Assembly: GCA_049719805.1 (NCBI GenBank)
Contig: JBNARF010000001.1
Location: 318,341 to 382,340, forward strand
Direction: 5' to 3'
DNA: 64,000 bases
Source of the DNA: Candidatus Hydrothermia bacterium
Lineage (GTDB): Bacteria; Hydrothermota; Hydrothermia; UBA1063
In this document: positions 1 to 64,000 of the stretch, one piece after another
Layout: every line of letters starts with the position of its first letter
Position numbering within the stretch: the first letter of the stretch is position 1
Notes under the pieces: model-generated
Told to the model about the DNA's origin: nothing
Seen by the model: only the letters and a program-made list of their open reading frames with translations
Database searches by the model: none
Translations under genes and position numbers: made by a program

Positions 1-1
1 T

Positions 2-748
2 TTAGGTACAGACAGATTTAATTTACCTCCTCATAAGCTTGAAGTTGAAAAATTGTGGGAAACGTGGTCAAAAATTAATAAAGCGTTACAAGATGCTGAT
101 GTGGTTATTCTAACGCACTACCATTACGACCACCACCATTATCGGAATGCGAATTTGTACAGAAATAAGACAATCTTTTTAAAAGATTTTTCTCGTATTA
201 ATCAGAGACAGAAGAGCAGAGCTGATATTTTATTTAGCCAAATAAAGGATTTTGCAAAAGTCATAATGGCCGATGGAGGTAGTTTCCGATTTGGTAATAC
301 AAAAATTTCTTTTTCAGCCCCCCTAGGGCACGGCTATGGAAAAGAAGACATTAAGATCATTGCTGTTTTTATAGAGGATAAAACACAAACTCTGCTCTTC
401 TCATCGGATGTTTCTGGTGCCATTGATGTGGAATTCATGGACTTTTTAATGGGTAAACGAATTGACACCTTCATTTTTGACGGTTTCCCAATTTATCTTT
501 TAAATGCAGGTCTAAAAAAGAAATGGCTCGAAGACTCAAAAGAGAAACTTCTGTATATATTGGAACATAACGAGACTAAAGAATTTGTAATAGATCACCA
601 CAGCGCTCGCTGCGAGGACTGGAAAAATTACTACGAGGAGATTTTCGAAATTAATTTCCTAAATTTTGCTGGGACTGCAGCTGAATACATGGGTTATAAT
701 CCACTATACTTGGAAGCTAGAAGAAAACTGCTATTTTCCGGTGAATAG
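2..748 (+). CDS. MBL-fold metallo-hydrolase, UPF0282-like; 5' end truncated by the window edge
   Basis: THYHYDHH metal motif, GHG, SSD and DHH motifs; the frame stays open upstream of 53 to position 2 (LGTDRFNLPPHKLE). Confidence 0.75.
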   Translation, partial: LGTDRFNLPPHKLEVEKLWETWSKINKALQDADVVILTHYHYDHHHYRNANLYRNKTIFLKDFSRINQRQKSRADILFSQIKDFAKVIMADGGSFRFGNTKISFSAPLGHGYGKEDIKIIAVFIEDKTQTLLFSSDVSGAIDVEFMDFLMGKRIDTFIFDGFPIYLLNAGLKKKWLEDSKEKLLYILEHNETKEFVIDHHSARCEDWKNYYEEIFEINFLNFAGTAAEYMGYNPLYLEARRKLLFSGE

Positions 749-1261
749 CCGTTTCCAGCTATTAATAAAGGTAATTATTTGAACTTTTAATCTATTCCTT
801 TTCAGGAAAATCACTATTATAGTCCATATGATTGTAGTATAAAACCACCTGATGCTTAGTTTGGAGAGTGCATTGAAGCCAAGCAAAATGTATAGAAAGT
901 GAAAAGCCTGATTAACCTCCAAGTTTCTGGTAACCGTCACAGTGATAATGTTTGTTAAGATGATCAAAAAGAAGAACTTAAAAGAGTAAATATCCATGGA
1001 AGTAGAATATAGAAATGTTGTTACATACATTAGACTATCAACATAACCGTCGTATTTTCCAAGCTTACCTTCTTTGCCGCTGAGCCTTGCGAAGTATCCG
1101 TCTAAAACATCAGTACTCCAGGCAGCATAAAGTACGATCAAAAAAATGTTTAGGTTACCAGTGCCGCCTGGTATGAGAGCTATTAAGATTAAGACCAGGA
1201 TAAACCTGAGGGCTGTTAAGAGATCTGCAATTTGAGCACCTCTGTCTAAAATTTTTTGCAT
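731..1261 (-). CDS. CDP-alcohol phosphatidyltransferase family membrane protein
   Basis: DxxDGxxAR...G...DxxxD signature (TDVLDGYFARLSGKEGKLGKYDGYVD); several TM helices. Confidence 0.85.
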   Translation of the reverse strand: MQKILDRGAQIADLLTALRFILVLILIALIPGGTGNLNIFLIVLYAAWSTDVLDGYFARLSGKEGKLGKYDGYVDSLMYVTTFLYSTSMDIYSFKFFFLIILTNIITVTVTRNLEVNQAFHFLYILLGFNALSKLSIRWFYTTIIWTIIVIFLKRNRLKVQIITFINSWKRLFTGK

Positions 1262-1333
1262 TTTGCATATTATTATATTGTATAGACGTTTTTCAAAGTT
1301 TGTTCGTATAATTCACTGTAAAATAGTTAATAC

Positions 1334-2134
1334 ATGGAATTAGGGAAGAGAACTTTAATAATGGGTATTTTGAATGTTACTCCTGATTCATTTTATGATG
1401 GTGGTAAATACTACTATGTTGATCAGGCTGTAAGAAGGGCTGAAAAAATTTTAGGAGAGGGGGCAGATATTCTGGATATAGGTGGAGAATCTACAAGACC
1501 GGGAGCTGAATCTGTATCTTTACAAGAGGAAATGGACAGAGTGCTCCCGGTTATAGAAAAACTTAAGGGTTTTCCTATTCCAATCTCTATTGACACCTAC
1601 AAATCTGAGGTTGCTGAAGAGGCCTGTAAACTCGGAGCATCTATTATTAATGATATATCCGGGCTCCAGTTTGACCCCAATATTTTAAATGTTGCAAAAA
1701 AATACGATACCTTTCTTATCATTATGCATATTAAAGGAACACCAAAGGATATGCAGAAAAATCCGGAATACAACAATGTTATTGAGGAAATCTCCGATTT
1801 TCTCAGAAGGCAAAGTGATTTAGCTTTAAGTAAAGGGATTGAAAGAAGCAAGATTATAATTGATCCCGGAATTGGATTTGGTAAAACTCTGGAACATAAT
1901 CTTGAGATAATAAGGAATATCGAAACATTCAAAAAGTTAGGTTATCCAGTTTTAGTGGGACATTCCAGAAAGTCAATGATCGGTGCGCTGCTTGGAGGGG
2001 TACCCCCGGAAGATAGACTTTATGGTACTCTCGGCTTAAGTGCTTACTTGATATCAAGAAAAGTTGATATTCTTAGGGTCCACGATGTGAAAGCACACGT
2101 CGATTTAAGAAGCGTATTGGAAGCTTTATTATGA
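1334..2134 (+). CDS. folP: Dihydropteroate synthase
   Basis: MGILNVTPDSFYDGG, IGGESTRPG, DPGIGFGK, SRKS and RVHDV motifs. Confidence 0.97.
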   Translation: MELGKRTLIMGILNVTPDSFYDGGKYYYVDQAVRRAEKILGEGADILDIGGESTRPGAESVSLQEEMDRVLPVIEKLKGFPIPISIDTYKSEVAEEACKLGASIINDISGLQFDPNILNVAKKYDTFLIIMHIKGTPKDMQKNPEYNNVIEEISDFLRRQSDLALSKGIERSKIIIDPGIGFGKTLEHNLEIIRNIETFKKLGYPVLVGHSRKSMIGALLGGVPPEDRLYGTLGLSAYLISRKVDILRVHDVKAHVDLRSVLEALL

Positions 2135-2523
2135 AAAAACTTATATTCTTACTTATTTTAGTTAATGCTTTTATTGGGTGTAAGCGTGATTCACACCCTG
2201 TCTATTTTAAAAAATTTATTTCAGATGTTGATAGCTTCATAAGTATTAGCGATTCTTTACTTATGGAAGCTTCCTCAGTTCACCAATATCAGATGGGAAA
2301 GGCGAGAATAAATCGAGAAATTCAAGATAAATACATTCCCCGGGTTGACTCGCTTTTAAATTTAAAATTGAGTAAAGGTGAAAAGAATTTACTGTTTATA
2401 ATTAGAGATTTTTTAGTGCTTTATGGAAAAATGGACTTAAGTGCCGAAGAGGAAGTGCAATTAAGAGCCATAAAAACTGAGATCATAAATATAATAAAGA
2501 GGGAGTACGTTCATGTTAAATAG
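2131..2523 (+). CDS. Hypothetical lipoprotein
   Basis: MKK, hydrophobic stretch, then a lipobox-like FIGC; ATGA overlap with folP. Confidence 0.65.
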   Translation: MKKLIFLLILVNAFIGCKRDSHPVYFKKFISDVDSFISISDSLLMEASSVHQYQMGKARINREIQDKYIPRVDSLLNLKLSKGEKNLLFIIRDFLVLYGKMDLSAEEEVQLRAIKTEIINIIKREYVHVK

Positions 2524-3064
2524 GGATGAGGCTATAAAACTTGTAAAAGAATATATTCATAAAGATAACCTTTTAAAGCACATGCTGGCCACCGGTGCCT
2601 GCATGAAATTTCTGGCCAGAAAGTTTCAGGAAGACGAAGATTTATGGGAGATAGCCGGGATTCTGCATGACATCGACTACGAACATACTTACCAGAATCC
2701 AGAACGGCATGGATTTGTAAGTGTTGAGATTTTAAAAGGAAGGGGAGTTGAGAGCAAGGAAGTGCTGGATGCCATCCTCTCCCACTGTGGAAAGAAAGAA
2801 AGGGAGAGTAAAATGGAAAAAGCCATTTACGCTGTAGATCCGGCTACTGGTTTTATTGTGGCCTGTGCCCTCATGCATCCTTCAAAATCTCTGGATGGTC
2901 TTGATATTGATTTTATGATGAAGAGATTTAAAGAAAAGAGGTTTGCAGCAGGTGCATCTCGTGAACAGATGAAGAGCATTGAGGAGCTGGGAATTTCACT
3001 GGAAGAATTCCTAACTATATGCCTTCAGGCTATGAAAAGTATTAAAGAAGAACTTGGGCTCTAA
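2513..3064 (+). CDS. HD/HDIG-domain metal-dependent hydrolase
   Basis: KHMLA...GILHDIDYE...ERHG...SH...D pattern; FAAGASRE C-terminal motif. Confidence 0.85.
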   Translation: MLNRDEAIKLVKEYIHKDNLLKHMLATGACMKFLARKFQEDEDLWEIAGILHDIDYEHTYQNPERHGFVSVEILKGRGVESKEVLDAILSHCGKKERESKMEKAIYAVDPATGFIVACALMHPSKSLDGLDIDFMMKRFKEKRFAAGASREQMKSIEELGISLEEFLTICLQAMKSIKEELGL

Positions 3065-3612
3065 TGTTTTTCCAGTTAACTCTTTTTATCACACTCTATT
3101 TACCCCTTAGCTTTTTTCAGGCTTTAGATTACTTTAAGATGGGAGACGTAATTGCAGCGGATAGTTTATTGAATCTTGCTTATTTCGAGGCAGATTCCTT
3201 TACCAAAAACGAAGTTCTTTTCGCTAAAGAAATTTTTGCAAGATATATTAATTCTGGAAGTAATTTAAATGCTCTATGTGATTATTTCCGATGGTATTAT
3301 GCCGAATCAAGAAGTATTAAATTCAATCTGGAAAATTACACAATAGATGACATTTACCTTGAAAACTACATAAAACTTATTATAACGACGGAAAAGTCGA
3401 AAGAACTTGATAGTATGATTGTTCAAAGATTCTTGAGTCTTCTTGAGGATACTTTACTTTGCTTTAGCGCAGCTCACCAGTTAATTCTAAAGTATGGTCT
3501 GCAAAACGTGTATCTGAGAACCAAAATTCTTGATTCCCTTCTTAAAAAATATCCCCAGAGCCCCTATTTTGAACTAATACAGGGATATCTGGGGATAAAA
3601 AACTCAAACTAA
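3064..3612 (+). CDS. Hypothetical helical (TPR-like) protein, possibly exported
   Basis: Coupled ORF; hydrophobic N-terminus; LLKKYPQSPY resembles a TPR-like C-terminal motif. Confidence 0.55.
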   Translation: MFFQLTLFITLYLPLSFFQALDYFKMGDVIAADSLLNLAYFEADSFTKNEVLFAKEIFARYINSGSNLNALCDYFRWYYAESRSIKFNLENYTIDDIYLENYIKLIITTEKSKELDSMIVQRFLSLLEDTLLCFSAAHQLILKYGLQNVYLRTKILDSLLKKYPQSPYFELIQGYLGIKNSN

Positions 3613-5036
3613 GCTTTTGTAACTCTACCCACCAGCCAACTAATTGCTAAGGTTATGAAGAAAATCGGAACTAAGTTGTAAACCTTAATATAATTTTGCA
3701 GTGAAAAAATGTTCCATATATATGTCAGCCCCGAACCCAGGATGAGGGATGTAAATGCACTCCATTTATTAAATTTTTTATCATACAAAGCGAGGATTAT
3801 TGCAGATCCAAAGGATGCACCGAGAGCACACCATGCGTAATCCAGTACATATCGATAAATGAATTGGACCTTAAGCAGAGCCAGAATAATGGCAATTATG
3901 GAAATTGCCAGGATGATGAGCCTTATAATGATAATAAGTTCGCGATCGTCTAACTTCTTGCCTTTCCCTTCAATAATCTTTTTGTATAGGTCATTAACAA
4001 AAGCTGTAGCACTATACATAAGTTGTGAATCTGCTGTTGACATTATTGCCGCAGTTATTGCGGATAGAGCAATTCCTGCAAAAATAGGATTGGTATAAAC
4101 CCTGATAAAGGTAGGTAATGCCTGCTCCGGATCAGAAAGTTGTGGTAAAAGTGCTCTGGCTATTATACCAATTGCAACTGATCCGAAGAAGGTAAAGAAC
4201 CCCCAACTATATGCAATTAGTGCAGCCTTTTTCGCTTCCTTAACGCTTTTGATGTTTATAAATCTCACAATATAGTGGGGCATTCCTATGTAGCCAATGG
4301 AAATGCCAAGTTCTCCGATAATAAAGCCCCACACTATATCACCAGCTGGATTTTTCCACGGATTTCCAAGAGATGTCCCGTATAAAGATGTGGCAATACC
4401 TTTAAACCCACCGGCTTTTATTATTCCGAATATGGGAAGAGCAATAAATATAATTACCATAAGAATCCCTTGAAGCACATCTGTCCAACAGACTGAGGCA
4501 TATCCACCTAATAAAACATATATGCCGACTATTACACCACCGAGTAAAACGCCCAATTTGTATGATGCGATACCCATACTGTCCATGGTTTTACCAGATC
4601 CCACAAATTGAGCAATAACATAAGAAGTGAAAAATACTATTATTATGAAAGAAGCAAGGCCTCTGACTAGCCAACCCTTGTCTCCAGCACTGTCGGCTAT
4701 AAATTCCGTAACTGTGTAAGACCCAAGCTCACCTGATTTCTTTCTAAGCTTTTTCACTATTAATGTTGCACTTAAAAAGTATCCCAATAGACATCCAAGC
4801 GCTGCCCAGAATGCCCTCACGCCGTGGGTATATCCGTAACCCGAAAGTCCCAGCATTACCCATGCGCTTTCTGCTGAAGCTGCAGCAGAAATTGCGGCCA
4901 CAATGGCACCAAATTTTTTGCCCCCTGCTATGAAATCCTCGAATTTTTTAGAATATTTAAGATCTGCTAAGTATCCAAGGGCGAGGAGTACGACAAGGTA
5001 CAATGCAAATACTACCAATATTACAAAATTATTCAT
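3609..5036 (-). CDS. putP: Sodium/proline (solute:sodium symporter family) transporter
   Basis: SAAASAESAWVMLGLSG, VCWTDVLQG, GMPHYIVRF and AAIMSTADSQL motifs; about 13 TM helices; SD AGGAGG. Confidence 0.88.
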   Translation of the reverse strand: MNNFVILVVFALYLVVLLALGYLADLKYSKKFEDFIAGGKKFGAIVAAISAAASAESAWVMLGLSGYGYTHGVRAFWAALGCLLGYFLSATLIVKKLRKKSGELGSYTVTEFIADSAGDKGWLVRGLASFIIIVFFTSYVIAQFVGSGKTMDSMGIASYKLGVLLGGVIVGIYVLLGGYASVCWTDVLQGILMVIIFIALPIFGIIKAGGFKGIATSLYGTSLGNPWKNPAGDIVWGFIIGELGISIGYIGMPHYIVRFINIKSVKEAKKAALIAYSWGFFTFFGSVAIGIIARALLPQLSDPEQALPTFIRVYTNPIFAGIALSAITAAIMSTADSQLMYSATAFVNDLYKKIIEGKGKKLDDRELIIIIRLIILAISIIAIILALLKVQFIYRYVLDYAWCALGASFGSAIILALYDKKFNKWSAFTSLILGSGLTYIWNIFSLQNYIKVYNLVPIFFITLAISWLVGRVTKA

Positions 5037-5136
5037 CGCCTTCCTCCTTTAGATAAAATAGGAGCACACCAACCCACATTAAAATAGCAGGAAGCACGAA
5101 AGTTAAAAAGATATTTAATAAATGTTTTTGATACAT
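5029..5136 (-). CDS. 35-aa single-TM small protein, probable symporter accessory subunit (absent from the ORF track)
   Basis: AGGAGG-tattt-ATG; MYQKHLLNIFLTFVLPAILMWVGVLLFYLKEEGDE*; its stop overlaps the putP start and its 3' end carries the putP SD. Confidence 0.75.
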   Translation of the reverse strand: MYQKHLLNIFLTFVLPAILMWVGVLLFYLKEEGDE

Positions 5137-5145
5137 AAATACCTC

Positions 5146-6462
5146 CTATTTTGATAGCTTCAGAGGTCTTCCGAAAATATATCCCTGGATAAATTCTACC
5201 CCCAGGCTTTTTAAAAACTCAAAATCCTCGTTGTTATCTACTCCTTCCACGATCAACTTTGATCCCAGTTTTTTAGAAAAGTCTAAAATGGTCTTCAATA
5301 GTTCTTGCTTAATGGGATCCCTGTACACATTTTTGGTGAGGATCCTGTCATATTTAATGTATCTTGGGTTAAGCTCCGCAATTCTTTCCAGGGTTGAGTA
5401 ACCTGTACCCACATCATCCACTGCGATTTCAAAACCCAATAAATTAGAGATTCTTTTGATGAAGTCATAATAGTCTTTGGTCTCAGAAGGATCTAAAGGA
5501 GCAAATTTCTCAGTTAATTCAATTACAATCTGGTCAGATTTGAATCCATAGCTTTTGATGCTCTCGGTAAATTCGTCAGATATTAAAACTGAAAAAGAGA
5601 GAGGTGATAGGTTTATAAAGAGCTTTTTATCATTTAACTTCTTGTTTTTCAGGCATGCTTTATAAAACGTTTCAAGAGCATTAAAAACACAGGTGCTTTC
5701 TACTTCTTTTAGTAAATTATATTTCTGCGCCAATAGGAGAAAATACTCTGGATTTTTTAATTCTTCGGTTTTACCCCTGGCGAGTGCCTCATATCCATAA
5801 ATGCTTTTATTATTTATGTTAATAATTGGTTGGAAAACGACATCGATGTCCCTTTCATTAACCATGCTTTTAAGCTTAATTTTCATAGTATCATCGCTTC
5901 TTTCTGAAGCACCCTTAACTTCGCTTCTTATTTTATCCAGTTCCCTGGCTAAGAAACGTTCGCTCCTCCATGCTCCGGAACTTTCAAGAATTTTTCCAGA
6001 AATGGCCATTGACGGAGAAAAACTTTGTAAGTCAAACTTCGATTTAAAAGATGCAATTTTTAAGTTTAATCCTCTTTCCAGTACGTCTCTTATGTTATCT
6101 AAAATATTTTTGTTAATCTCCAAAGTTTCTGATTCAGGTATAAATATGTAGTAAGTTTCGCCGCCATGAAAAGCTGAAACAAGGTAGTATTTCTCAATGT
6201 AATTGTGTTTCAGTATCTGATTTATAGATGTAACTAATTCTCTCAAAAGCTTATCGTAAAGTTCAAAAGAAATACTAAGTTCAAGTTCCTGTCCGTTGGT
6301 CAACGAAATCGCAATAATTGCTATTTTTCTTTTCTGATCAAGGATCTTTACAAGGTTTTTGTATACAACATTTATAAGAGGAATGCCTGTTACGTGATCA
6401 TAAGAAGCACTTTTTAGGTTCAAGAGCTCTAATTGTAGATCAATACTGGTCTTGTCAAACAT
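5146..6462 (-). CDS. Degenerate GGDEF plus intact EAL domain c-di-GMP phosphodiesterase
   Basis: YDHVTGIP and HGGET in place of GGDEF; EAL, FINLSP, IELTE, DDVGTGYS, IKYD, EGVD and QGY all present. Confidence 0.88.
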   Translation of the reverse strand: MFDKTSIDLQLELLNLKSASYDHVTGIPLINVVYKNLVKILDQKRKIAIIAISLTNGQELELSISFELYDKLLRELVTSINQILKHNYIEKYYLVSAFHGGETYYIFIPESETLEINKNILDNIRDVLERGLNLKIASFKSKFDLQSFSPSMAISGKILESSGAWRSERFLARELDKIRSEVKGASERSDDTMKIKLKSMVNERDIDVVFQPIININNKSIYGYEALARGKTEELKNPEYFLLLAQKYNLLKEVESTCVFNALETFYKACLKNKKLNDKKLFINLSPLSFSVLISDEFTESIKSYGFKSDQIVIELTEKFAPLDPSETKDYYDFIKRISNLLGFEIAVDDVGTGYSTLERIAELNPRYIKYDRILTKNVYRDPIKQELLKTILDFSKKLGSKLIVEGVDNNEDFEFLKSLGVEFIQGYIFGRPLKLSK

Positions 6463-6463
6463 G

Positions 6464-6826
6464 CTATTCTCCTAATACTTCTCTGATTTTTTCGATAAGT
6501 TCATTGGGTAGAAATGGCTTTACTATGTAGTGTTTGACGCCTTCTTTAAGTCCTATGAGTTTGTTTTCCGCATCAGCACGGGCTGTAAGGATAATTACGG
6601 GAATTTCTTTTAGCCTGTCACTCCCTTTCGTTAACCATAAAAAGTCCCAACCATCAATCTGGGGCATCATGATATCTAAAATGATTAGATCCACTGTAGT
6701 TTTCTCCAACAAAATTAAAGCTTCTCTCGCGCTTCTTGCGGCATACACACTATATTTATCCTTTAAGATGTCTGTGACCAGGTTAATAATATCCTGCTCG
6801 TCGTCAACTATTAAAATTTTCTTCAT
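6464..6826 (-). CDS. Stand-alone response regulator receiver domain
   Basis: VDDE, LDIMMP (phospho-Asp), LTA and KPF; no output domain. Confidence 0.93.
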   Translation of the reverse strand: MKKILIVDDEQDIINLVTDILKDKYSVYAARSAREALILLEKTTVDLIILDIMMPQIDGWDFLWLTKGSDRLKEIPVIILTARADAENKLIGLKEGVKHYIVKPFLPNELIEKIREVLGE

Positions 6827-8277
6827 GTGATAAACTCCGGCAGATAGACTATAAACTCCACACCATTATCCCAATTGTTAACTTCGATTTGCCCCTTTAA
6901 AACTTCAACAGAACGTTTCACAATGTAGAGACCTAATCCAACTCCTGAAATCCCCGATTTCTCCTGGTTTTCTATCTGGTAAAATGGTTCAAAAATTTTA
7001 GGTAATTCTTTTTCTGGTATGGTTTTCCCCGTATTAAATATTGAAATAACAAAATATTCAACATGGTCTATCCACTTCTTTTTTGTGCTTATTCTTACAT
7101 TTCCACTTTCGCTGGCAAACTTAATAGCATTTGATATAAGATTGCTTAATATATAGTAAACATGCTCTTCGTCTGAAGTCATTTTATTAACTTCAAAATG
7201 TGTCTCAACGGTAAGTGCTTTTTTCTTTATGTCTGTTGAAAAGTTTTCCAAAATCTTTTCTACGAGTTGCTTAAGATCGAAATCTTTTATCTCAACTTTA
7301 TAAGCATTTAGAGCCATTTGAGAACTTCTTAAAAGCAGAACCACTTCATTTTCCAGCCTTTTCAGGTTATTAAATATAATATTGATAGTTTCCTCTTGTT
7401 TCTCAGTTAAATTGCCGAATTTTTTGTTTTTGAGAAGGTCAACATAGCCTAAGCAAACTGTTAAGGGGGTTCTCATTTCGTGAGATATTCTGGCTAGAAT
7501 TTCCTGCCTAGCCCTATCTCTTTCTTCAAGTTCATGTACCATCGACTTTAAATTATATATATAGGACGCAATAGATTCAAGCATCTCATTAAAAGTGTCA
7601 GACAAGAATTGGATTTCATCGTTAGTGCTAATACTTGATCGTATTGTCAGATCGCCTTTCTCAATATTCTCTGCTACCCTTTTAAGTTTAATGATGTTAT
7701 CAACTATTGGTTTTGTAGTTAAAGTAACGTTGATCACATTTAAAACCACTAAGGTAAAATACATTAAAATTGCAGTAATTATCAGTAAGTTTCTGAACTG
7801 TAAGATTGGTTTTTTTGAAAACCTGTAAACAATAGAGTGCATAAAAATACCACGGTCATTTAAGATGGGCACAATATATTCTAGATATTCATTCCTGGAC
7901 TCGTAAATCTCGAATCTTCTAATATTTCGAGGTAGGGCGTACTCTTTTTCTGTGGGTATTCCTTTCAACACCTCTGAATTAAAAATAATGTTACCTTGGG
8001 GAGAGACAATTAAAATTTGTTCCAGATGATAAGAGGTGTTAATGAGATTGGCAATCTTTTCATGGAAACGCAAAGGAGAAGAGAAAAAATATGACTGAAA
8101 AGCATCATTAACGCTTGTTAATGTTAAATTAACCACATTTTTAGCATTCTGGGTGAAGGTTTTCATGTAGAAATTATTTGTTAAAATGATTAAAAAGAGG
8201 ATAATTACTGCATAAACCAGTGAGTTCAGCACACCATAGGAAAATAAAAGTTTTGCCCTTATTGTTTTTAATTTCAT
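6823..8277 (-). CDS. Membrane sensor histidine kinase (2 TM, HAMP, HisKA, HATPase)
   Basis: HAMP DEIQFLSDTFNEM; H-box SHEMRTPL; N-box NLISNAIKF; G2 box GVGLGL. Confidence 0.93.
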   Translation of the reverse strand: MKLKTIRAKLLFSYGVLNSLVYAVIILFLIILTNNFYMKTFTQNAKNVVNLTLTSVNDAFQSYFFSSPLRFHEKIANLINTSYHLEQILIVSPQGNIIFNSEVLKGIPTEKEYALPRNIRRFEIYESRNEYLEYIVPILNDRGIFMHSIVYRFSKKPILQFRNLLIITAILMYFTLVVLNVINVTLTTKPIVDNIIKLKRVAENIEKGDLTIRSSISTNDEIQFLSDTFNEMLESIASYIYNLKSMVHELEERDRARQEILARISHEMRTPLTVCLGYVDLLKNKKFGNLTEKQEETINIIFNNLKRLENEVVLLLRSSQMALNAYKVEIKDFDLKQLVEKILENFSTDIKKKALTVETHFEVNKMTSDEEHVYYILSNLISNAIKFASESGNVRISTKKKWIDHVEYFVISIFNTGKTIPEKELPKIFEPFYQIENQEKSGISGVGLGLYIVKRSVEVLKGQIEVNNWDNGVEFIVYLPEFIT

Positions 8278-9740
8278 CGCCTTACCATATCTTTAATAAA
8301 TATTCTGCGGTTTCTTCTTGGAGTCCAATTCATATCCCGTTTTACTCCGTAAAATTGTCTTTCAAAAACTATAGGGCAGAAAGGCATATCTTTGAGCAGA
8401 ATATCCTGAACATGATAGACTAAAGTATTTCTTTTCACGGGATCGTCTAAAAACATTATAATCTCAATTAGAGAGTCTACTGTAGGATTACTGTACCCGG
8501 TTCTATTTGATGCACCACGGGAGGAAGTTGGGACACGAGTATGAAAAGAAGACATAAGCGCAGAATATGTATATCTACTGTTGAAGGTAAGCGCGAGCAA
8601 AAACATATCAGATCTACCACTTTTTATTTTCCTCCAGAAATCTTCCGATGGCAATGGGTTCCCAATAACATTTAGCCCGCAGCTTTGTAGTTGTTTTACG
8701 ATAAGGTCACCAAGGGGTTTAATGACCTCAGAGTAGTCAAGAACCAGAGGTTTGCTGAGAGGGTACCTCGAAAAAATACTTTTAGCATAGGATGGGTTGA
8801 AGGGTAGTTCTGGCAACGAAGGATTGTGTTCATTGACTCCGTAGGGAAACAGTTGATTAGCAGGAGATGCCAATCCTTTGTAATATAACGAAACTATTCC
8901 TTTCCTATCAATTGCAAAGGAGATTGCTCTCCGGAATTCACTGTTATTAAGGGGATATCTATTAGTGTTAAATTCAATCTCTCTTGTAGCAGACTCTGGA
9001 GTATACAAAAGCTTACCGTATTTTATTATGCTGTCTGAATATTCTAACGGTAAGTAGTCAATTAAATCTGCGTTCCCCGAAAGAAATTCTTTAACCCGCT
9101 TTTCGGGGTCCGGGGAAAAATGTATATATGCACGTTTAAAATACGGCTTAGGACCCCAATAACGGTTCCATCTTTCGAGTATAATGAATTCGTCCTGGGC
9201 GGCTTTTAATTTGTAAGGGCCAGTTCCACAGGGGAGATCAGTACATTTGAAACCGGAAGGTATAATGAAAATACCGGACAATTCGTTAATTAAAAAATCA
9301 TACGGTGTCTTAGTTCTAATGAATAGAGCAGTGTCTGAATCGGCCCAAAGGGTGTCTATTATTAATTCGTGGGTCCGGTATTCGGAATATTCGAGCGTAC
9401 GAGGGTAGTAAATACTATAAATTACATCTTTACTTGTAAGTGTTTTCCCGCTATGAAATTTAACGTTTTTGCGCAGGTAAAACACCCATGTAACGCTATC
9501 AATTTTTTCCCAGAATTCAGCAAGAACAGGTTTTACGTTATAAAATTCATCTTCTTCAACAAGGGGTTCATATATGTTACACAGAATTTGCAAAATTGCG
9601 AGCTCCTGATATTTCAGGGGTTCAAGAGTACGGGGTTTTGCGGAAAGATATATTCGTATTTCTCTACTTTTTTGACCACAAGATAAAGAGAGTATGACAG
9701 CGAAAACGAGAACCAGTTTAACCGCTTTTCTAAACACCAT
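8274..9740 (-). CDS. Family 5 (OppA/DppA-like) solute-binding lipoprotein
   Basis: Lipobox LSLSC; IYEPLV...PVLAE.W...W.F.LRKNVKFHSG; GTGPYKL; RRAISFAIDR. Confidence 0.9.
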   Translation of the reverse strand: MVFRKAVKLVLVFAVILSLSCGQKSREIRIYLSAKPRTLEPLKYQELAILQILCNIYEPLVEEDEFYNVKPVLAEFWEKIDSVTWVFYLRKNVKFHSGKTLTSKDVIYSIYYPRTLEYSEYRTHELIIDTLWADSDTALFIRTKTPYDFLINELSGIFIIPSGFKCTDLPCGTGPYKLKAAQDEFIILERWNRYWGPKPYFKRAYIHFSPDPEKRVKEFLSGNADLIDYLPLEYSDSIIKYGKLLYTPESATREIEFNTNRYPLNNSEFRRAISFAIDRKGIVSLYYKGLASPANQLFPYGVNEHNPSLPELPFNPSYAKSIFSRYPLSKPLVLDYSEVIKPLGDLIVKQLQSCGLNVIGNPLPSEDFWRKIKSGRSDMFLLALTFNSRYTYSALMSSFHTRVPTSSRGASNRTGYSNPTVDSLIEIIMFLDDPVKRNTLVYHVQDILLKDMPFCPIVFERQFYGVKRDMNWTPRRNRRIFIKDMVRR

Positions 9741-9762
9741 ATCTTATATGGTAGTGATGATA

Positions 9763-9791
9763 ATTTTACTTCTTTTGTGTTCAATGGTCAA
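9763..9791 (-). promoter_or_regulatory. Sigma70-type promoter for the SBP-HK-RR-EAL-putP operon
   Basis: TTGACC-17 nt-TAAAAT on the minus strand. Confidence 0.6.
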
Positions 9792-9799
9792 GTGTTTCT

Positions 9800-9828
9800 T
9801 TGGAATTTTGAGAACTTCTCAATATAAT
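9800..9828 (+). promoter_or_regulatory. Sigma70-type promoter for the glgA operon, with a perfect 7-1-7 palindrome in the spacer
   Basis: TTGGAA-17-TATAAT; TTGAGAA-C-TTCTCAA at 9808-9822; SD GGAGG downstream. Confidence 0.6.
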
Positions 9829-9848
9829 TTAAATGAGGAGGAGGCAAC

Positions 9849-11270
9849 ATGAAGGTTTTAATGGCGGCATCGGAAATAGACCCTTTAGCAAAAACAGGTG
9901 GACTTGCAGACGTGGCTTCTTCTCTGCCTAAGGCTCTAAAAAAACAGGGTATAGACATAGTATTGGTGATGCCTTACTACAAAAGATTTGTCGACAAAAC
10001 CGGTTTTAATATAAGAGAAACAGATTATGCTTTTGAAGTTAAGCTTGCTAATGTGAATTACAAAGGCAAATTTTATGTTACGCAGTTGAGTGAGGTTCCC
10101 GTTTATCTTCTGGAAAACGATTTTTTCTATGATAGAGATAATTTATATGGGACTTCTACTGGTGATTACCCGGACAATGGTATTAGATTTGGCTTTTTTT
10201 GCTATGGAATCCTTGAACTTGCGAAATTTCTTAAGGATATAGATATACTTCATCTCAATGATTGGCAGACTGGTCTGGCTCCCCTTATTAAACTTCGAAA
10301 ATATGAGGAGTTAAAAAGCATAAAGACTTTAATATCCATCCATAATCTTGCGTATCAGGGGATATTTGAGAAAAAAATTTTAGAAGATTTAAATCTGGGC
10401 TACGAGGACTTCCATATGGATGGTGTAGAATTTTTCGGGAAAGTCAACTTTTTAAAGGCTGGTATAGTTTATTCAGATTTTATAAATACAGTGAGTCCAA
10501 CCTATGCTCAAGAGATCCAGACACCAGAGTATGGATGTGGACTTGATGGCATACTCAGGAAAAAAAGAGATGTGCTTTTTGGTATTTTAAACGGGATAGA
10601 TTACGAAGTATGGAATCCAGAGAAAGATTCAGAGTTATATTTTAATTATTCCGCTAATAATCTTTTTGAGGGTAAGCAAATTAACAAATTGAAACTCCTT
10701 GAGGAAATTGGTCTTAAGGATGCTCAAAAGCCCCTTTTTGGCATTGTGTCTCGTCTTGCGGAGCAAAAAGGATTTGATCTGTTCCCCAGTATCATTGAAC
10801 ATATAGCAAAGGAAAATCTTAATATGGTAGTGCTAGGTGCTGGAGATAAAGTTTATCAGGATATGTTCTTAGACATCTCAAAGAGGTATTCTAATATTTT
10901 TGTAAAGATCGGTTTTGATCCAGTACTTGCCAAGAGGATTTATGCCTCCTCTGACTTTTTCTTAATGCCCTCTAAGTATGAGCCTTGTGGTTTAGGGCAG
11001 CTAATTGCTATGAGGTACGGAACCATTCCCGTTGTGCGCTCTACCGGAGGTTTGAAAGATACGGTTAAAGACATAGATCAAGGTGGATATGGCGTGGTTT
11101 TTGAGAACTACGAACCCCTTGAACTATTAAAGGGTATAAAACGTGCGATAAGTTTGTATGAAAATAAGAAACTGTTTGAAGAGTGTGTAAGAAAAGTTTT
11201 TAGTCTTGATTTTTCCTGGGCAACTTCAGCGATGGAGTATATTAAGCTTTACAGGAAAATGTTGTCATGA
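9849..11270 (+). CDS. glgA: Glycogen synthase (GT5)
   Basis: KTGGLADV, HLNDWQ, IHNLAYQG, PSKYEPCGLGQL and TGGLKDTV motifs. Confidence 0.96.
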   Translation: MKVLMAASEIDPLAKTGGLADVASSLPKALKKQGIDIVLVMPYYKRFVDKTGFNIRETDYAFEVKLANVNYKGKFYVTQLSEVPVYLLENDFFYDRDNLYGTSTGDYPDNGIRFGFFCYGILELAKFLKDIDILHLNDWQTGLAPLIKLRKYEELKSIKTLISIHNLAYQGIFEKKILEDLNLGYEDFHMDGVEFFGKVNFLKAGIVYSDFINTVSPTYAQEIQTPEYGCGLDGILRKKRDVLFGILNGIDYEVWNPEKDSELYFNYSANNLFEGKQINKLKLLEEIGLKDAQKPLFGIVSRLAEQKGFDLFPSIIEHIAKENLNMVVLGAGDKVYQDMFLDISKRYSNIFVKIGFDPVLAKRIYASSDFFLMPSKYEPCGLGQLIAMRYGTIPVVRSTGGLKDTVKDIDQGGYGVVFENYEPLELLKGIKRAISLYENKKLFEECVRKVFSLDFSWATSAMEYIKLYRKMLS

Positions 11271-12874
11271 GTAAATATATCTTTGTAACCGGTGGAGTTG
11301 TTTCAGGACTTGGAAAGGGTATCACTACAGCGTCTATTGGTATGCTTCTGAAAGCCAGGGGATTTAAAGTAGAACCTCTCAAATTTGATCCCTATCTTAA
11401 TGTAGATCCCGGGACTATGAGTCCATTTCAGCATGGAGAAGTATTTGTGACAGATGACGGTGCAGAGACAGATCTGGATCTTGGACATTATGAACGATTT
11501 CTGGACGAAAATCTGTGTAAAGACAATAATGTAACAGCTGGCCAACTTTACTATACATTAATTGAGAACGAGAGAGAGGGTAAATATCTCGGAGGCACTG
11601 TTCAAGTAGTACCCCATCTTACGGATGAAATAAAAAGCAGGATTAAGAAATTAGCACAGAAAGGAGTAGATATTGTTCTTGTGGAAATTGGTGGTACGGT
11701 AGGTGATATAGAAAGTCTTCCATTTCTTGAAGCAATAAGACAAATGAGACTCGAGGAGGGTTCTTATAACACTCTCTTTATTCATGTTACTTTGGTTCCT
11801 TATATTAAGTCATCGGAGGAATTAAAGACCAAGCCGACGCAGCATAGTGTTCAAAAGCTAAGGGAAATCGGAATTCAACCTGATATTATTGTTTGTAGAA
11901 CCGAAAAACATCTTACTCCCGATGTCATAAAGAAAATAGCCTTATTTTCCAATGTCCCTGAAAGGGATGTAATAGAAGCTCGAGATGTGAGTAATATTTA
12001 TGAAGTTCCCATAATGCTTTATAACCAGAATATGGATGTTGAGATACTAGAAAAATTGCATCTGCAAGGTAAAGAACCTGATCTTTCTTTGTGGATGAGC
12101 TTTCTGAAAAAAGTTGAATCCCCGGAAGAGGAAGTGTCTCTGGCCTTCATTGGAAAGTACGTTAAGTTAAAGGATTCTTATAAGAGTATTCTTGAGGCCA
12201 TCAATCATGCAAGCATCCACACCAGGACTAAAGTGAACATTAATTTTATTGAATCTGAAGAACTTGAGAGAGGTAGCGCGGATATTTTACTCTCTGGGGT
12301 AAATGGTATCCTCGTGGGTCCAGGATTTGGAGAACGGGGAATTGAAGGGAAGATTATCGCATGTAAGTATGCACGTGAAAAGAAGGTCCCATACTTTGGT
12401 ATTTGTCTTGGCATGCAAATATCTGTCATTGAATTTGCAAGGGATGTTTTAGGGCTAAGGAATGCAAACTCTACGGAATTTGACCCAAATACACCGTATC
12501 CTGTAATTACGATCTTACCTGATAAGAGTAATATATCGATGATGGGAGGAACTTTGAGAAAGGGAGCATATCCTTGTGTTCTCAGGGAGGGTAGTATGGC
12601 CCATAAATTGTACGGGACCACTGCAATATCCGAAAGGCACAGACACCGATATGAAGTTAACCCCGAGTTTGTGCCCCAGTTTGAAATGCACGGCTTAATT
12701 CCGTCTGGAATTTCGCCGGATGGGAAATTAGTAGAAATTTTTGAATATAAAGAGCATCCGTTTTTTATTGGCGTTCAATTTCATCCAGAATTTAAGTCAA
12801 GGCCTTTAAGGCCTCATCCTCTGTTTTTAGGATTCATTGAGGCTATGAGAAAACATAAAGGAGGTTTATTATGA
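11267..12874 (+). CDS. pyrG: CTP synthase
   Basis: TGGVVSGLGKG, GICLGMQ and QFHPEF motifs. Confidence 0.98.
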   Translation: MSKYIFVTGGVVSGLGKGITTASIGMLLKARGFKVEPLKFDPYLNVDPGTMSPFQHGEVFVTDDGAETDLDLGHYERFLDENLCKDNNVTAGQLYYTLIENEREGKYLGGTVQVVPHLTDEIKSRIKKLAQKGVDIVLVEIGGTVGDIESLPFLEAIRQMRLEEGSYNTLFIHVTLVPYIKSSEELKTKPTQHSVQKLREIGIQPDIIVCRTEKHLTPDVIKKIALFSNVPERDVIEARDVSNIYEVPIMLYNQNMDVEILEKLHLQGKEPDLSLWMSFLKKVESPEEEVSLAFIGKYVKLKDSYKSILEAINHASIHTRTKVNINFIESEELERGSADILLSGVNGILVGPGFGERGIEGKIIACKYAREKKVPYFGICLGMQISVIEFARDVLGLRNANSTEFDPNTPYPVITILPDKSNISMMGGTLRKGAYPCVLREGSMAHKLYGTTAISERHRHRYEVNPEFVPQFEMHGLIPSGISPDGKLVEIFEYKEHPFFIGVQFHPEFKSRPLRPHPLFLGFIEAMRKHKGGLL

Positions 12875-13662
12875 GACCTTGGGCGCTTATATTAGGAGCT
12901 TCCAGTGGGTTTGGTAAAGCTACTGCAAGAGAGTTTGCAAAAAATGGAGTAAACCTAATAGGAATACACCTTGATAGGAAGAGTGCCTTGAAGGAAGTGG
13001 AGGATTTTATAGCGGAGCTAAGGTCTTATGATGTCATGGTTAGATTTTACAATATTAATGCTGCCGACCATGAAGCTATGAATTCTACCCTTGATGATGT
13101 AAAGTCTTTTTTTGAGAAAGAAAATAAGGGTGATTTCATTAAAGTCTTACTTCACTCTCTTGCTTTTGGAACCCTTAAAAAATTTATTTCTGATGATGAG
13201 AGTGAAATGATAAATAAGAATCAGATGGATATGACGTTAGACGTAATGGCCAACACCCTTGTATATTGGGTTCAGGGGTGTTTCAAACGGAAACTCTTCG
13301 GCCCAAATTCAAGAATCTTTGCCATGACGAGCTCCGGAGACCAGAGAGTCATGCCTTATTATGGCGCTGTCTCTGCTGCAAAAGCGGCTCTGGAATCACA
13401 TATTAGGCAATTAGCCTTAGAATTAGCCCCTTATAAAATAACGGCAAATGCCATTAAAGCGGGTGTTACTGACACACCCGCACTGAGAAAGATCCCGGGT
13501 CATGAGTACCTTATAGATATGGCACTTAAGAAAAACCCCAGTGGAAGATTGACTACACCAGAGGATGTTGCAAAGGCCATTGTAGCTCTCTCCCATGATG
13601 ATCTATACTGGGTGACAGGCAATGTTATAAATGTAGACGGTGGAGAGGACATAACGGGTTGA
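12871..13662 (+). CDS. SDR oxidoreductase, FabL-like enoyl-ACP reductase
   Basis: GASSGFG; Y-x6-K (YGAVSAAK); GVTDTPAL; NVDGG. Confidence 0.75.
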   Translation: MRPWALILGASSGFGKATAREFAKNGVNLIGIHLDRKSALKEVEDFIAELRSYDVMVRFYNINAADHEAMNSTLDDVKSFFEKENKGDFIKVLLHSLAFGTLKKFISDDESEMINKNQMDMTLDVMANTLVYWVQGCFKRKLFGPNSRIFAMTSSGDQRVMPYYGAVSAAKAALESHIRQLALELAPYKITANAIKAGVTDTPALRKIPGHEYLIDMALKKNPSGRLTTPEDVAKAIVALSHDDLYWVTGNVINVDGGEDITG

Positions 13663-14792
13663 ATGTATTTTTAATCCTATTAATGGTTTTGCAAGATTCA
13701 TTATGCACTATAAATTTTAGAGTAAAAGTTCCTTCCTTTACACCTTATAGTGATATCTATTTGGCATCCAATTATAACAGTTGGAATCCTTGTGACGACT
13801 CCTTTAAGTTAGTCAAGGAGGATACTGGTGTTTTTTCTCTTTCCGTAAACTTCCCGCGAGGTTTTCGTCTCGAATACAAGTTTACTAGGGGATCATGGTT
13901 AACGGTGGAAAAGGGGGTAAAGGGAGAGGAAATTCCGAACAGGACGCTGGTGGTCTTACAGGACACTACCATCGAAATAGAGGTGGCTAATTGGAGAGAT
14001 TTTTTAGAAAATGAAAGAAAATCACATACTATTTCGGGTAATGTTGAGAAAATTGAGTTTAAATCTCGATTCTTGAAATATTACAACCCCAGAAAGATAT
14101 GGATCTATCTACCCCCTGATTACAAAGTCTCAAACAAAAGTTATCCTGTATTATACATGCAAGATGGTCAGAATCTTTTTGACGATTTTGAGTCTTATGC
14201 GGGGGAATGGCATGTTGATGAAATCCTCGAAGAAATGTATAAAGAGAAAGGCTTTTCTTTGATAGTTGTAGGTATTGAAAATGCGCGAGAATACAGGATT
14301 GATGAATATTCCCCTTATTTTAATGAAAAATACTCACGGGGTGGAGAGGGTAAAATTTATGCAGACTTTTTAGTTAAAGAGTTAAAGCCTTTCATAGATC
14401 AGAACTATCGCACAGAACCACAAATCACGGGTATTTTAGGGTCATCCCTCGGTGGCTTAATTTCTATTTATGCAGGTTTTCTATATCCTGAAATATTTAA
14501 AATAGTAGGTTCGATGAGCGGAGCTTTTTGGTTCAATCCCGAAATAAAAGATTTTATTTTACATTCTGAGGCATATCCTCAACGTATTTATCTTGATTGG
14601 GGACTTAAAGAAAGCGAAAACCCGGATTTTTATGTTAAAGCCAACCGAGAAATTTTAGATGTAATAAAAAATAGGTTTGGCCAAAGGGTTGAGATCATGT
14701 GGGTTGAAGACCCGTTGGGTATTCACAATGAATCCTCGTGGTCTAAGAGATTTCGATCCGCAGTAGAGTTTTTATTTAAAAAGCAGTTTTGA
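13659..14792 (+). CDS. CBM20/CBM48-like carbohydrate-binding module fused to an alpha/beta-hydrolase (putative esterase)
   Basis: N-terminal WNP...EYKFTRGSW..VE....NR; YPVLYMQDGQNLF; GSSLGG nucleophile elbow; HNESSW; TTG start. Confidence 0.85.
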   Translation: MNVFLILLMVLQDSLCTINFRVKVPSFTPYSDIYLASNYNSWNPCDDSFKLVKEDTGVFSLSVNFPRGFRLEYKFTRGSWLTVEKGVKGEEIPNRTLVVLQDTTIEIEVANWRDFLENERKSHTISGNVEKIEFKSRFLKYYNPRKIWIYLPPDYKVSNKSYPVLYMQDGQNLFDDFESYAGEWHVDEILEEMYKEKGFSLIVVGIENAREYRIDEYSPYFNEKYSRGGEGKIYADFLVKELKPFIDQNYRTEPQITGILGSSLGGLISIYAGFLYPEIFKIVGSMSGAFWFNPEIKDFILHSEAYPQRIYLDWGLKESENPDFYVKANREILDVIKNRFGQRVEIMWVEDPLGIHNESSWSKRFRSAVEFLFKKQF

Positions 14793-14802
14793 GTTTATTT
14801 AT

Positions 14803-14831
14803 TTGATAGTAAACGCAAAATCCCTTAAAAT
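14803..14831 (+). promoter_or_regulatory. Sigma70-type promoter of proS, near-leaderless
   Basis: TTGATA-17-TAAAAT, then 9 nt to an ATG with no SD. Confidence 0.6.
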
Positions 14832-14840
14832 ACTAAGACT

Positions 14841-16547
14841 ATGAAATGGAGTAATGCTTTTATACCAACTTCAAAAGAGAATCCGAAAGAAGCAGAAACT
14901 ATTTCTCATAGACTGCTTCAAAGAGGTGGTTTTATTACACAGCATCAGTCGGGTGTTTATACCTTTTTACCCTTAGGTTGGAAAGTGATGCTAAAGATAC
15001 AGCAGATCATAAGAGAAGAGATGAATGCAATAGGCGCACAAGAGCTTCTTATGCCCGCTCTGACTTCAGGAGAGGTATGGAAGGCGTCCGGACGATGGGA
15101 GAGTTTCGGGAAAGATATGTTCAAATTTCAGGACAGAAAGGGGAAGGATATAGCCCTTGCTCCTACCCACGAAGAGATTATAAGTCTTTTAGCAAAAGAT
15201 TACATAAAGTCTTACAGAGACCTGCCTCAAATCTGGTATCAGCTCCAGACTAAATTCAGAGACGAACCCAGACCTCGGGGTGGCATCCTTAGAGTGAGAG
15301 AGTTCATAATGAAGGACTCTTACAGCTTTGATAGGGATTTCGAAGGACTTTTGAAAAGTTATTTACTTCACAGGGAGGCTTATTCAAAGATTTTCTCGAG
15401 GTGTGGATTGCCCTTTATCATTGTGGAAGCCTCCACTGGGCTTATGGGCGGGAAAAAATCCGAAGAGTTTATGGTTATTGCAGAATCGGGTGAAGACTCA
15501 GTGGTTATTTGTCCAAGGTGCGGTTACAATGCCAACACTGAGGTTGCCAAGGGGAGAATTCCCGATAAAGAAATTCGGGGTAATTTTTCGGGCAAGAGGG
15601 AAGTTTATACCCCAGATGTACGCACGGTGGAAGAAGTATCTGAATTTTTAAACATTTCGCCAGAGCTAATTGTAAAAAGCATTTTGTTTGTTTCCAATGA
15701 TGAAGATGAAAGTGTTTTGGTTCTTATAAGGGGTGATTATGAAATAAATGAAGCGAAGCTTTCAGCGGTCCTGGGATCCAACTATCATCTTGCATCCTTT
15801 GACTACATAAAAGAAAAGTACGGCGTGGAACCGGGGTTTCTCGGCCCCGTGGAGCTAAAAGTCAATAAAATTTTGGCAGATGAATCTATTAAGGGACTTG
15901 AGAATTTTGTGGTTGGTGCAAATAAGCAGGATTATCATTTGGTGGGTGTGAATCTTCACGAGATTCCTGTAAGTGAATTCGTGGATGTCAGAATTACCAG
16001 GGAAGGAGAAATTTGCGAGAGGTGTGGTGCTCCTTTAGAAGTAAAAAATGCAATTGAAGTAGGACATATATTCCAGCTGGGTACACGTTATTCAGATAGT
16101 TTGGACGTAAAATATACTGATACTGATGGCCAGTTAAAGCCCATAGTGATGGGAAGTTATGGTATTGGAGTTGGGCGCATTATGGCAGCAGCGGTTGAGG
16201 TGTTCCATGACGAAAAAGGGATTATCTGGCCATATAGTATTGCTCCTTATGAGGTAAACATAGTTGAAATTAATCCTTCTAAAACATCGGCAATTTCGGA
16301 AAATATTTATAACAATCTTGTGAGAAATGGTTTTGAAGTCTTGTGGGATGAGAGAAATATATCGGCTGGAGCAAAGTTTAAAGATGCTGAGCTTATAGGT
16401 ATTCCATTCAATGTTGTGGTTAGTGAAACAAGGGCACAACAAAATTTAGTAGAGCTACAGATAAGAAAGACCGGAGAAAAGATTGATGTTAATAAAGAAG
16501 AGCTTGCTGATAAGCTAAAGAAGATAGTTGAGGAATCAAGGATATGA
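14841..16547 (+). CDS. proS: Proline--tRNA ligase, bacterial type with INS editing domain
   Basis: LAPTHEE, FRDEPRPRGG, REFIMKDSYSF, EVGHIFQLG and MGSYGIG motifs. Confidence 0.98.
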   Translation: MKWSNAFIPTSKENPKEAETISHRLLQRGGFITQHQSGVYTFLPLGWKVMLKIQQIIREEMNAIGAQELLMPALTSGEVWKASGRWESFGKDMFKFQDRKGKDIALAPTHEEIISLLAKDYIKSYRDLPQIWYQLQTKFRDEPRPRGGILRVREFIMKDSYSFDRDFEGLLKSYLLHREAYSKIFSRCGLPFIIVEASTGLMGGKKSEEFMVIAESGEDSVVICPRCGYNANTEVAKGRIPDKEIRGNFSGKREVYTPDVRTVEEVSEFLNISPELIVKSILFVSNDEDESVLVLIRGDYEINEAKLSAVLGSNYHLASFDYIKEKYGVEPGFLGPVELKVNKILADESIKGLENFVVGANKQDYHLVGVNLHEIPVSEFVDVRITREGEICERCGAPLEVKNAIEVGHIFQLGTRYSDSLDVKYTDTDGQLKPIVMGSYGIGVGRIMAAAVEVFHDEKGIIWPYSIAPYEVNIVEINPSKTSAISENIYNNLVRNGFEVLWDERNISAGAKFKDAELIGIPFNVVVSETRAQQNLVELQIRKTGEKIDVNKEELADKLKKIVEESRI

Positions 16548-16987
16548 ATATTGATGACTTGAAAAGTATTGAAAAGAGAGTAGAGGACCTCGTAGAGAGG
16601 CTTCTTCGAGGTACTCCCTATGTATTGGTAGATGTCTCTTTTAAAGGTATTGGAGGAAGAAGGAAACTTGAGATTGCTGTAGATAAACCAGGAGGAATTA
16701 CACTGGAAGAATGTGAAAAACTATCGGGTGAAATCTCCTTGGCTTTAGATGCTGAGGATTTTGTACCAGGTCCGTATATTCTTGAAGTTGGAAGTCCCGG
16801 ATTGGACAGAGTTATTAAAACCCAAAGGGAACTATCGTGGGCAAAAGGTAAAAAAGTTCGAATTTTTTTGAAAGAGGGGGAAATAAAAGGAGTTTTGCTG
16901 GATTTCGATGAAGAGTTCATAATTCTGAGTAGTGGTGGGAAGATTAAAAGAAACGATGTTCTAAAAATTAAAATAGACGAGGTGTAA
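16544..16987 (+). CDS. rimP: Ribosome maturation factor RimP
   Basis: DKPGGITLEEC, YILEVGSPGLDR; lies just before nusA. Confidence 0.95.
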   Translation: MNIDDLKSIEKRVEDLVERLLRGTPYVLVDVSFKGIGGRRKLEIAVDKPGGITLEECEKLSGEISLALDAEDFVPGPYILEVGSPGLDRVIKTQRELSWAKGKKVRIFLKEGEIKGVLLDFDEEFIILSSGGKIKRNDVLKIKIDEV

Positions 16988-16988
16988 T

Positions 16989-18260
16989 ATGGAAGTAAGG
17001 GAAATTGAGCAAATTCTGCATCAAATAGCAGGTTCAAAATTATCAAAAGATTTTGTGATAGAAAAGTTTAAAGAAGCAGTTCTCGATGTATTGAGAAAGG
17101 TTAGGCCTGGAGTAAATTATAGAATCAATTACGATCCAAAGGAAGGATTTTCGCTAATTGCTGAAAAAATAGTAAAGGAGAAGGTACAGGATCCCAATGT
17201 TGAAATTTCCCTTGAAGAGGCGAAGCAAATAAATCCCGATATAGAGGTTGATCAGAAAATAGAGGTTAGAGAGGATTTTGGAACATTTGGTAGACGTTAC
17301 ACTGATTTGATTCTTCAGTTCTTTAAACGAAAGTTGGAAGAAGAGAGAAAGAGAAAAGAGTACGAAAATTTGAATAAGCGCATTGGCGAAAAGGTTGAAG
17401 GTACTATCATAAGAATAGAAAAAGACGAGGTGATTGTAAGTCTCGGGAATGTTGAGGCTTCCCTTCCATTTTCTGAGCTATTACCAACAGACAAAGCACA
17501 ACTTAAACATTTAAGAAGAATTAAAGCAGTAATCCTTGATGTGCAAGACCCCAAGGAAAAGAAAGAGAAAAAAAGATTCTCAACTCCAGTTCTCCTTTCC
17601 AGGACTCATCCAAGTTTTCTCAAAAAGCTTCTTGAGGACGAGATTCCAGATATAGCAACCGGCCTCATAGAGATCAAACAGATTGCCAGAATTCCTGGTC
17701 GTAGGGCCAAAGTTTCTGTTAAACCTAAAAAACCTGAAATAGTAGACATTGGATCTATTATTGGTATCAGGGGGCAAATAATAAAATCGATAAGCGACGA
17801 GCTCGGTGGAGAAAAGATTGATATTATTCGTTATAGCGAGAATCCTTATAAGCACGTAGCTAATGCACTTTCACCTGCAAAGGATATACTCTGTGTATAT
17901 GATCAGGACGATAAGTATGTAGCTATAGTCGCAGATCCAGAATTGCCTGTAGCTAAGGGGGAAGATGCTATTAATGCCATTCTCGCTTCAAAACTTGTGG
18001 GTAAAGAGGTCCTCGTATACCCCTATAAGGAATTTGAGAATGTAAAACCGAAAGAAGGTATAACAATTCTCGAGTTAGTTAGTGATTTACCTTCCAATGT
18101 CATCAATACATTTAGAGAGGCTGGTATTTACTACTTCAAGGATATAAAGTCTCTGCCCACTCTCTCAGATCTCAAAAGGTTGGGATTTAGAGAAGATCAG
18201 GCCTTAAAACTCTTAGAACTTCTCGAGAGTAAAATCGCGGAAAAGGAGCAAAATGGATGA
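16989..18260 (+). CDS. nusA: Transcription termination/antitermination factor NusA
   Basis: S1 and KH domains (LSRTHP, ARIPGRRAKV, ELGGEKIDII, NALSPA); synteny. Confidence 0.93.
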   Translation: MEVREIEQILHQIAGSKLSKDFVIEKFKEAVLDVLRKVRPGVNYRINYDPKEGFSLIAEKIVKEKVQDPNVEISLEEAKQINPDIEVDQKIEVREDFGTFGRRYTDLILQFFKRKLEEERKRKEYENLNKRIGEKVEGTIIRIEKDEVIVSLGNVEASLPFSELLPTDKAQLKHLRRIKAVILDVQDPKEKKEKKRFSTPVLLSRTHPSFLKKLLEDEIPDIATGLIEIKQIARIPGRRAKVSVKPKKPEIVDIGSIIGIRGQIIKSISDELGGEKIDIIRYSENPYKHVANALSPAKDILCVYDQDDKYVAIVADPELPVAKGEDAINAILASKLVGKEVLVYPYKEFENVKPKEGITILELVSDLPSNVINTFREAGIYYFKDIKSLPTLSDLKRLGFREDQALKLLELLESKIAEKEQNG

Positions 18261-20364
18261 AAAAAATATGAAAAGGGTTGGAGATATTGCAAAAGAGCTT
18301 GATTTAACAGCAAAGAGTGTAATCTCCATCTTGAATTCCTTGAATTTTAATGTATCTTCTCCCAGGGATCCTCTTACTCCTGAAATGGAAAAGGCAATAA
18401 GAGAATATCTGAACTTACAAAAAGAGGAGGAGAAAAAAGAGTTAGAGAGAAAAAAACAGATTTGGGGGGAAGAGGAGGAATTCAGGGAAGAAACAAAGGG
18501 TGGAAAGGATCGTAACGTTTCACCTTCCCGGGAATCAACTGTTAAAGAGCGTTTCAAAGTTCCCCATGAGGTGAAGAAACACGATAAACCAAAAAAGAAG
18601 GAAGAACGCCCTCAGGAAGTAGAAGAGACACCCAAAAAAATACAGCTTTATTCCAGGTCCATCACTGTTGGTGAGCTGGCAAAAGTAATGGGAGTGACTC
18701 CCGCTGAGATTATCCAGAAGCTGTTTCTGATGGGTAAAATGGTTACAATAAATCACGTGCTTGACGAGGAAACGATAGCAATCATTGCAGATGATTACGG
18801 GTTTGAAGTGGAGTATCCAGAGAAAAGGTCAGTAGAAGAGAAAATAGAGGAATTTGAAGAGGAGCGTCCGCCTGTGGTAACGGTGATGGGTCATGTGGAC
18901 CATGGTAAAACTACACTTTTAGACTATATAAGACACACCAATGTTGCAGAAAAAGAAGTGGGGAAAATTACGCAGCACATAGGTGCATATACCATAGAAT
19001 ATCAAGGAAAAAAGATAACATTTCTTGATACGCCCGGTCATGAGGCTTTTTCCGCAATGAGAGCAAGAGGAGCCCAGGTAACTGACATTATAGTTCTTGT
19101 TGTATCCGCTGTTGAAGGAGTTAAAGAGCAAACTGTTGAGGCTATTAACCATGCCAAAAGTGCCCGTGTGCCAATAATTGTAGCCATCAACAAAATTGAT
19201 TTGCCCAATGCTGATCCTGAAAGAGTCAGGAGGGAACTAACTCAATATGGTTTAATTCCTGAGGAATGGGGTGGAGATACTTTAATGGTAGAAATATCCG
19301 CTAAAACGGGAAAAAATGTAGATGAATTACTCTTAGGAATATTGTTGAAGGCCGAAGAACTTAAATTAAGGTCAACTTCAAAGGGTAATGCAAAAGGTGT
19401 TATCATTGAGTCCAAAATAGATAAAGGAAAAGGTCCAGTTGGGACTGTTCTTGTTCAAAGAGGGACCCTGAAAGTGAGAGACAATTTTGTTTGCGGTTTA
19501 ACCTATGGTAGGGTCAGAGCTATGTTCAATGAATGGGGAGAGAGAGTAGAGGAGGCTGGGCCTTCAATTCCCGTTCTTGTGCAGGGTTTTGAAGATCTGC
19601 CGCAGGCTGGCGATATTTTTGAAGTTGTAGCCTCTGAAGAAGAAGCAAAAGAAATTGTTGAGGAAAGAAGAAAAATAAGACGAGAGCAAATTCAAAAAGG
19701 TGAGTACACTCTAATTTTGAAGACCATTCAGGAAAGAATTAAAGCAGGCGAATTGAAACAGTTGCCTCTTGTAATTAAGGCGGACTGTTACGGATCGGTA
19801 GAAGCTATTCAGGATAGTCTTTCTAAAATGTCTGTTAAGGATGTGAAACCTGAAATAATATATGCCGGAGTAGGAGCCGTTACAGAAAATGATGTGGAAC
19901 TTGCTCATACAGCCCAAGGAGTAATTATTGGCTTTAATACCACCGTTGATCCCAAAGCGAAGAGTAAGGCAAAAGAACTTGGGGTAACCATCAAACTCAC
20001 AAAGCTCATTTACGAATTAATTGAGGACGTGGATAAAATGCTAAAGGGGCTCGTGGAACCTGTTACTAAAGAGGTTATTCTGGGAAGGGCGGAAGTGAGA
20101 AAGTTATTTAGAATTGCAAAGGTGGGAATAGTAGCCGGATGTTACGTCATAGAGGGGGAAATTAAGCGAAATGCTAATGTACGTGTTCTCCGCGAAGGCG
20201 ATGTGATTTTCTCGGGTAAAATTGCGAGTCTAAAAAGGTTTCAGGAAGATGTAAGGGAAGTTCAAGCTGGGTACGAATGCGGAATAAAAATCGAAGGCTT
20301 CGATAAGCTTAAAGAAGGTGATATTATAGAGTGTTATAACATAGAGCAGGTGTTTGAATTTTAA
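18253..20364 (+). CDS. infB: Translation initiation factor IF-2
   Basis: [32 protein letters not shown] and SLKRF..DV.EV..GYECG motifs. Confidence 0.98.
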
Positions 20365-20365
20365 T

Positions 20366-20647
20366 ATGATCATAGGTGTTCTTATTGTAGATTTGTACCT
20401 TCCCACGTGTAATTCTTTGAAAGAGAAAAGAAGCATTTTGAAAAGGATCAAAGATAGAGTAAGGGATACTTTTAATGTATCAATATCTGAAATTGACGAT
20501 CAGGATGTCTGGAGGAGAGCGCAGTTGGGAGTAGCCTGTATCTCAAATAACGGAAAGGATGCGAACTCTATCCTTAGCAAAGTGGTGAATTTTATTGAAT
20601 CTACTGATCTTGTTGAAATTCTGGATTACAAGATTAATTTTGTATGA
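20366..20647 (+). CDS. DUF503 (YlxP-like) protein
   Basis: SLKEKRS...FNVSISE..QD.W; usual position after infB; ATG at 20366 preferred over 20354. Confidence 0.88.
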   Translation: MIIGVLIVDLYLPTCNSLKEKRSILKRIKDRVRDTFNVSISEIDDQDVWRRAQLGVACISNNGKDANSILSKVVNFIESTDLVEILDYKINFV

Positions 20648-20910
20648 TAGAAGCCAGAGCTACTATAAAAAACAAACTGGGTATTCATGCACGTCCTGCT
20701 ATGCTTCTTGCTCAGACCGCAAATCAGTTTGAGTCCGATGTATACATCTGCAAAAATGATATGGAGGTGAATGGAAAGAGCGTGCTCGGGATAATGATGC
20801 TCGTAGCCCCTCAGGGGACAGAATTAATCATAAGATGTGAGGGGCCTGATGAAAAGGAGGCTCTTGAAGCGCTATTAAAAATTATAGAGGAAGGGTTCGG
20901 TGAGGAGTAG
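20644..20910 (+). CDS. ptsH: Phosphocarrier protein HPr
   Basis: GIHARPA (His15) and NGKSVLG (Ser46). Confidence 0.96.
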   Translation: MIEARATIKNKLGIHARPAMLLAQTANQFESDVYICKNDMEVNGKSVLGIMMLVAPQGTELIIRCEGPDEKEALEALLKIIEEGFGEE

Positions 20911-22633
20911 TCAGGAATTGAAGCTTAAGGGTATTCCTGTATCACCAGGTATAGTGATCGCACCTGTAAAAGTTATTAAAAAAAAGAAAGTTGAGATTAA
21001 AGAGAGAATTATTAAATCAGGCGAAATTGAGCAAGAAATAAAAAAATTCCATCAAGGTTTAGAGAATTTAAAGAAGATTCTCGAAGAGCTTAAATCACAG
21101 ACAAACGAAGAAAATCTTAAAAGGCTCGTCGATGTCCAGCTAAGTATTATTCAGGATTCGGAGCTTTTATCAGGTGTTGAGAATATAATACGTCAAAAAA
21201 GGAAAAATGTGGAATATGCAATAAAAACTGTATTCGAAAGGATTAGAGATAACTTGCTAAAACAGGATAACTACTATCTAAAGGAAAGAGCAAGGGAAAT
21301 TGAGGAGCTTGGTAGGGACTTAATAGCTGTAATAAACAACACTTATGAAAGACCTGATCTCTCCTTTGATGGAATTATCGTATCTGAAGCCCTTTCTCTG
21401 GATGAAGCGTTGAGAATCATAAAAAGCGGGGTAAAGGGAGTTGTGACAGAGAAAGGTGGGCGGACAGAACATTCAGCAATTATCTTAAGGAATTTCAAAA
21501 TCCCTGCTGTTTTTGGAATAGATAAAATTACCAGGCTTTTAGATGATGGTGACCTGGTTGTAATTGACGGTGGGAAAGGAATGGTCATCATAAACCCCAT
21601 GGAGTCCACAGTAGAACGTTATAGTATTATTAGATCGGATTATGAAAAATTTGAAAGGGGTTTATCCAGTGAAAAGGACTTACCTGCTATCACAACTGAC
21701 GGAAAAGAAATAGTTATTTTCGCAAATATTGATATCCCCGAGGAAGTAGAAAAGATTAGCAGTTTTGGAAAGCATGGTATAGGTCTGTTCCGTTCCGAGA
21801 TGATGTTTCAAGAATTAGCATATGATGAAGAAGGACAATATAGAATTTATTCCTATATGGCCGAAAAAATTTATCCTTTTTCCATAACGATAAGGGCTTT
21901 TGACATAGGGGGGGATAAGGTGTATTCGGGGTATTCTGAGGAAAATCCCTTTCTGGGCTTGAGGGGAATAAGAGTCCTCCTGGAAGAACAAGAGATATTT
22001 GAAAAACAAATTAGGGCAGTAATAAGAGCCAATAGTAGAGGCAATCTTAGATTTATGCTGCCAATGGTTTCAACCCTTGACGAGGTTAAAGAGGCAAAGA
22101 AAATTTTCATAAGAAGTAAAAAGCTTTTAGAAAAGGAATATGGTGTCGTCAACCAGCCCAGATTTGGAGTTATGGTAGAAATTCCTTCAGCCGCCTTAAC
22201 GATGGAGCATTTAGCTGATCTAGTGGATTTTGTAAGTATCGGAACCAACGATCTCACTCAATATACTCTTGCAGTTGACCGAAAAAATTTTCATGTGGCT
22301 AAGCTATTTAATCATTTACATCCTTCAGTACTTAAATTAATAAAGATTACTTCGGACGCTTGTAAAGAAAAAAATGTTCTTGTTGCTTCATGTGGTGAAA
22401 TGAGCTCTGATTCATATGGAGTGGTTCTACTTGTAGGATTGGGTGTTGATGAAATATCTTGTCCTCCTGCACGAATTCCTGAGGTCAAATCTTTAATCAG
22501 GAGAATTAGTCTGCGTGATGCGGAAGAAATTGCAAAAGAAGCAATTAAAAAAGAAAGTGTAAAAGAAGTAAAATCTCTTGTGCACGATTATCTTAATAAA
22601 GTAATGCCCGAACTTTTCCAGTTTTACGAGTAG
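20900..22633 (+). CDS. ptsI: PEP-protein phosphotransferase (PTS Enzyme I)
   Basis: GGRTEHSAI (active-site His), GLFRSE, ENPFLGLRGIR, SIGTNDLTQY and CGEM motifs. Confidence 0.95.
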   Translation: MRSSQELKLKGIPVSPGIVIAPVKVIKKKKVEIKERIIKSGEIEQEIKKFHQGLENLKKILEELKSQTNEENLKRLVDVQLSIIQDSELLSGVENIIRQKRKNVEYAIKTVFERIRDNLLKQDNYYLKERAREIEELGRDLIAVINNTYERPDLSFDGIIVSEALSLDEALRIIKSGVKGVVTEKGGRTEHSAIILRNFKIPAVFGIDKITRLLDDGDLVVIDGGKGMVIINPMESTVERYSIIRSDYEKFERGLSSEKDLPAITTDGKEIVIFANIDIPEEVEKISSFGKHGIGLFRSEMMFQELAYDEEGQYRIYSYMAEKIYPFSITIRAFDIGGDKVYSGYSEENPFLGLRGIRVLLEEQEIFEKQIRAVIRANSRGNLRFMLPMVSTLDEVKEAKKIFIRSKKLLEKEYGVVNQPRFGVMVEIPSAALTMEHLADLVDFVSIGTNDLTQYTLAVDRKNFHVAKLFNHLHPSVLKLIKITSDACKEKNVLVASCGEMSSDSYGVVLLVGLGVDEISCPPARIPEVKSLIRRISLRDAEEIAKEAIKKESVKEVKSLVHDYLNKVMPELFQFYE

Positions 22634-22637
22634 TTTA

Positions 22638-23114
22638 ATGAGTGCTTTTGAGATTAGAACTTATTCTTCGGCGGAAACGAGGAAAATTGGTGAAATTTTA
22701 GTTGAGCACTTGGCTGCACCTTTTAATGTTCTGCTAAAGGGAGAACTCGGAGCTGGAAAGACGGAACTTGTAAGGGGGTTTCTGGCAAAGCATGGATTTA
22801 AAATTATACGAAGCCCGTCTTTTACGATTGTTAATACTTTTGAAACCCCTAATTACATTGTACACCATATAGATCTTTTTAGGATCAATAGCCTTGAAGA
22901 AATTACAATTAGAGGAATTTTAGATCTTTTAGAGGAACAGGATTCCATAAGGTTTATTGAATGGCCTGAGCTTATCTTGGAAGAGATTGATAAAGAAATA
23001 TCTGTGACTTTTACTTTCAGCATTCTTGGAGAAACGACCCGCAATATTATCGTTGAAACATTAAACCCTTCACTCCAGGAAAGATTGAGAAGCATATTAA
23101 ATGAAATTAAGTGA
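22638..23114 (+). CDS. tsaE: tRNA t6A biosynthesis ATPase
   Basis: GELGAGKT, SPSFTIVN, HIDLFR and IEWPE motifs. Confidence 0.93.
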   Translation: MSAFEIRTYSSAETRKIGEILVEHLAAPFNVLLKGELGAGKTELVRGFLAKHGFKIIRSPSFTIVNTFETPNYIVHHIDLFRINSLEEITIRGILDLLEEQDSIRFIEWPELILEEIDKEISVTFTFSILGETTRNIIVETLNPSLQERLRSILNEIK

Positions 23115-23985
23115 AGCAATCAACAGTTTTCTTTCCTATATTATGGATGAGAAGGGGTTATCCCTGAATACAGTTGAGTCATATCAGAATGATCTGACGA
23201 AATTTCTGGAATTTAGTGGTGATAGAGAGGTTTCAGAAATTTCCCTCGAAGACATTGATGAATTTGCGGTTTTTCTGAAGAAGCAAGAGTTAGCTCAGAA
23301 TACACGTTCAAGAATCTTTTCTTGTTTAAGAACTTTTCTATCTTATCTTGAGGTGGAAGGGGTATATGATGGTAACATCGCTGCTGATATTCAGATACCT
23401 AAAAAAATAGTAAAGCTTCCAGATTTTTTAAGTGTAGAGGAAGTAATAAGGCTCCTTGAGTCTCCAGATTTATCAACCCCTAAAGGATTAAGAGATCGTG
23501 CAATTCTCGAATTATTGTATGCCACAGGTATAAGGGTTTCAGAGCTTACCAATCTAACTCTCCAAAATGTTTTTCTTGAAGAGAGAGTTATAAGGGTGCT
23601 TGGAAAGGGTAACAAAGAACGAATAGTTCCTTTTAATTCTGAGGCAGCAAAATATCTGGAAGCCTATTTGAATAGTGTAAGACCGATGGTATTAAAAAAG
23701 AGGGGAGAGGATAGGGTTTTTCTCAATTTACGTGGGGGTCCTATTTCGAGAGTTAGCGTATGGAAGATTATAAAAGAATATTCAATAAAAGCTGGTATAA
23801 ATAAAAATTTATACCCCCACATACTAAGACATACTTTTGCTACACATCTGCTCCAAAGAGGATGTGATCTCAGGACTCTTCAAATTTTTCTTGGCCATGC
23901 CTCTTTAATGACTACCCAGATTTATACTCACCTGGACAAAGAGTTTTTAAAAGAAGTCCACCAGAAATATCACCCTCGGGCTTAG
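23101..23985 (+). CDS. xerD: Tyrosine recombinase XerD
   Basis: RDRAILELLYATGIRVSEL, GKGNKERIVP, HILRHTFATHLL, LGHASLMTTQIYTH; C-terminal HPRA. Confidence 0.93.
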   Translation: MKLSEAINSFLSYIMDEKGLSLNTVESYQNDLTKFLEFSGDREVSEISLEDIDEFAVFLKKQELAQNTRSRIFSCLRTFLSYLEVEGVYDGNIAADIQIPKKIVKLPDFLSVEEVIRLLESPDLSTPKGLRDRAILELLYATGIRVSELTNLTLQNVFLEERVIRVLGKGNKERIVPFNSEAAKYLEAYLNSVRPMVLKKRGEDRVFLNLRGGPISRVSVWKIIKEYSIKAGINKNLYPHILRHTFATHLLQRGCDLRTLQIFLGHASLMTTQIYTHLDKEFLKEVHQKYHPRA

Positions 23986-23986
23986 T

Positions 23987-25696
23987 TCACTTAATTTCTA
24001 AGTGGAGTTCCTTTAAAAGGTCGGCATCCACTTCGCCGGGAGCCATTTCATACAAAGCCTGGCCGCTGGTAGTTTTGGGAAAGGCAATACAATCTCTTAT
24101 ACTTTCAAGCCCCAGAAGCATTGCAACGATTCTATCAAATCCAAGTGCTATTCCACCATGGGGTGGGGCGCCATATTCAAGAGCTTTAAGAAGGAACCCG
24201 AAGTTTCTATCAATTCTTTCATCATCAATACCAATGATCTTCATTATTTTTCTTTGCAAATCTGCATTGTGATTTCTTATTGAGCCTGATGCTATTTCTG
24301 TTCCGTTGAGGACTAAATCGTACTGCTTTCCAATCACTTTGAGCGGTTCAGTATCAAGCAGGTCAATATGTTCTTCTTTCGGCTGTGTAAACATGTGGTG
24401 ACACGGCTCAATTCTCCCTTCTTCTTCGTTCCATTCGAAAAGTGGAAAATCATAAATCCACAAAAATTTATGTTCTTTTGTCTCTGGTTTAAATATTAGA
24501 TTCCTCAACTTACCAAGAAAAGAATAAGTCTTGTAGGAGTTTTCTCCAGCTAAAACAAAATAAAATCCATCCTGAAGATCAGAATTTTTGGGGATAAACT
24601 TTCCAATTTGTCCTGAATATTCTCCTTTTTGTGCCTTAAAATACATGAGGCCTTTAGCCCCTTCTTTAGTCAAAAATTCTCTGTAATTTTCTATCTCTTT
24701 TCTTGAAAAATCTGTGTCCGATCGTAAAGCTAATACTTTGCCACCCTCTTTTATTACTTTTCTTATTATCTCAGATTCTGTATTCATGAAGTAGTGGGTT
24801 AAGTCTATAATTTCCTCCTTTATCCTGAGGTCGGGTTTATCGCTTCCAAACTTTGTCATTGCATCGTGGTAAGTCATTCTTGGAAATGGTGTTACAAGTT
24901 CTTCATTAAGAAGTTCATGAAATATCTTTTTAAACATATCTTCTACAAGTTGAAATATATCCTCTATATCGGGAAAAGACATTTCGAGGTCAATTTGCGT
25001 GAATTCAGGCTGTCTATCCTGCCTCAGATCTTCGTCTCGGAAGCACCTAACTATCTGGAAATATCTGTCAAAGCCAGCCGACATTAAGACTTGCTTATAT
25101 AACTGTGGAGATTGGGGGAGGGCATAAAATTTCCCGGGAAAATTCCTTGAAGGCACGATGAAATCTCTAGCTCCCTCGGGAGTGCGTTTTGTTAAGAAGG
25201 GGGTCTCAATTTCTAAGAACCCCCTTTCTGAAAGAAAATTCCTTACAAGCTGAAGTAACCTGTGCCGGAATATTAAGTTTCGCTGCATAAAAGGCCTTCT
25301 AAGGTCTAAAAATCTCCATGAGAGCCTTGTTTCTTCTTGAATCTTGACATCGTCTTCAGGTAAAAAGGGAAGTGGAGGAGTTGTATTCAATATCTCAATT
25401 TCTTCTACCTCGACTTCGATTGAACCGGTGGATATATCTGGATTAATCATGTTCTCAGGTCTTTTTCTGACTTTACCCACAGCCTTCACTACATAGTAGA
25501 GTCCTACATTTTTGACTTTTTCAAAAACCTCTTTATTAGATGGCTCTACTACGAGCTGCGTTCTTCCGTACCGGTCTCTCAGGTCAATAAAGAGGACCCC
25601 ACCTAAGTCTCTGATGCGCCTTACCCAGCCTGCTAAGGTAACTCTTTGACCTACATGCTTTTCATTTAACTCTCCGCATGTATGTGTTCTAATCAT
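23987..25696 (-). CDS. aspS: Aspartate--tRNA ligase
   Basis: RTHTCGEL, PEGARDF, ALPQSPQLYKQ, FRDEDLRQDRQPEFTQID and GAPPHGGIALG motifs. Confidence 0.98.
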   Translation of the reverse strand: MIRTHTCGELNEKHVGQRVTLAGWVRRIRDLGGVLFIDLRDRYGRTQLVVEPSNKEVFEKVKNVGLYYVVKAVGKVRKRPENMINPDISTGSIEVEVEEIEILNTTPPLPFLPEDDVKIQEETRLSWRFLDLRRPFMQRNLIFRHRLLQLVRNFLSERGFLEIETPFLTKRTPEGARDFIVPSRNFPGKFYALPQSPQLYKQVLMSAGFDRYFQIVRCFRDEDLRQDRQPEFTQIDLEMSFPDIEDIFQLVEDMFKKIFHELLNEELVTPFPRMTYHDAMTKFGSDKPDLRIKEEIIDLTHYFMNTESEIIRKVIKEGGKVLALRSDTDFSRKEIENYREFLTKEGAKGLMYFKAQKGEYSGQIGKFIPKNSDLQDGFYFVLAGENSYKTYSFLGKLRNLIFKPETKEHKFLWIYDFPLFEWNEEEGRIEPCHHMFTQPKEEHIDLLDTEPLKVIGKQYDLVLNGTEIASGSIRNHNADLQRKIMKIIGIDDERIDRNFGFLLKALEYGAPPHGGIALGFDRIVAMLLGLESIRDCIAFPKTTSGQALYEMAPGEVDADLLKELHLEIK

Positions 25697-25698
25697 AT

Positions 25699-26655
25699 TT
25701 ATCTCCCTAAAATCGATGGGTAATCCAGCCCAAAGCGTGATTTATAATATTTTCTTAAAAGAATTAAAATTATTAAGTTTAACATTAGAAAAATAGGGAA
25801 TTTAACAGCGACCAGCAATACAAACAAGAAAGCAGGAATCCTGTAAGATAATTTAATTATTACTAAATCTTCCGAAGTGTCCCAAATGGATAATACTGAA
25901 AAGATCAATCCCAGAATTGATGGTAAAAGAAGTAGAATATCCATTTCAAGAAAGCCGTAAACAAGAGATATGAAGAAAATAATGCTTGCAAGTATTGATG
26001 AGAACCTCTGTCCTAAAAACACCCCTGTAGTTAATTTTCCCGATTTCTTGTCGCCGGGAATGTCAGGTATAGTGGTGTTGATAAAAACTGCGGCAACCAA
26101 GAGAAAATAACCTGTTGAAATTATAAAAGTTGATTTATTCAGGTGTTCCGCAACCGCCCAACCTACTGAAAAAGCAATGCAGCCGTAACCGATAGCATTA
26201 AAAATAATATCTAAGAAAGGTCTTGCTTTAGCCTGTATCGGTGGCAGAGAATAGAGGAGACCCATAATTAGCGATATGATATACAGAATAAGTAATTCAA
26301 CACCACCAGCAAAATACCCCCATACAAGGGAGACTAGCGCAAGTAAAACAGAGAGAATCCAGGCTAATTTTTCGGATACAATGCCATATGGGATAAGGAA
26401 GAGTTTTTCATTTATACGATCTGATTCTTTATCCACAATCTGGTTAATAATGTATGTAGAACTCATAAGAAGCGTATAGGAAAATAAAACAGAAAAGAAT
26501 TTGAGGGGCAAAAGCAATGTAATGGAAAAAAACTCCAATCTTTTTCCATACATGTAGCCCAGAAATATGAACACCCAAAGGGGAACCCACAGTATGGGTC
26601 TTAAAAGAAAGAACAAATCATACCATTTAAGCGTTAAATCTAGATCTTTTTTCAT
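25699..26655 (-). CDS. UbiA-family prenyltransferase
   Basis: NQIVDKESDRIN, YSLPP..K.RP..D and DIPGDKKSG..T motifs; about 9 TM; SD AAGGAG favours a start at 26655 rather than 26712. Confidence 0.85.
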   Translation of the reverse strand: MKKDLDLTLKWYDLFFLLRPILWVPLWVFIFLGYMYGKRLEFFSITLLLPLKFFSVLFSYTLLMSSTYIINQIVDKESDRINEKLFLIPYGIVSEKLAWILSVLLALVSLVWGYFAGGVELLILYIISLIMGLLYSLPPIQAKARPFLDIIFNAIGYGCIAFSVGWAVAEHLNKSTFIISTGYFLLVAAVFINTTIPDIPGDKKSGKLTTGVFLGQRFSSILASIIFFISLVYGFLEMDILLLLPSILGLIFSVLSIWDTSEDLVIIKLSYRIPAFLFVLLVAVKFPIFLMLNLIILILLRKYYKSRFGLDYPSILGR

Positions 26656-26740
26656 TTTCTCACTCCTTGCAGTTATTAGAATAATTCCCGGTTCTCGTAT
26701 TTTCAAGTTCATGCTTTCTTCGCTTTAAGTACCTTTAGTT

Positions 26741-26768
26741 ACTTCTCATAATGTATCTTATGTTAACT
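26741..26768 (+). other. dif: dif site (XerC/XerD chromosome dimer resolution site)
   Basis: ACTTCTCATAA-TGTATC-TTATGTTAACT fits the 11-6-11 dif layout; recalled references are E. coli GGTGCGCATAA-TGTATA-TTATGTTAAAT and B. subtilis ACTTCCTAGAA-TATATA-TTATGTAAACT; intergenic, 2.8 kb from xerD. Confidence 0.88.
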
Positions 26769-26916
26769 TATATATGCCCCTGGAAATGAGAGGGTTAGAT
26801 GTTGTACTCTCCTTACCTCGAGTTGTGCGAAAATTTCCGATTTCTTTTAAATTTATTATTTGACGTTTAGAAGCTTGGAAATTTGTCATGATTTTAAGAA
26901 TCTCATTTGAATCCTT

Positions 26917-26945
26917 TTGAATTAACAGTTTTTTGCGAATAAAAT
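26917..26945 (+). promoter_or_regulatory. Sigma70-type promoter of the deacetylase gene, near-leaderless
   Basis: TTGAAT-17-TAAAAT, then 10 nt to an ATG with no SD. Confidence 0.55.
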
Positions 26946-26955
26946 ATAACTTACT

Positions 26956-27738
26956 ATGCTTATTTTTCTTCAGTACCATGAAGTTTCCAGGCGTTTATTT
27001 TTCAACCCTAATATTTGCCCTGTGAAAGTTTTTTTTAAACATATTAATACTCTCAGTGTTTACGGTTTTAAAGATTATTTGAGTGTCTTTAAATCTCAGG
27101 GAATTCGTTTTTTAGAAGGTAATTATGTAGTTATCACTTTTGATGACGGTTATAAAGGGGTTTTAAATGATGCCTTTCCTGCAATGGAAAGGCATGGATT
27201 TAAAGGCATTGTTTTTGTAGTAACTGGGTATCTTGGGTTTAAAAGTAATTGGGATGTCCCCTTCCTCTCCCCTTTGCAACATTTGGACTCTAAGGAAATA
27301 AAATTTTTATCTGATAACGGTTGGCTTGTCGGTTCACATTCTCATACCCATAAAGATCTCACGTCTATTTCCTATCAGGAATTGATGAATGAGGTAATCA
27401 CTTCTAAGAAAATTCTTGAGGATATCACTGGTTCAGAAATTTCTCTTTTTTCTTATCCCTTTGGGAAATATAACCGGAAAGTCCAGGATGCTCTTCTTGA
27501 GGCAGGTTATAAATATGCCTTTAAATCCAGTGCATTTTATTTAGATTTTTCAAATCCAATGGCCATTCCCAGGCGGTCTATCTATTTGAGTGATTTTGAT
27601 CTTGGCTTAAAGATTGATCCGTTTTACCGGTACATTGAAATTTTTAAAGAAACTATCTCAAATAGCCTGGCTTATTTAAGCCCAATTTACTTAAAATTAT
27701 TAAAGTCTACTAACAGTAAGCCAGGTTATGACCAGTGA
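26956..27738 (+). CDS. Polysaccharide deacetylase (CE4/NodB)
   Basis: YHEV, ITFDDGY, GSHSHTH and FSYPFG motifs. Confidence 0.92.
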   Translation: MLIFLQYHEVSRRLFFNPNICPVKVFFKHINTLSVYGFKDYLSVFKSQGIRFLEGNYVVITFDDGYKGVLNDAFPAMERHGFKGIVFVVTGYLGFKSNWDVPFLSPLQHLDSKEIKFLSDNGWLVGSHSHTHKDLTSISYQELMNEVITSKKILEDITGSEISLFSYPFGKYNRKVQDALLEAGYKYAFKSSAFYLDFSNPMAIPRRSIYLSDFDLGLKIDPFYRYIEIFKETISNSLAYLSPIYLKLLKSTNSKPGYDQ

Positions 27739-28875
27739 TGTGATTACCTGAGCAAGTTGAAGATAATCTTCAAACCATTTAAGTTTTACTTCAGGTACAA
27801 AAATGATATCTCCGGGTTGAATGTTTGTTATGTGGTTTTTTGTGATTTTTCTATTTCCTCTCACTACGTAAAGGCGGTGAGATGCTGCTCTTACTGTATA
27901 TCCTCCACAGTAAGAGATATATGTTTCCAGCGAAGCCCCGGGAAGATAAGGAACAAATCCTGGGCTTTTTACCTCTCCCGCAACAAATACTTTATCGGTA
28001 AATGGAGGGACATAAAGGGTGTCACCCTCTTTTATGTAATCATCCAGCGTTACTTTACCCTTTTTTGTACTGGAAATCTCATTGATAAGAGCATATGACC
28101 TCAGCCCCCCTGCTCTCCGCAGGATTTCCTCTACCTTCATGCTATCACTGCAGGATATTTTGAAGACGTTCGCTTCGAAGGAGACAGTGAATGTCCCCGC
28201 CATAGCTTGCATAATCTGGGTTTTGAACTTTTTTACAGGATAACCTTTAATAGATCCATAAATAGTAATTCCTTTTTCAATTCTGGGAACATAAACACTT
28301 TTAATTTTTGCCAGCAAAGGATTATTAGCAATATCTGCGAATTTGAAGTATTTCTCGAGATCTGCAATTATTGTGTCACCCTTTTGAGTCTCTACGAGAA
28401 TAGAGTTGATGTCAGCATCAAATCCGCAAATGAAATCTTGAATGGAAAGAAGACTCGCAAGTCTGTTAGATGCTCGCACCGAAACAGGCCCGTTAGTTTC
28501 GGTATTACCTTTAACAAGTATTGTCATGTTCCTAGGTACAAGGACTCTTACGTCAATTTTCTCCGTTTTTAATAAACTACTATACCAGGCTTTTAAACTA
28601 TCCTTTAGTTCTTTTAAACTTAAGTTGTAAACCAGCTTGAATGAATAAGGTCTTAATACTAAAGAATCGCCCTTGGGATAAGGAAGGAAAATTTCCATTC
28701 TTCCACTAAAATCAATAAAGGTAGGATATGATATCGACAGATCCTCTAAGAGAACCTCTATAGTGTCTCCTGGTCCCACTAAGTACTCCTCTTCTCCAAA
28801 AAGAATTGCTTCTATTCCACCGGTTGCTAAATTTCCTTGTGAGAGTAATATCAGAGTGACAAGGTATTCCAGCAT
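27700..28875 (-). CDS. Polysaccharide export protein with SLBB domains (Wza/KpsD-like)
   Basis: YLVGPGDTI; V.GEVKSPG; GGYTVRA; IQPGDIIFVP; C-terminal amphipathic helix. Confidence 0.8.
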   Translation of the reverse strand: MLEYLVTLILLSQGNLATGGIEAILFGEEEYLVGPGDTIEVLLEDLSISYPTFIDFSGRMEIFLPYPKGDSLVLRPYSFKLVYNLSLKELKDSLKAWYSSLLKTEKIDVRVLVPRNMTILVKGNTETNGPVSVRASNRLASLLSIQDFICGFDADINSILVETQKGDTIIADLEKYFKFADIANNPLLAKIKSVYVPRIEKGITIYGSIKGYPVKKFKTQIMQAMAGTFTVSFEANVFKISCSDSMKVEEILRRAGGLRSYALINEISSTKKGKVTLDDYIKEGDTLYVPPFTDKVFVAGEVKSPGFVPYLPGASLETYISYCGGYTVRAASHRLYVVRGNRKITKNHITNIQPGDIIFVPEVKLKWFEDYLQLAQVITSLVITWLTVSRL

Positions 28876-28876
28876 T

Positions 28877-29962
28877 TTACTCCTCCATATTTAATATTTC
28901 TTTGATAAGTTCGTTTACTATTTGATCTTCAGAGACTCTTTTTATGATTTTACCCTTTTTAAATATAACGCCTCTGCCGGGCTCCGCTGCAACTCCTATG
29001 TCAGCATCTCTGGCCTCTCCTGGCCCGTTTACTTCACACCCCATTATAGCTACTTTTACTGGTTTTTTAATACCCTTTAAAGCATCCTCAACATCCTGAA
29101 CAAGTTTTATAAGATTAATCCGCGTCCTCGCACATGTAGGGCATGAAATTATCGTGGGGCCATTGTATCGTAATTCCAGAGCTTTCAAGATCTCCCATGC
29201 CACTCTCACTTCTAAAACCGGATCATCAGTTAAAGACACTCTTATGGTGTCACCAATACCAGATAGTAGTAAATGTCCTATGGCAATGGCAGATTTCACC
29301 GTACCCGGAATAAGTGGACCAGCTTCTGTAACTCCAACATGGAGTGGAAAGTCAATCTTCTCGCTTAAAAGTCTGTAAGCTTTAATAGTATCTATAACTG
29401 AGGAGGATTTGACGGAAACTACGATATTTTCGAACCCCTCGTTTGTAAAAAAATCAACCCATCTTACAGCACTCTCCACAAGAGCCTCTGGTGTAACACC
29501 TCCGTATTTGTTAATAAGGTCTTCCTCTAAAGAACCAGAATTCACACCAATTCTTACTGCCTTATCATGTATTTTTAAAGCTGCAATAATTTCTTTAACT
29601 TTGTTAAATGAGCCAATATTTCCCGGATTAATTCTTATTTTATCAGCTCCAGCCTCCAGAGCTTTTATGGCAAGCTTATAGTTGAAGTGAATGTCTGCAA
29701 CGAGGGGGTGATTAATTTCTCTCCTAATCTCCTTAAAAGCTTTTAATGAAGTTTCATCGGGTATTGCTATTCTTATTATTTCACAATCCTCATGGATAAG
29801 TTTAATGATCTGATCAATGGTGGCTCTTACATCTGAGGTTTTAGTTGAGGTCATTGATTGAACCCGGACCGGATTATTTCCTCCTATCCCGACTCCCCTT
29901 ACCAGAACCTCACGTGTTTTCTTCATTTCTCTGATTTTATACTTTTTAAGGGGTATGTTCAA
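28877..29962 (-). CDS. ispG: HMBPP synthase (MEP pathway)
   Basis: VQSMT, ADIHF, RINPGN, HVGVTEAG, CPTCAR and GCEVNGPGE motifs; start may be the ATG at 29926. Confidence 0.97.
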   Translation of the reverse strand: MNIPLKKYKIREMKKTREVLVRGVGIGGNNPVRVQSMTSTKTSDVRATIDQIIKLIHEDCEIIRIAIPDETSLKAFKEIRREINHPLVADIHFNYKLAIKALEAGADKIRINPGNIGSFNKVKEIIAALKIHDKAVRIGVNSGSLEEDLINKYGGVTPEALVESAVRWVDFFTNEGFENIVVSVKSSSVIDTIKAYRLLSEKIDFPLHVGVTEAGPLIPGTVKSAIAIGHLLLSGIGDTIRVSLTDDPVLEVRVAWEILKALELRYNGPTIISCPTCARTRINLIKLVQDVEDALKGIKKPVKVAIMGCEVNGPGEARDADIGVAAEPGRGVIFKKGKIIKRVSEDQIVNELIKEILNMEE

Positions 29963-29981
29963 GCGAAAATCGCATTATTAC

Positions 29982-30010
29982 TTGAAAAAATGAGCATTTC
30001 CATTCATAAT
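29982..30010 (+). promoter_or_regulatory. Sigma70-type promoter of pyrR
   Basis: TTGAAA-17-CATAAT, followed by SD AAGGAGG. Confidence 0.6.
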
Positions 30011-30033
30011 TCTAATAAATTAAGGAGGTTCTA

Positions 30034-30582
30034 ATGGTAGTTGAGAAGTATATCTTGATGGATCAGGAAGACATGAGACGTACTTTAAAGCGCATAGCTC
30101 ATGAGATTGTGGAAAGGTTACGAAACATGGATAATGTAGTCCTTGTAGGGATTAAAACTCGAGGAGTTCCCCTTGCCCGAATGATCAAAGAGGAAATTGC
30201 AAGTATTACGGGAAAAGATGTCCCTCTCGGAGCCGTTGATATAACCTTTTATCGGGATGATTTATCAATGGTGGGGGAAAAACCACAAGTTAAAGGGACG
30301 GAGCTTAACGTTTCTGTAGAAGGTAAAGATATAATACTTGTAGATGACGTTCTTTACACAGGCAGAACTACACGCGCAGCCATTGATGAGATAATAGATT
30401 ATGGAAGGCCCTCCTCCATCAGGTTATGCGTACTAATAGATCGAGGTCATAGAGAACTTCCAATTTGCCCTGATTTTGTTGGTAAAACTATAACCACGAC
30501 GAAAAAAGAGATTGTTAAAGTAAAAGTAGAGGAAATTGACGGTGTAAACGAAGTTGTAATTTGTGAAAAGGAAGATGAGTGA
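30034..30582 (+). CDS. pyrR: PyrR bifunctional regulator / uracil phosphoribosyltransferase
   Basis: [32 protein letters not shown] and DRGHRELPI motifs. Confidence 0.96.
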
Positions 30583-30985
30583 AAATAAATTAATTAAAAT
30601 TACGGTAAAAACTTCAAGAAGACAAGAATTAATCGATATTACCGGTGAAATTGAAAAAGCTATAAATATTTCCGGTGTTAAAAATGGTGTTGCTATCATC
30701 TATGTCCCACACACCACTGCTGGAGTGACAATTAACGAACATGCAGATCCATCTGTTAAATCTGATATAGAGAATTTCCTTTCGCGTCTGGTACCTGCTG
30801 GTTATCACTATCAACACCTGGAGGGTAATGCTGACTCCCACATTAAATCGGTATTGGTGGGTAATTCATTGACGGTTATAATCGAAAATGGCTCACTTCT
30901 TCTTGGGACCTGGCAGGGAATATTTTTCTGTGAATTTGATGGTCCAAGAGTGAGAAATGTGTATTTAAAAATAATTCAAGGATAA
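30575..30985 (+). CDS. yjbQ: YjbQ/UPF0047 family protein
   Basis: [22 protein letters not shown] and [14 protein letters not shown] motifs. Confidence 0.93.
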
Positions 30986-30989
30986 GGAT

Positions 30990-32540
30990 ATGCTCAAATT
31001 TATAAATTTGCTTATTTTTCTCCTGCCGCCGTGGTATACGAGACCGGAAATTAATTTCTCAGGTGATACAGTCTGGATTCATTTTAAGACCCAGAACCCT
31101 TCTTCTGCTTTTAAATTAGTTTATGGACCAGTTTATAGCCCATGGGACCTAACGTTTCATAAGTATACTGTCTCAAGAATTACAGATACATTGCATGCCT
31201 TTCCTTTGCTGGACTTAAAGCCAGAAACTCTGTATATATTGAAGGGTGCTTTTTTTGACTCAGTAACCAGAATTTACTATGCAACACAAAATTACTTTTT
31301 CAGATACACAATAAAAAATGGGAAACCGAAAGAAGGAATTGTAATTGATGTAGGGCCTTATCTATCCATGCTTGATGAAAATGACTTTTCAGTATCTTTT
31401 TATACCAATGTCCCTGTCAAGGCTGAGCTTTACCTGAATTCAAAATTGATTAAAAGAAGCGACTCAGAGTCTTTTCGCCATGAGTTTATCTTAACTGATC
31501 TTAAACCAGGAAGTTACTCTTATTTTGTTAAGATATTTAATGAAGAGGATACTCTCACTTCTTTTAAATATCATTTTGAGGTTGTCAAGTATCCTCAGAT
31601 AAAAATAGGGGTTTTTGGTGATACCCGAGGGAATCCGAATAGCGTGAACCCTGGGTTTTTCGTAGACGGAGTTAATGAAGAGATAATTCGTTCTATAATG
31701 AAGGAGTTTTATAACCAGGGTGTAGATGTGGTTATTATTCTTGGAGATTTAATCACAGGACGAATGAAGGAGTGGGACTATGCTGAAGCTGAGTATAAGT
31801 CTTTCTTGAAAGCATGTTGGCCATATTGTGCTTTTATTCCAGTGATGCCAGTTCCCGGGAATCATGATATGATAGCTCCTGTAATGGAAGATGAAGAGAA
31901 GCGTTTTAATCCTCCTCCACCCTACAGTGCTGAGGATCTATGGGCGAAAGTGTTTGCGCTTCCTACTAATGGACCTGACAACGAACCCGGAAAGCCACCA
32001 TATAAAGAAAATGTTTACATGATAAGATACGGAAAACTGACCATTTATGCTCTAAATAGTGATTATAATTACGTTCATTACAAAAACAAGCCTAATCCTA
32101 AAACCAGGGTTCCTGATTCGCTTCAGAGACAATGGCTTGCTCAAAAAGTAAAGGAAAATAAAGATTCGAAAGTGAATATTCTCTTTTTTCACGAACCCCT
32201 TATAGGCCTGGGTATAGAATATAGAGGAGAAAGAGAACCCTATACTGATTCCATAGCCGATTTCTACAAAAACCTTGGCTTTAATTTTTATATTGCCTCA
32301 CACGATCACATGTATGCCAGGGGGAGGCTTTTTAACGGGCTTGTCCAGATAGTCACAGGTGGGGGTGGAGCTCCTTTATATGATCTAAAAAATACTATTG
32401 ACGAGAAAAAAGATATAAAATTGGGATGTTATAGAAAAGCCTTTAATTATCTCATTTTAAGTCTCACAAAGGGGCACAGGATTAAGATTACTGTAAAGAC
32501 TTTAAATGGCGAAACAATAGAAGAATTACTCCTCCCATGA
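30990..32540 (+). CDS. Purple-acid-phosphatase-like metallophosphoesterase with FN3-like N-terminal domains
   Basis: GDTRG, LGDLI, GNHD, FHEP, SHDHMY and TGGGGAP motifs; hydrophobic N-terminus. Confidence 0.85.
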   Translation: MLKFINLLIFLLPPWYTRPEINFSGDTVWIHFKTQNPSSAFKLVYGPVYSPWDLTFHKYTVSRITDTLHAFPLLDLKPETLYILKGAFFDSVTRIYYATQNYFFRYTIKNGKPKEGIVIDVGPYLSMLDENDFSVSFYTNVPVKAELYLNSKLIKRSDSESFRHEFILTDLKPGSYSYFVKIFNEEDTLTSFKYHFEVVKYPQIKIGVFGDTRGNPNSVNPGFFVDGVNEEIIRSIMKEFYNQGVDVVIILGDLITGRMKEWDYAEAEYKSFLKACWPYCAFIPVMPVPGNHDMIAPVMEDEEKRFNPPPPYSAEDLWAKVFALPTNGPDNEPGKPPYKENVYMIRYGKLTIYALNSDYNYVHYKNKPNPKTRVPDSLQRQWLAQKVKENKDSKVNILFFHEPLIGLGIEYRGEREPYTDSIADFYKNLGFNFYIASHDHMYARGRLFNGLVQIVTGGGGAPLYDLKNTIDEKKDIKLGCYRKAFNYLILSLTKGHRIKITVKTLNGETIEELLLP

Positions 32541-34312
32541 AAAATATCAGGAACTTTTCAATAATTGCGCATATTGACCACGGCAAATCCACCCTTGCGG
32601 ATAGGCTACTGGAGATAACAAGGACTATAAGGCCTGAGAAATTACAGGAACAATACCTTGATTCCATGGACTTAGAAAGAGAAAAAGGAATTACCATTAA
32701 AATGCATCCCGTCAGAATGGAATATGAGTTGGACGGCGAAAACTATATTCTTAACCTGATCGACACACCAGGTCATGTGGATTTCAATTACGAAGTTTCA
32801 AGGTCATTGGCTGCGTGTGAAGGCGCTATTCTTCTTGTAGATGCTTCTCAGGGAGTTGAAGCACAAACAATAACAAACTTTTACCTGGCTCTTGGGCAGA
32901 ACCTTACCATTATTCCAGTTATTAACAAAATAGATCTTCCCAACGCGATGATTGAAAAAGTTGAAAAGCAAGTTTACGAACTAACTGGTGAAAAACCCCT
33001 TAGAATTTCCGCCAAGCTGGGCTGGGGAGTCGATGAACTATTACGTGAAATTATTAATAAAATACCACCTCCACAGGGGGACTATTTAAAACCCCTTAAG
33101 GCTTTAATTTTTGATGCAAAATATGAAGATTACCGGGGAGTAATTGTATTTGTTAGGGTCTTTGATGGTGTTATCAGACCCGGCATGAAGATCCTTATGA
33201 AGTCAACAGGCCGTATCTACGAAGTTGTGGAAGTTGGGTATTTAAAGCCCGAGATGACCAAGGTTTTAGAGTTGAAAGCTGGAGAAGTTGGATATATAAC
33301 TGCTGCTATAAGAGAAATTACTGAGGCTCGAGTTGGCGACACAATAGTTGATGCATTGTACCCCGACACTCCTGCACTTCCTGGTTATAGAGAGCCTAAA
33401 CCCGTGGTTTTCGCAGGGATTTATCCCACTCTTCCATCAGACTATGAGAACCTTGCTAAAGCAATTGCCAAACTAAAATTGAACGACGCTGCCCTGCAGT
33501 ATCAGGGGGAGTACTCCCCCGCCCTGGGGCCGGGATTTAGATGCGGCTTCCTGGGAATGTTACACATGGAAATATTTAAAGAAAGATTAAAAAGGGAATT
33601 TGGTGTGGATATAGTAATTACCACGCCGAATGTTGAATACAAGGTAATTCTTGAAGATGGTACGGAGCTTTTTGTAGATAATCCCTCTGATTTTCCCGAT
33701 GTTTATCAAAAAGCTATGGAACCCTTCGCAAGAGTGGAAATCATAACTCCAAAGGAGTTTCTGGGCGCAGTTCAGAAGCTCTGCATTTCAAGAAGGGGAA
33801 TTCAGAATAAGTTTTATTTTATTGATGAAGATACTGTTTTCTTTGAATTTGAGATGCCCCTGGCAGAAATAATCTTTGATTTCCACGATAAGCTGAAAAG
33901 TATAACCCGTGGTTTTGCATCTTTTGACTATGAAATAATAGACTTCCGGGAGTCAGATGTGGTAAGGTTGGATTTCTTGGTCGCAGGGGATAAAATTGAT
34001 GCTCTTTCCCTGGTGGTACACAAAGATCAAGCTTACCATACTGGAAGGAAGATCGCAGAAAAACTCCGAAAAGAAATTCCTCGGCAACTTTTTGAGGTCA
34101 CAATTCAGGCAGCAATTGGGAAGAGAGTTATTGCAAAAGAGAGAATACCCCCAATACGAAAGGATGTTACAGCAAAGTGCTACGGTGGTGACATCACGCG
34201 CAAAAGAAAACTTTTGGAAAAGCAGAAAGAGGGCAAAAAGAAGTTGAAAAAGATTGGTAAAGTAGAACTGCCGCAAGAAGCCTTTTTAAACATAATTAAG
34301 GCTGAGGAGTAA
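32537..34312 (+). CDS. lepA: Elongation factor 4
   Basis: IRNFSIIAHIDHGKSTLADR, GFRCGFLGMLH and KCYGGDITRKRKLLEKQKEGK motifs. Confidence 0.98.
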   Translation: MKNIRNFSIIAHIDHGKSTLADRLLEITRTIRPEKLQEQYLDSMDLEREKGITIKMHPVRMEYELDGENYILNLIDTPGHVDFNYEVSRSLAACEGAILLVDASQGVEAQTITNFYLALGQNLTIIPVINKIDLPNAMIEKVEKQVYELTGEKPLRISAKLGWGVDELLREIINKIPPPQGDYLKPLKALIFDAKYEDYRGVIVFVRVFDGVIRPGMKILMKSTGRIYEVVEVGYLKPEMTKVLELKAGEVGYITAAIREITEARVGDTIVDALYPDTPALPGYREPKPVVFAGIYPTLPSDYENLAKAIAKLKLNDAALQYQGEYSPALGPGFRCGFLGMLHMEIFKERLKREFGVDIVITTPNVEYKVILEDGTELFVDNPSDFPDVYQKAMEPFARVEIITPKEFLGAVQKLCISRRGIQNKFYFIDEDTVFFEFEMPLAEIIFDFHDKLKSITRGFASFDYEIIDFRESDVVRLDFLVAGDKIDALSLVVHKDQAYHTGRKIAEKLRKEIPRQLFEVTIQAAIGKRVIAKERIPPIRKDVTAKCYGGDITRKRKLLEKQKEGKKKLKKIGKVELPQEAFLNIIKAEE

Positions 34313-34313
34313 T

Positions 34314-35462
34314 ATGAGGGTTTTAATGGCCACTGATCACTATTACCCCTACCCGGGGGGTATAACAGAACACACATATCATTTAAGTAAAGAACTAATT
34401 AAACAGGGTGTGCATGTTGAGGTCCTCACTTCCAATTTTCCGAAAAAGTATATTGATGAGCCACCTGATATGGATTTAATAAAAGTTCATAGAGTTGGAA
34501 AGTCTTATTATATTAGAGCGAATAAATCCCAAAGTTGTTTTTCTTTTTCTCGGAAAATCACCAGGGAGATAAAAACCGTTGTAGAAATAGGTAATTATGA
34601 TATAGTTCATTCGCAGAATTCTGTCCTCCCAACAATTCCCTATCTATCTCTGCTATACGCCAAAAAATTCCGCTTCGCAACTTTTCACTCATATCACGGT
34701 TTTTCTATGGGCTATGAATTATTTAAACCATTGTTCTTGCCTGTATACGAAAAGCTGGATGGCAAAATATTCGTTTCAAGACCTGCGCTTCAAACCATAG
34801 AAAGGCATTTTGTTGTTGAGAATTACAGGATAATTCCCAATGGTGTGGACACTGAAAAATTTAATCCAGAAGGGCCAATTTACGAGTTCCCATTTTTCAG
34901 AAAGCCTCAGGATATTGTGATTCTTTTTGTTGGTAGGTTAGAAGTAAGGAAAGGCACCAAATATTTAATTGAAGCCTTTAATTTGCTGGGAAAAGATAAC
35001 CCCAACTTGAAACTTGTAATAGCTGGGGACGGACCGCTTAGGAAAAAACTTGAAAAGCAAGTAGCACCGGAATTAAAAGAAAGAGTTTTTTTTCTGGGAT
35101 TTGTTTCAGGAAACATTTTGCCTATGTTATACAGAAGCTGTGACATATTCGTTTCTCCTGCCATAGGAGGGGAAAGTTTTGGAATAGTACTACTTGAGGC
35201 CATGGCTTCTGGAAAACCTGTGGTGGCTTTTGATAATGAAGGATACAGAGAGGTTATTGATGACGGGATACAGGGGTTCCTGGTAGAGAGGAAAAACGTT
35301 GAAAAATTGGCCAGCAGTATAAGTCATCTTGTTCAAAATCCATTCCTTCGAATGAAAATGGGTGAAGAGGGGCGAAAGAAAGCTTTGAACTATTCCTGGC
35401 ACGTTATTGCAAAGCAAGTTTTGCAGTATTATGAAGACGTTATTATGTCAAAAGAACTATGA
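34314..35462 (+). CDS. GT4 glycosyltransferase (PimA-like)
   Basis: YPYPGG, IPNGVD, FVGRLEVRKG and GGESFGIVLLEAMA motifs. Confidence 0.9.
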   Translation: MRVLMATDHYYPYPGGITEHTYHLSKELIKQGVHVEVLTSNFPKKYIDEPPDMDLIKVHRVGKSYYIRANKSQSCFSFSRKITREIKTVVEIGNYDIVHSQNSVLPTIPYLSLLYAKKFRFATFHSYHGFSMGYELFKPLFLPVYEKLDGKIFVSRPALQTIERHFVVENYRIIPNGVDTEKFNPEGPIYEFPFFRKPQDIVILFVGRLEVRKGTKYLIEAFNLLGKDNPNLKLVIAGDGPLRKKLEKQVAPELKERVFFLGFVSGNILPMLYRSCDIFVSPAIGGESFGIVLLEAMASGKPVVAFDNEGYREVIDDGIQGFLVERKNVEKLASSISHLVQNPFLRMKMGEEGRKKALNYSWHVIAKQVLQYYEDVIMSKEL

Positions 35463-35941
35463 AAATTTTTATAATTGACGGATACAATGTTATAAACTCT
35501 ATCCCTGATTTAGAGAAACATAAGGAACTTGAGAGAGCAAGAAGCGAACTAATTCGCATTATAAGAGAACGCTTAGGAAGTAATTACATAATTGTTTTCG
35601 ATGGTAAGAGAGGAAGTAAAAACCTGGAAGACCCAAAGATTATCTTCACTTCAAACGAACAAGAAGCTGACATTCTTATTTACAAAAAGGCGCAGGAATA
35701 TGCAAAGTTGAAGGTGAAGGTTATTGTAATTTCCAGGGATAAAGTTCTTCTCAACCGCTGTCGGCAAATAGGGGCTTCATCCATGGATCCGATGGATTTA
35801 TTTAATACTAAAACAATTAACAGTTCTTCCAAATCAAAGGGGGCGGAAAAACTAAACTCTCACATGCAGAGGGCAATTACTAAGGAACTCGAAAGAGTTT
35901 TTGGGATAAAAGATACGGGGGAAAAAGATGAAAGAATTTGA
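35459..35941 (+). CDS. NYN/YacP (Rae1)-like PIN-fold RNase
   Basis: IIDGYN, VFDG, ADILI and ISRD acidic motifs. Confidence 0.82.
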   Translation: MKIFIIDGYNVINSIPDLEKHKELERARSELIRIIRERLGSNYIIVFDGKRGSKNLEDPKIIFTSNEQEADILIYKKAQEYAKLKVKVIVISRDKVLLNRCRQIGASSMDPMDLFNTKTINSSSKSKGAEKLNSHMQRAITKELERVFGIKDTGEKDERI

Positions 35942-36548
35942 TGATCTGTATGAAGTTATAAAATATTTGAGGTCAGAAAAAGGCTGCCCATGGGATAGGG
36001 AGCAAACATCCGAATCCATAGCCTTTGATCTAATAGAAGAAGCCTATGAAATAAACGATGCTATTGAGAGCAAAGACATAGACAAATTAAAAGAAGAGCT
36101 TGGAGATTTACTGTTTCTTGTACTTATGCATATCAGAATTAAGGAAGAAGAGGGACATTTTACTCTTGCGGAGATCCTCAGAAATGTTAAAGAAAAAATG
36201 ATATACAGACATCCCCATGTTTTTGGTAAGAGAAATTTTAATAACCTTAAAGAACTTCTTGAAAACTGGGAGAAGTCTAAAGAGTATCCCTTTGAATCAA
36301 TTCCCGACTATTTGCCAGCTCTTCTCATGGGGCAAAAGATAGTGGAAAAGATAAAGAGGCTTAATCCTGAGTTGGATAAAGAAAAGGTCTATTCCATGAT
36401 TATCTCTAATATTCAAAATTTCGATGAGTATGGCGAAAAGATTCTACATCTGATAATAGATGCGTCATACAGCGGTAAGAATCTTGAGAAAGACTTACGT
36501 CAAAATTTTGTACTTCTTAAAAAGAAGCTTTCTGAAAATAAGTCTTAA
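35928..36548 (+). CDS. mazG: MazG nucleotide pyrophosphohydrolase with one recognisable catalytic domain
   Basis: LRSEKGCPWDREQT, EEAYE, EELGDLL and RHPHVF motifs; second MazG domain degenerate. Confidence 0.88.
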   Translation: MKEFDDLYEVIKYLRSEKGCPWDREQTSESIAFDLIEEAYEINDAIESKDIDKLKEELGDLLFLVLMHIRIKEEEGHFTLAEILRNVKEKMIYRHPHVFGKRNFNNLKELLENWEKSKEYPFESIPDYLPALLMGQKIVEKIKRLNPELDKEKVYSMIISNIQNFDEYGEKILHLIIDASYSGKNLEKDLRQNFVLLKKKLSENKS

Positions 36549-36826
36549 TAAGAATATTCCTCGTCCATCCTTTGCAGTTCAAATACTGTAGGATTCGCTG
36601 GATCGTAACAACACAGCCTTATTTTGTGTTCGTTTTCACCATCTCCAACTTTTCCCCCGTAGGACAGGACTCTGATTACAGGATAAAGAATATTAAAAGC
36701 AGCTGGACACAGGTTTTGAATGGGCCACCCCTGGTATATGAATTCATCACCTACCTTGTGCCCCAATGGACATTTCCCGCTACCCTGAATTTCCACTACT
36801 TTTAATTTGACTTTGTATTTTTTCAT
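36545..36826 (-). CDS. TIGR04076-like small Cys-containing protein
   Basis: GKCPLGHKVGDEF, LCPAAF and CCYDP motifs; SD GGAGG. Confidence 0.8.
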   Translation of the reverse strand: MKKYKVKLKVVEIQGSGKCPLGHKVGDEFIYQGWPIQNLCPAAFNILYPVIRVLSYGGKVGDGENEHKIRLCCYDPANPTVFELQRMDEEYSY

Positions 36827-36838
36827 GACTTACCTCCC

Positions 36839-38428
36839 TTAATATTCAAAAGAACTTCCCCCTATGAATTCTCTAATAATGGAAGTCGGAGGGATTTCAA
36901 AAGGCATAACACCAATAAAATGGAATAAAAAGTTCAATAATCTGAGTGCTTCACTATAATTTGGGTCGTCACATTTTACCGAACGAAGCAAAGGCTCTGC
37001 ATAGTTCTTAAGCACTGCAAGCTCATAAGTCAGGGCGCTGTTAAACATTATATCAGCCTCTTCCTGATAAGGGAAAATATAAAGTTCTTCTCCCTTTGCA
37101 ACTTTGGGCCACATGGAGAGCGTTTTAGTAGCATTATGCCCGCGATATCTGAAGTCTCGTACCATTCTTCTTATAAGTCTGGTATCCCTTGTGGGAATTC
37201 GGTTTAATCTATCTATGTTTAACTGGGTTAAACTTGAGACGTATATTTTGAATTTATTTCTTTCCGAAATGCCCTCAGTAAGTTCTGGATTAAGTCCATG
37301 TATACCCTCTACGATAATGATGTCTTTTGGTGACAACGAAATCTCTTCTCTTATACCATCTCTTTTGCCTTTAGTAAAACTAAACTTGGGGATTTGAACT
37401 TTCTCACCCTTAATAAGCTTTTGCAGGTGTTCTCTGAAAAGTTTGTAGTCCAGGGCATAGAAACTTTCGTAGTCGGGTTCTCCATCCTCGCCTACGGGGG
37501 TTTGTTCCCTGTCGAGGAAATAATCATCCAGGGAAATAGTCCGCGGAGTCAATCCATTAATTGTTAATTGTATCTTTAGCCTCTTTGAAAAAGTGGTTTT
37601 ACCAGAAGAAGATGGCCCCGCAATTAAAACTACCTTAATTTCATTACTTCTTTTTGAAATTATGTCTGCAATTTGAGCTATTTTCTTCTCATGCAAACCT
37701 TCCTGGATTTTTATCAAATCAGAAATCCTGCCAGATTCTATTGCCTCGTTTAGATGACCAACATCGTCTATTTCCAGAATTTCAGCCCAGGATTTCGACT
37801 CTTGAAAGGTCTCGAAAAGTTTATCTCTTTTTACTGGAGCCGAAAGTTTGTATGGATCTTTTGTGTCGGGTAGAAATATCAAAAAGCCATTCTTGAACTC
37901 CTTTATATCGAATATTTTGATAAAACCCGTGGTAGGAACAAGAGGTCCTGCCATGTACGCCATGTAATCACCTATTTTATAAAAAGTGAAGATGTTCTTG
38001 GCCAAATACTGGATCAGCCTTAGCTGGTCGTAACGTTTCTCTTCCTTTAAATATCTTATGGCTTCTTGCTTTGTCAAGTCGACAACTTCGATGGGAATAT
38101 TCTTTGATGATAGCTCAGAAAGTCCTTCTTTAAGAAGCTTTAGCGCAACGATTTTATCTACTCCTCTGACTTCGCCATATAAAGCTTCACCTAAAGAATG
38201 TTCCATCACAAGGGAATTTTTGTAACCAGCTCTTGTTAGAATGTAATCGCACAGAAAAGCAAGAGTTCTCTCGTAAGTTCTTCGCCCTTCTCCTTCACAA
38301 ACTGTTAGAAGCTTGATGTTATTACTTTCAGGAAAATCTGATGAAAAACCTATAAGCTGATTGTCTATGATGCATGCGGTATAGGGATAGGTAACCCTTC
38401 CCACTAAATCCCAGACTTTTTTTCGCAT
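36839..38428 (-). CDS. Nucleoside (uridine) kinase with ThrRS-like N-terminal domain
   Basis: AGPSSSGKTT, SLDDYF, VEGIHGLN, RLIRRMVRD, IFPYQE.AD..FNSAL.YE and REFIGGS motifs. Confidence 0.88.
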   Translation of the reverse strand: MRKKVWDLVGRVTYPYTACIIDNQLIGFSSDFPESNNIKLLTVCEGEGRRTYERTLAFLCDYILTRAGYKNSLVMEHSLGEALYGEVRGVDKIVALKLLKEGLSELSSKNIPIEVVDLTKQEAIRYLKEEKRYDQLRLIQYLAKNIFTFYKIGDYMAYMAGPLVPTTGFIKIFDIKEFKNGFLIFLPDTKDPYKLSAPVKRDKLFETFQESKSWAEILEIDDVGHLNEAIESGRISDLIKIQEGLHEKKIAQIADIISKRSNEIKVVLIAGPSSSGKTTFSKRLKIQLTINGLTPRTISLDDYFLDREQTPVGEDGEPDYESFYALDYKLFREHLQKLIKGEKVQIPKFSFTKGKRDGIREEISLSPKDIIIVEGIHGLNPELTEGISERNKFKIYVSSLTQLNIDRLNRIPTRDTRLIRRMVRDFRYRGHNATKTLSMWPKVAKGEELYIFPYQEEADIMFNSALTYELAVLKNYAEPLLRSVKCDDPNYSEALRLLNFLFHFIGVMPFEIPPTSIIREFIGGSSFEY

Positions 38429-38430
38429 AA

Positions 38431-40107
38431 CTACCTCTCAAATTTGGATTTAAGCTCCTCAAGAGAAATAAAGTATATAGTGGGTCTCCCGTGAGGGCAA
38501 TTAAAGGGATTGTCGGTTGTGAACAGTTCGTCGATTAGAGTTGACATCTCCTCTCTGGATAATGTATCCCCAAATTTTACGGCTGCTTTACATGCTATGG
38601 TTTTAATTAAATTATCCAGTCTTGCAGGAAGCTCAGGTGCTTCTTCCAGTGAATTTATCATATCTTTTAAGTCTTCTCTGCGAATACTTTTAAAAATAGA
38701 AGGTACTTTTTCAAAGACCAGGGAATTATTATCTAAGTATCGAAATTCGAAACCAAAGGAGTTTAAAAGATCTGAAAAACTATCAAAAAGTTGCTTCTCT
38801 AAGGGAGTAAGCTGGACTAAAATCGGAAATAGAAGAGTTTGGGAAGAGAATTGCTTTTTTTTCAGCTTATCATATAAGATCCTTTCATGAGCCGCATGCT
38901 GATCGATAATCATAATTCCAGACATAGTCTGAGCAAAAATATAACTTGAATATGCCTGCCACAGGTTTATACTAACTTTTTCCTCTGTAAGAGAGGCAAC
39001 ACTTTGCTGCGGCGAGGGCATCATTTCACCAAGTTCAAGTTGAAGGATCTCATGTTTTTGTTGACGTTGAGGTTCAGCATCTTTGACGAGGTCTAAAATT
39101 CTGTTGTTTAAAAAACCTCCCAGTTCGCTCTTATATCCCTGGATTCTGTCAGCAATTATTTTGGAAATTTTCTCGGTAAATCTAAGGTACGGAGCAATTT
39201 TAACTTCTTTTTTCTGTGGATGAATGTTAAAATCAACAAATTCAGGGTTAATTTCGATACGAAACACAAAATCAGGATTTCCTGTTGGTCTGTCATAAGC
39301 CTTAAAGATCGCCTTTTTTATCTGTTCACTCTTTACTCCCCTTCCATTTATGAGCAAAATTTGTTTTGAGTGTCTTGAAATGGAGAGTGTTTCAGGTTTT
39401 GAAATAAAACCAAGTGCTTTTATGTGTTTATCATCGTACATAACAAAAAGACAACGATCTATAAATTCCTTACCCAATACCTGAAGAACTCTATCTCCAA
39501 AATCTCCCGGTTTTAAGTCCAATACTTTTTCACCATTTTCAATAAATTCAAAAGATACGTCCTGATGCCATAATGCATAGGCTATTATCTCGTTTAAAAT
39601 TCTCCTGCCTTCTTCTCTCTTTGAAAGTAAAAATTTTCTTCTGGCCGGAAAATTAAAGAACAAATCTTTTACTATTACAGTGGTACCCTTGTCATGGGGG
39701 TATGGGCCCTCGTAAACCAGCGTTCCTCCGTTAAAGTGACATTCCCACCCTTCTTCGAAATTTTCGCTGGTATTTGTTCTTATTATGAGATTGGAAACCT
39801 GTGAAATGGCATATAATGCTTCACCTCTAAAACCCAGAGTTTTTATAGATTTCAGGTAAGATAGATCAGATATTTTGCTGGTGGTAAACCTTTCTACAGC
39901 CAATTTTATCTCGTCTTTTGGGATTCCTACTCCGTTATCTGATACTTCGATGTAATCAATACCTCCCCCCTCTATAGCAATTCTTATGTTTGTGGCTCCG
40001 GCATCCAGGCTGTTTTCAATAAGCTCTCTGACGCAGGAAGCAGGATTTTCAACTACCTCTCCAGCTGAAATTTTTTTAATGACCTCTTCTGGCAGTTTTT
40101 TAATCAT
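38431..40107 (-). CDS. mutL: DNA mismatch repair endonuclease MutL
   Basis: GEVVENP..VRELIENSLDA, GFRGEAL; endonuclease motifs DQHAAHER, ACK and CPHGRP. Confidence 0.96.
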   Translation of the reverse strand: MIKKLPEEVIKKISAGEVVENPASCVRELIENSLDAGATNIRIAIEGGGIDYIEVSDNGVGIPKDEIKLAVERFTTSKISDLSYLKSIKTLGFRGEALYAISQVSNLIIRTNTSENFEEGWECHFNGGTLVYEGPYPHDKGTTVIVKDLFFNFPARRKFLLSKREEGRRILNEIIAYALWHQDVSFEFIENGEKVLDLKPGDFGDRVLQVLGKEFIDRCLFVMYDDKHIKALGFISKPETLSISRHSKQILLINGRGVKSEQIKKAIFKAYDRPTGNPDFVFRIEINPEFVDFNIHPQKKEVKIAPYLRFTEKISKIIADRIQGYKSELGGFLNNRILDLVKDAEPQRQQKHEILQLELGEMMPSPQQSVASLTEEKVSINLWQAYSSYIFAQTMSGIMIIDQHAAHERILYDKLKKKQFSSQTLLFPILVQLTPLEKQLFDSFSDLLNSFGFEFRYLDNNSLVFEKVPSIFKSIRREDLKDMINSLEEAPELPARLDNLIKTIACKAAVKFGDTLSREEMSTLIDELFTTDNPFNCPHGRPTIYFISLEELKSKFER

Positions 40108-41038
40108 GTTTTTCCTTCAGGATGTCTTCGAAGATTTTAACCGCATCAAACCCTAACTTTTTTAACTTATACCTGAGCACAATGGTTTCAATTATCGTCG
40201 CAAGCCTTCCCTTTTCCTGTGACGGTACCTTATAACAGGGAAGGTGAACACCTAAAATATCAAAAGATTCCTCTTTTAAAGCCTCTTCGCTTACATCATG
40301 ACTAAGTTCCATTATTAATGAAAGTTCGGTTCTTTCTTTCATTCTTGCTGGCCCCAGGATTAGCTCAAGATCAAGAACACCTACATATTTTAAGTCTATA
40401 AACGTACTCATTCTCTTGTCTGATGCTCCCGAGGTAGCGGTTATTTTTCCAAAAGGAAAGTGAAAGAGTTTTATAAGGTCATCCGCTATGAAGTTGTGCC
40501 CTCGTCTAATCAATTCATAAACACATTCTGATTTGCCCACACCCGTTTTTCCCACAAGGAGAACTCCTTCACCGAAAACTTCTACACAACTGCCATGCAT
40601 ATAGGTGTAAGGCGACAACTTAAAAGATAAATAAGAAAACAAACGTTTCTTGAAATCTACGTAATTTAGGTAAGTATAGAGCACCGGGATTTTTTCTTCC
40701 AACTTTTTTAGAACATCACAATAGTGGTCGTATAGAATTTTAGGGAGTACTATACCTGTTACTACGCTACCATCCTGCTTTTCTACAAATTCTTTAAAAG
40801 TTCCATAAATGCTGCCTAAAATTCTCCTGTCAATATTAATATTTAAAAAAGCAAATTCCCGATCAACGTCAGTAAAATCTTCAAACATTACATCTCTGAA
40901 TGTTTTAAAAGAAAACTTCGAGTTTTCCAAAACTTCTTTTTTACAATTTGTTTCCAGAGCACAAATTTCTTTTAAGTCCAGGAAAAAATCTAAATAAGAA
41001 ACACTATCAGGATCTTCGATCCTGTAATTTTTCCTCAT
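40100..41038 (-). CDS. hprK: HPr(Ser) kinase/phosphorylase, divergent
   Basis: HGSCVEVFGEGVLLVGKTGVGKSE, RGHNFIADD and GRLATIIE motifs; N-terminal domain and signature motif divergent. Confidence 0.82.
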   Translation of the reverse strand: MRKNYRIEDPDSVSYLDFFLDLKEICALETNCKKEVLENSKFSFKTFRDVMFEDFTDVDREFAFLNINIDRRILGSIYGTFKEFVEKQDGSVVTGIVLPKILYDHYCDVLKKLEEKIPVLYTYLNYVDFKKRLFSYLSFKLSPYTYMHGSCVEVFGEGVLLVGKTGVGKSECVYELIRRGHNFIADDLIKLFHFPFGKITATSGASDKRMSTFIDLKYVGVLDLELILGPARMKERTELSLIMELSHDVSEEALKEESFDILGVHLPCYKVPSQEKGRLATIIETIVLRYKLKKLGFDAVKIFEDILKEKHD

Positions 41039-41300
41039 ATTTGACCAGCTGATGTTTTATTTTTTCCTTTAAAGTATCCACAAGAATGTAGGGGTCTTTC
41101 TCTGTGGATTTTGCAGTTAAAGTCTGCCCTTTGACCTTCACAACAAGATTACCTGTGTATCTGCCTCTCTGCTCTTCCATTATTAGTTCGGCACTAATAA
41201 TGTAATCAGAGAATTTTTTCATAAAGTCAAGTCTTTTATTTATGTACTCCTTTAGCGCATCAGTAAATTCAAAATTCTTTGCAGTAAGGGTAAGTTCCAT
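41007..41300 (-). CDS. hpf: Ribosome hibernation factor HPF/RaiA, short form
   Basis: TAKNFEFTDALKEYINKRL...DPY...D...QL.KY; SD AGGAGG. Confidence 0.88.
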   Translation of the reverse strand: MELTLTAKNFEFTDALKEYINKRLDFMKKFSDYIISAELIMEEQRGRYTGNLVVKVKGQTLTAKSTEKDPYILVDTLKEKIKHQLVKYEEKLQDRRS

Positions 41301-41327
41301 AAAATACCTCCTTTAATTTAAAAGAGT

Positions 41328-43256
41328 TTATACCCTTTTACCCAGAAATTCAAGGATCGCATTAGCTATATTATGTGGGGCAAGGCCGTGAATTTTATAC
41401 AAATCTTCAGCTTTGCCGGACATAGAATAGTTAGTGAGTCCAAATTTCACAATTTCCACATTAACCCTCTTTGAAACGTAAAAGTCTGATAGGATATTGC
41501 CCAGGCCGGTATGCACATTGTGATCTTCATAAACAAAGATTGGGTTTTTAATAATCTCGTTGCTCAGAAGTTTAGTTTCGTCGAGTTTGAAAGGAGTAGA
41601 AACATTAACAACATTTATTTTTACGCCGGCTTCTTCAAGGATATCGTAAACCTCGATGCCTTTATGTGCTGTGGGTCCATAAACAATCAAGGTTGCTCGA
41701 TCCCCTCGACGCAGAATATCAGCTTTGCCATATTCATAGGCATATTTCTCACTAAAGAATGGATTACCTTTTTCATCGGGAATAACTGGCCAGTTGGATC
41801 GTCCTACTGCGATTGCATAGTTACCAAATTCTTTCATAATATAGTTAAAAGCTTTTTTGGCCTGGTTACCGTCTGCAGGAATAATAAGTTTAAACCCGAA
41901 CAGATTTCTTAAAAGTCCAATGTAGTCAATGCAGTGGTGAGTCTTTCCATCTTCTCCAACATCAATTCCAATGTGAGATAAGACTAATTTTAGATTAGTA
42001 TGGTTGATGTCATTAAGCCTGTGTTGGTTATAGGTTTCATCGATACCAAAAACTCCAAAATCACCAAAAACAGCAATCACACCTTGGGTACTGATAGCAC
42101 CGGAAACTGTTGCTGTTGAATGTTCCTGAACCCCATGTTCAAAGAAATAATCGGGAAAGGCTCTTTGAAATTCAGTAAACCTGAGAGATTCTGCGAGGTC
42201 GCAATCAAATACTGCTATGGGTGTGGAACCTGAAGAGAGTAAATTATATTTACCCCACTCATAAAGTTGAGAACCTACGGCCACTCTCGTGGCAACTTTT
42301 TCAGAAGCGGAATAAATCTTAACATCTGGTTCATTTACCTTTAGGTCATAGAATAATTTTCTATTAAAGACTGGGAATTTCTTTTCCTGTCTCTTCTTCT
42401 CGTAATATTCGAGGTCGTCGGGAATTCCGAGCTCAGTTATAGCCCTCTTGTATTCTTCTTTACTTAATGGTTTACCGTGATAAACTTCGGCATTCTCCAT
42501 GAAGGAGACCCCTTTACCCATAATTGTGTGCGCAATTATGCAATAGGGGGAAGATTCATCCAGTAGGCTTTCCCTTATCGCTCTGTATAATGCCTGGTAA
42601 TCATGTCCATCAACTTCTATAACTTTCCATCCATCAGCTAAATAGTTATCCTTTATATTAACGGGCATCACATCATAGGTGTTTCCAGAGATTTGTTTTT
42701 TATTATAATCTATAATTACGGTGATGTTATTCAAGTTATATTTCTTCGCAATTCTTCTGGATTCAGCAACTTGCCCTTTTGCCTGTTCTGCGTCACTCAT
42801 AAGAACAAAAACATGGAAATTCTTCCTGGTGATTTTAGAAGCCATTGCAAAACCCACACCAGCCGAAAGGCCCTGTCCAAGATTTCCAGTGGTCCACTCT
42901 ACCCCAGGAACTTCCCTCTCAATGTGCCCTTCAAAGGGAGAACCAGCCATCCTGAAATAGGCTATAGCATCATCAATCTCAAAGAAGCCTAAACGCCCCA
43001 GTACAGCGTATACTCCGGGTGATGTATGTCCGTGAGAAACCACGATGCGGTCTCTGAGTTCCCAATCTGGGTTTTTGGGGTCAACGTTTGCGTATTTCCA
43101 AACTACGAGGTAAATGTCACAGGATGACATTGATCCTCCGGGATGTCCAGATTGGGCAAGAGTTGTCATTTTGATTATGTCCCCACGTACTACTCTTCCC
43201 AGCTCCTTTAATTCTTGAAGTTCGCTTTCGGATAAAAAAGATTTATTAAAACCCAT
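41328..43256 (-). CDS. tkt: Transketolase
   Basis: SGHPGGS, DRIVVSHGH, GNLGQGLS, HTIMGKG and GEDGKTH motifs. Confidence 0.93.
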   Translation of the reverse strand: MGFNKSFLSESELQELKELGRVVRGDIIKMTTLAQSGHPGGSMSSCDIYLVVWKYANVDPKNPDWELRDRIVVSHGHTSPGVYAVLGRLGFFEIDDAIAYFRMAGSPFEGHIEREVPGVEWTTGNLGQGLSAGVGFAMASKITRKNFHVFVLMSDAEQAKGQVAESRRIAKKYNLNNITVIIDYNKKQISGNTYDVMPVNIKDNYLADGWKVIEVDGHDYQALYRAIRESLLDESSPYCIIAHTIMGKGVSFMENAEVYHGKPLSKEEYKRAITELGIPDDLEYYEKKRQEKKFPVFNRKLFYDLKVNEPDVKIYSASEKVATRVAVGSQLYEWGKYNLLSSGSTPIAVFDCDLAESLRFTEFQRAFPDYFFEHGVQEHSTATVSGAISTQGVIAVFGDFGVFGIDETYNQHRLNDINHTNLKLVLSHIGIDVGEDGKTHHCIDYIGLLRNLFGFKLIIPADGNQAKKAFNYIMKEFGNYAIAVGRSNWPVIPDEKGNPFFSEKYAYEYGKADILRRGDRATLIVYGPTAHKGIEVYDILEEAGVKINVVNVSTPFKLDETKLLSNEIIKNPIFVYEDHNVHTGLGNILSDFYVSKRVNVEIVKFGLTNYSMSGKAEDLYKIHGLAPHNIANAILEFLGKRV

Positions 43257-43389
43257 ATCAAACCCCTTTGTTTTAATTATAAACTCTGGGCTTCAGAAAA
43301 AAAAGCATTTTTAGAAGTTTCCACACTTTTAAACTATACGTAAAAAAGTCAACTTGAGCTCCATGAGTTCACATCACAAGTTACGTTAC

Positions 43390-43420
43390 TTGACTAAGCT
43401 AGCCCTTGGCTTTATATGTT
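43390..43420 (+). promoter_or_regulatory. Probable promoter of the DUF948-ytxH-gap-pgk operon
   Basis: TTGACT, then TATATG (17-nt spacer) or TATGTT (19-nt spacer); 5-7 nt to an SD-less ATG. Confidence 0.45.
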
Positions 43421-43425
43421 AAAGT

Positions 43426-43740
43426 ATGAAAGAAATTATCTATATTTTGGTTGTGATAGCCCTTTGCATGCTAATAGCCTTGCAGGTATATTTATTTATA
43501 ATTCTTGCAAGGCTAAACGAATCTTTAAGGAAAATAAACACACTTGTGGACTCGATAAACGCTCAAATCCCTGAAATTTTCGAAAATTTAAAGACCATTA
43601 CCACCAGAGCAAAGCTTATGAGCAATGACTTAGAAAAGGGGGTAAAGCAAATTTCAAAAATCATGTCAATTTTTGTTCCCGTAACGTCTCTTTTTAAAAT
43701 GGCCTTAAATGTTTTTAAAAGAACTAAAGAGGAGGATTAA
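43426..43740 (+). CDS. DUF948 (YoxC/YtxG-like) membrane-anchored coiled-coil protein
   Basis: N-terminal TM plus heptad-like region; paired with a YtxH-like gene. Confidence 0.65.
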   Translation: MKEIIYILVVIALCMLIALQVYLFIILARLNESLRKINTLVDSINAQIPEIFENLKTITTRAKLMSNDLEKGVKQISKIMSIFVPVTSLFKMALNVFKRTKEED

Positions 43741-43741
43741 T

Positions 43742-43927
43742 ATGTGCGAAGAAAAAGAAAAGTCGCTCATTCCCTTTATTGGGGGCATGATTCTGGGGGT
43801 TGTTCTGGGGGTTTTATTAACTCCAAGATCTGGTAAGGAAAATAGAGAACTCATAAGCACATATGCGAAAGAACTCATAGAAAAAATAAAGTCTAAAATA
43901 GAGGAAAAGAAAGACATTAATCCTTAA
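43742..43927 (+). CDS. YtxH-domain protein
   Basis: FIGGMILGVVLGVLLTPRSGKENR motif; SD GGAGG before the ATG at 43742. Confidence 0.85.
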   Translation: MCEEKEKSLIPFIGGMILGVVLGVLLTPRSGKENRELISTYAKELIEKIKSKIEEKKDINP

Positions 43928-43949
43928 AAGCAAAAAGGGGGTTAAGTAA

Positions 43950-44945
43950 ATGGCGGTAAGAGTTGCTATTAATGGTTTTGGACGAATAGGAAGGCAAGTT
44001 CTTAAAATTGGACTTGAAAGAAAAAATCTCGAATTTGTTGCCGTAAACGACCTTGCCGAACCGGACATCCTTGCCACTCTTCTGAAGTATGACTCGGTTT
44101 TTGGTAAATACCCAAAAGAAGTAAAAGTGGAAGGTGACTATATTATTATTGACGGTTCCAAAATCAAAGTTTTCAAAGAAAAAGATCCCGCTAATATTCC
44201 CTGGGGTGAACTCGGAGTACAGATTGTTGTTGAATCAACGGGATTATTCACAAGTAAAGATAAAGCAGCAGTCCATTTAAAAGACAGTGTTAAAAAAGTC
44301 ATAATTTCTGCCCCGGCAAAGGGAGAAATAGATGCCACTATCGTAATGGGTGTTAATGAGCACATTTATGACCCTGATAAACATCACATCATTTCCAATG
44401 CCTCTTGTACAACGAATGCTTTTGCTCATCTTGTTAAAGTTCTTCACGAAAATTTTAGGATAAAAAGAGGTGTGATGACCACTGTTCATGCTTATACTAA
44501 TGACCAGAGAATTCTGGATCAGCCCCACAAAGACGTTAGAAGGGCGAGAGCTGCTGGCCTTTCCATTATCCCCACCTCTACGGGCGCAGCCAAAACTATT
44601 TTCGAAATATACCCAGAGCTTAAAGGGAAAATACAAGCCCATGCTCTAAGAGTCCCAGTTGCTGATGTATCCATTGTGGACTTCGCTTGCGAGGTTGAAA
44701 AACCAACAAACCCTGACGAAATAAATCAGGCCTTTAAAAATGCAAATTCAAAATACCTGTTATACTGTGAAGAGCCTCTTGTTTCAATAGATTTTGTCGG
44801 TGACACTCATTCAGTTATTTTTGACGCTACTCTAACCCAGGTTGTGGGTGACACCCTCGTAAAAGTCTTTGGCTGGTATGATAACGAATGGGGCTATTCA
44901 ACCAGGCTAGTTGATTTAATTGAATACATAGCTGAAAGACTATGA
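43950..44945 (+). CDS. gap: Type I glyceraldehyde-3-phosphate dehydrogenase
   Basis: INGFGRIGR, SNASCTTN and WYDNEWGYS motifs. Confidence 0.98.
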   Translation: MAVRVAINGFGRIGRQVLKIGLERKNLEFVAVNDLAEPDILATLLKYDSVFGKYPKEVKVEGDYIIIDGSKIKVFKEKDPANIPWGELGVQIVVESTGLFTSKDKAAVHLKDSVKKVIISAPAKGEIDATIVMGVNEHIYDPDKHHIISNASCTTNAFAHLVKVLHENFRIKRGVMTTVHAYTNDQRILDQPHKDVRRARAAGLSIIPTSTGAAKTIFEIYPELKGKIQAHALRVPVADVSIVDFACEVEKPTNPDEINQAFKNANSKYLLYCEEPLVSIDFVGDTHSVIFDATLTQVVGDTLVKVFGWYDNEWGYSTRLVDLIEYIAERL

Positions 44946-46138
44946 GCCTTACAAAATTAACAATTTTGGACTTACCGGATTCTGCATTTAAGGGGAAAAG
45001 AGTATTTGTTCGAGTTGACTTTAACGTTCCTGTGAAGGACGGTCAAGTTGAGGATGACACAAGGATTAGAAAGACCATCCCGACTATCACCTATCTTATA
45101 GACAGAGATGCAAGGGTTATTCTTGCTTCACATCTTGGGAGGCCGAAAGGCGGGAAAGATCCGAAATACTCGTTGAAACCGGTAGCAGAAAGACTTTCGT
45201 ATATTCTAAAAAGAGAAGTTAAATTTATTGATGACTGTGTGGGAGATAAAGTAGAGAAAGAAGTTGAAGCTTTAAAAGACGGAGAGATTCTTTTACTTGA
45301 GAACCTCAGATTTTACGAGCAGGAAGAAAAAAATGACAGAGAATTTTCAAAAGCTTTAGCTAAGCTGTGTGATATATATGTAAATGATGCTTTTGCAACG
45401 GCCCATAGAGCTCACGCCTCAACTTATGGCATAACTGAATTCGTTCCTGTCAAAGTTGCAGGAATTTTAATGAAAAGAGAAATTGAGGCTCTCACAACCG
45501 TTAGGGACAATCCCAAACCACCTTTCGTTGTAATTCTTGGTGGTGCAAAAGTTAAAGACAAAATCGGAATAATTGAATACCTTCTCCCTAAGGCCGATTT
45601 CATGCTAATCGGGGGTGGTATGGCGTATACTTTCCTGCATGCCATGGGAGTGAAGGTAGGAAAATCACTTTTAGAAACTGAGTACGTGGAGAGGGTTAAA
45701 AACTACATAGAGACAGGTAAAATAATACTACCCGAGGATCATGTTGTAGCTTCAGAAATAAGCGAAAATGCAACCTACAAAGCTGTTCGGGAGATTCCTG
45801 ATGACATGATGGGGGTTGACATAGGACCTATAACTGTTAGTAGATATGCCAATCTCATTCCTAATAATGGTACTTTATTCTGGAATGGACCTTTAGGTGT
45901 CATTGAAATCGAGGATTTCGCTAAAGGCAGTATTGAAATATGCAAAGCTGTAGCTTATAAAACTTCCGAGGGGTTATTTTCTGTTCTTGGAGGGGGAGAT
46001 ACTCTAACTATCCTGGAAAAGGCGAAGATCGACGAAGAAAAGTTCAGTCACGTTTCTTCTGGTGGAGGGGCAACTCTTGAATTTCTTGCTGGTATAGATT
46101 TACCCGGAATTAAAGCGCTGGACGAAAGAAAAGAATAA
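44942..46138 (+). CDS. pgk: Phosphoglycerate kinase
   Basis: RVDFNVP, SHLGRP, NDAFATAHRAHAS, GGAKV, WNGPLG and HVSSGGGA motifs. Confidence 0.98.
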   Translation: MSLTKLTILDLPDSAFKGKRVFVRVDFNVPVKDGQVEDDTRIRKTIPTITYLIDRDARVILASHLGRPKGGKDPKYSLKPVAERLSYILKREVKFIDDCVGDKVEKEVEALKDGEILLLENLRFYEQEEKNDREFSKALAKLCDIYVNDAFATAHRAHASTYGITEFVPVKVAGILMKREIEALTTVRDNPKPPFVVILGGAKVKDKIGIIEYLLPKADFMLIGGGMAYTFLHAMGVKVGKSLLETEYVERVKNYIETGKIILPEDHVVASEISENATYKAVREIPDDMMGVDIGPITVSRYANLIPNNGTLFWNGPLGVIEIEDFAKGSIEICKAVAYKTSEGLFSVLGGGDTLTILEKAKIDEEKFSHVSSGGGATLEFLAGIDLPGIKALDERKE

Positions 46139-46247
46139 AAGAGGAGAAATTTTAAAAGCTCTGAATTGAACTTAAAGAAGTTTCAGTATGTGATTTTATC
46201 TTAAGTAGCGTCGTTTAAAAGAATGTTCCAAAAGTAGTTTTTAAATT

Positions 46248-47039
46248 ATGTTAATAGAAACGTATCCCTCTTTTCGCAAAATTTGGGATGGTAGCGTCGA
46301 AAGTTGGTTGGAATACATTAACGAATACCCTGAACTTTTTGAAAAGATAGTAAGGGACTTTGAAAGAAACAAATTAGACTTCCGTAAATATACAGGAGTT
46401 CTTTTAAAAAGAAATGCAACCGAGCTCGAACTTGCTTATAATTCGCTTCTGAATACTTTCCCAAAGGTTGAACGAAAAATACAACAGTATTTTGAGATCA
46501 ATAATTATAACATAGTCATTTATGTAGGTCTTGAGAACGGAGCCGGTTGGGTAACGGAATTTATGGGAAAGCCTTCCTTACTGTTCGGATTAGAGGCAAT
46601 ATCAGAGCTAAGGTGGTATGAAAAACTTCAGGGATTAATTGCCCATGAGTTTGGTCATTTAGTCCACTGGCACTTAAGGGGAGAGAATATAGAGAAATTT
46701 GAAAATGAACCTATTTTTTGTTTATACGTGGAGGGATTTGCTCAGCGTATTGAAGACTTAATTATGGGAAGGCCGTGGCATGTTGAGGAAGAAGGATGGT
46801 TTAATTGGTGTGAGGAGAACGAAGCAATCCTTAAGAGAGAGTTTTTAAGAAGGATAAAAGAACGAGAAGCTTTAAATCCTTTTTTTGGTTACTGGTATGA
46901 GCTTTTTGGGAAACGCTTTACAGGATATTATCTTGGATATAAGTTCATCTTATGGTTAGAAGAGCAACATACTTTAGAAGAGATAGCAAAACTAAGGGAA
47001 GAAGATATTAAAAGGAAAATCTACAACTTTGTAATTTAA
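46248..47039 (+). CDS. Hypothetical zincin-like protein (DUF2268-like putative metallopeptidase)
   Basis: HEXXH (AHEFGHLVH), downstream EGFA third-ligand motif and GYYLGY. Confidence 0.6.
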   Translation: MLIETYPSFRKIWDGSVESWLEYINEYPELFEKIVRDFERNKLDFRKYTGVLLKRNATELELAYNSLLNTFPKVERKIQQYFEINNYNIVIYVGLENGAGWVTEFMGKPSLLFGLEAISELRWYEKLQGLIAHEFGHLVHWHLRGENIEKFENEPIFCLYVEGFAQRIEDLIMGRPWHVEEEGWFNWCEENEAILKREFLRRIKEREALNPFFGYWYELFGKRFTGYYLGYKFILWLEEQHTLEEIAKLREEDIKRKIYNFVI

Positions 47040-47626
47040 AAATCTACTCCTAACTTTATCGTAGAACCTGACTTTGCCCACTTGAAAAGGTAAGAAAAAT
47101 TAATGAGCAAACGTTTTATCCTTTCTCAGTCTCCGGGAACTTATAATATTACTTTCAAAATTTTTGCACTTAATCCTCCGTTTATAGTTCAGCTACGAGT
47201 TTTACAATACACTCCTAATTCTCTTGGATTCGACTAAAAACATTTTTGAGTAAAAAAATTGAGATTTTTAAAATCAACTTTAAATATAATAGGTGTAGGT
47301 AGTGTATAATGGAAAAGTTGGTATTGAAAAATCCACCGGGAAGGACCGGGCATGGAATTTGAATTGTACACAAGAACAACAAAGCCTAAGAAATACCAAA
47401 ATGCATTTAAAACATCTATTTGTGATGGGGTTATAAAAATTCTAAGTACAGGAAATGACTAAAAATTTTCGTTCACTCACCTCCCAAAAAAGTATGAACA
47501 TAAGCTTTTATAATCAAGTTTAGTTATTGTATCGTCTTCTAGAATAAAGTTCAAAGGCTGAGCCGTCTTATAATAATGAATCTTTGGAGCAAGATCATAA
47601 AACACGATATATGAAATAAACATCTT

Positions 47627-48511
47627 TTATTGATTTAACTCACTTAAAACGTTTATTATCCTTTCTCCAAACTTTTCTCTTAGCCGTTTCAAAGCGCGAT
47701 CTCTTAGTTGAGATACCCTTTGCTTGGTGATTCCCATCCTATTTCCTATTTCTTCAAGAGTGTACTTTTTACCATCTTCAAAGCCAAAGTTAAGCCTTAA
47801 GATTTCTGCCTCTTTTTTACTCAGATATGAAAATATCTCCTTGATAAGCTGTGAAGCTTTTATCTGTGCATAGTACGTTTGAGGAGATGGCAATGCTCGT
47901 TGATCTATAACGTCCAGGAAAAACTCCTTACTTTCATCCTCACTTTCGTCTCTTTCTATATTTTTTTGCGTTAAGACTATGGATCTTAAAGCTCTTACTT
48001 CATGGGGCGATAAGCCTGTTAGATTCGCAATATCTTCGTCGGTAGGATTTTTTCCATGCCTAGCCAGGTATTCCTTCTCAGCTCTTTTTATGAGTCTTAT
48101 TTTTTTTAGAACGGTGTCAGGAAATCTAATTTCGCCCAGGTAATTTTTGAGAAACTTTATCATGTATTCCCTAATCCAGTACCAGGCATATGAAGAGAAC
48201 TTTGCGGCCTTCGAAAAATCAAATTTTTTTATAGCTACCATTACTCCTCTATTTCCTTCATTAACTAAATCCGGTATTATGTCAGGACTTAGTTGAAAGA
48301 GATGTGCAAAATATTTAGCTCTTTCATAAACCTGGGGAAGCATTAGAACGATGATTTTTTCTATTGATTCTTTATCACCTTCTTTGGCTTTCTCGAGAAT
48401 TTTCCGTTCCTCTTCGGGTGTCAGGATTAAAGGTTTTCTCCTTAGCTCGTCTATTAGCTGGGATAGGTGCTCAAAAGAGCTATCACTGTATTTCTGCGAC
48501 CTTTCATTCAT
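47627..48511 (-). CDS. Alternative sigma70-family RNA polymerase sigma factor (lacks region 1.1)
   Basis: Region 2 DLVNEGNRG...KFD...KFSSYAWYWIR; region 4 TLEEIG...TKQRVSQLRDRALKRLR. Confidence 0.9.
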   Translation of the reverse strand: MNERSQKYSDSSFEHLSQLIDELRRKPLILTPEEERKILEKAKEGDKESIEKIIVLMLPQVYERAKYFAHLFQLSPDIIPDLVNEGNRGVMVAIKKFDFSKAAKFSSYAWYWIREYMIKFLKNYLGEIRFPDTVLKKIRLIKRAEKEYLARHGKNPTDEDIANLTGLSPHEVRALRSIVLTQKNIERDESEDESKEFFLDVIDQRALPSPQTYYAQIKASQLIKEIFSYLSKKEAEILRLNFGFEDGKKYTLEEIGNRMGITKQRVSQLRDRALKRLREKFGERIINVLSELNQ

Positions 48512-48536
48512 TCAAATTCCCTAAGTGTTGAGTTTC

Positions 48537-50363
48537 TTATTTCAGTAATCGTTCGTAAATATCAAGAGGGTAAACGTCCAGAGCCCTTACCCAAGCAGAG
48601 AGCTTTTCCACTCTTTGCTTAGGATCGGTAGGAATATTAAGGGGTCTTCCACGACAATCTACTATCACGCCCACAACACCACCTTCTACCTGAGTTTCAA
48701 CTTTTTTACCCTTACCTGCCCCAACGTCAAAGTTCTTGGACGGTTCAATTATTGCCTTCGCCTTTTCCCCAACTCCAAGAGGAATTTTAGCCAATTCGCC
48801 AAATGCAAATTTCCTCTCAATTCGGGTTCCGTCTTCCTTTATTAAAATGAGATTAATACATTCTTTCCCTTCCTTGTCAAGCCCCACAGGACATATGGAG
48901 GAGCCCAACCTTATCAAGCAATCCCTATCAAAGACTTCGGTAGCGGCTTGTTCATGAACTTCGGATAGGACTCCAAGGTGAGGCATCATGAAAATAGAGT
49001 CAACCGCCAGCATAGTTACACCCTCTGGTTGAAACGCATCCAACATCATTAAAGCTGACTGGACTCTCCGTGGAGCATGGGAAAGCACTCCACCTGACCC
49101 TATTATAAGAGCAAGAGACATCATATTTACGAGAGTTGCACCAGAGAGGGTTTGTGCGAATGCTTCGGATATCGTCCTCTCCTGCTGTACCCCTTTTAAC
49201 CCCACAGCCATGGTTTTGTGATGTTCAAAGGCCAACCTCAAAGCCTCTCGAGCAATAGCCTGTTCAATAATAAGCTCTTCAAGGGTTTGAGGAATGGTTG
49301 TGGGTCTTATCATTTTATTTCGTATTCTGTTCTTAAGTTCATATTCATCAATAGAAAATGGTACCCAACGCAATATATTCTCAACGCCCGCAGAAACTAG
49401 AACGTTAGAAATGGAATAGCTCATACCAAGATTTGCTGATACAGTCCTGTTAAATATACCGCCGAAAACTGAAAATACGTCAGTGGTTGCCCCGCCAATA
49501 TCTACTCCAAGAACATCAATATTCTCTTTTCTCGCAACCTTTTCTACAAGTAGGCCCACTGCACCGGGAGTAGGCATAATTGGGTGATCGGTCCACTCCA
49601 TTAATTTTTTGTAACCGGGAGCGTGTTGCATAACATGTTCCATGAAAAGGTCGTGAATTTTGTGCCTTGCAGGGCCAAGGTTTTCCCTTTCGAGAACAGG
49701 TCTGATGTTATCAACAATAAAGAGTGCTACTTTGTCTCCAAGAATTTTCTGGATTTCCTCCCTCGCATCCTTGTTTCCGGCGTATATAACCGGTAGTTTG
49801 TATCCTGTACCAAATCTTGGTTTTGGATCTGCAGCCCTTATGAGCTCAGCAAGTTCTACGACATGCTTAATTGTTCCGCCATCAACCCCACCTGCGAGAA
49901 GAATCATATCCGGTCTCAATCTTCTGATCAACTCTACTCTTTCATGGGGCATTCTACCATCGTTTGATGCAATTACTTCCATGACTATTGCACCAGCACC
50001 AAGGGCAGCCCTGGCTGCACTTTCCGCTGTCATTGATTTCACAACGCCACAAACCAGCATCTGAAGTCCACCACCTGCAGACGAGGTTGAAACGTATATG
50101 TCTACGCCAGTTTTTTCGTCCTGTTTTGGTTTAATTATGGTTTCGCCATCAAGAATCTTGATTTCAGTTAATTCCTCGACCTCTCTAAAAGCATTGAGAA
50201 CACCTCTTGTTACATCCTCAAATGGGGCTTCTACTGTGGTGGGAGCTTCGCCCCTTGTAACTAATCTATAACCTTCACCTCTTTTCTCAATCAAGATTGC
50301 CTTCGTAGTGGTACTTCCACAGTCGGTTGCAATGACCCTCTCAAGATCCTTTTTTTCTGCCAT
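48537..50363 (-). CDS. GlmL/MutL (glutamate mutase L)-like ASKHA-family ATPase
   Basis: TDCGSTTTKA, SSAGGGL, LAGGVDGG, MPTPGAV, VDIGGATTDVFS and IGSGGVL motifs. Confidence 0.87.
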   Translation of the reverse strand: MAEKKDLERVIATDCGSTTTKAILIEKRGEGYRLVTRGEAPTTVEAPFEDVTRGVLNAFREVEELTEIKILDGETIIKPKQDEKTGVDIYVSTSSAGGGLQMLVCGVVKSMTAESAARAALGAGAIVMEVIASNDGRMPHERVELIRRLRPDMILLAGGVDGGTIKHVVELAELIRAADPKPRFGTGYKLPVIYAGNKDAREEIQKILGDKVALFIVDNIRPVLERENLGPARHKIHDLFMEHVMQHAPGYKKLMEWTDHPIMPTPGAVGLLVEKVARKENIDVLGVDIGGATTDVFSVFGGIFNRTVSANLGMSYSISNVLVSAGVENILRWVPFSIDEYELKNRIRNKMIRPTTIPQTLEELIIEQAIAREALRLAFEHHKTMAVGLKGVQQERTISEAFAQTLSGATLVNMMSLALIIGSGGVLSHAPRRVQSALMMLDAFQPEGVTMLAVDSIFMMPHLGVLSEVHEQAATEVFDRDCLIRLGSSICPVGLDKEGKECINLILIKEDGTRIERKFAFGELAKIPLGVGEKAKAIIEPSKNFDVGAGKGKKVETQVEGGVVGVIVDCRGRPLNIPTDPKQRVEKLSAWVRALDVYPLDIYERLLK

Positions 50364-50406
50364 CTTACCCTCCTGATATCATTTCTGCAAAGCAATTTAA
50401 ATAATT

Positions 50407-51660
50407 TTAACGAAAAAGCCTCAAAATATCAAAGAACACTATAACAACCATAAGAACAAGGAGCAGAATGAAACCTGCAAATTGTATGACTCTCTTTATG
50501 TTTTCTGGAAGCTCTCTTTTCGTAATACCCTCTACCAGATATACTAAGAAATGCCATCCATCGAGGGCGGGTATGGGCAGGAGATTAACAATACACAGGT
50601 TAATGGATATCAACCCTAAAAGGTAAAGAAGCTGAAAGGCTCCATAGCTGGTAGCGGTGTAAATTACCTTCCCTATCATAATAGGACCACCAATATTTGA
50701 GAGAGGCACTTTACCGCGGAATAGTTTAATTATATAAATTATGAAAATAAAAGTTATTTGTAAACTTCTGGAGACAGAGGTTACAAGTGCATCCAGAAAT
50801 CCGAGTCTTTTCCTTACTGATAATGCTGTAATTCCAATTCTCCCGAATTTTTCACCACTTGCCCCCTGTTCCAGCATTACTTTTAAAGACAAATTCAATG
50901 TATCTCTACCCCTCAGAACAGTAAGAGATATTTCTTTCCCGGGGTTTTCCCTTACTATATTGGTAAGTTCCTTCCATGTGTTTATCGTAATATTATTTAT
51001 CCTAAGGATAACATCTCCAGGTTTTAGACCCGCTTTTTGTGCTGGACTCCCTTTCTCAACTTTATTAACAATCGGGGGTATGAAGAACTCAATCCCTAAG
51101 GAATCAAAGTTGTTTCCGTGTATTACAAAATTTAACTCTTTTCCATCTCTTACAACACTTATTTGATGGATAGTGTCTTTAGAGAAGAAGTAATAAATGT
51201 CTTCAATGGTTTCAACTTTCTTTCCATCCACGGAGACAATGCTGTCTCCAGGAACTAACGGGGTGAATTTAGACTGAACTTCATATATGCGGGAATTAGG
51301 TAATGTATCATATCCAATAATTGAGTAGCCCAGAAGGAAGGCAAAAACAGCCAGTAATAAATTTGAAAAAGGACCTGCAAGTACAACGAAAATTTTCTTA
51401 TAAAAGGGCTGCGACCAAAAATCACCAGAGGATGCAGACTCTTTCTTCTCTTCGCCCTGCATTTTTACAAAACCACCGAAAGGGACGAGAGATAAGGAAT
51501 ATTTTGTACCGCTCCTATCTTTGTAAGTAAAAATTCGAGGGCCAAAGCCTATAGAAAATTCTTCAACGCCTATTCCAGAAATCTTACATGCGAAAAAATG
51601 TCCAAGTTCGTGAACTGTAATGAGAATACCAAGGAAAATAACAATTAGAATAAAAGTCAC
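50407..51660 (-). CDS. rseP: Intramembrane zinc metalloprotease RseP (M50) with two PDZ domains
   Basis: HELGHF, FSIGFGP, AGP..N, two PDZ regions and NLLPIPALDG; GTG start with SD. Confidence 0.95.
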   Translation of the reverse strand: MTFILIVIFLGILITVHELGHFFACKISGIGVEEFSIGFGPRIFTYKDRSGTKYSLSLVPFGGFVKMQGEEKKESASSGDFWSQPFYKKIFVVLAGPFSNLLLAVFAFLLGYSIIGYDTLPNSRIYEVQSKFTPLVPGDSIVSVDGKKVETIEDIYYFFSKDTIHQISVVRDGKELNFVIHGNNFDSLGIEFFIPPIVNKVEKGSPAQKAGLKPGDVILRINNITINTWKELTNIVRENPGKEISLTVLRGRDTLNLSLKVMLEQGASGEKFGRIGITALSVRKRLGFLDALVTSVSRSLQITFIFIIYIIKLFRGKVPLSNIGGPIMIGKVIYTATSYGAFQLLYLLGLISINLCIVNLLPIPALDGWHFLVYLVEGITKRELPENIKRVIQFAGFILLLVLMVVIVFFDILRLFR

Positions 51661-52304
51661 TGGTCCTCCTCGGAAATTACCAATGTTTTCCTCAAACGAG
51701 TTTTCCAGCCCATGAATCCGTCTTTAAGAAAATATGCGTTACCATAACCTTGCTTTTTCAACCATTCCAGAATGTTTCTATCTTCTTTTTCATCTCCCAC
51801 AAGCACGATAAGAACCTCTTTGGGTACATAAAGCCTTGAGAATTGTTTTTCAAAGTCTTGTTTATCGATCCATATAGACGATATAATATGCTCTCGGTCG
51901 TATGAGTTTTTATCCCTGAGATCCAGAATTAATATGAAGTTTCTTAATAGTTCATCATGCCTTAAGGATGTTTTTACAACATTGGCTTTTATTATGAGGA
52001 CAGCGGCTTTTCCATTATCAAAATTGACTCTTATTTGCTGAAATACAAGTCCAGAATAACCCTTAGTGTCGAAAATGGCTGTAATGGATATAGAGTCCCC
52101 TGGAGGAATAGGACCTGATATTTTGGTAGTATATGTACAACCGCAAGAAGGTTTAATGGACTTCACATTAAGAGTATCATTTTCATCATTGAAAAGAACA
52201 AAGGTGGCAGTTACTTTATCGCCTTCAGAGACCTGACCTGCATCAAAGACTTCGGGTTTAATAATAAGGGAAATTAAGGATAAAAAAATTAAATACAACA
52301 CCAT
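51657..52304 (-). CDS. DUF1573 Ig-like domain fused to a rhodanese-like domain lacking the catalytic Cys
   Basis: PSCGCT...IPPG.S; LDLR..Y...HI and L.DGF.GW rhodanese motifs; LVGD at the usual Cys loop. Confidence 0.72.
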   Translation of the reverse strand: MVLYLIFLSLISLIIKPEVFDAGQVSEGDKVTATFVLFNDENDTLNVKSIKPSCGCTYTTKISGPIPPGDSISITAIFDTKGYSGLVFQQIRVNFDNGKAAVLIIKANVVKTSLRHDELLRNFILILDLRDKNSYDREHIISSIWIDKQDFEKQFSRLYVPKEVLIVLVGDEKEDRNILEWLKKQGYGNAYFLKDGFMGWKTRLRKTLVISEEDQ

Positions 52305-52313
52305 AGTGTGAAT

Positions 52314-52342
52314 ATTTTAAGGTTTAAAATCCATACAAGCAA
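52314..52342 (-). promoter_or_regulatory. Sigma70-type promoter of the DUF1573-rseP operon, near-leaderless
   Basis: TTGCTT-17-TAAAAT, then 9 nt to an ATG with no SD. Confidence 0.5.
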
Positions 52343-52363
52343 AGCGGAATTAACAAAGTTTGC

Positions 52364-52392
52364 TTGATTTTATAAGGATTAGGTGTTACACT
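52364..52392 (+). promoter_or_regulatory. Sigma70-type promoter with extended -10 for the cyclase gene, leaderless
   Basis: TTGATT-17-TACACT with TGn upstream of the -10; 8 nt to an ATG with no SD. Confidence 0.65.
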
Positions 52393-52400
52393 AATTTTAG

Positions 52401-55400
52401 ATGAAATGTTACAATTGTGGTTTTGAGAATCCAGAAAATGCAAATTTCTGCCAAAACTGCGGTGTTTCACTAAAATTCCTTTTGTTACCTGAAAAGAGAA
52501 TAGTTGCTGTAATGTTTGCGGACTTGGTAAATTTTACTAAAATTAGCGAGCATCGTGATCCTGAAGATGTTCTTAACCTCTTGAATACACTCTTTACTCG
52601 TATCGAGAAGATTGTAATTAAACATGATGGTACAATAGACAAATTTCTTGGCGATGGTGTTATGATTCTTTTCGGAACCCCTATTGCCCATGAAGATGAT
52701 GTGGAACGAGCCTTATATTGCGCAGAAGAAATCTTACTTGAAGTCAAAAATCTCAGAGAATTCTTGAATGAGGATGTAAAAATAAAAATATCTATTAATG
52801 TTGGTCCGGTGATTTGTGGCTTTTCAGGCGGGGCATATAAAAGAATGTATACCGTTATAGGGGATGTTGTAAATGTGGCAGAAAAGATAAACGATTTTGC
52901 AAGACCCAATACAATAATAGTTACGGAAAGAGTTATTGAGTACACTTCTCACATATTTGATTTTAAAAAATTGGGCAATATGAAAGTTCCAGGAAAAGAA
53001 GAACAGATAAATATATACGAACTCACAGGCTCAAGACCACGAGATATCATATATTCAAGCTTCAAAGGAAAGTTAATCCCCCTTGTAGGTAGAAAAGAGG
53101 AATTTAATAAAATAATACGTTCTTTAAGTGACTCTGTCTTGGGTTCCGGTCGCGCAGTTGTTTTGATAGGCGAAGCTGGTGTGGGGAAATCAAGAATGAA
53201 ATACGAAGTTAAAAAGTATTCTAGGGAAAACGCTGATGTTTTATTAATCGAAGCAGATTGTAAGAGTCAATATAAAGATTCCCCTTTCCAACCCGTCATT
53301 GATATTCTGCTACAAATTTTTAGTATAGAAACAGGTGACAATCCTGAAGTAAAACATAGCAAAATAAGAATAGTTTCAGAAAAATTTGGAATTGAAGAGG
53401 AAATCCTAAAACCAATAAAAAATCTCTTGGGACTCGAATCTGACTCGCGTCCTGAAATAAGGTTAGCTCTTGATGATGCTTTTGTTTCCTTAATAAATAA
53501 AATAAGCTTACTAAAACCCATTTTTATTACAGTGGAAGATATACAATGGATAGACGAGTCTTCCCTGGAAATTCTAAGAAGTTTACTGAAAAAACTTAAT
53601 AGCATGAAGGTTTTTCTATTATTAACATACAGGCCTTCAATAAGTATATTCTTGCCAGATTTTCCCTATCTTGAACCTATAACACTCAGTAATCTTTCAA
53701 AGAGTGAGACACAATCGATGATTGCAGAGCTACTTGAAGTTGAAGAGGTACCCCAAAACCTGGTCGACCTTGTTTTTAAGAAAACGGAGGGAAATCCCCT
53801 TTTTATTGAGGAACTTGTGGAGAGATTATACAAAGATAAAGTCTTCGAAATTACTGAGCAAGGTAAAATAGTTTTCGTCAGAAACCTTGAGGAGGTTTCA
53901 GTACCTGATAAAATAACCAGTTTATTTCTTCAAGAAATTGACAGGCTACCACCTCAAACTAAAAATGTTATTAAAGTGGCCTCTGTTATCGGCAGGGATT
54001 TCAACAGAGAAATACTCGAAAACTTAGTGCAGGTTGAAAATCTAGACTTTCACCTAAGAATCCTTGAAGAATCGGGACTTGTTTTCCGTGACAGGGAAAA
54101 GTCTAATAAATACTTGTTTAAACACTCATTTGTGCGCGATGCAGTATATGGTTTACTTCCTAAGAAAGAACTCAAAGAATTACATTTTAGAGTTGCCAAC
54201 TCTATTGAAACTTTGTACAGTGCCCATTTACAAGACTATTATGAAACCCTTGCTTATCATTATGAAGCCGCTGAAAAATTTGATAAAGCTTTTACCTATA
54301 ATATACAGACCGGAAAGAATTACCTGAAGTCCGGGATGCTGTACGCTGCAAGGAGTAAGTTTAAAAAGTCTGAAGAAATAATGGAAAAACACTTAAAACA
54401 AATGAAGGTACCTTTCGATGAAAATGAGCTCTTTGAATTATACACCAATCTGGCTCTTGTTTCATTAGATCTTGGTTTTCTCAAAGAGGCGAAAAACTAC
54501 TCAAGACTTTCAAAAGAAACTGCAATAAAGTTGAGGAATTGGCAGAAGTTACAGGATTCTATTGAATTGTCCATAAAAATAAACTCCATTAGCTCTGACT
54601 TAGAAGCACTAAGAAGTGATTTAGAGATAGAAAAAAACTACTTCAAAAAAGACTATTTACAAAATTTTGAAAACCTGTTGAATTTCATTAAAACGAGAGG
54701 CGAGACCGATAGTAGCAACTTGCAAGCAGTCATCGAGCAAATTAAATCTTTGCCGATTAACCTAAAAATTGCAATGGTTAAATTCGTAATTGAAAAAATA
54801 AAATACTCTGTGAATAAAGATCAACTCAAATTACTCTACGCTTTCATGGATGAAATCTCCTCTCAAGTAGAGGAACCTTTTTACTGGGATACACTCATGA
54901 TTAAAACCCAGGTTTTAACTTTGATGGGAAAACACGAAGAGGCACAGATCCAAATTTCCAAAATCAAGGAAGAACTCTCTCCTAATTTGAGTGATTATAA
55001 CCATGCTCAGCTATACATTATGGAAGCTATTTTAAAAAGGGAGCAAGGAGAATTTGCCGAGTGCCAACAACTTCTTTCGGTAGTAAGAAGAATGTCTGAG
55101 GATTTAAACCACGTCTTGCTTAGAGCTAACGCCCTGTTCGAAATGGCAAAGACGAGCTTCTTTTATCTAAACGAATACATTGAGGCACTGCAATATTTTT
55201 CCAGTGCTATTGAGAATTATTCCATCGGTGGAGATGTGCAAAATCGTGAAATGTCAAAATTGTTAGTCTGGCTGGGTAACATTGTTATAGGTAATTTACT
55301 AACTTATAACCAGTTACCGGAACAAATATTGCCATCCGAGATAGAAACGAGCGAGATACTAATAATCAATAGCAAAACAATCAATTTAATTACCGAATTA

Positions 55401-55964
55401 CTCTCGGGAAATTTTGATTATGCAATAAAACAGTTTTCAAACATTAACTTTAACCAGCTGGAAAGTGAGATACTGGTAGTCCTCGCATATGCAATACTTC
55501 TCTTCCTAATGCTAAGAAGCGATGAGATTCTTAAGGGAACTCTTGAAAGATTATTATTTGTGCTTTCCAAGAGAAATTCAAGGATTTTTGATAGCGCTCA
55601 CTATAGTGTAATATATCATTTTTACAATGGAATTGTTAAGGGCGTAAATCTATCCTCTACTGGAGATATACTTAAAAATGTCAAAAGTCAAAGTACTGAT
55701 TTGATAAGGGAAACAAGAATTCTGTCTGACACGATTTTATTCTTTTACGACAATTCCTTAAGAGAAGATGAGAAGCTCTTTTACCTAGAAGACCTTCTTA
55801 CTCAGGCCACTATTTTGAAGTCAGCGTTTTTGATTTTGCTTATTAAACTTGTAGAATACAAGTTGAGCTTCAATACTGAATCATCTGAGCGAATTATCAA
55901 TGAAACAAAACAAGTATTGAAAGCTTTTAAATTTGACAACGTTCTTAAAGTGATAGGCACTTGA
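52401..55964 (+). CDS. Zinc ribbon + class III adenylate cyclase + STAND/AAA ATPase + TPR-like repeats
   Basis: CxxC..CxxC; FADL, DKFLGDG, YTVIGDVVNVAEK; Walker A GEAGVGKS; Walker B VEDIQWID; GNPLFIEE; FKHSFVRD..Y; helical C-terminus. Confidence 0.9.
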   Translation: MKCYNCGFENPENANFCQNCGVSLKFLLLPEKRIVAVMFADLVNFTKISEHRDPEDVLNLLNTLFTRIEKIVIKHDGTIDKFLGDGVMILFGTPIAHEDDVERALYCAEEILLEVKNLREFLNEDVKIKISINVGPVICGFSGGAYKRMYTVIGDVVNVAEKINDFARPNTIIVTERVIEYTSHIFDFKKLGNMKVPGKEEQINIYELTGSRPRDIIYSSFKGKLIPLVGRKEEFNKIIRSLSDSVLGSGRAVVLIGEAGVGKSRMKYEVKKYSRENADVLLIEADCKSQYKDSPFQPVIDILLQIFSIETGDNPEVKHSKIRIVSEKFGIEEEILKPIKNLLGLESDSRPEIRLALDDAFVSLINKISLLKPIFITVEDIQWIDESSLEILRSLLKKLNSMKVFLLLTYRPSISIFLPDFPYLEPITLSNLSKSETQSMIAELLEVEEVPQNLVDLVFKKTEGNPLFIEELVERLYKDKVFEITEQGKIVFVRNLEEVSVPDKITSLFLQEIDRLPPQTKNVIKVASVIGRDFNREILENLVQVENLDFHLRILEESGLVFRDREKSNKYLFKHSFVRDAVYGLLPKKELKELHFRVANSIETLYSAHLQDYYETLAYHYEAAEKFDKAFTYNIQTGKNYLKSGMLYAARSKFKKSEEIMEKHLKQMKVPFDENELFELYTNLALVSLDLGFLKEAKNYSRLSKETAIKLRNWQKLQDSIELSIKINSISSDLEALRSDLEIEKNYFKKDYLQNFENLLNFIKTRGETDSSNLQAVIEQIKSLPINLKIAMVKFVIEKIKYSVNKDQLKLLYAFMDEISSQVEEPFYWDTLMIKTQVLTLMGKHEEAQIQISKIKEELSPNLSDYNHAQLYIMEAILKREQGEFAECQQLLSVVRRMSEDLNHVLLRANALFEMAKTSFFYLNEYIEALQYFSSAIENYSIGGDVQNREMSKLLVWLGNIVIGNLLTYNQLPEQILPSEIETSEILIINSKTINLITELLSGNFDYAIKQFSNINFNQLESEILVVLAYAILLFLMLRSDEILKGTLERLLFVLSKRNSRIFDSAHYSVIYHFYNGIVKGVNLSSTGDILKNVKSQSTDLIRETRILSDTILFFYDNSLREDEKLFYLEDLLTQATILKSAFLILLIKLVEYKLSFNTESSERIINETKQVLKAFKFDNVLKVIGT

Positions 55965-55989
55965 AAAGCAACGGAGTTTGAAATAAAAT
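55961..55989 (+). promoter_or_regulatory. Sigma70-type promoter for the HEAT/HD-GYP pair, leaderless
   Basis: TTGAAA-17-TAAAAT, exactly 7 nt before an ATG with no SD. Confidence 0.65.
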
Positions 55990-55996
55990 TATAACT

Positions 55997-57631
55997 ATGC
56001 AAAGTTTGATTAATTTATTAAATAAAACCTTCAGGGCATACAAAATTTACCCACCCGGACATGAAATTCCCAAATATTTCCTGAGACAATTGTGGGAGGT
56101 AATTAGAGAAACTTTAAAGAAGGCACCAGAAATTGTACTTGTCGTGGATAAGGGAAAATGTCTCGATGAAGATGGACGGGAGCTGTGGACGGGTGAGGAA
56201 AATGAAGATAATGTAGCCTGGGTTCTTTACAAAAACGGGATTAGAGGGTTATCAATCACTACTAATGTAACTCTCCTTGATCTTCAAAGTTTTTTTGAAT
56301 CAATTCAACACACAATAACATCAAAGGATAAGTACTTTTTGCTATCCCATTTGAGTCAGAACGACTTCAGTGGAATGGCCTTCGAATTTATCCCGGACTT
56401 TTTACAGGACCAGGATGTTTTAATCCCTGAGACTTATCAAGAATTTGTCAAGTTAAAAGAAAAAGAACCTAAAGCAGAACCTGTGGAAATGGAGGGTCAA
56501 ATTGAGGCATCAATTGAAATTCCCATTATAATCGAATCGAGAGAGGTGTTTACTGTAACGTCTGAGGAAGAAAGAATGATGAACGAAGAGACAGAGAAAG
56601 AGAGACAAACACCTCACCTTGAAAGATTTTTGAAATATCTGTTTATAATAATAGATAAGGCATCTGTGAAAGAAGCCCTTAGTTTTCTTAAGGCAATTGA
56701 AGAACTAATACTTTTCGAAATAAACAATGGAGAAGTTGGAAAGGCCGCAAAAATTCTACAAAATTTAAAGTTTTTCAAATATAATCTTGAAAATGCTGAA
56801 AAAGTTAAAATCGTGGATAATTTGATAAAACAATTTTCTGAACTTTCTCTGCTTGAAACTATCGTTAAAACCTTCGTGGAGACTAAACCTAAAGAGCTGG
56901 AAAATTTCTTAATTAATCTTGAACCCGAAGCGAGTTTAAATCTATTCAAGATTGCTGTAGATTTGCCCTCCAAACAGGCAAGACAGGTGCTTTTTAGGGC
57001 AATTATCGGAATTAAACCTGCAGGTCACGAGGATATTGTCAGTTATATTAGTAGAAATAGAAACGATGAAAAGATTCTTCTGGCAGGTCTGGAATTTATT
57101 GCTATGGCAAAAGTTCGAGAAGCAAGAGATTTGCTTCTTGAACTGAAGCTTAAGGATAATTCCGATGTTAAAAAGAATTTACTTGAAGCCATTGCTGCTA
57201 TAGAAGGTGATCTGACTCCCTTTTTTTACGACCCTAATCTTGAAGTAAGAATGACGACCTATATAGAGATGAAAAAGAATCCGCGTAAAGCTTTTGCAAA
57301 TTTAGTGGTTGAAAGGCTTAGAAGTCCTGAACTTTTCTATAAAATGGACCCCCTTGAGAAAAAGCAGTTTCTAAATATAATTCCAGAGTATCTTGACTAC
57401 CAGTCTGTTGAGAATGCCTTAAAAGAAATCATGAACCAAAACCTGTCTTTAATAGACAGATTGTCAAAATCAAAAAAATATTATGAAACTATGCAGTTTC
57501 TCATAAACTCCTTAGTTGAGTCGAGGAACAGAAAAGTTTATCTTTTGCTCATAGAAACCGTCAAAGCCACCAAAGACAACAAATTGAGGGAAATGTGTTC
57601 AGAAGCATTAAAACAGTTTAAGGAGCTTTAA
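55997..57631 (+). CDS. HEAT/ARM-like helical repeat protein with an uncharacterised N-terminal domain
   Basis: All-helical C-terminal half with HEAT-like motifs (DNSDVKKNLLEAI, DPNLEVR, KLREMCSEAL); N-terminal KIYPPGH motif. Confidence 0.65.
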   Translation: MQSLINLLNKTFRAYKIYPPGHEIPKYFLRQLWEVIRETLKKAPEIVLVVDKGKCLDEDGRELWTGEENEDNVAWVLYKNGIRGLSITTNVTLLDLQSFFESIQHTITSKDKYFLLSHLSQNDFSGMAFEFIPDFLQDQDVLIPETYQEFVKLKEKEPKAEPVEMEGQIEASIEIPIIIESREVFTVTSEEERMMNEETEKERQTPHLERFLKYLFIIIDKASVKEALSFLKAIEELILFEINNGEVGKAAKILQNLKFFKYNLENAEKVKIVDNLIKQFSELSLLETIVKTFVETKPKELENFLINLEPEASLNLFKIAVDLPSKQARQVLFRAIIGIKPAGHEDIVSYISRNRNDEKILLAGLEFIAMAKVREARDLLLELKLKDNSDVKKNLLEAIAAIEGDLTPFFYDPNLEVRMTTYIEMKKNPRKAFANLVVERLRSPELFYKMDPLEKKQFLNIIPEYLDYQSVENALKEIMNQNLSLIDRLSKSKKYYETMQFLINSLVESRNRKVYLLLIETVKATKDNKLREMCSEALKQFKEL

Positions 57632-59004
57632 TGATGAATTTACAAAACGAAAAATATCAAAATCAGTTGCTAACCTCTTTTTTACAAGCACTTAATAACG
57701 TAAAACTTTATGGAATTAAGCATCCTGTTTCTGAAAAGTCATTAAGGGAATTTAAAGAAAGTATTGATTTAGTTTTGAATGAGCTCTCAGAATTTTCTAT
57801 TAGCTTCAGAGGATGGCACACTTATATTTGTGGTGAAAGAATAAAGATTTCTACGATTAATTTCCCCATTATAAAGCAAATAGTCGAGCTATTTCAGTCT
57901 AAGAATCTGGGAGGTTTCAGAATAAGCAGAGGAATTCATGACGATGACTTAGCACTATTTCTCACTTTATTCAACCAGGAAAGCTTCACAGGAGAAACTA
58001 TAGCTCAAAAACTTATTGAAAAGGGGGTCACGTCAATAAAGATTTTACCGGTGATTGCTCAACCCACAGAAGTTTTAGATCCTAAAAAGAGAGTTAAACA
58101 AGTTTACTTTGAAACTATAAATTTAGTCAAAACCCTTACCACTCAGAAAAGTTTCCAAAAAAGTAATTTTACGAAGTTCACAGTGGGTGTCTTATACCTT
58201 ATCGACACACTGAAAACTTCTGAAAGCCTATTACTGGGTCTTACTGTTGTTAAAAATTACGACGATTTTCTGTATAACCATTCAGTTAATACAGCTGTGC
58301 TCTCACTTTCGCTGGGTGTAAGAATTGGTCTGAAGAGTAAAGAACTTTTGAAACTTGGACAGGCTGCCCTTTTACATGACATTGGTATGGTTGACATTCC
58401 GAGGGATATTTTAAAGAAAGAAACATTATTGACTGAGGACGAGTGGAGTATGATAAAGACACATCCAATCAGCGGTGTCAAGATCACGATGGATCTCATG
58501 GGACTTTCAGAAGAAAGTGCCCAGGTACTTCTTGCCATATTAGAACATCAAAAAGGCTTCGATGGTTCGGGATATCCCGAATTTATTAAAAATTCTAAGA
58601 TTTCCCTCTTTGCTCGTATTATCCAGATAGCAGACTTCTATGACGCAGTAACTACCCCAAAATTTCACAATCCGGTTCCTATGTCACCGGCTGAGGCGAT
58701 AGCATATCTCGTCAAACATGCAGGGAAGTTGTTCGACCCTCTATTATCAAAGTACTTTGTTAATTTACTCGGAGTATATCCACTTGGAACCCTCGTTTTT
58801 CTATCGACCGGGGAATGGGGTTTGGTTATTGGACAACCTCAGGATCCAGAAAAAATACATAAACCTTTAGTATTAATAATTAAAAATTCGGAAGGTAAAG
58901 ATATACCTCATAAGACCCTGGACCTGAGTCAGTCTGAAATTGAGATCGTTAGAGCAGATTCTCCCTGGAAATTTGGAATTGATCCTGCAGAATACCTTAT
59001 TTAG
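57631..59004 (+). CDS. HD-GYP domain protein (cyclic dinucleotide phosphodiesterase family)
   Basis: NHSVN, LLHDIG, KTHP, EHQKGFDGSGYP and IADFYDA motifs; C-terminal GVYPLGTLV.LSTGE; start overlaps the upstream stop. Confidence 0.9.
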   Translation: MMNLQNEKYQNQLLTSFLQALNNVKLYGIKHPVSEKSLREFKESIDLVLNELSEFSISFRGWHTYICGERIKISTINFPIIKQIVELFQSKNLGGFRISRGIHDDDLALFLTLFNQESFTGETIAQKLIEKGVTSIKILPVIAQPTEVLDPKKRVKQVYFETINLVKTLTTQKSFQKSNFTKFTVGVLYLIDTLKTSESLLLGLTVVKNYDDFLYNHSVNTAVLSLSLGVRIGLKSKELLKLGQAALLHDIGMVDIPRDILKKETLLTEDEWSMIKTHPISGVKITMDLMGLSEESAQVLLAILEHQKGFDGSGYPEFIKNSKISLFARIIQIADFYDAVTTPKFHNPVPMSPAEAIAYLVKHAGKLFDPLLSKYFVNLLGVYPLGTLVFLSTGEWGLVIGQPQDPEKIHKPLVLIIKNSEGKDIPHKTLDLSQSEIEIVRADSPWKFGIDPAEYLI

Positions 59005-60729
59005 TTAACTACGCTTAATCTTTAGAATATCAAAGATTTTTTCCAAAGGGGATGTGTTGATAACATCCTGAGGAGAGAGCCATGCTCTCCTTGCTTGACC
59101 GATTCCGAGTCTAATCATACTAAGTTGACCAATCTGGTGAGCGTCAGTGTTTATAGCGAACAACACTCCCTTTTCCTTTCCCTTTCTAGCGTTAATATCA
59201 TTAAAATCAAGCCTCTCGTAGTATGAGTTTATTTCTATAAAGGTTTTAGTCTCTACAGCTTTTTCAATAATTTTATCTATATCTACATTATATCCTTCTC
59301 TTTGTCCTATTAATCTCCCAGTGGGATGTCCAATAATGGTTACATACGGATTCTCCATGGCCTTAATAATTCGAGCCGTGGCGTCCTCATTTTTCTTCCA
59401 TATGTGAATAGAAGCTATAACAAAGTCAAGTTCTTTCAAAACTTCATCCGGATAATCAAGGCTACCATCCTGTAAAATGTCCACTTCCATACCTTTAAGC
59501 AGTCTGAACCTTTTGAATTTCTGGTTTAACCTATCAATTTCTTTATTTCGTTCCCTCAATTCTTCAACTTCAAGTCCACCCGCATATTTCACTGATCGGG
59601 AGTGGTCACATATTCCTACGTATTCGTATCCCATTTGCATTGCATATTGTGCTATTTCCTCTAAAGATGACGTACCATCAGAAAAATCAGAGTGCATATG
59701 TAAATCACCTTTTAATTCATCATATCCTATTATTTTTGGAAGTTTTCCTTCTAAAGCTGCTTCTATCTCTCCCTGATCTTCTCTCATTTCCGGCGGTATC
59801 CAGGGGAGACCAACAGCCTTATAGACATCCTCTTCCTCTTTTCCTGCAATATACGTGTCTTCTTTAAAAACACCATATTCTGATATTTTTAAACCAAGAT
59901 TCTTAGCTATGCTTCTAAGTTTAACGTTGTGCGCTTTCGAACCTGTGAAATATTGTAACGCCGCTCCCCATGATTCTCTTGGAACTACCCGCATATCCAC
60001 TTGATATTTATCTTCCATAATGCATGACCCTTTGGTTTCACCAGATGCAAGTATTTCTGTTACACCAGGATATTTCGTAAAATAATCAATGATCTCAGTG
60101 CCGTTTTCTCCTACCACAAGTATATCCAGGTCACCTACCGTTTCTTTCATTCGCCTATAAGAACCGCAAGGTGAAATAAGCTCCACTTTTCCGGATTTCT
60201 TCATATATTCAACAATATCCTCTACTATATTGACCGCAACTCCAAGGGGTATCCTTTCTTGCCCCTTGAAATAAAGCTCTAATCCGCGTTTAATGTTTTC
60301 AATCTTTTTCTCGCCCATTCCCGGAAGAGTTAAAAGGCGGGGGTCGTCTAGGATTTTCATGAATTCTTCTGTGGTTGTAACTTTGAATTTATCATAAATT
60401 TGCCTCAAAGTGCGAGGTCCGAGTCCCTGAACTTCCATAAGCTTTAGAAGGTCCCTGGGAACTTGAGACATCACCTCTTCATATTTTTCAAAAGTACCTG
60501 TTTCAATGAATTGAACGATTTTTTTTGCTATACCCTCTCCTATGCCTGGTATTCTCTCCAATCCTTCGACACCTTCCTTTAAGTAAATTTCTTTAACATC
60601 AGTGGGAAGCTCATCGAGCACCCTTGCAACTTTTTGGTATGCTCTTACTTTAAAAGGGTTTTCACCCAGAAAATCTAGAGCATTTGCTAATTCCTCAAAC
60701 TTCTTCGCCAAAATCTTATTTATTTTCAT
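59005..60729 (-). CDS. polX: DNA polymerase X / PHP 3'-5' exonuclease
   Basis: GENPFKVRAY, HhH motifs, GSYRR, GDLD, YFTGSKAHN; PHP motifs DLHMHS, DHS, HPTGR and NTDAH. Confidence 0.96.
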   Translation of the reverse strand: MKINKILAKKFEELANALDFLGENPFKVRAYQKVARVLDELPTDVKEIYLKEGVEGLERIPGIGEGIAKKIVQFIETGTFEKYEEVMSQVPRDLLKLMEVQGLGPRTLRQIYDKFKVTTTEEFMKILDDPRLLTLPGMGEKKIENIKRGLELYFKGQERIPLGVAVNIVEDIVEYMKKSGKVELISPCGSYRRMKETVGDLDILVVGENGTEIIDYFTKYPGVTEILASGETKGSCIMEDKYQVDMRVVPRESWGAALQYFTGSKAHNVKLRSIAKNLGLKISEYGVFKEDTYIAGKEEEDVYKAVGLPWIPPEMREDQGEIEAALEGKLPKIIGYDELKGDLHMHSDFSDGTSSLEEIAQYAMQMGYEYVGICDHSRSVKYAGGLEVEELRERNKEIDRLNQKFKRFRLLKGMEVDILQDGSLDYPDEVLKELDFVIASIHIWKKNEDATARIIKAMENPYVTIIGHPTGRLIGQREGYNVDIDKIIEKAVETKTFIEINSYYERLDFNDINARKGKEKGVLFAINTDAHQIGQLSMIRLGIGQARRAWLSPQDVINTSPLEKIFDILKIKRS

Positions 60730-60739
60730 ACGTGTATAT

Positions 60740-60768
60740 AATTTAATTCAATAATTTCAGTATTTCAA
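60740..60768 (-). promoter_or_regulatory. Sigma70-type promoter of polX, near-leaderless
   Basis: TTGAAA-17-TAAATT, then 10 nt to an ATG with no SD. Confidence 0.5.
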
Positions 60769-60785
60769 ATGCAATTTCCTTTACC

Positions 60786-60814
60786 TTGAAAATGCAAGGC
60801 ACAGGAAATATAAT
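60786..60814 (+). promoter_or_regulatory. Near-consensus sigma70 promoter of the polysaccharide locus, leaderless
   Basis: TTGAAA-17-TATAAT, exactly 7 nt before ATG 60822, no SD. Confidence 0.7.
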
Positions 60815-60821
60815 TTCACAC

Positions 60822-63197
60822 ATGAACAATGAAGAATTAACTTTTGAAGATCTGAAAGAAGCCTTTATAAGAAAAGGTAAATTTGGTTTCTTAGCCTTTT
60901 GTGCCACTTTAATAATTGCGATTATATACACGGTGTTCAAAACCCCGATCTACGAGTCAGAAATCAGGGTAAGACTCCCTGGTGCAACTTCTGTGACGGA
61001 AATGGTTCTTGCAGGTGCTACTACCCCTTGGAATGATGTACCTACGCAACTCGAACTTATTAAGTCAAAGGGTATTTTAAAAAAAGTAAGTGATAAACTA
61101 AATTTAAGGTTTGTTCCTGTAGATCGGAATTTTTATGAGCTTGTATCCATTAAATATCTGGAAATTTCAGACTCATTTCCTCCCGGCTTATACAGCATAT
61201 ATCAAAGTCCCAACGGCTTTTCCATTGTAAATGTAAAAACAAGGGATACGATCATATATAATTCTCCTTATGACATTGTCGTTGAAGGTCACCATATAAA
61301 ATTAGAAGTTGGGGCTCCTTCTCAAAAAAATGCAAACAGGTCATTTAAATTTGAAGTGAGAAGCATAAATAGTGTAATAAGGTGGCTATCAAAGAATGTT
61401 AAAGTTTCAAGAGAAGGTCAATCTTTTGTGGCTGTAATCAAGGCGCGATCTAATGATCCTATGCTTTCGAAAAGGATAGCGGAAGAAGTTGCAAAAGGTT
61501 ACTATGACTTTACTCTGGAAGATGTGAGATTTCAGGCAACCTCCTTAAGACAATTTCTAGAAGAACAGATACAAAAAATTGAAAATGAACTATCATCCTA
61601 CGAGTCTGAACTGGCAAATATAAAAAACAGCCTGGGAACATACAGCTTTTTTGCTCTCGAAAATATATCTGAGAGTTTAAAGGATATTTTTTCCAGGATG
61701 AACGATCTGGAATTTCAAAGGATCAACGTACACGTCCAAAAAGTTGAACTCCAGAAAGAAATAGAAACATTAAAAGCTCAGCTCGAGGGGAAAGGATACT
61801 TAAGTGAGTATGCAAAACTTGCTTCAAGCTTAGACACTGGAGGAGATCCTAAGATTCTATCACTACAGAACAGGTTATACGACCTTGAGTTAAAGAAAGC
61901 CTCGTTGAGTCAAAAGTATAGTGAAGAAAACCCAGAAATAAGATCTATAGATTCTCAAATCGAGGAAATTAAATCATCCATAAAAAAATACTCAGAAGAA
62001 AGTGCAAAAATAGCCCTTTCTTCGTCAGATCCAATTTTTCTACAAATAGCACAAAAAATCATTTCTAACCAGGCAGAAATCGTAATATTAGAGACTAAAG
62101 AGCAAGCCATTGATTCAGCACTTTCAATGTATGAAAGGAAAGTTTCTAATCTCCCTGAAAAAGCCCTAATGTATAGCAAAATTAAAAGGAAAATACAAGC
62201 GCTTTCTTCAATATACAATGTACTTCTTGAAAGACTGGAACAAACAAAAGTGGAAGAAGCATCAAAGATTTCCGATGTAAGAATTATAGACTTTGCAATG
62301 ATTCCCGGTGCTCCTGTATCCCCTAAGAGATTTCAAACAATAATCATCAGCATCCTATTAGGTGCAATTCTTGGTTTATTTACCTCTCTAACGTTATATT
62401 ATCTGGATGATACAGTTAAATTCGCTTCAGAGGTTGAGAATTTAACAGGTAAACCCTGCATCGGGAAAATACCTGTTTTTTCAAACGGCGAGAAATCACA
62501 TCTCTTTATCGGTAAAGATCCCCTGAGCCCTGAGGCAGAATCATTTAAAAAACTTAGATTAAATGTTGAAATCCTTTTGCCAGCAAATCCCAAAATTATA
62601 GTTATTTCAAGCGTCACCGAAAATGAAGGTAAGTCAACAATCGCCGCAAACCTTGCATTAGCCTATGCCTTAACCGGTGTTAAAACCCTACTTATAGACT
62701 GCGATTTAAGAAAGCCTGTCCAACATCAACTATTTAACGTGCCCAACGACCGTGGTTTTACCGAACTTGTTACTCAAGGCATTTTAAAACCACAGCCGGC
62801 CACTTTAAATAATCTTTTTGTTCTTCCCTCCGGGGCGAATGCACTAAATATTCTTAAAGTACTGGACTCCTTTGATCTTAGAAAAACCTATGAAATCCTG
62901 ATAGAAAATTTTGATGTCATTATTCTAGATACTCCTCCCATTTTACCCGTCGCCGAATCTCTGACCTTAGCTGCTTTTGCTAAAAATTTACTCCTTGTGG
63001 TAAGAAACGAATATACACCCAAGAAGCTTTTAACAGAAGTAGTTTCAACTTTGCCGGAAAAAATCAATTTGGTAGGATTTGTTATAAACTTCTACCGAAG
63101 AGAAGGCAGTTACTATCGCTACTACTACAGATACTACAGTAAAGAAAAAAACGTGAATTCAATTAACGGGCTCCTCAAAAAAATAATTTCAAGATAA
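60822..63197 (+). CDS. wzc: Wzc-type polysaccharide co-polymerase / tyrosine autokinase
   Basis: Two TM with a periplasmic coiled coil; EAESFKKLR; Walker A ENEGKST; DCDLRKP; DTPP; Tyr cluster YYRYYYRYY; the TTG start in the ORF track coincides with the -35 box. Confidence 0.92.
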   Translation: MNNEELTFEDLKEAFIRKGKFGFLAFCATLIIAIIYTVFKTPIYESEIRVRLPGATSVTEMVLAGATTPWNDVPTQLELIKSKGILKKVSDKLNLRFVPVDRNFYELVSIKYLEISDSFPPGLYSIYQSPNGFSIVNVKTRDTIIYNSPYDIVVEGHHIKLEVGAPSQKNANRSFKFEVRSINSVIRWLSKNVKVSREGQSFVAVIKARSNDPMLSKRIAEEVAKGYYDFTLEDVRFQATSLRQFLEEQIQKIENELSSYESELANIKNSLGTYSFFALENISESLKDIFSRMNDLEFQRINVHVQKVELQKEIETLKAQLEGKGYLSEYAKLASSLDTGGDPKILSLQNRLYDLELKKASLSQKYSEENPEIRSIDSQIEEIKSSIKKYSEESAKIALSSSDPIFLQIAQKIISNQAEIVILETKEQAIDSALSMYERKVSNLPEKALMYSKIKRKIQALSSIYNVLLERLEQTKVEEASKISDVRIIDFAMIPGAPVSPKRFQTIIISILLGAILGLFTSLTLYYLDDTVKFASEVENLTGKPCIGKIPVFSNGEKSHLFIGKDPLSPEAESFKKLRLNVEILLPANPKIIVISSVTENEGKSTIAANLALAYALTGVKTLLIDCDLRKPVQHQLFNVPNDRGFTELVTQGILKPQPATLNNLFVLPSGANALNILKVLDSFDLRKTYEILIENFDVIILDTPPILPVAESLTLAAFAKNLLLVVRNEYTPKKLLTEVVSTLPEKINLVGFVINFYRREGSYYRYYYRYYSKEKNVNSINGLLKKIISR

Positions 63198-63212
63198 CTG
63201 GAGGAATTACAG

Positions 63213-63782
63213 ATGCTTTTTATTTTTCTCGCTTTGATTCAGCTTTTAATACCAGGTGATGGAATCGTAATAAATTCTACAAATTACAAAGAATTAAATG
63301 ATACCATCTTCGTATTAGCAGATACTACAGCTGAATTGCCTTACCTGGGGAGAATAAAGGTTGATTCGATAAGTGAAGAAAATTTGAGGGCTTTCTTCGT
63401 AGATTCATATTCCAGGTACCTTAAAGCCCCTGATATTAGTGTATTTCTTGTATACAGAGTGATTGTACTGGGTAGAGTCAATAGACCCGGAATTTACTAT
63501 TTGCCTTCTTTTGCTTCTCTTGCTGACGTTCTTGCTATAGCTGGAGGGCCAACTCCTGATGCTTCAATGAGTAGAATAAAAATTGTTAATAGAGAAAAAT
63601 CCAGGACAATCTCCTTAAATGTAGCAATAAAAAAGGGCTGGAATTTAAAGGATATTCAAATCACTTCCGGGACAACTATTGAGGTCCCAAGGAAATTTAG
63701 TATTAGTCTCGAAGATATATATAAATTTGCCGCTACAACTGGAATTTTATGGAGTGTATACAGAGATGTGATTAAAAGGTAA
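63213..63782 (+). CDS. Short Wza-like polysaccharide export protein (poly_export + SLBB)
   Basis: PGDGI, LPYLGRI, VLGRVNRPGIY and AGGPT motifs; SD GGAGG. Confidence 0.82.
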   Translation: MLFIFLALIQLLIPGDGIVINSTNYKELNDTIFVLADTTAELPYLGRIKVDSISEENLRAFFVDSYSRYLKAPDISVFLVYRVIVLGRVNRPGIYYLPSFASLADVLAIAGGPTPDASMSRIKIVNREKSRTISLNVAIKKGWNLKDIQITSGTTIEVPRKFSISLEDIYKFAATTGILWSVYRDVIKR

Positions 63783-63791
63783 GGAGGGTAG

Positions 63792-64000
63792 ATGAATTTA
63801 GTAAAAGATTTAAAGGAAAAAATTGAAAATAGGAAGGCAATTATTGGTGTAATCGGCCTTGGATATGTGGGACTTCCTTTAGTGCGAGAGTTTCTAAGAA
63901 ATGGTTTTAGAGTTGTTGGATTTGACATAGACTCTGAAAAAGTAAATAAACTAAACCGTGGAGAGAGCTATATCAAGCATATACAGGGTGATTTTATAAA
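63792..64000 (+). CDS. Nucleotide-sugar dehydrogenase (WecC/WbpA-like); 3' end truncated by the window edge
   Basis: SD AAGGAGG; MNLVKDLKEKIENRKAIIGVIGLGYVGLPL...GFDID..KV..L..GESYI. Confidence 0.9.
   Translation, partial: MNLVKDLKEKIENRKAIIGVIGLGYVGLPLVREFLRNGFRVVGFDIDSEKVNKLNRGESYIKHIQGDFI

Follow-up and report, generated by a model that had tools for sequence, protein, structure and literature searches.

Two adjacent genes, A and B, on the forward strand of a 64,000-nucleotide stretch of DNA from a Candidatus Hydrothermia bacterium (GenBank assembly GCA_049719805.1, contig JBNARF010000001.1, positions 318,341 to 382,340; hereafter the window) probably encode a conserved two-subunit unit of cyclic-nucleotide signalling, in which a domain found at the N-terminus of each protein (the N-domain) would unite a solenoid partner (A) with a phosphodiesterase (B); the probability of this reading is put at roughly 0.55. 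The two N-domains are homologous, being paralogous copies of one domain of ~130 residues, and the A-B system is widespread rather than rare. In the window's lineage, the pair makes up the downstream end of a three-gene block that begins with a further gene, C. All features described below lie on the forward (+) strand, and positions are those of the window.

Gene A (55997-57631) encodes 544 amino acids arranged as N-domain, acidic linker and HEAT-like solenoid, while gene B (57631-59004) encodes 457 amino acids arranged as N-domain, two long helices, HD-GYP domain and C-terminal beta-rich domain; both open reading frames are found where the initial annotation placed them. The TAATG overlap that it described is also present (57629-57633), with one base in common between the TAA stop of A (57629-57631) and the ATG of B (57631-57633), and follows an AGGAG at 57621-57625. 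The separate promoter that it assigned to the pair was not confirmed. A promoter-like hexamer pair (TTGAAA-17-TAAAAT, 55961-55989) does occur before A, yet promoter-like matches in the region, which is AT-rich (35-38% G+C), number 34 compared to 27.7 +/- 7.0 in shuffled sequences, i.e., there is no excess. In addition, gene C ends on the same strand only 32 nt upstream of A (gap at 55965-55996), and synteny of the C-A-B block extends to all 11 relatives of the window's order, among which f1 also shares the flanking PolX and chain-length genes.

The A-type copy of the N-domain spans residues 1-131 of A (55997-56389; conserved K16, Y18, H22, L29, G60 and G84), and the B-type copy spans residues 7-140 of B (57649-58050; K25, Y27, H31 and G68). 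Pairwise BLASTP of the window's A against B finds nothing significant, the stretch quoted in the initial annotation scoring E 14; protein A as a query, however, picks up the N-terminal part of the B orthologues of two relatives (E 7e-5 and 9e-5; 25% identity, residues 10-144). The profile-to-profile comparison proposed for these N-termini confirms that they are related: hhalign returned a probability of 90.9 (E 1.1e-6, 98 columns) for 11 A versus 11 B N-termini, and 98.4 (E 6.9e-15, 131 columns) for 69 A-type versus 69 B-type N-termini of other lineages, whose boundaries had been set independently of the domain profile, while the reversed B and HD-GYP region controls gave 0.9% and 0.2%, respectively. 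AlphaFold2 models of the two proteins predict the same secondary-structure order in both N-domains, H-H-E-E-(E)-H-E-H-H-E, with pLDDT of about 85-90. Both N-terminal models match the N-termini of HEAT_2 clusters in the Atlas (TM 0.80-0.91), and that of B also matches HD_5 clusters (TM 0.81-0.88). In a tree obtained by a quick search, with SH-aLRT as the only support values, the window copies fall in an A-type group (98) and a B-type group (95).

Judging from sequence, the N-domain is probably an ancient alpha/beta domain, split into A-type and B-type subfamilies, that sequence libraries have yet to catalogue. The initial annotation knew of no name for it, and this agrees with the libraries searched, as no entry covering the domain was found in Pfam, NCBIfam or PDB sequences; against the last of these, the N-domain profile yielded only short, implausible matches (a designed barrel, a glycosyltransferase and DivIVA). 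Searches of PDB structures used the full-length A and B models; their hits were taken up by the solenoid and the helices of the HD-GYP protein, and they barely sampled the N-domain fold. Neither the domain nor the A-B pair was found in the HD-GYP census or in full-text literature, the latter with subscription journals outside its coverage. A STAS/SpoIIAA-like core is a passing idea raised by the strand-helix order and by one Pfam match (E 0.087, in 1 of 11 members).

Among solved structures, the B model matches Bd1817 best (PDB 3TM8; VIA Z 9.2, rmsd 3.5, 173 aligned, model residues 74-339; Foldseek E 5e-5). Like B, proteins of the Bd1817/PA4108 family (DUF3391-HD-GYP) combine a cytoplasmic N-terminal domain of ~120-140 residues, long connecting helices and an HD-GYP domain; unlike B, their N-terminal domain is DUF3391 (PF11871), and the portions of the literature cited here describe no paralogous partner gene for them. 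The relevant part of bioRxiv 10.1101/2021.11.05.467447 gives the DUF3391 topology as four strands and then two long helices, whereas the N-domain of B opens with two long helices and continues with beta-alpha units. Identity of the N-domain with DUF3391 was rejected: PF11871 matches 0/11 B and 0/11 A N-termini at E up to 10, DUF3391 is absent from the matches listed for 89 representatives (E up to 1e-3, 1e-5 or 1e-6), and 3TM8 is not recovered with the N-domain profile (E up to 10). A six-frame PF11871 search gave no matches in 41 WOR-3 genomes and likewise none in control genomes, and the Atlas feature score linking the B N-terminus to a DUF3391 cluster (0.77) lies below the level that counts.

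Beyond the N-domain, protein A consists of an acidic linker (residues 136-205, 56402-56611; pLDDT under 50), in which P144, E145, T146, E157, P158, R182, E183, V184, E191 and E192 are invariant within the order, and a predicted HEAT/ARM-like alpha-solenoid (residues 207-544, 56615-57628; pLDDT mostly above 90). The earlier description of A as a helical repeat protein is supported by this model, which matches HEAT/ARM solenoids, though the window's A reaches only E 0.012 against Pfam HEAT_2 (PF13646; 16.4 bits, under the cut-off of 27.7); relatives score above the cut-off. The best match of the solenoid model is the condensin HEAT subunit 6yvu_D (Z 14.3, rmsd 5.8, 299 aligned), and helical repeats easily reach Z values of that size.

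The assignment of B to the HD-GYP proteins stands. Residues 207-370 (58249-58740) match Pfam HD_5 (PF13487) with 108.5 bits (cut-off 27.2) and HD (PF01966) with 58.8 bits (cut-off 22), and both the HD dyad LLHDIG (H249, D250) and the GYP motif DGSGYP (G314, Y315, P316) are invariant in 11/11 orthologues. The C-terminal beta-rich domain (residues 385-457, 58783-59001) is strongly conserved in the order. According to section 5 of bioRxiv 10.1101/2021.11.05.467447, the full motif is HHExh(D/N)GxGYP, with both histidines as metal ligands. This full motif is absent from B, which reads EHQKGFDGSGYP in its place; E305, H306 and Q307 are invariant in 11/11 orthologues of the order, and HH is kept in all 74 B-like proteins of other lineages. 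The presence of Q307 instead of the second histidine could mean that B has low or no catalytic activity. Section 6 of the same preprint gives RxY[K/R] and KPG as marks of c-di-GMP-specific HD-GYP domains, and the preprint reports that RxxQ and RxxN move specificity towards cGAMP. Both c-di-GMP specificity motifs are absent from B, which has KFHN for RxY[K/R] and KET for KPG. At the RxY[K/R] position, its orthologues have RFYN, RIHN (f1) or RVYS (f2), other WOR-3 B-like proteins have RxYQ in 15/19 cases, and the metagenome B-like set has RxYR with one exception (L088). Since B has lost both the second histidine of HHE and the Lys/Arg of RxY[K/R] in this lineage, its substrate may be some nucleotide besides c-di-GMP, or its role may be mainly regulatory. 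PDB relatives include 4MCW and 5Z7C (E 5e-20 and 5e-18). The first of these, PmGH from Persephonella marina, is the best match of the catalytic domain among solved structures (residues 165-378) and shares with B the layout of sensor and enzyme in one chain; PmGH, however, carries a GAF domain as its sensor and complete HHE, KPG and RxYK motifs, where B has the unnamed N-domain and EHQ, KET and KFHN.

The pairing of A with B is conserved wherever the loci leave room for it, consistent with the proposal that the two form a unit. Among the relatives having A, B follows in 11/11. In other WOR-3 families (18 extended loci), an N-domain-HD-GYP gene of 447-496 aa follows 19/19 A-like genes, and in WOR-3 loci L027-L047 an N-domain ORF comes directly after the A-like gene in 20/21, the 21st being cut by the locus end. 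The 80 metagenome loci sample one subfamily only, as the scan was seeded with eight closer sequences; in 68 of them the sequence continues for at least 400 nt downstream, and an N-domain ORF follows immediately in 67 of the 68, while in the remaining locus (L082) this ORF comes 434 nt downstream of a shortened A ORF. Where at least 1600 nt were available, the next N-domain ORF contained an HD-GYP domain in 53/53 metagenome loci. The stop of A and the start of B usually overlap, and the pair usually sits among housekeeping genes. The window conforms to this definition of the pair, as both proteins open with the N-domain and the A-type gene is directly upstream of the B-type gene on the same strand. 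In addition, five representatives (P0047, P0043, P0124, P0127 and P0133) are single-chain A-B fusions with the order N-domain, HEAT, N-domain, HD, in which the first copy groups with the A-type and the second with the B-type domains at the support values given above.

The domain itself is found in 1419 representative clusters, as determined by an exhaustive profile search that replaced a word-indexed search with B residues 1-150, which was too insensitive (self and one close relative). Besides WOR-3, the Atlas names Thermodesulfobacteriota, Acidobacteriota, Nitrospirota, Gemmatimonadota, Myxococcota, Bdellovibrionota and others. A Pfam scan of 89 representatives identified 41 with HEAT families alone, 23 GGDEF-AAA_16 proteins with two tandem N-domains (HEAT_2 in 22/23), four with HD-GYP only, and one with N-domain, HEAT, cNMP-binding and PilZ domains; overall, HEAT_2 accompanies other domains in 29 representatives besides the 41. 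The tandem N-domains of the GGDEF-STAND proteins form their own clade beside the A-type; they are not an A/B pair and offer no model for an A:B heterodimer.

Gene C (52401-55964; 1187 aa) encodes a zinc ribbon (residues 2-25; Pfam DZR 4e-5), a class III nucleotidyl cyclase (residues 34-206, 52500-53018; Guanylate_cyc 3e-28, 99.1 bits, cut-off 21.9), an AAA_16 STAND NTPase (residues 227-404, 53079-53612; 3.5e-18, 67.1 bits, cut-off 32.6) and a TPR-like C-terminal half, including a TPR_12 match under the cut-off of 30.1 (residues 876-940, 55026-55220; 5e-6, 27 bits). Orthologues of C directly upstream of A are full-length in four loci (L069, L070, L073 and L076) and cut in another (L072), and the four full-length orthologues keep the motifs FAD..FT and GD, which we take to be catalytic (the metal-binding Asp pair). 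The nearest named model is NCBIfam TOMM_kin_cyc (TIGR03903; residues 52-640, E 6e-75), which has the same cyclase-AAA_16-TPR order; C scores 252.9, far under the cut-off of 705.75, lacks the kinase domain and, unlike anything in the model's description, is linked to an N-domain-HEAT and HD-GYP pair. Among 106 scanned loci from outside the order, only three carry a C-like gene with the cyclase and STAND core, downstream of the pair in L077 and ahead of an N-domain-HEAT gene in L159 and L160, which indicates that the three-gene form is lineage-specific. An ORF with the cyclase alone is present in L142 and one with the STAND core alone in L161; L066 itself encodes a GGDEF-STAND-N-domain protein. 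Such GGDEF-AAA_16-(N-domain x2)-HEAT proteins (~1400 aa) hold in one chain what C and A hold in two, but with GGDEF instead of a class III cyclase, two tandem A-related N-domains and no HD-GYP domain. They appeared only as database sequences, and no published study of them was found in the literature search.

Under the preferred reading, B would be the enzyme, an HD-GYP phosphodiesterase, and A its non-catalytic HEAT-solenoid partner; the two N-domains would bring A and B together, either directly, as the heterodimerisation proposed in the initial annotation would have it, or on a common partner, and the solenoid of A would then control, localise or scaffold the phosphodiesterase. In the window's order, the joining of C upstream would create a three-gene block of signal-gated cyclase, adaptor and hydrolase, in which B might turn over a nucleotide other than c-di-GMP or serve chiefly as a regulator. 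Physical binding between A and B, the contact surfaces and the substrate are what we infer. Complex prediction for the two N-domains, run without controls, scored 0.28, 0.39 and 0.23, with the median below the mark of 0.32; these scores weigh neither for nor against binding.

HD-GYP proteins are the less understood class of c-di-GMP/cGAMP phosphodiesterases, and their control is largely open. A co-inherited HEAT partner sharing the enzyme's own N-terminal domain would represent a new form of HD-GYP regulation, present in many phyla. A domain family entry would annotate about a thousand protein clusters that are now hypothetical or merely 'HEAT repeat', and would join the GGDEF-STAND proteins of ~1400 aa, HD-GYP enzymes and a cNMP-binding/PilZ protein in one signalling theme. 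With its altered specificity motifs, the window's three-gene form is a compact test case for the wiring of cyclase, adaptor and hydrolase.

The most serious alternative, somewhat unlikely in our estimation, is that a small ligand or a third protein (e.g., the STAND cyclase) binds to the N-domain and that A and B respond to it separately, with no contact between their N-domains. This would fit the N-domain-HEAT genes that have no N-domain-HD-GYP neighbour (L158-L162), which adjoin a cyclase-STAND gene in L159 and L160 and guaA with GAF-GGDEF in L158 and L161, as well as the N-domain-HEAT gene opposite a stand-alone HD-GYP gene without the domain in L163. These proteins indicate that the domain does not need a B-type paralogue and may bind something else. 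The position of the N-domain after the STAND core in GGDEF-AAA_16 chains points the same way, and a pocket might be lined by its conserved polar residues (Y, H and D/G, with W/E in A-type copies). However, no match suggests a ligand, and the strict A-then-B adjacency, the usual stop/start overlap and the five fusions are as expected of one complex.

It is also conceivable, but distinctly unlikely, that A binds B through its solenoid as an inhibitor, chaperone or localisation factor, and that the N-domain is a duplication relic that now does something else, for instance homodimerise each of the two proteins. Protein binding is a general property of HEAT solenoid surfaces, and the solenoid is the best-predicted part of A. 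Section 10 of bioRxiv 10.1101/2021.11.05.467447 additionally states that known HD-GYP N-terminal domains are thought to aid dimer formation. Against this, both N-domain subfamilies are kept under selection in each pair examined, and this favours a function linked to the pairing.

A very improbable explanation is that C-A-B protects against phage as a Pycsar-type system, with the cyclase signal switching on an effector. STAND NTPases are common in defence, and the cyclase domain of C matches PADLOC PycC models (best E 6.9e-20); however, these models themselves fall within the class III cyclase superfamily, Pfam Guanylate_cyc gives C a higher score, neither A nor B has a PADLOC match at E up to 0.01, and B is a signal hydrolase rather than a killing effector. 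A Pycsar system pairs a PycC cyclase with an adjacent cNMP-activated effector (transmembrane or TIR); given the PADLOC results for A and B and the synteny and housekeeping surroundings noted above, Pycsar membership was rejected. Finally, although the insignificant pairwise BLASTP and AT-rich genome might suggest that the N-termini are alike by chance or composition and that the adjacency is meaningless, this is refuted by the controlled profile comparison, the genome-search cross-match, the matching predicted structures and the adjacency in each locus with room.

Returning to the preferred reading, an extended version for the window's lineage, which is unlikely as a whole, would be a 'make, hold, break' module in which STAND-gated C makes the signal, A tethers cyclase and hydrolase, and a re-tuned B degrades the signal. 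The substrate would then be not c-di-GMP but 3'3'-cGAMP, or even a cyclic mononucleotide; we know of no HD-GYP enzyme that hydrolyses the latter. The re-tuning of B, as seen in such a module, comprises a change of HHE to HQK, of RxYK to RxYN or RxYS, and the loss of KPG.

The region 52401-59004 of the window is occupied by three ORFs on the + strand, gene C (52401-55964, 1187 aa), gene A (55997-57631, 544 aa) and gene B (57631-59004, 457 aa), where A encodes a HEAT-like protein and B an HD-GYP protein. The initial annotation described A and B as overlapping in a TAATG and as having their own promoter. The overlap is correct, with the TAA stop of A and the ATG of B having one base in common and an AGGAG lying six bases ahead; the promoter could not be upheld, because the promoter-like hexamer pair within the gap between C and A belongs to a kind of match equally common in shuffled sequence, and because C ends 32 nt upstream of A (15-22 nt in four relatives). 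Transcription of A and B together with C is no less likely than a separate start. On the - strand, a DUF1573 Ig-like and rhodanese protein (51657-52304) is divergent from C, and a 574-aa PolX-type protein (59005-60729) with DNA polymerase beta thumb and palm, HhH and PHP domains is convergent to B and syntenic in f1, one of the two families (f1 and f2) of the window's WOR-3 order.

Proteins A and B open with a domain of approximately 130 residues (hereafter N-domain), and the two copies are homologous, as four lines of evidence agree. Pairwise BLASTP of A against B gave no significant match, and the stretch put forward in the initial annotation scored E 14. When protein A was used as a six-frame query against the genomes of relatives, the N-terminus of the B orthologue was matched in two of them (E 7e-5 and 9e-5), at 25% identity over A residues 10-144. 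Alignment of 11 A with 11 B N-termini by hhalign (Prob 90.9, E 1.1e-6, 98 columns) reproduced the register proposed initially, and the comparison of 69 A-type with 69 B-type N-termini, from lineages that all lie outside the window's order, reached Prob 98.4 and E 6.9e-15 over 131 columns. These larger sets were cut without a domain profile, taking the first 190 residues of non-identical A-like genes picked by position and the 155 residues ahead of the HD-GYP linker in the neighbouring genes; the controls scored 0.9% (B alignment reversed) and 0.2% (HD-GYP region). In the AlphaFold2 models of A and B, the two N-domains show a matching order of elements at high confidence, running H2-17, H23-42, E45-51, E54-56, E62-65, H73-79, E82-88, H93-108, H114-121 and E127-131 in A, and H7-27, H32-51, E54-60, E63-66, H78-90, E95-99, H104-114, H121-130 and E136-139 in B. 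In addition, the ESM Atlas models of the two N-termini align with N-terminal parts of clusters bearing HEAT_2 (TM 0.80-0.91), and that of B aligns with HD_5 clusters as well (TM 0.81-0.88); the aligned stretches carry no Pfam family, either for A or for B.

Pfam and NCBIfam returned no match over residues 1-140 of A or B, 22 orthologous N-termini found no plausible family match at E up to 10, and a 29-sequence N-domain profile found no credible match among PDB sequences. The initial statement that the domain has no name is thus accurate for these sequence-family libraries; the term is used at the level of sequence, and novelty of the fold is not claimed since structure comparison was run on the full-length proteins. 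Identity with DUF3391 was rejected; in that domain, as described by Galperin and Chou (bioRxiv 10.1101/2021.11.05.467447), four strands precede two long helices. Term searches of the same HD-GYP census returned none of the words HEAT, TPR and AAA, and neither there nor in the literature covered, which excludes subscription journals, was a description of the domain or the gene pair found. Regulatory domains at the N-terminus are already known for HD-GYP enzymes; the N-domain itself, and a dedicated partner protein sharing the N-domain of the enzyme, appear to be undescribed.

Gene A is present in 11 of 60 relatives (7/7 in f1, 4/4 in f2 and 0/49 in ten other families of the class), and B follows it in all 11. 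Across WOR-3, the domain profile matched 112 of 272 genomes and 47 of 110 genera. An ORF starting with the N-domain directly follows the A-like gene in 20 of 21 short loci from other WOR-3 families, the remaining one being cut by the locus end, and in 18 extended loci an N-domain-HD-GYP gene of 447-496 aa comes next after every one of the 19 A-like genes, overlapping or abutting it. A metagenome scan, in which one non-WOR-3 subfamily returned 80 loci, placed an N-domain ORF immediately after A in 67 of the 68 loci with at least 400 nt downstream; in the 68th (L082) it lies 434 nt past a shortened A ORF. Where the downstream DNA reaches 1600 nt or more (53 loci), the N-domain ORF contains HD-GYP without exception. 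The adjacency that the initial annotation had proposed scoring across genomes is kept; these counts, which come from kin that are not independent and from a single metagenome subfamily, show consistency and are not a statistic. The genes flanking the pair are mostly unrelated housekeeping genes (thiolase, ThiD/ThiN, DUF401, PFOR), and the pair is therefore the unit. In five loci of another WOR-3 family, f27 (L049, L051, L055, L056 and L065), ORFs of 392-395 and 251 aa trail the pair; in L049 a pterin-binding (FolP-like) gene and then a DAC/CdaA c-di-AMP synthase gene (Pfam) follow it. A GAF-MshEN-T2SSE ATPase lies directly downstream of one metagenome pair (L097:9640-11952), MshEN being a c-di-GMP-binding domain.

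With the cut-off at E 1e-3, an exhaustive search of representative clusters with a profile built from 18 A and B N-termini gave 1419 matches; a cut-off of 1e-10 left 53. Of the top 150 representatives, 89 were scanned against Pfam, and their domain copies were mapped by hmmsearch. HEAT families alone were found in 41 of the 89, most with one N-terminal domain copy like A and some with two. Another 23 were GGDEF-AAA_16 proteins, mostly of ~1400 aa, in which two N-domains stand in tandem at about residues 665 and 840; 22 of the 23 also have a C-terminal HEAT_2. Two AAA_16 proteins with tandem N-domains and no GGDEF may be truncated. HD or HD_5 alone, as in B, occurred in four, and five (P0047, P0043, P0124, P0127 and P0133) carried N-domain, HEAT, N-domain and HD in a single chain, with the reverse order in one (P0088). 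Twelve had no family. The remaining representative, P0140 (952 aa, a hypothetical protein from a Deltaproteobacteria MAG), combines N-domain, HEAT, cNMP-binding and PilZ, and by this domain content links the module to receptors of cyclic mononucleotides and of c-di-GMP. In a quick IQ-TREE tree of 92 domain copies, with SH-aLRT support only, a branch (95) sets apart the B-type copies together with the second copies of the fusions, the A-type copies group with the first copies of the fusions (98), and the tandem copies from GGDEF-STAND proteins make up a third group next to the A-type (94). By this grouping, the A/B split is old and the fusions are true A-B fusions; the GGDEF-STAND tandems are a separate duplication and no model for an A:B pair.

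Protein A has HEAT_2 as its sole Pfam match, under threshold at E 0.012. Its residues 136-205 (56402-56611) form an acidic linker, predicted to be disordered (pLDDT under 50), in which the motifs PET, EP, REV and EE are invariant across the window's order, and which may be a docking segment; a consensus stretch of distant A-like proteins, L.LTP.E...LR.MV.EEE, resembles it. Protein B is an HD-GYP protein (Pfam HD_5, 4e-31) whose nearest solved relative is PmGH (4MCW, 5e-20). The HH ahead of the GYP motif is kept in all 74 aligned B-like proteins from other lineages, and the HHE position reads EHQ in all 11 B proteins of the window's order; bioRxiv 10.1101/2021.11.05.467447 reports that metal is coordinated by both His of HHE, and that RxxQ and RxxN move specificity towards cGAMP. 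The specificity motif is RxYR throughout the metagenome set (L088 being the sole exception), RxYQ in 15 of 19 B-like proteins from other WOR-3, and KFHN, RFYN or RIHN (f1) or RVYS (f2) in the window's order; the KPG position of B reads KET. Residues 385-457 of B (58783-59001) form a beta-rich C-terminal domain strongly conserved in 11/11 orthologues (YPLGTLVFL.TGEWG.V.GQ ... SPWK.GIDPA.Y), which recalls, by the description in the part of PMC12943098 available, the unannotated barrel-like C-terminal domain of Leptospira DUF3391-HD-GYP proteins.

The paralogous domains, the co-inherited and usually overlapping genes and the single-chain fusions suggest that A and B would join in one complex, with the N-domains mediating assembly and the HEAT solenoid of A regulating, scaffolding or localising the phosphodiesterase B. 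In the main rival reading, the N-domain instead binds a shared ligand or a third partner, a view favoured by the existence of N-domain-HEAT genes with no B neighbour. The N-domain is repeatedly associated with enzymes making, breaking or binding cyclic (di)nucleotides.

Gene C encodes a zinc ribbon, a class III nucleotidyl cyclase (Guanylate_cyc, 3e-28), an AAA_16 STAND NTPase (3.5e-18) and a TPR-like C-terminal half. Both metal-binding Asp motifs are kept in the cyclase, as is a Lys/Asp pair that, on roles we presume for these residues, suggests an ATP substrate; in f1 cyclases Lys replaces the Arg of the N-x-A-x-R motif. A same-strand ORF ends shortly upstream of A in 11 of 11 relatives, and in loci with a long enough flank this ORF is a C orthologue, full-length in L069, L070, L073 and L076 and cut in L072. 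Outside the order C-like genes near the N-domain are rare, as profiles from C found a cyclase and STAND core gene in 3 of 106 loci. In L077 the order is REC-GGDEF, A, B and a 1281-aa zinc-ribbon-cyclase-AAA_16-TPR gene. The others, L159:4372-10370 and L160:4457-10474 (both f27), hold cyclase-AAA_16-TPR (1058 aa), cyclase-only (214-215 aa) and N-domain-HEAT (724-731 aa) genes without HD-GYP, a second kind of linkage between cyclase-STAND and N-domain-HEAT. Additionally, a cyclase-only ORF occurs in L142 and a STAND-core-only ORF in L161; in L066 the N-domain protein is itself of the GGDEF-STAND type. Given these neighbours and the 23 GGDEF-AAA_16 fusions, the tie of STAND-type cyclases to the N-domain-HEAT module is recurring and not obligatory.

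The host genome (1.66 Mb, 3 contigs) has no N-domain copies besides these two; its signalling ORFs include 13 GGDEF, 10 HD_5 and 2 class III cyclase. None of its five GGDEF ORFs of 1058-1199 aa has the N-domain. The second cyclase ORF (1109 aa; region G000:C2:362410-364685) is the neighbour of a 1121-aa GGDEF ORF from which it diverges, and one HD_5 match (G000:C2:378394-378888), with an in-frame TAA inside, may represent either a disrupted HD-GYP gene or two separate genes. In two genera (L158:1131-6734 and L161:6210-11518), an N-domain-HEAT gene (~679 aa) is followed in conserved order by GMP synthase (guaA) and a GAF-GGDEF gene.
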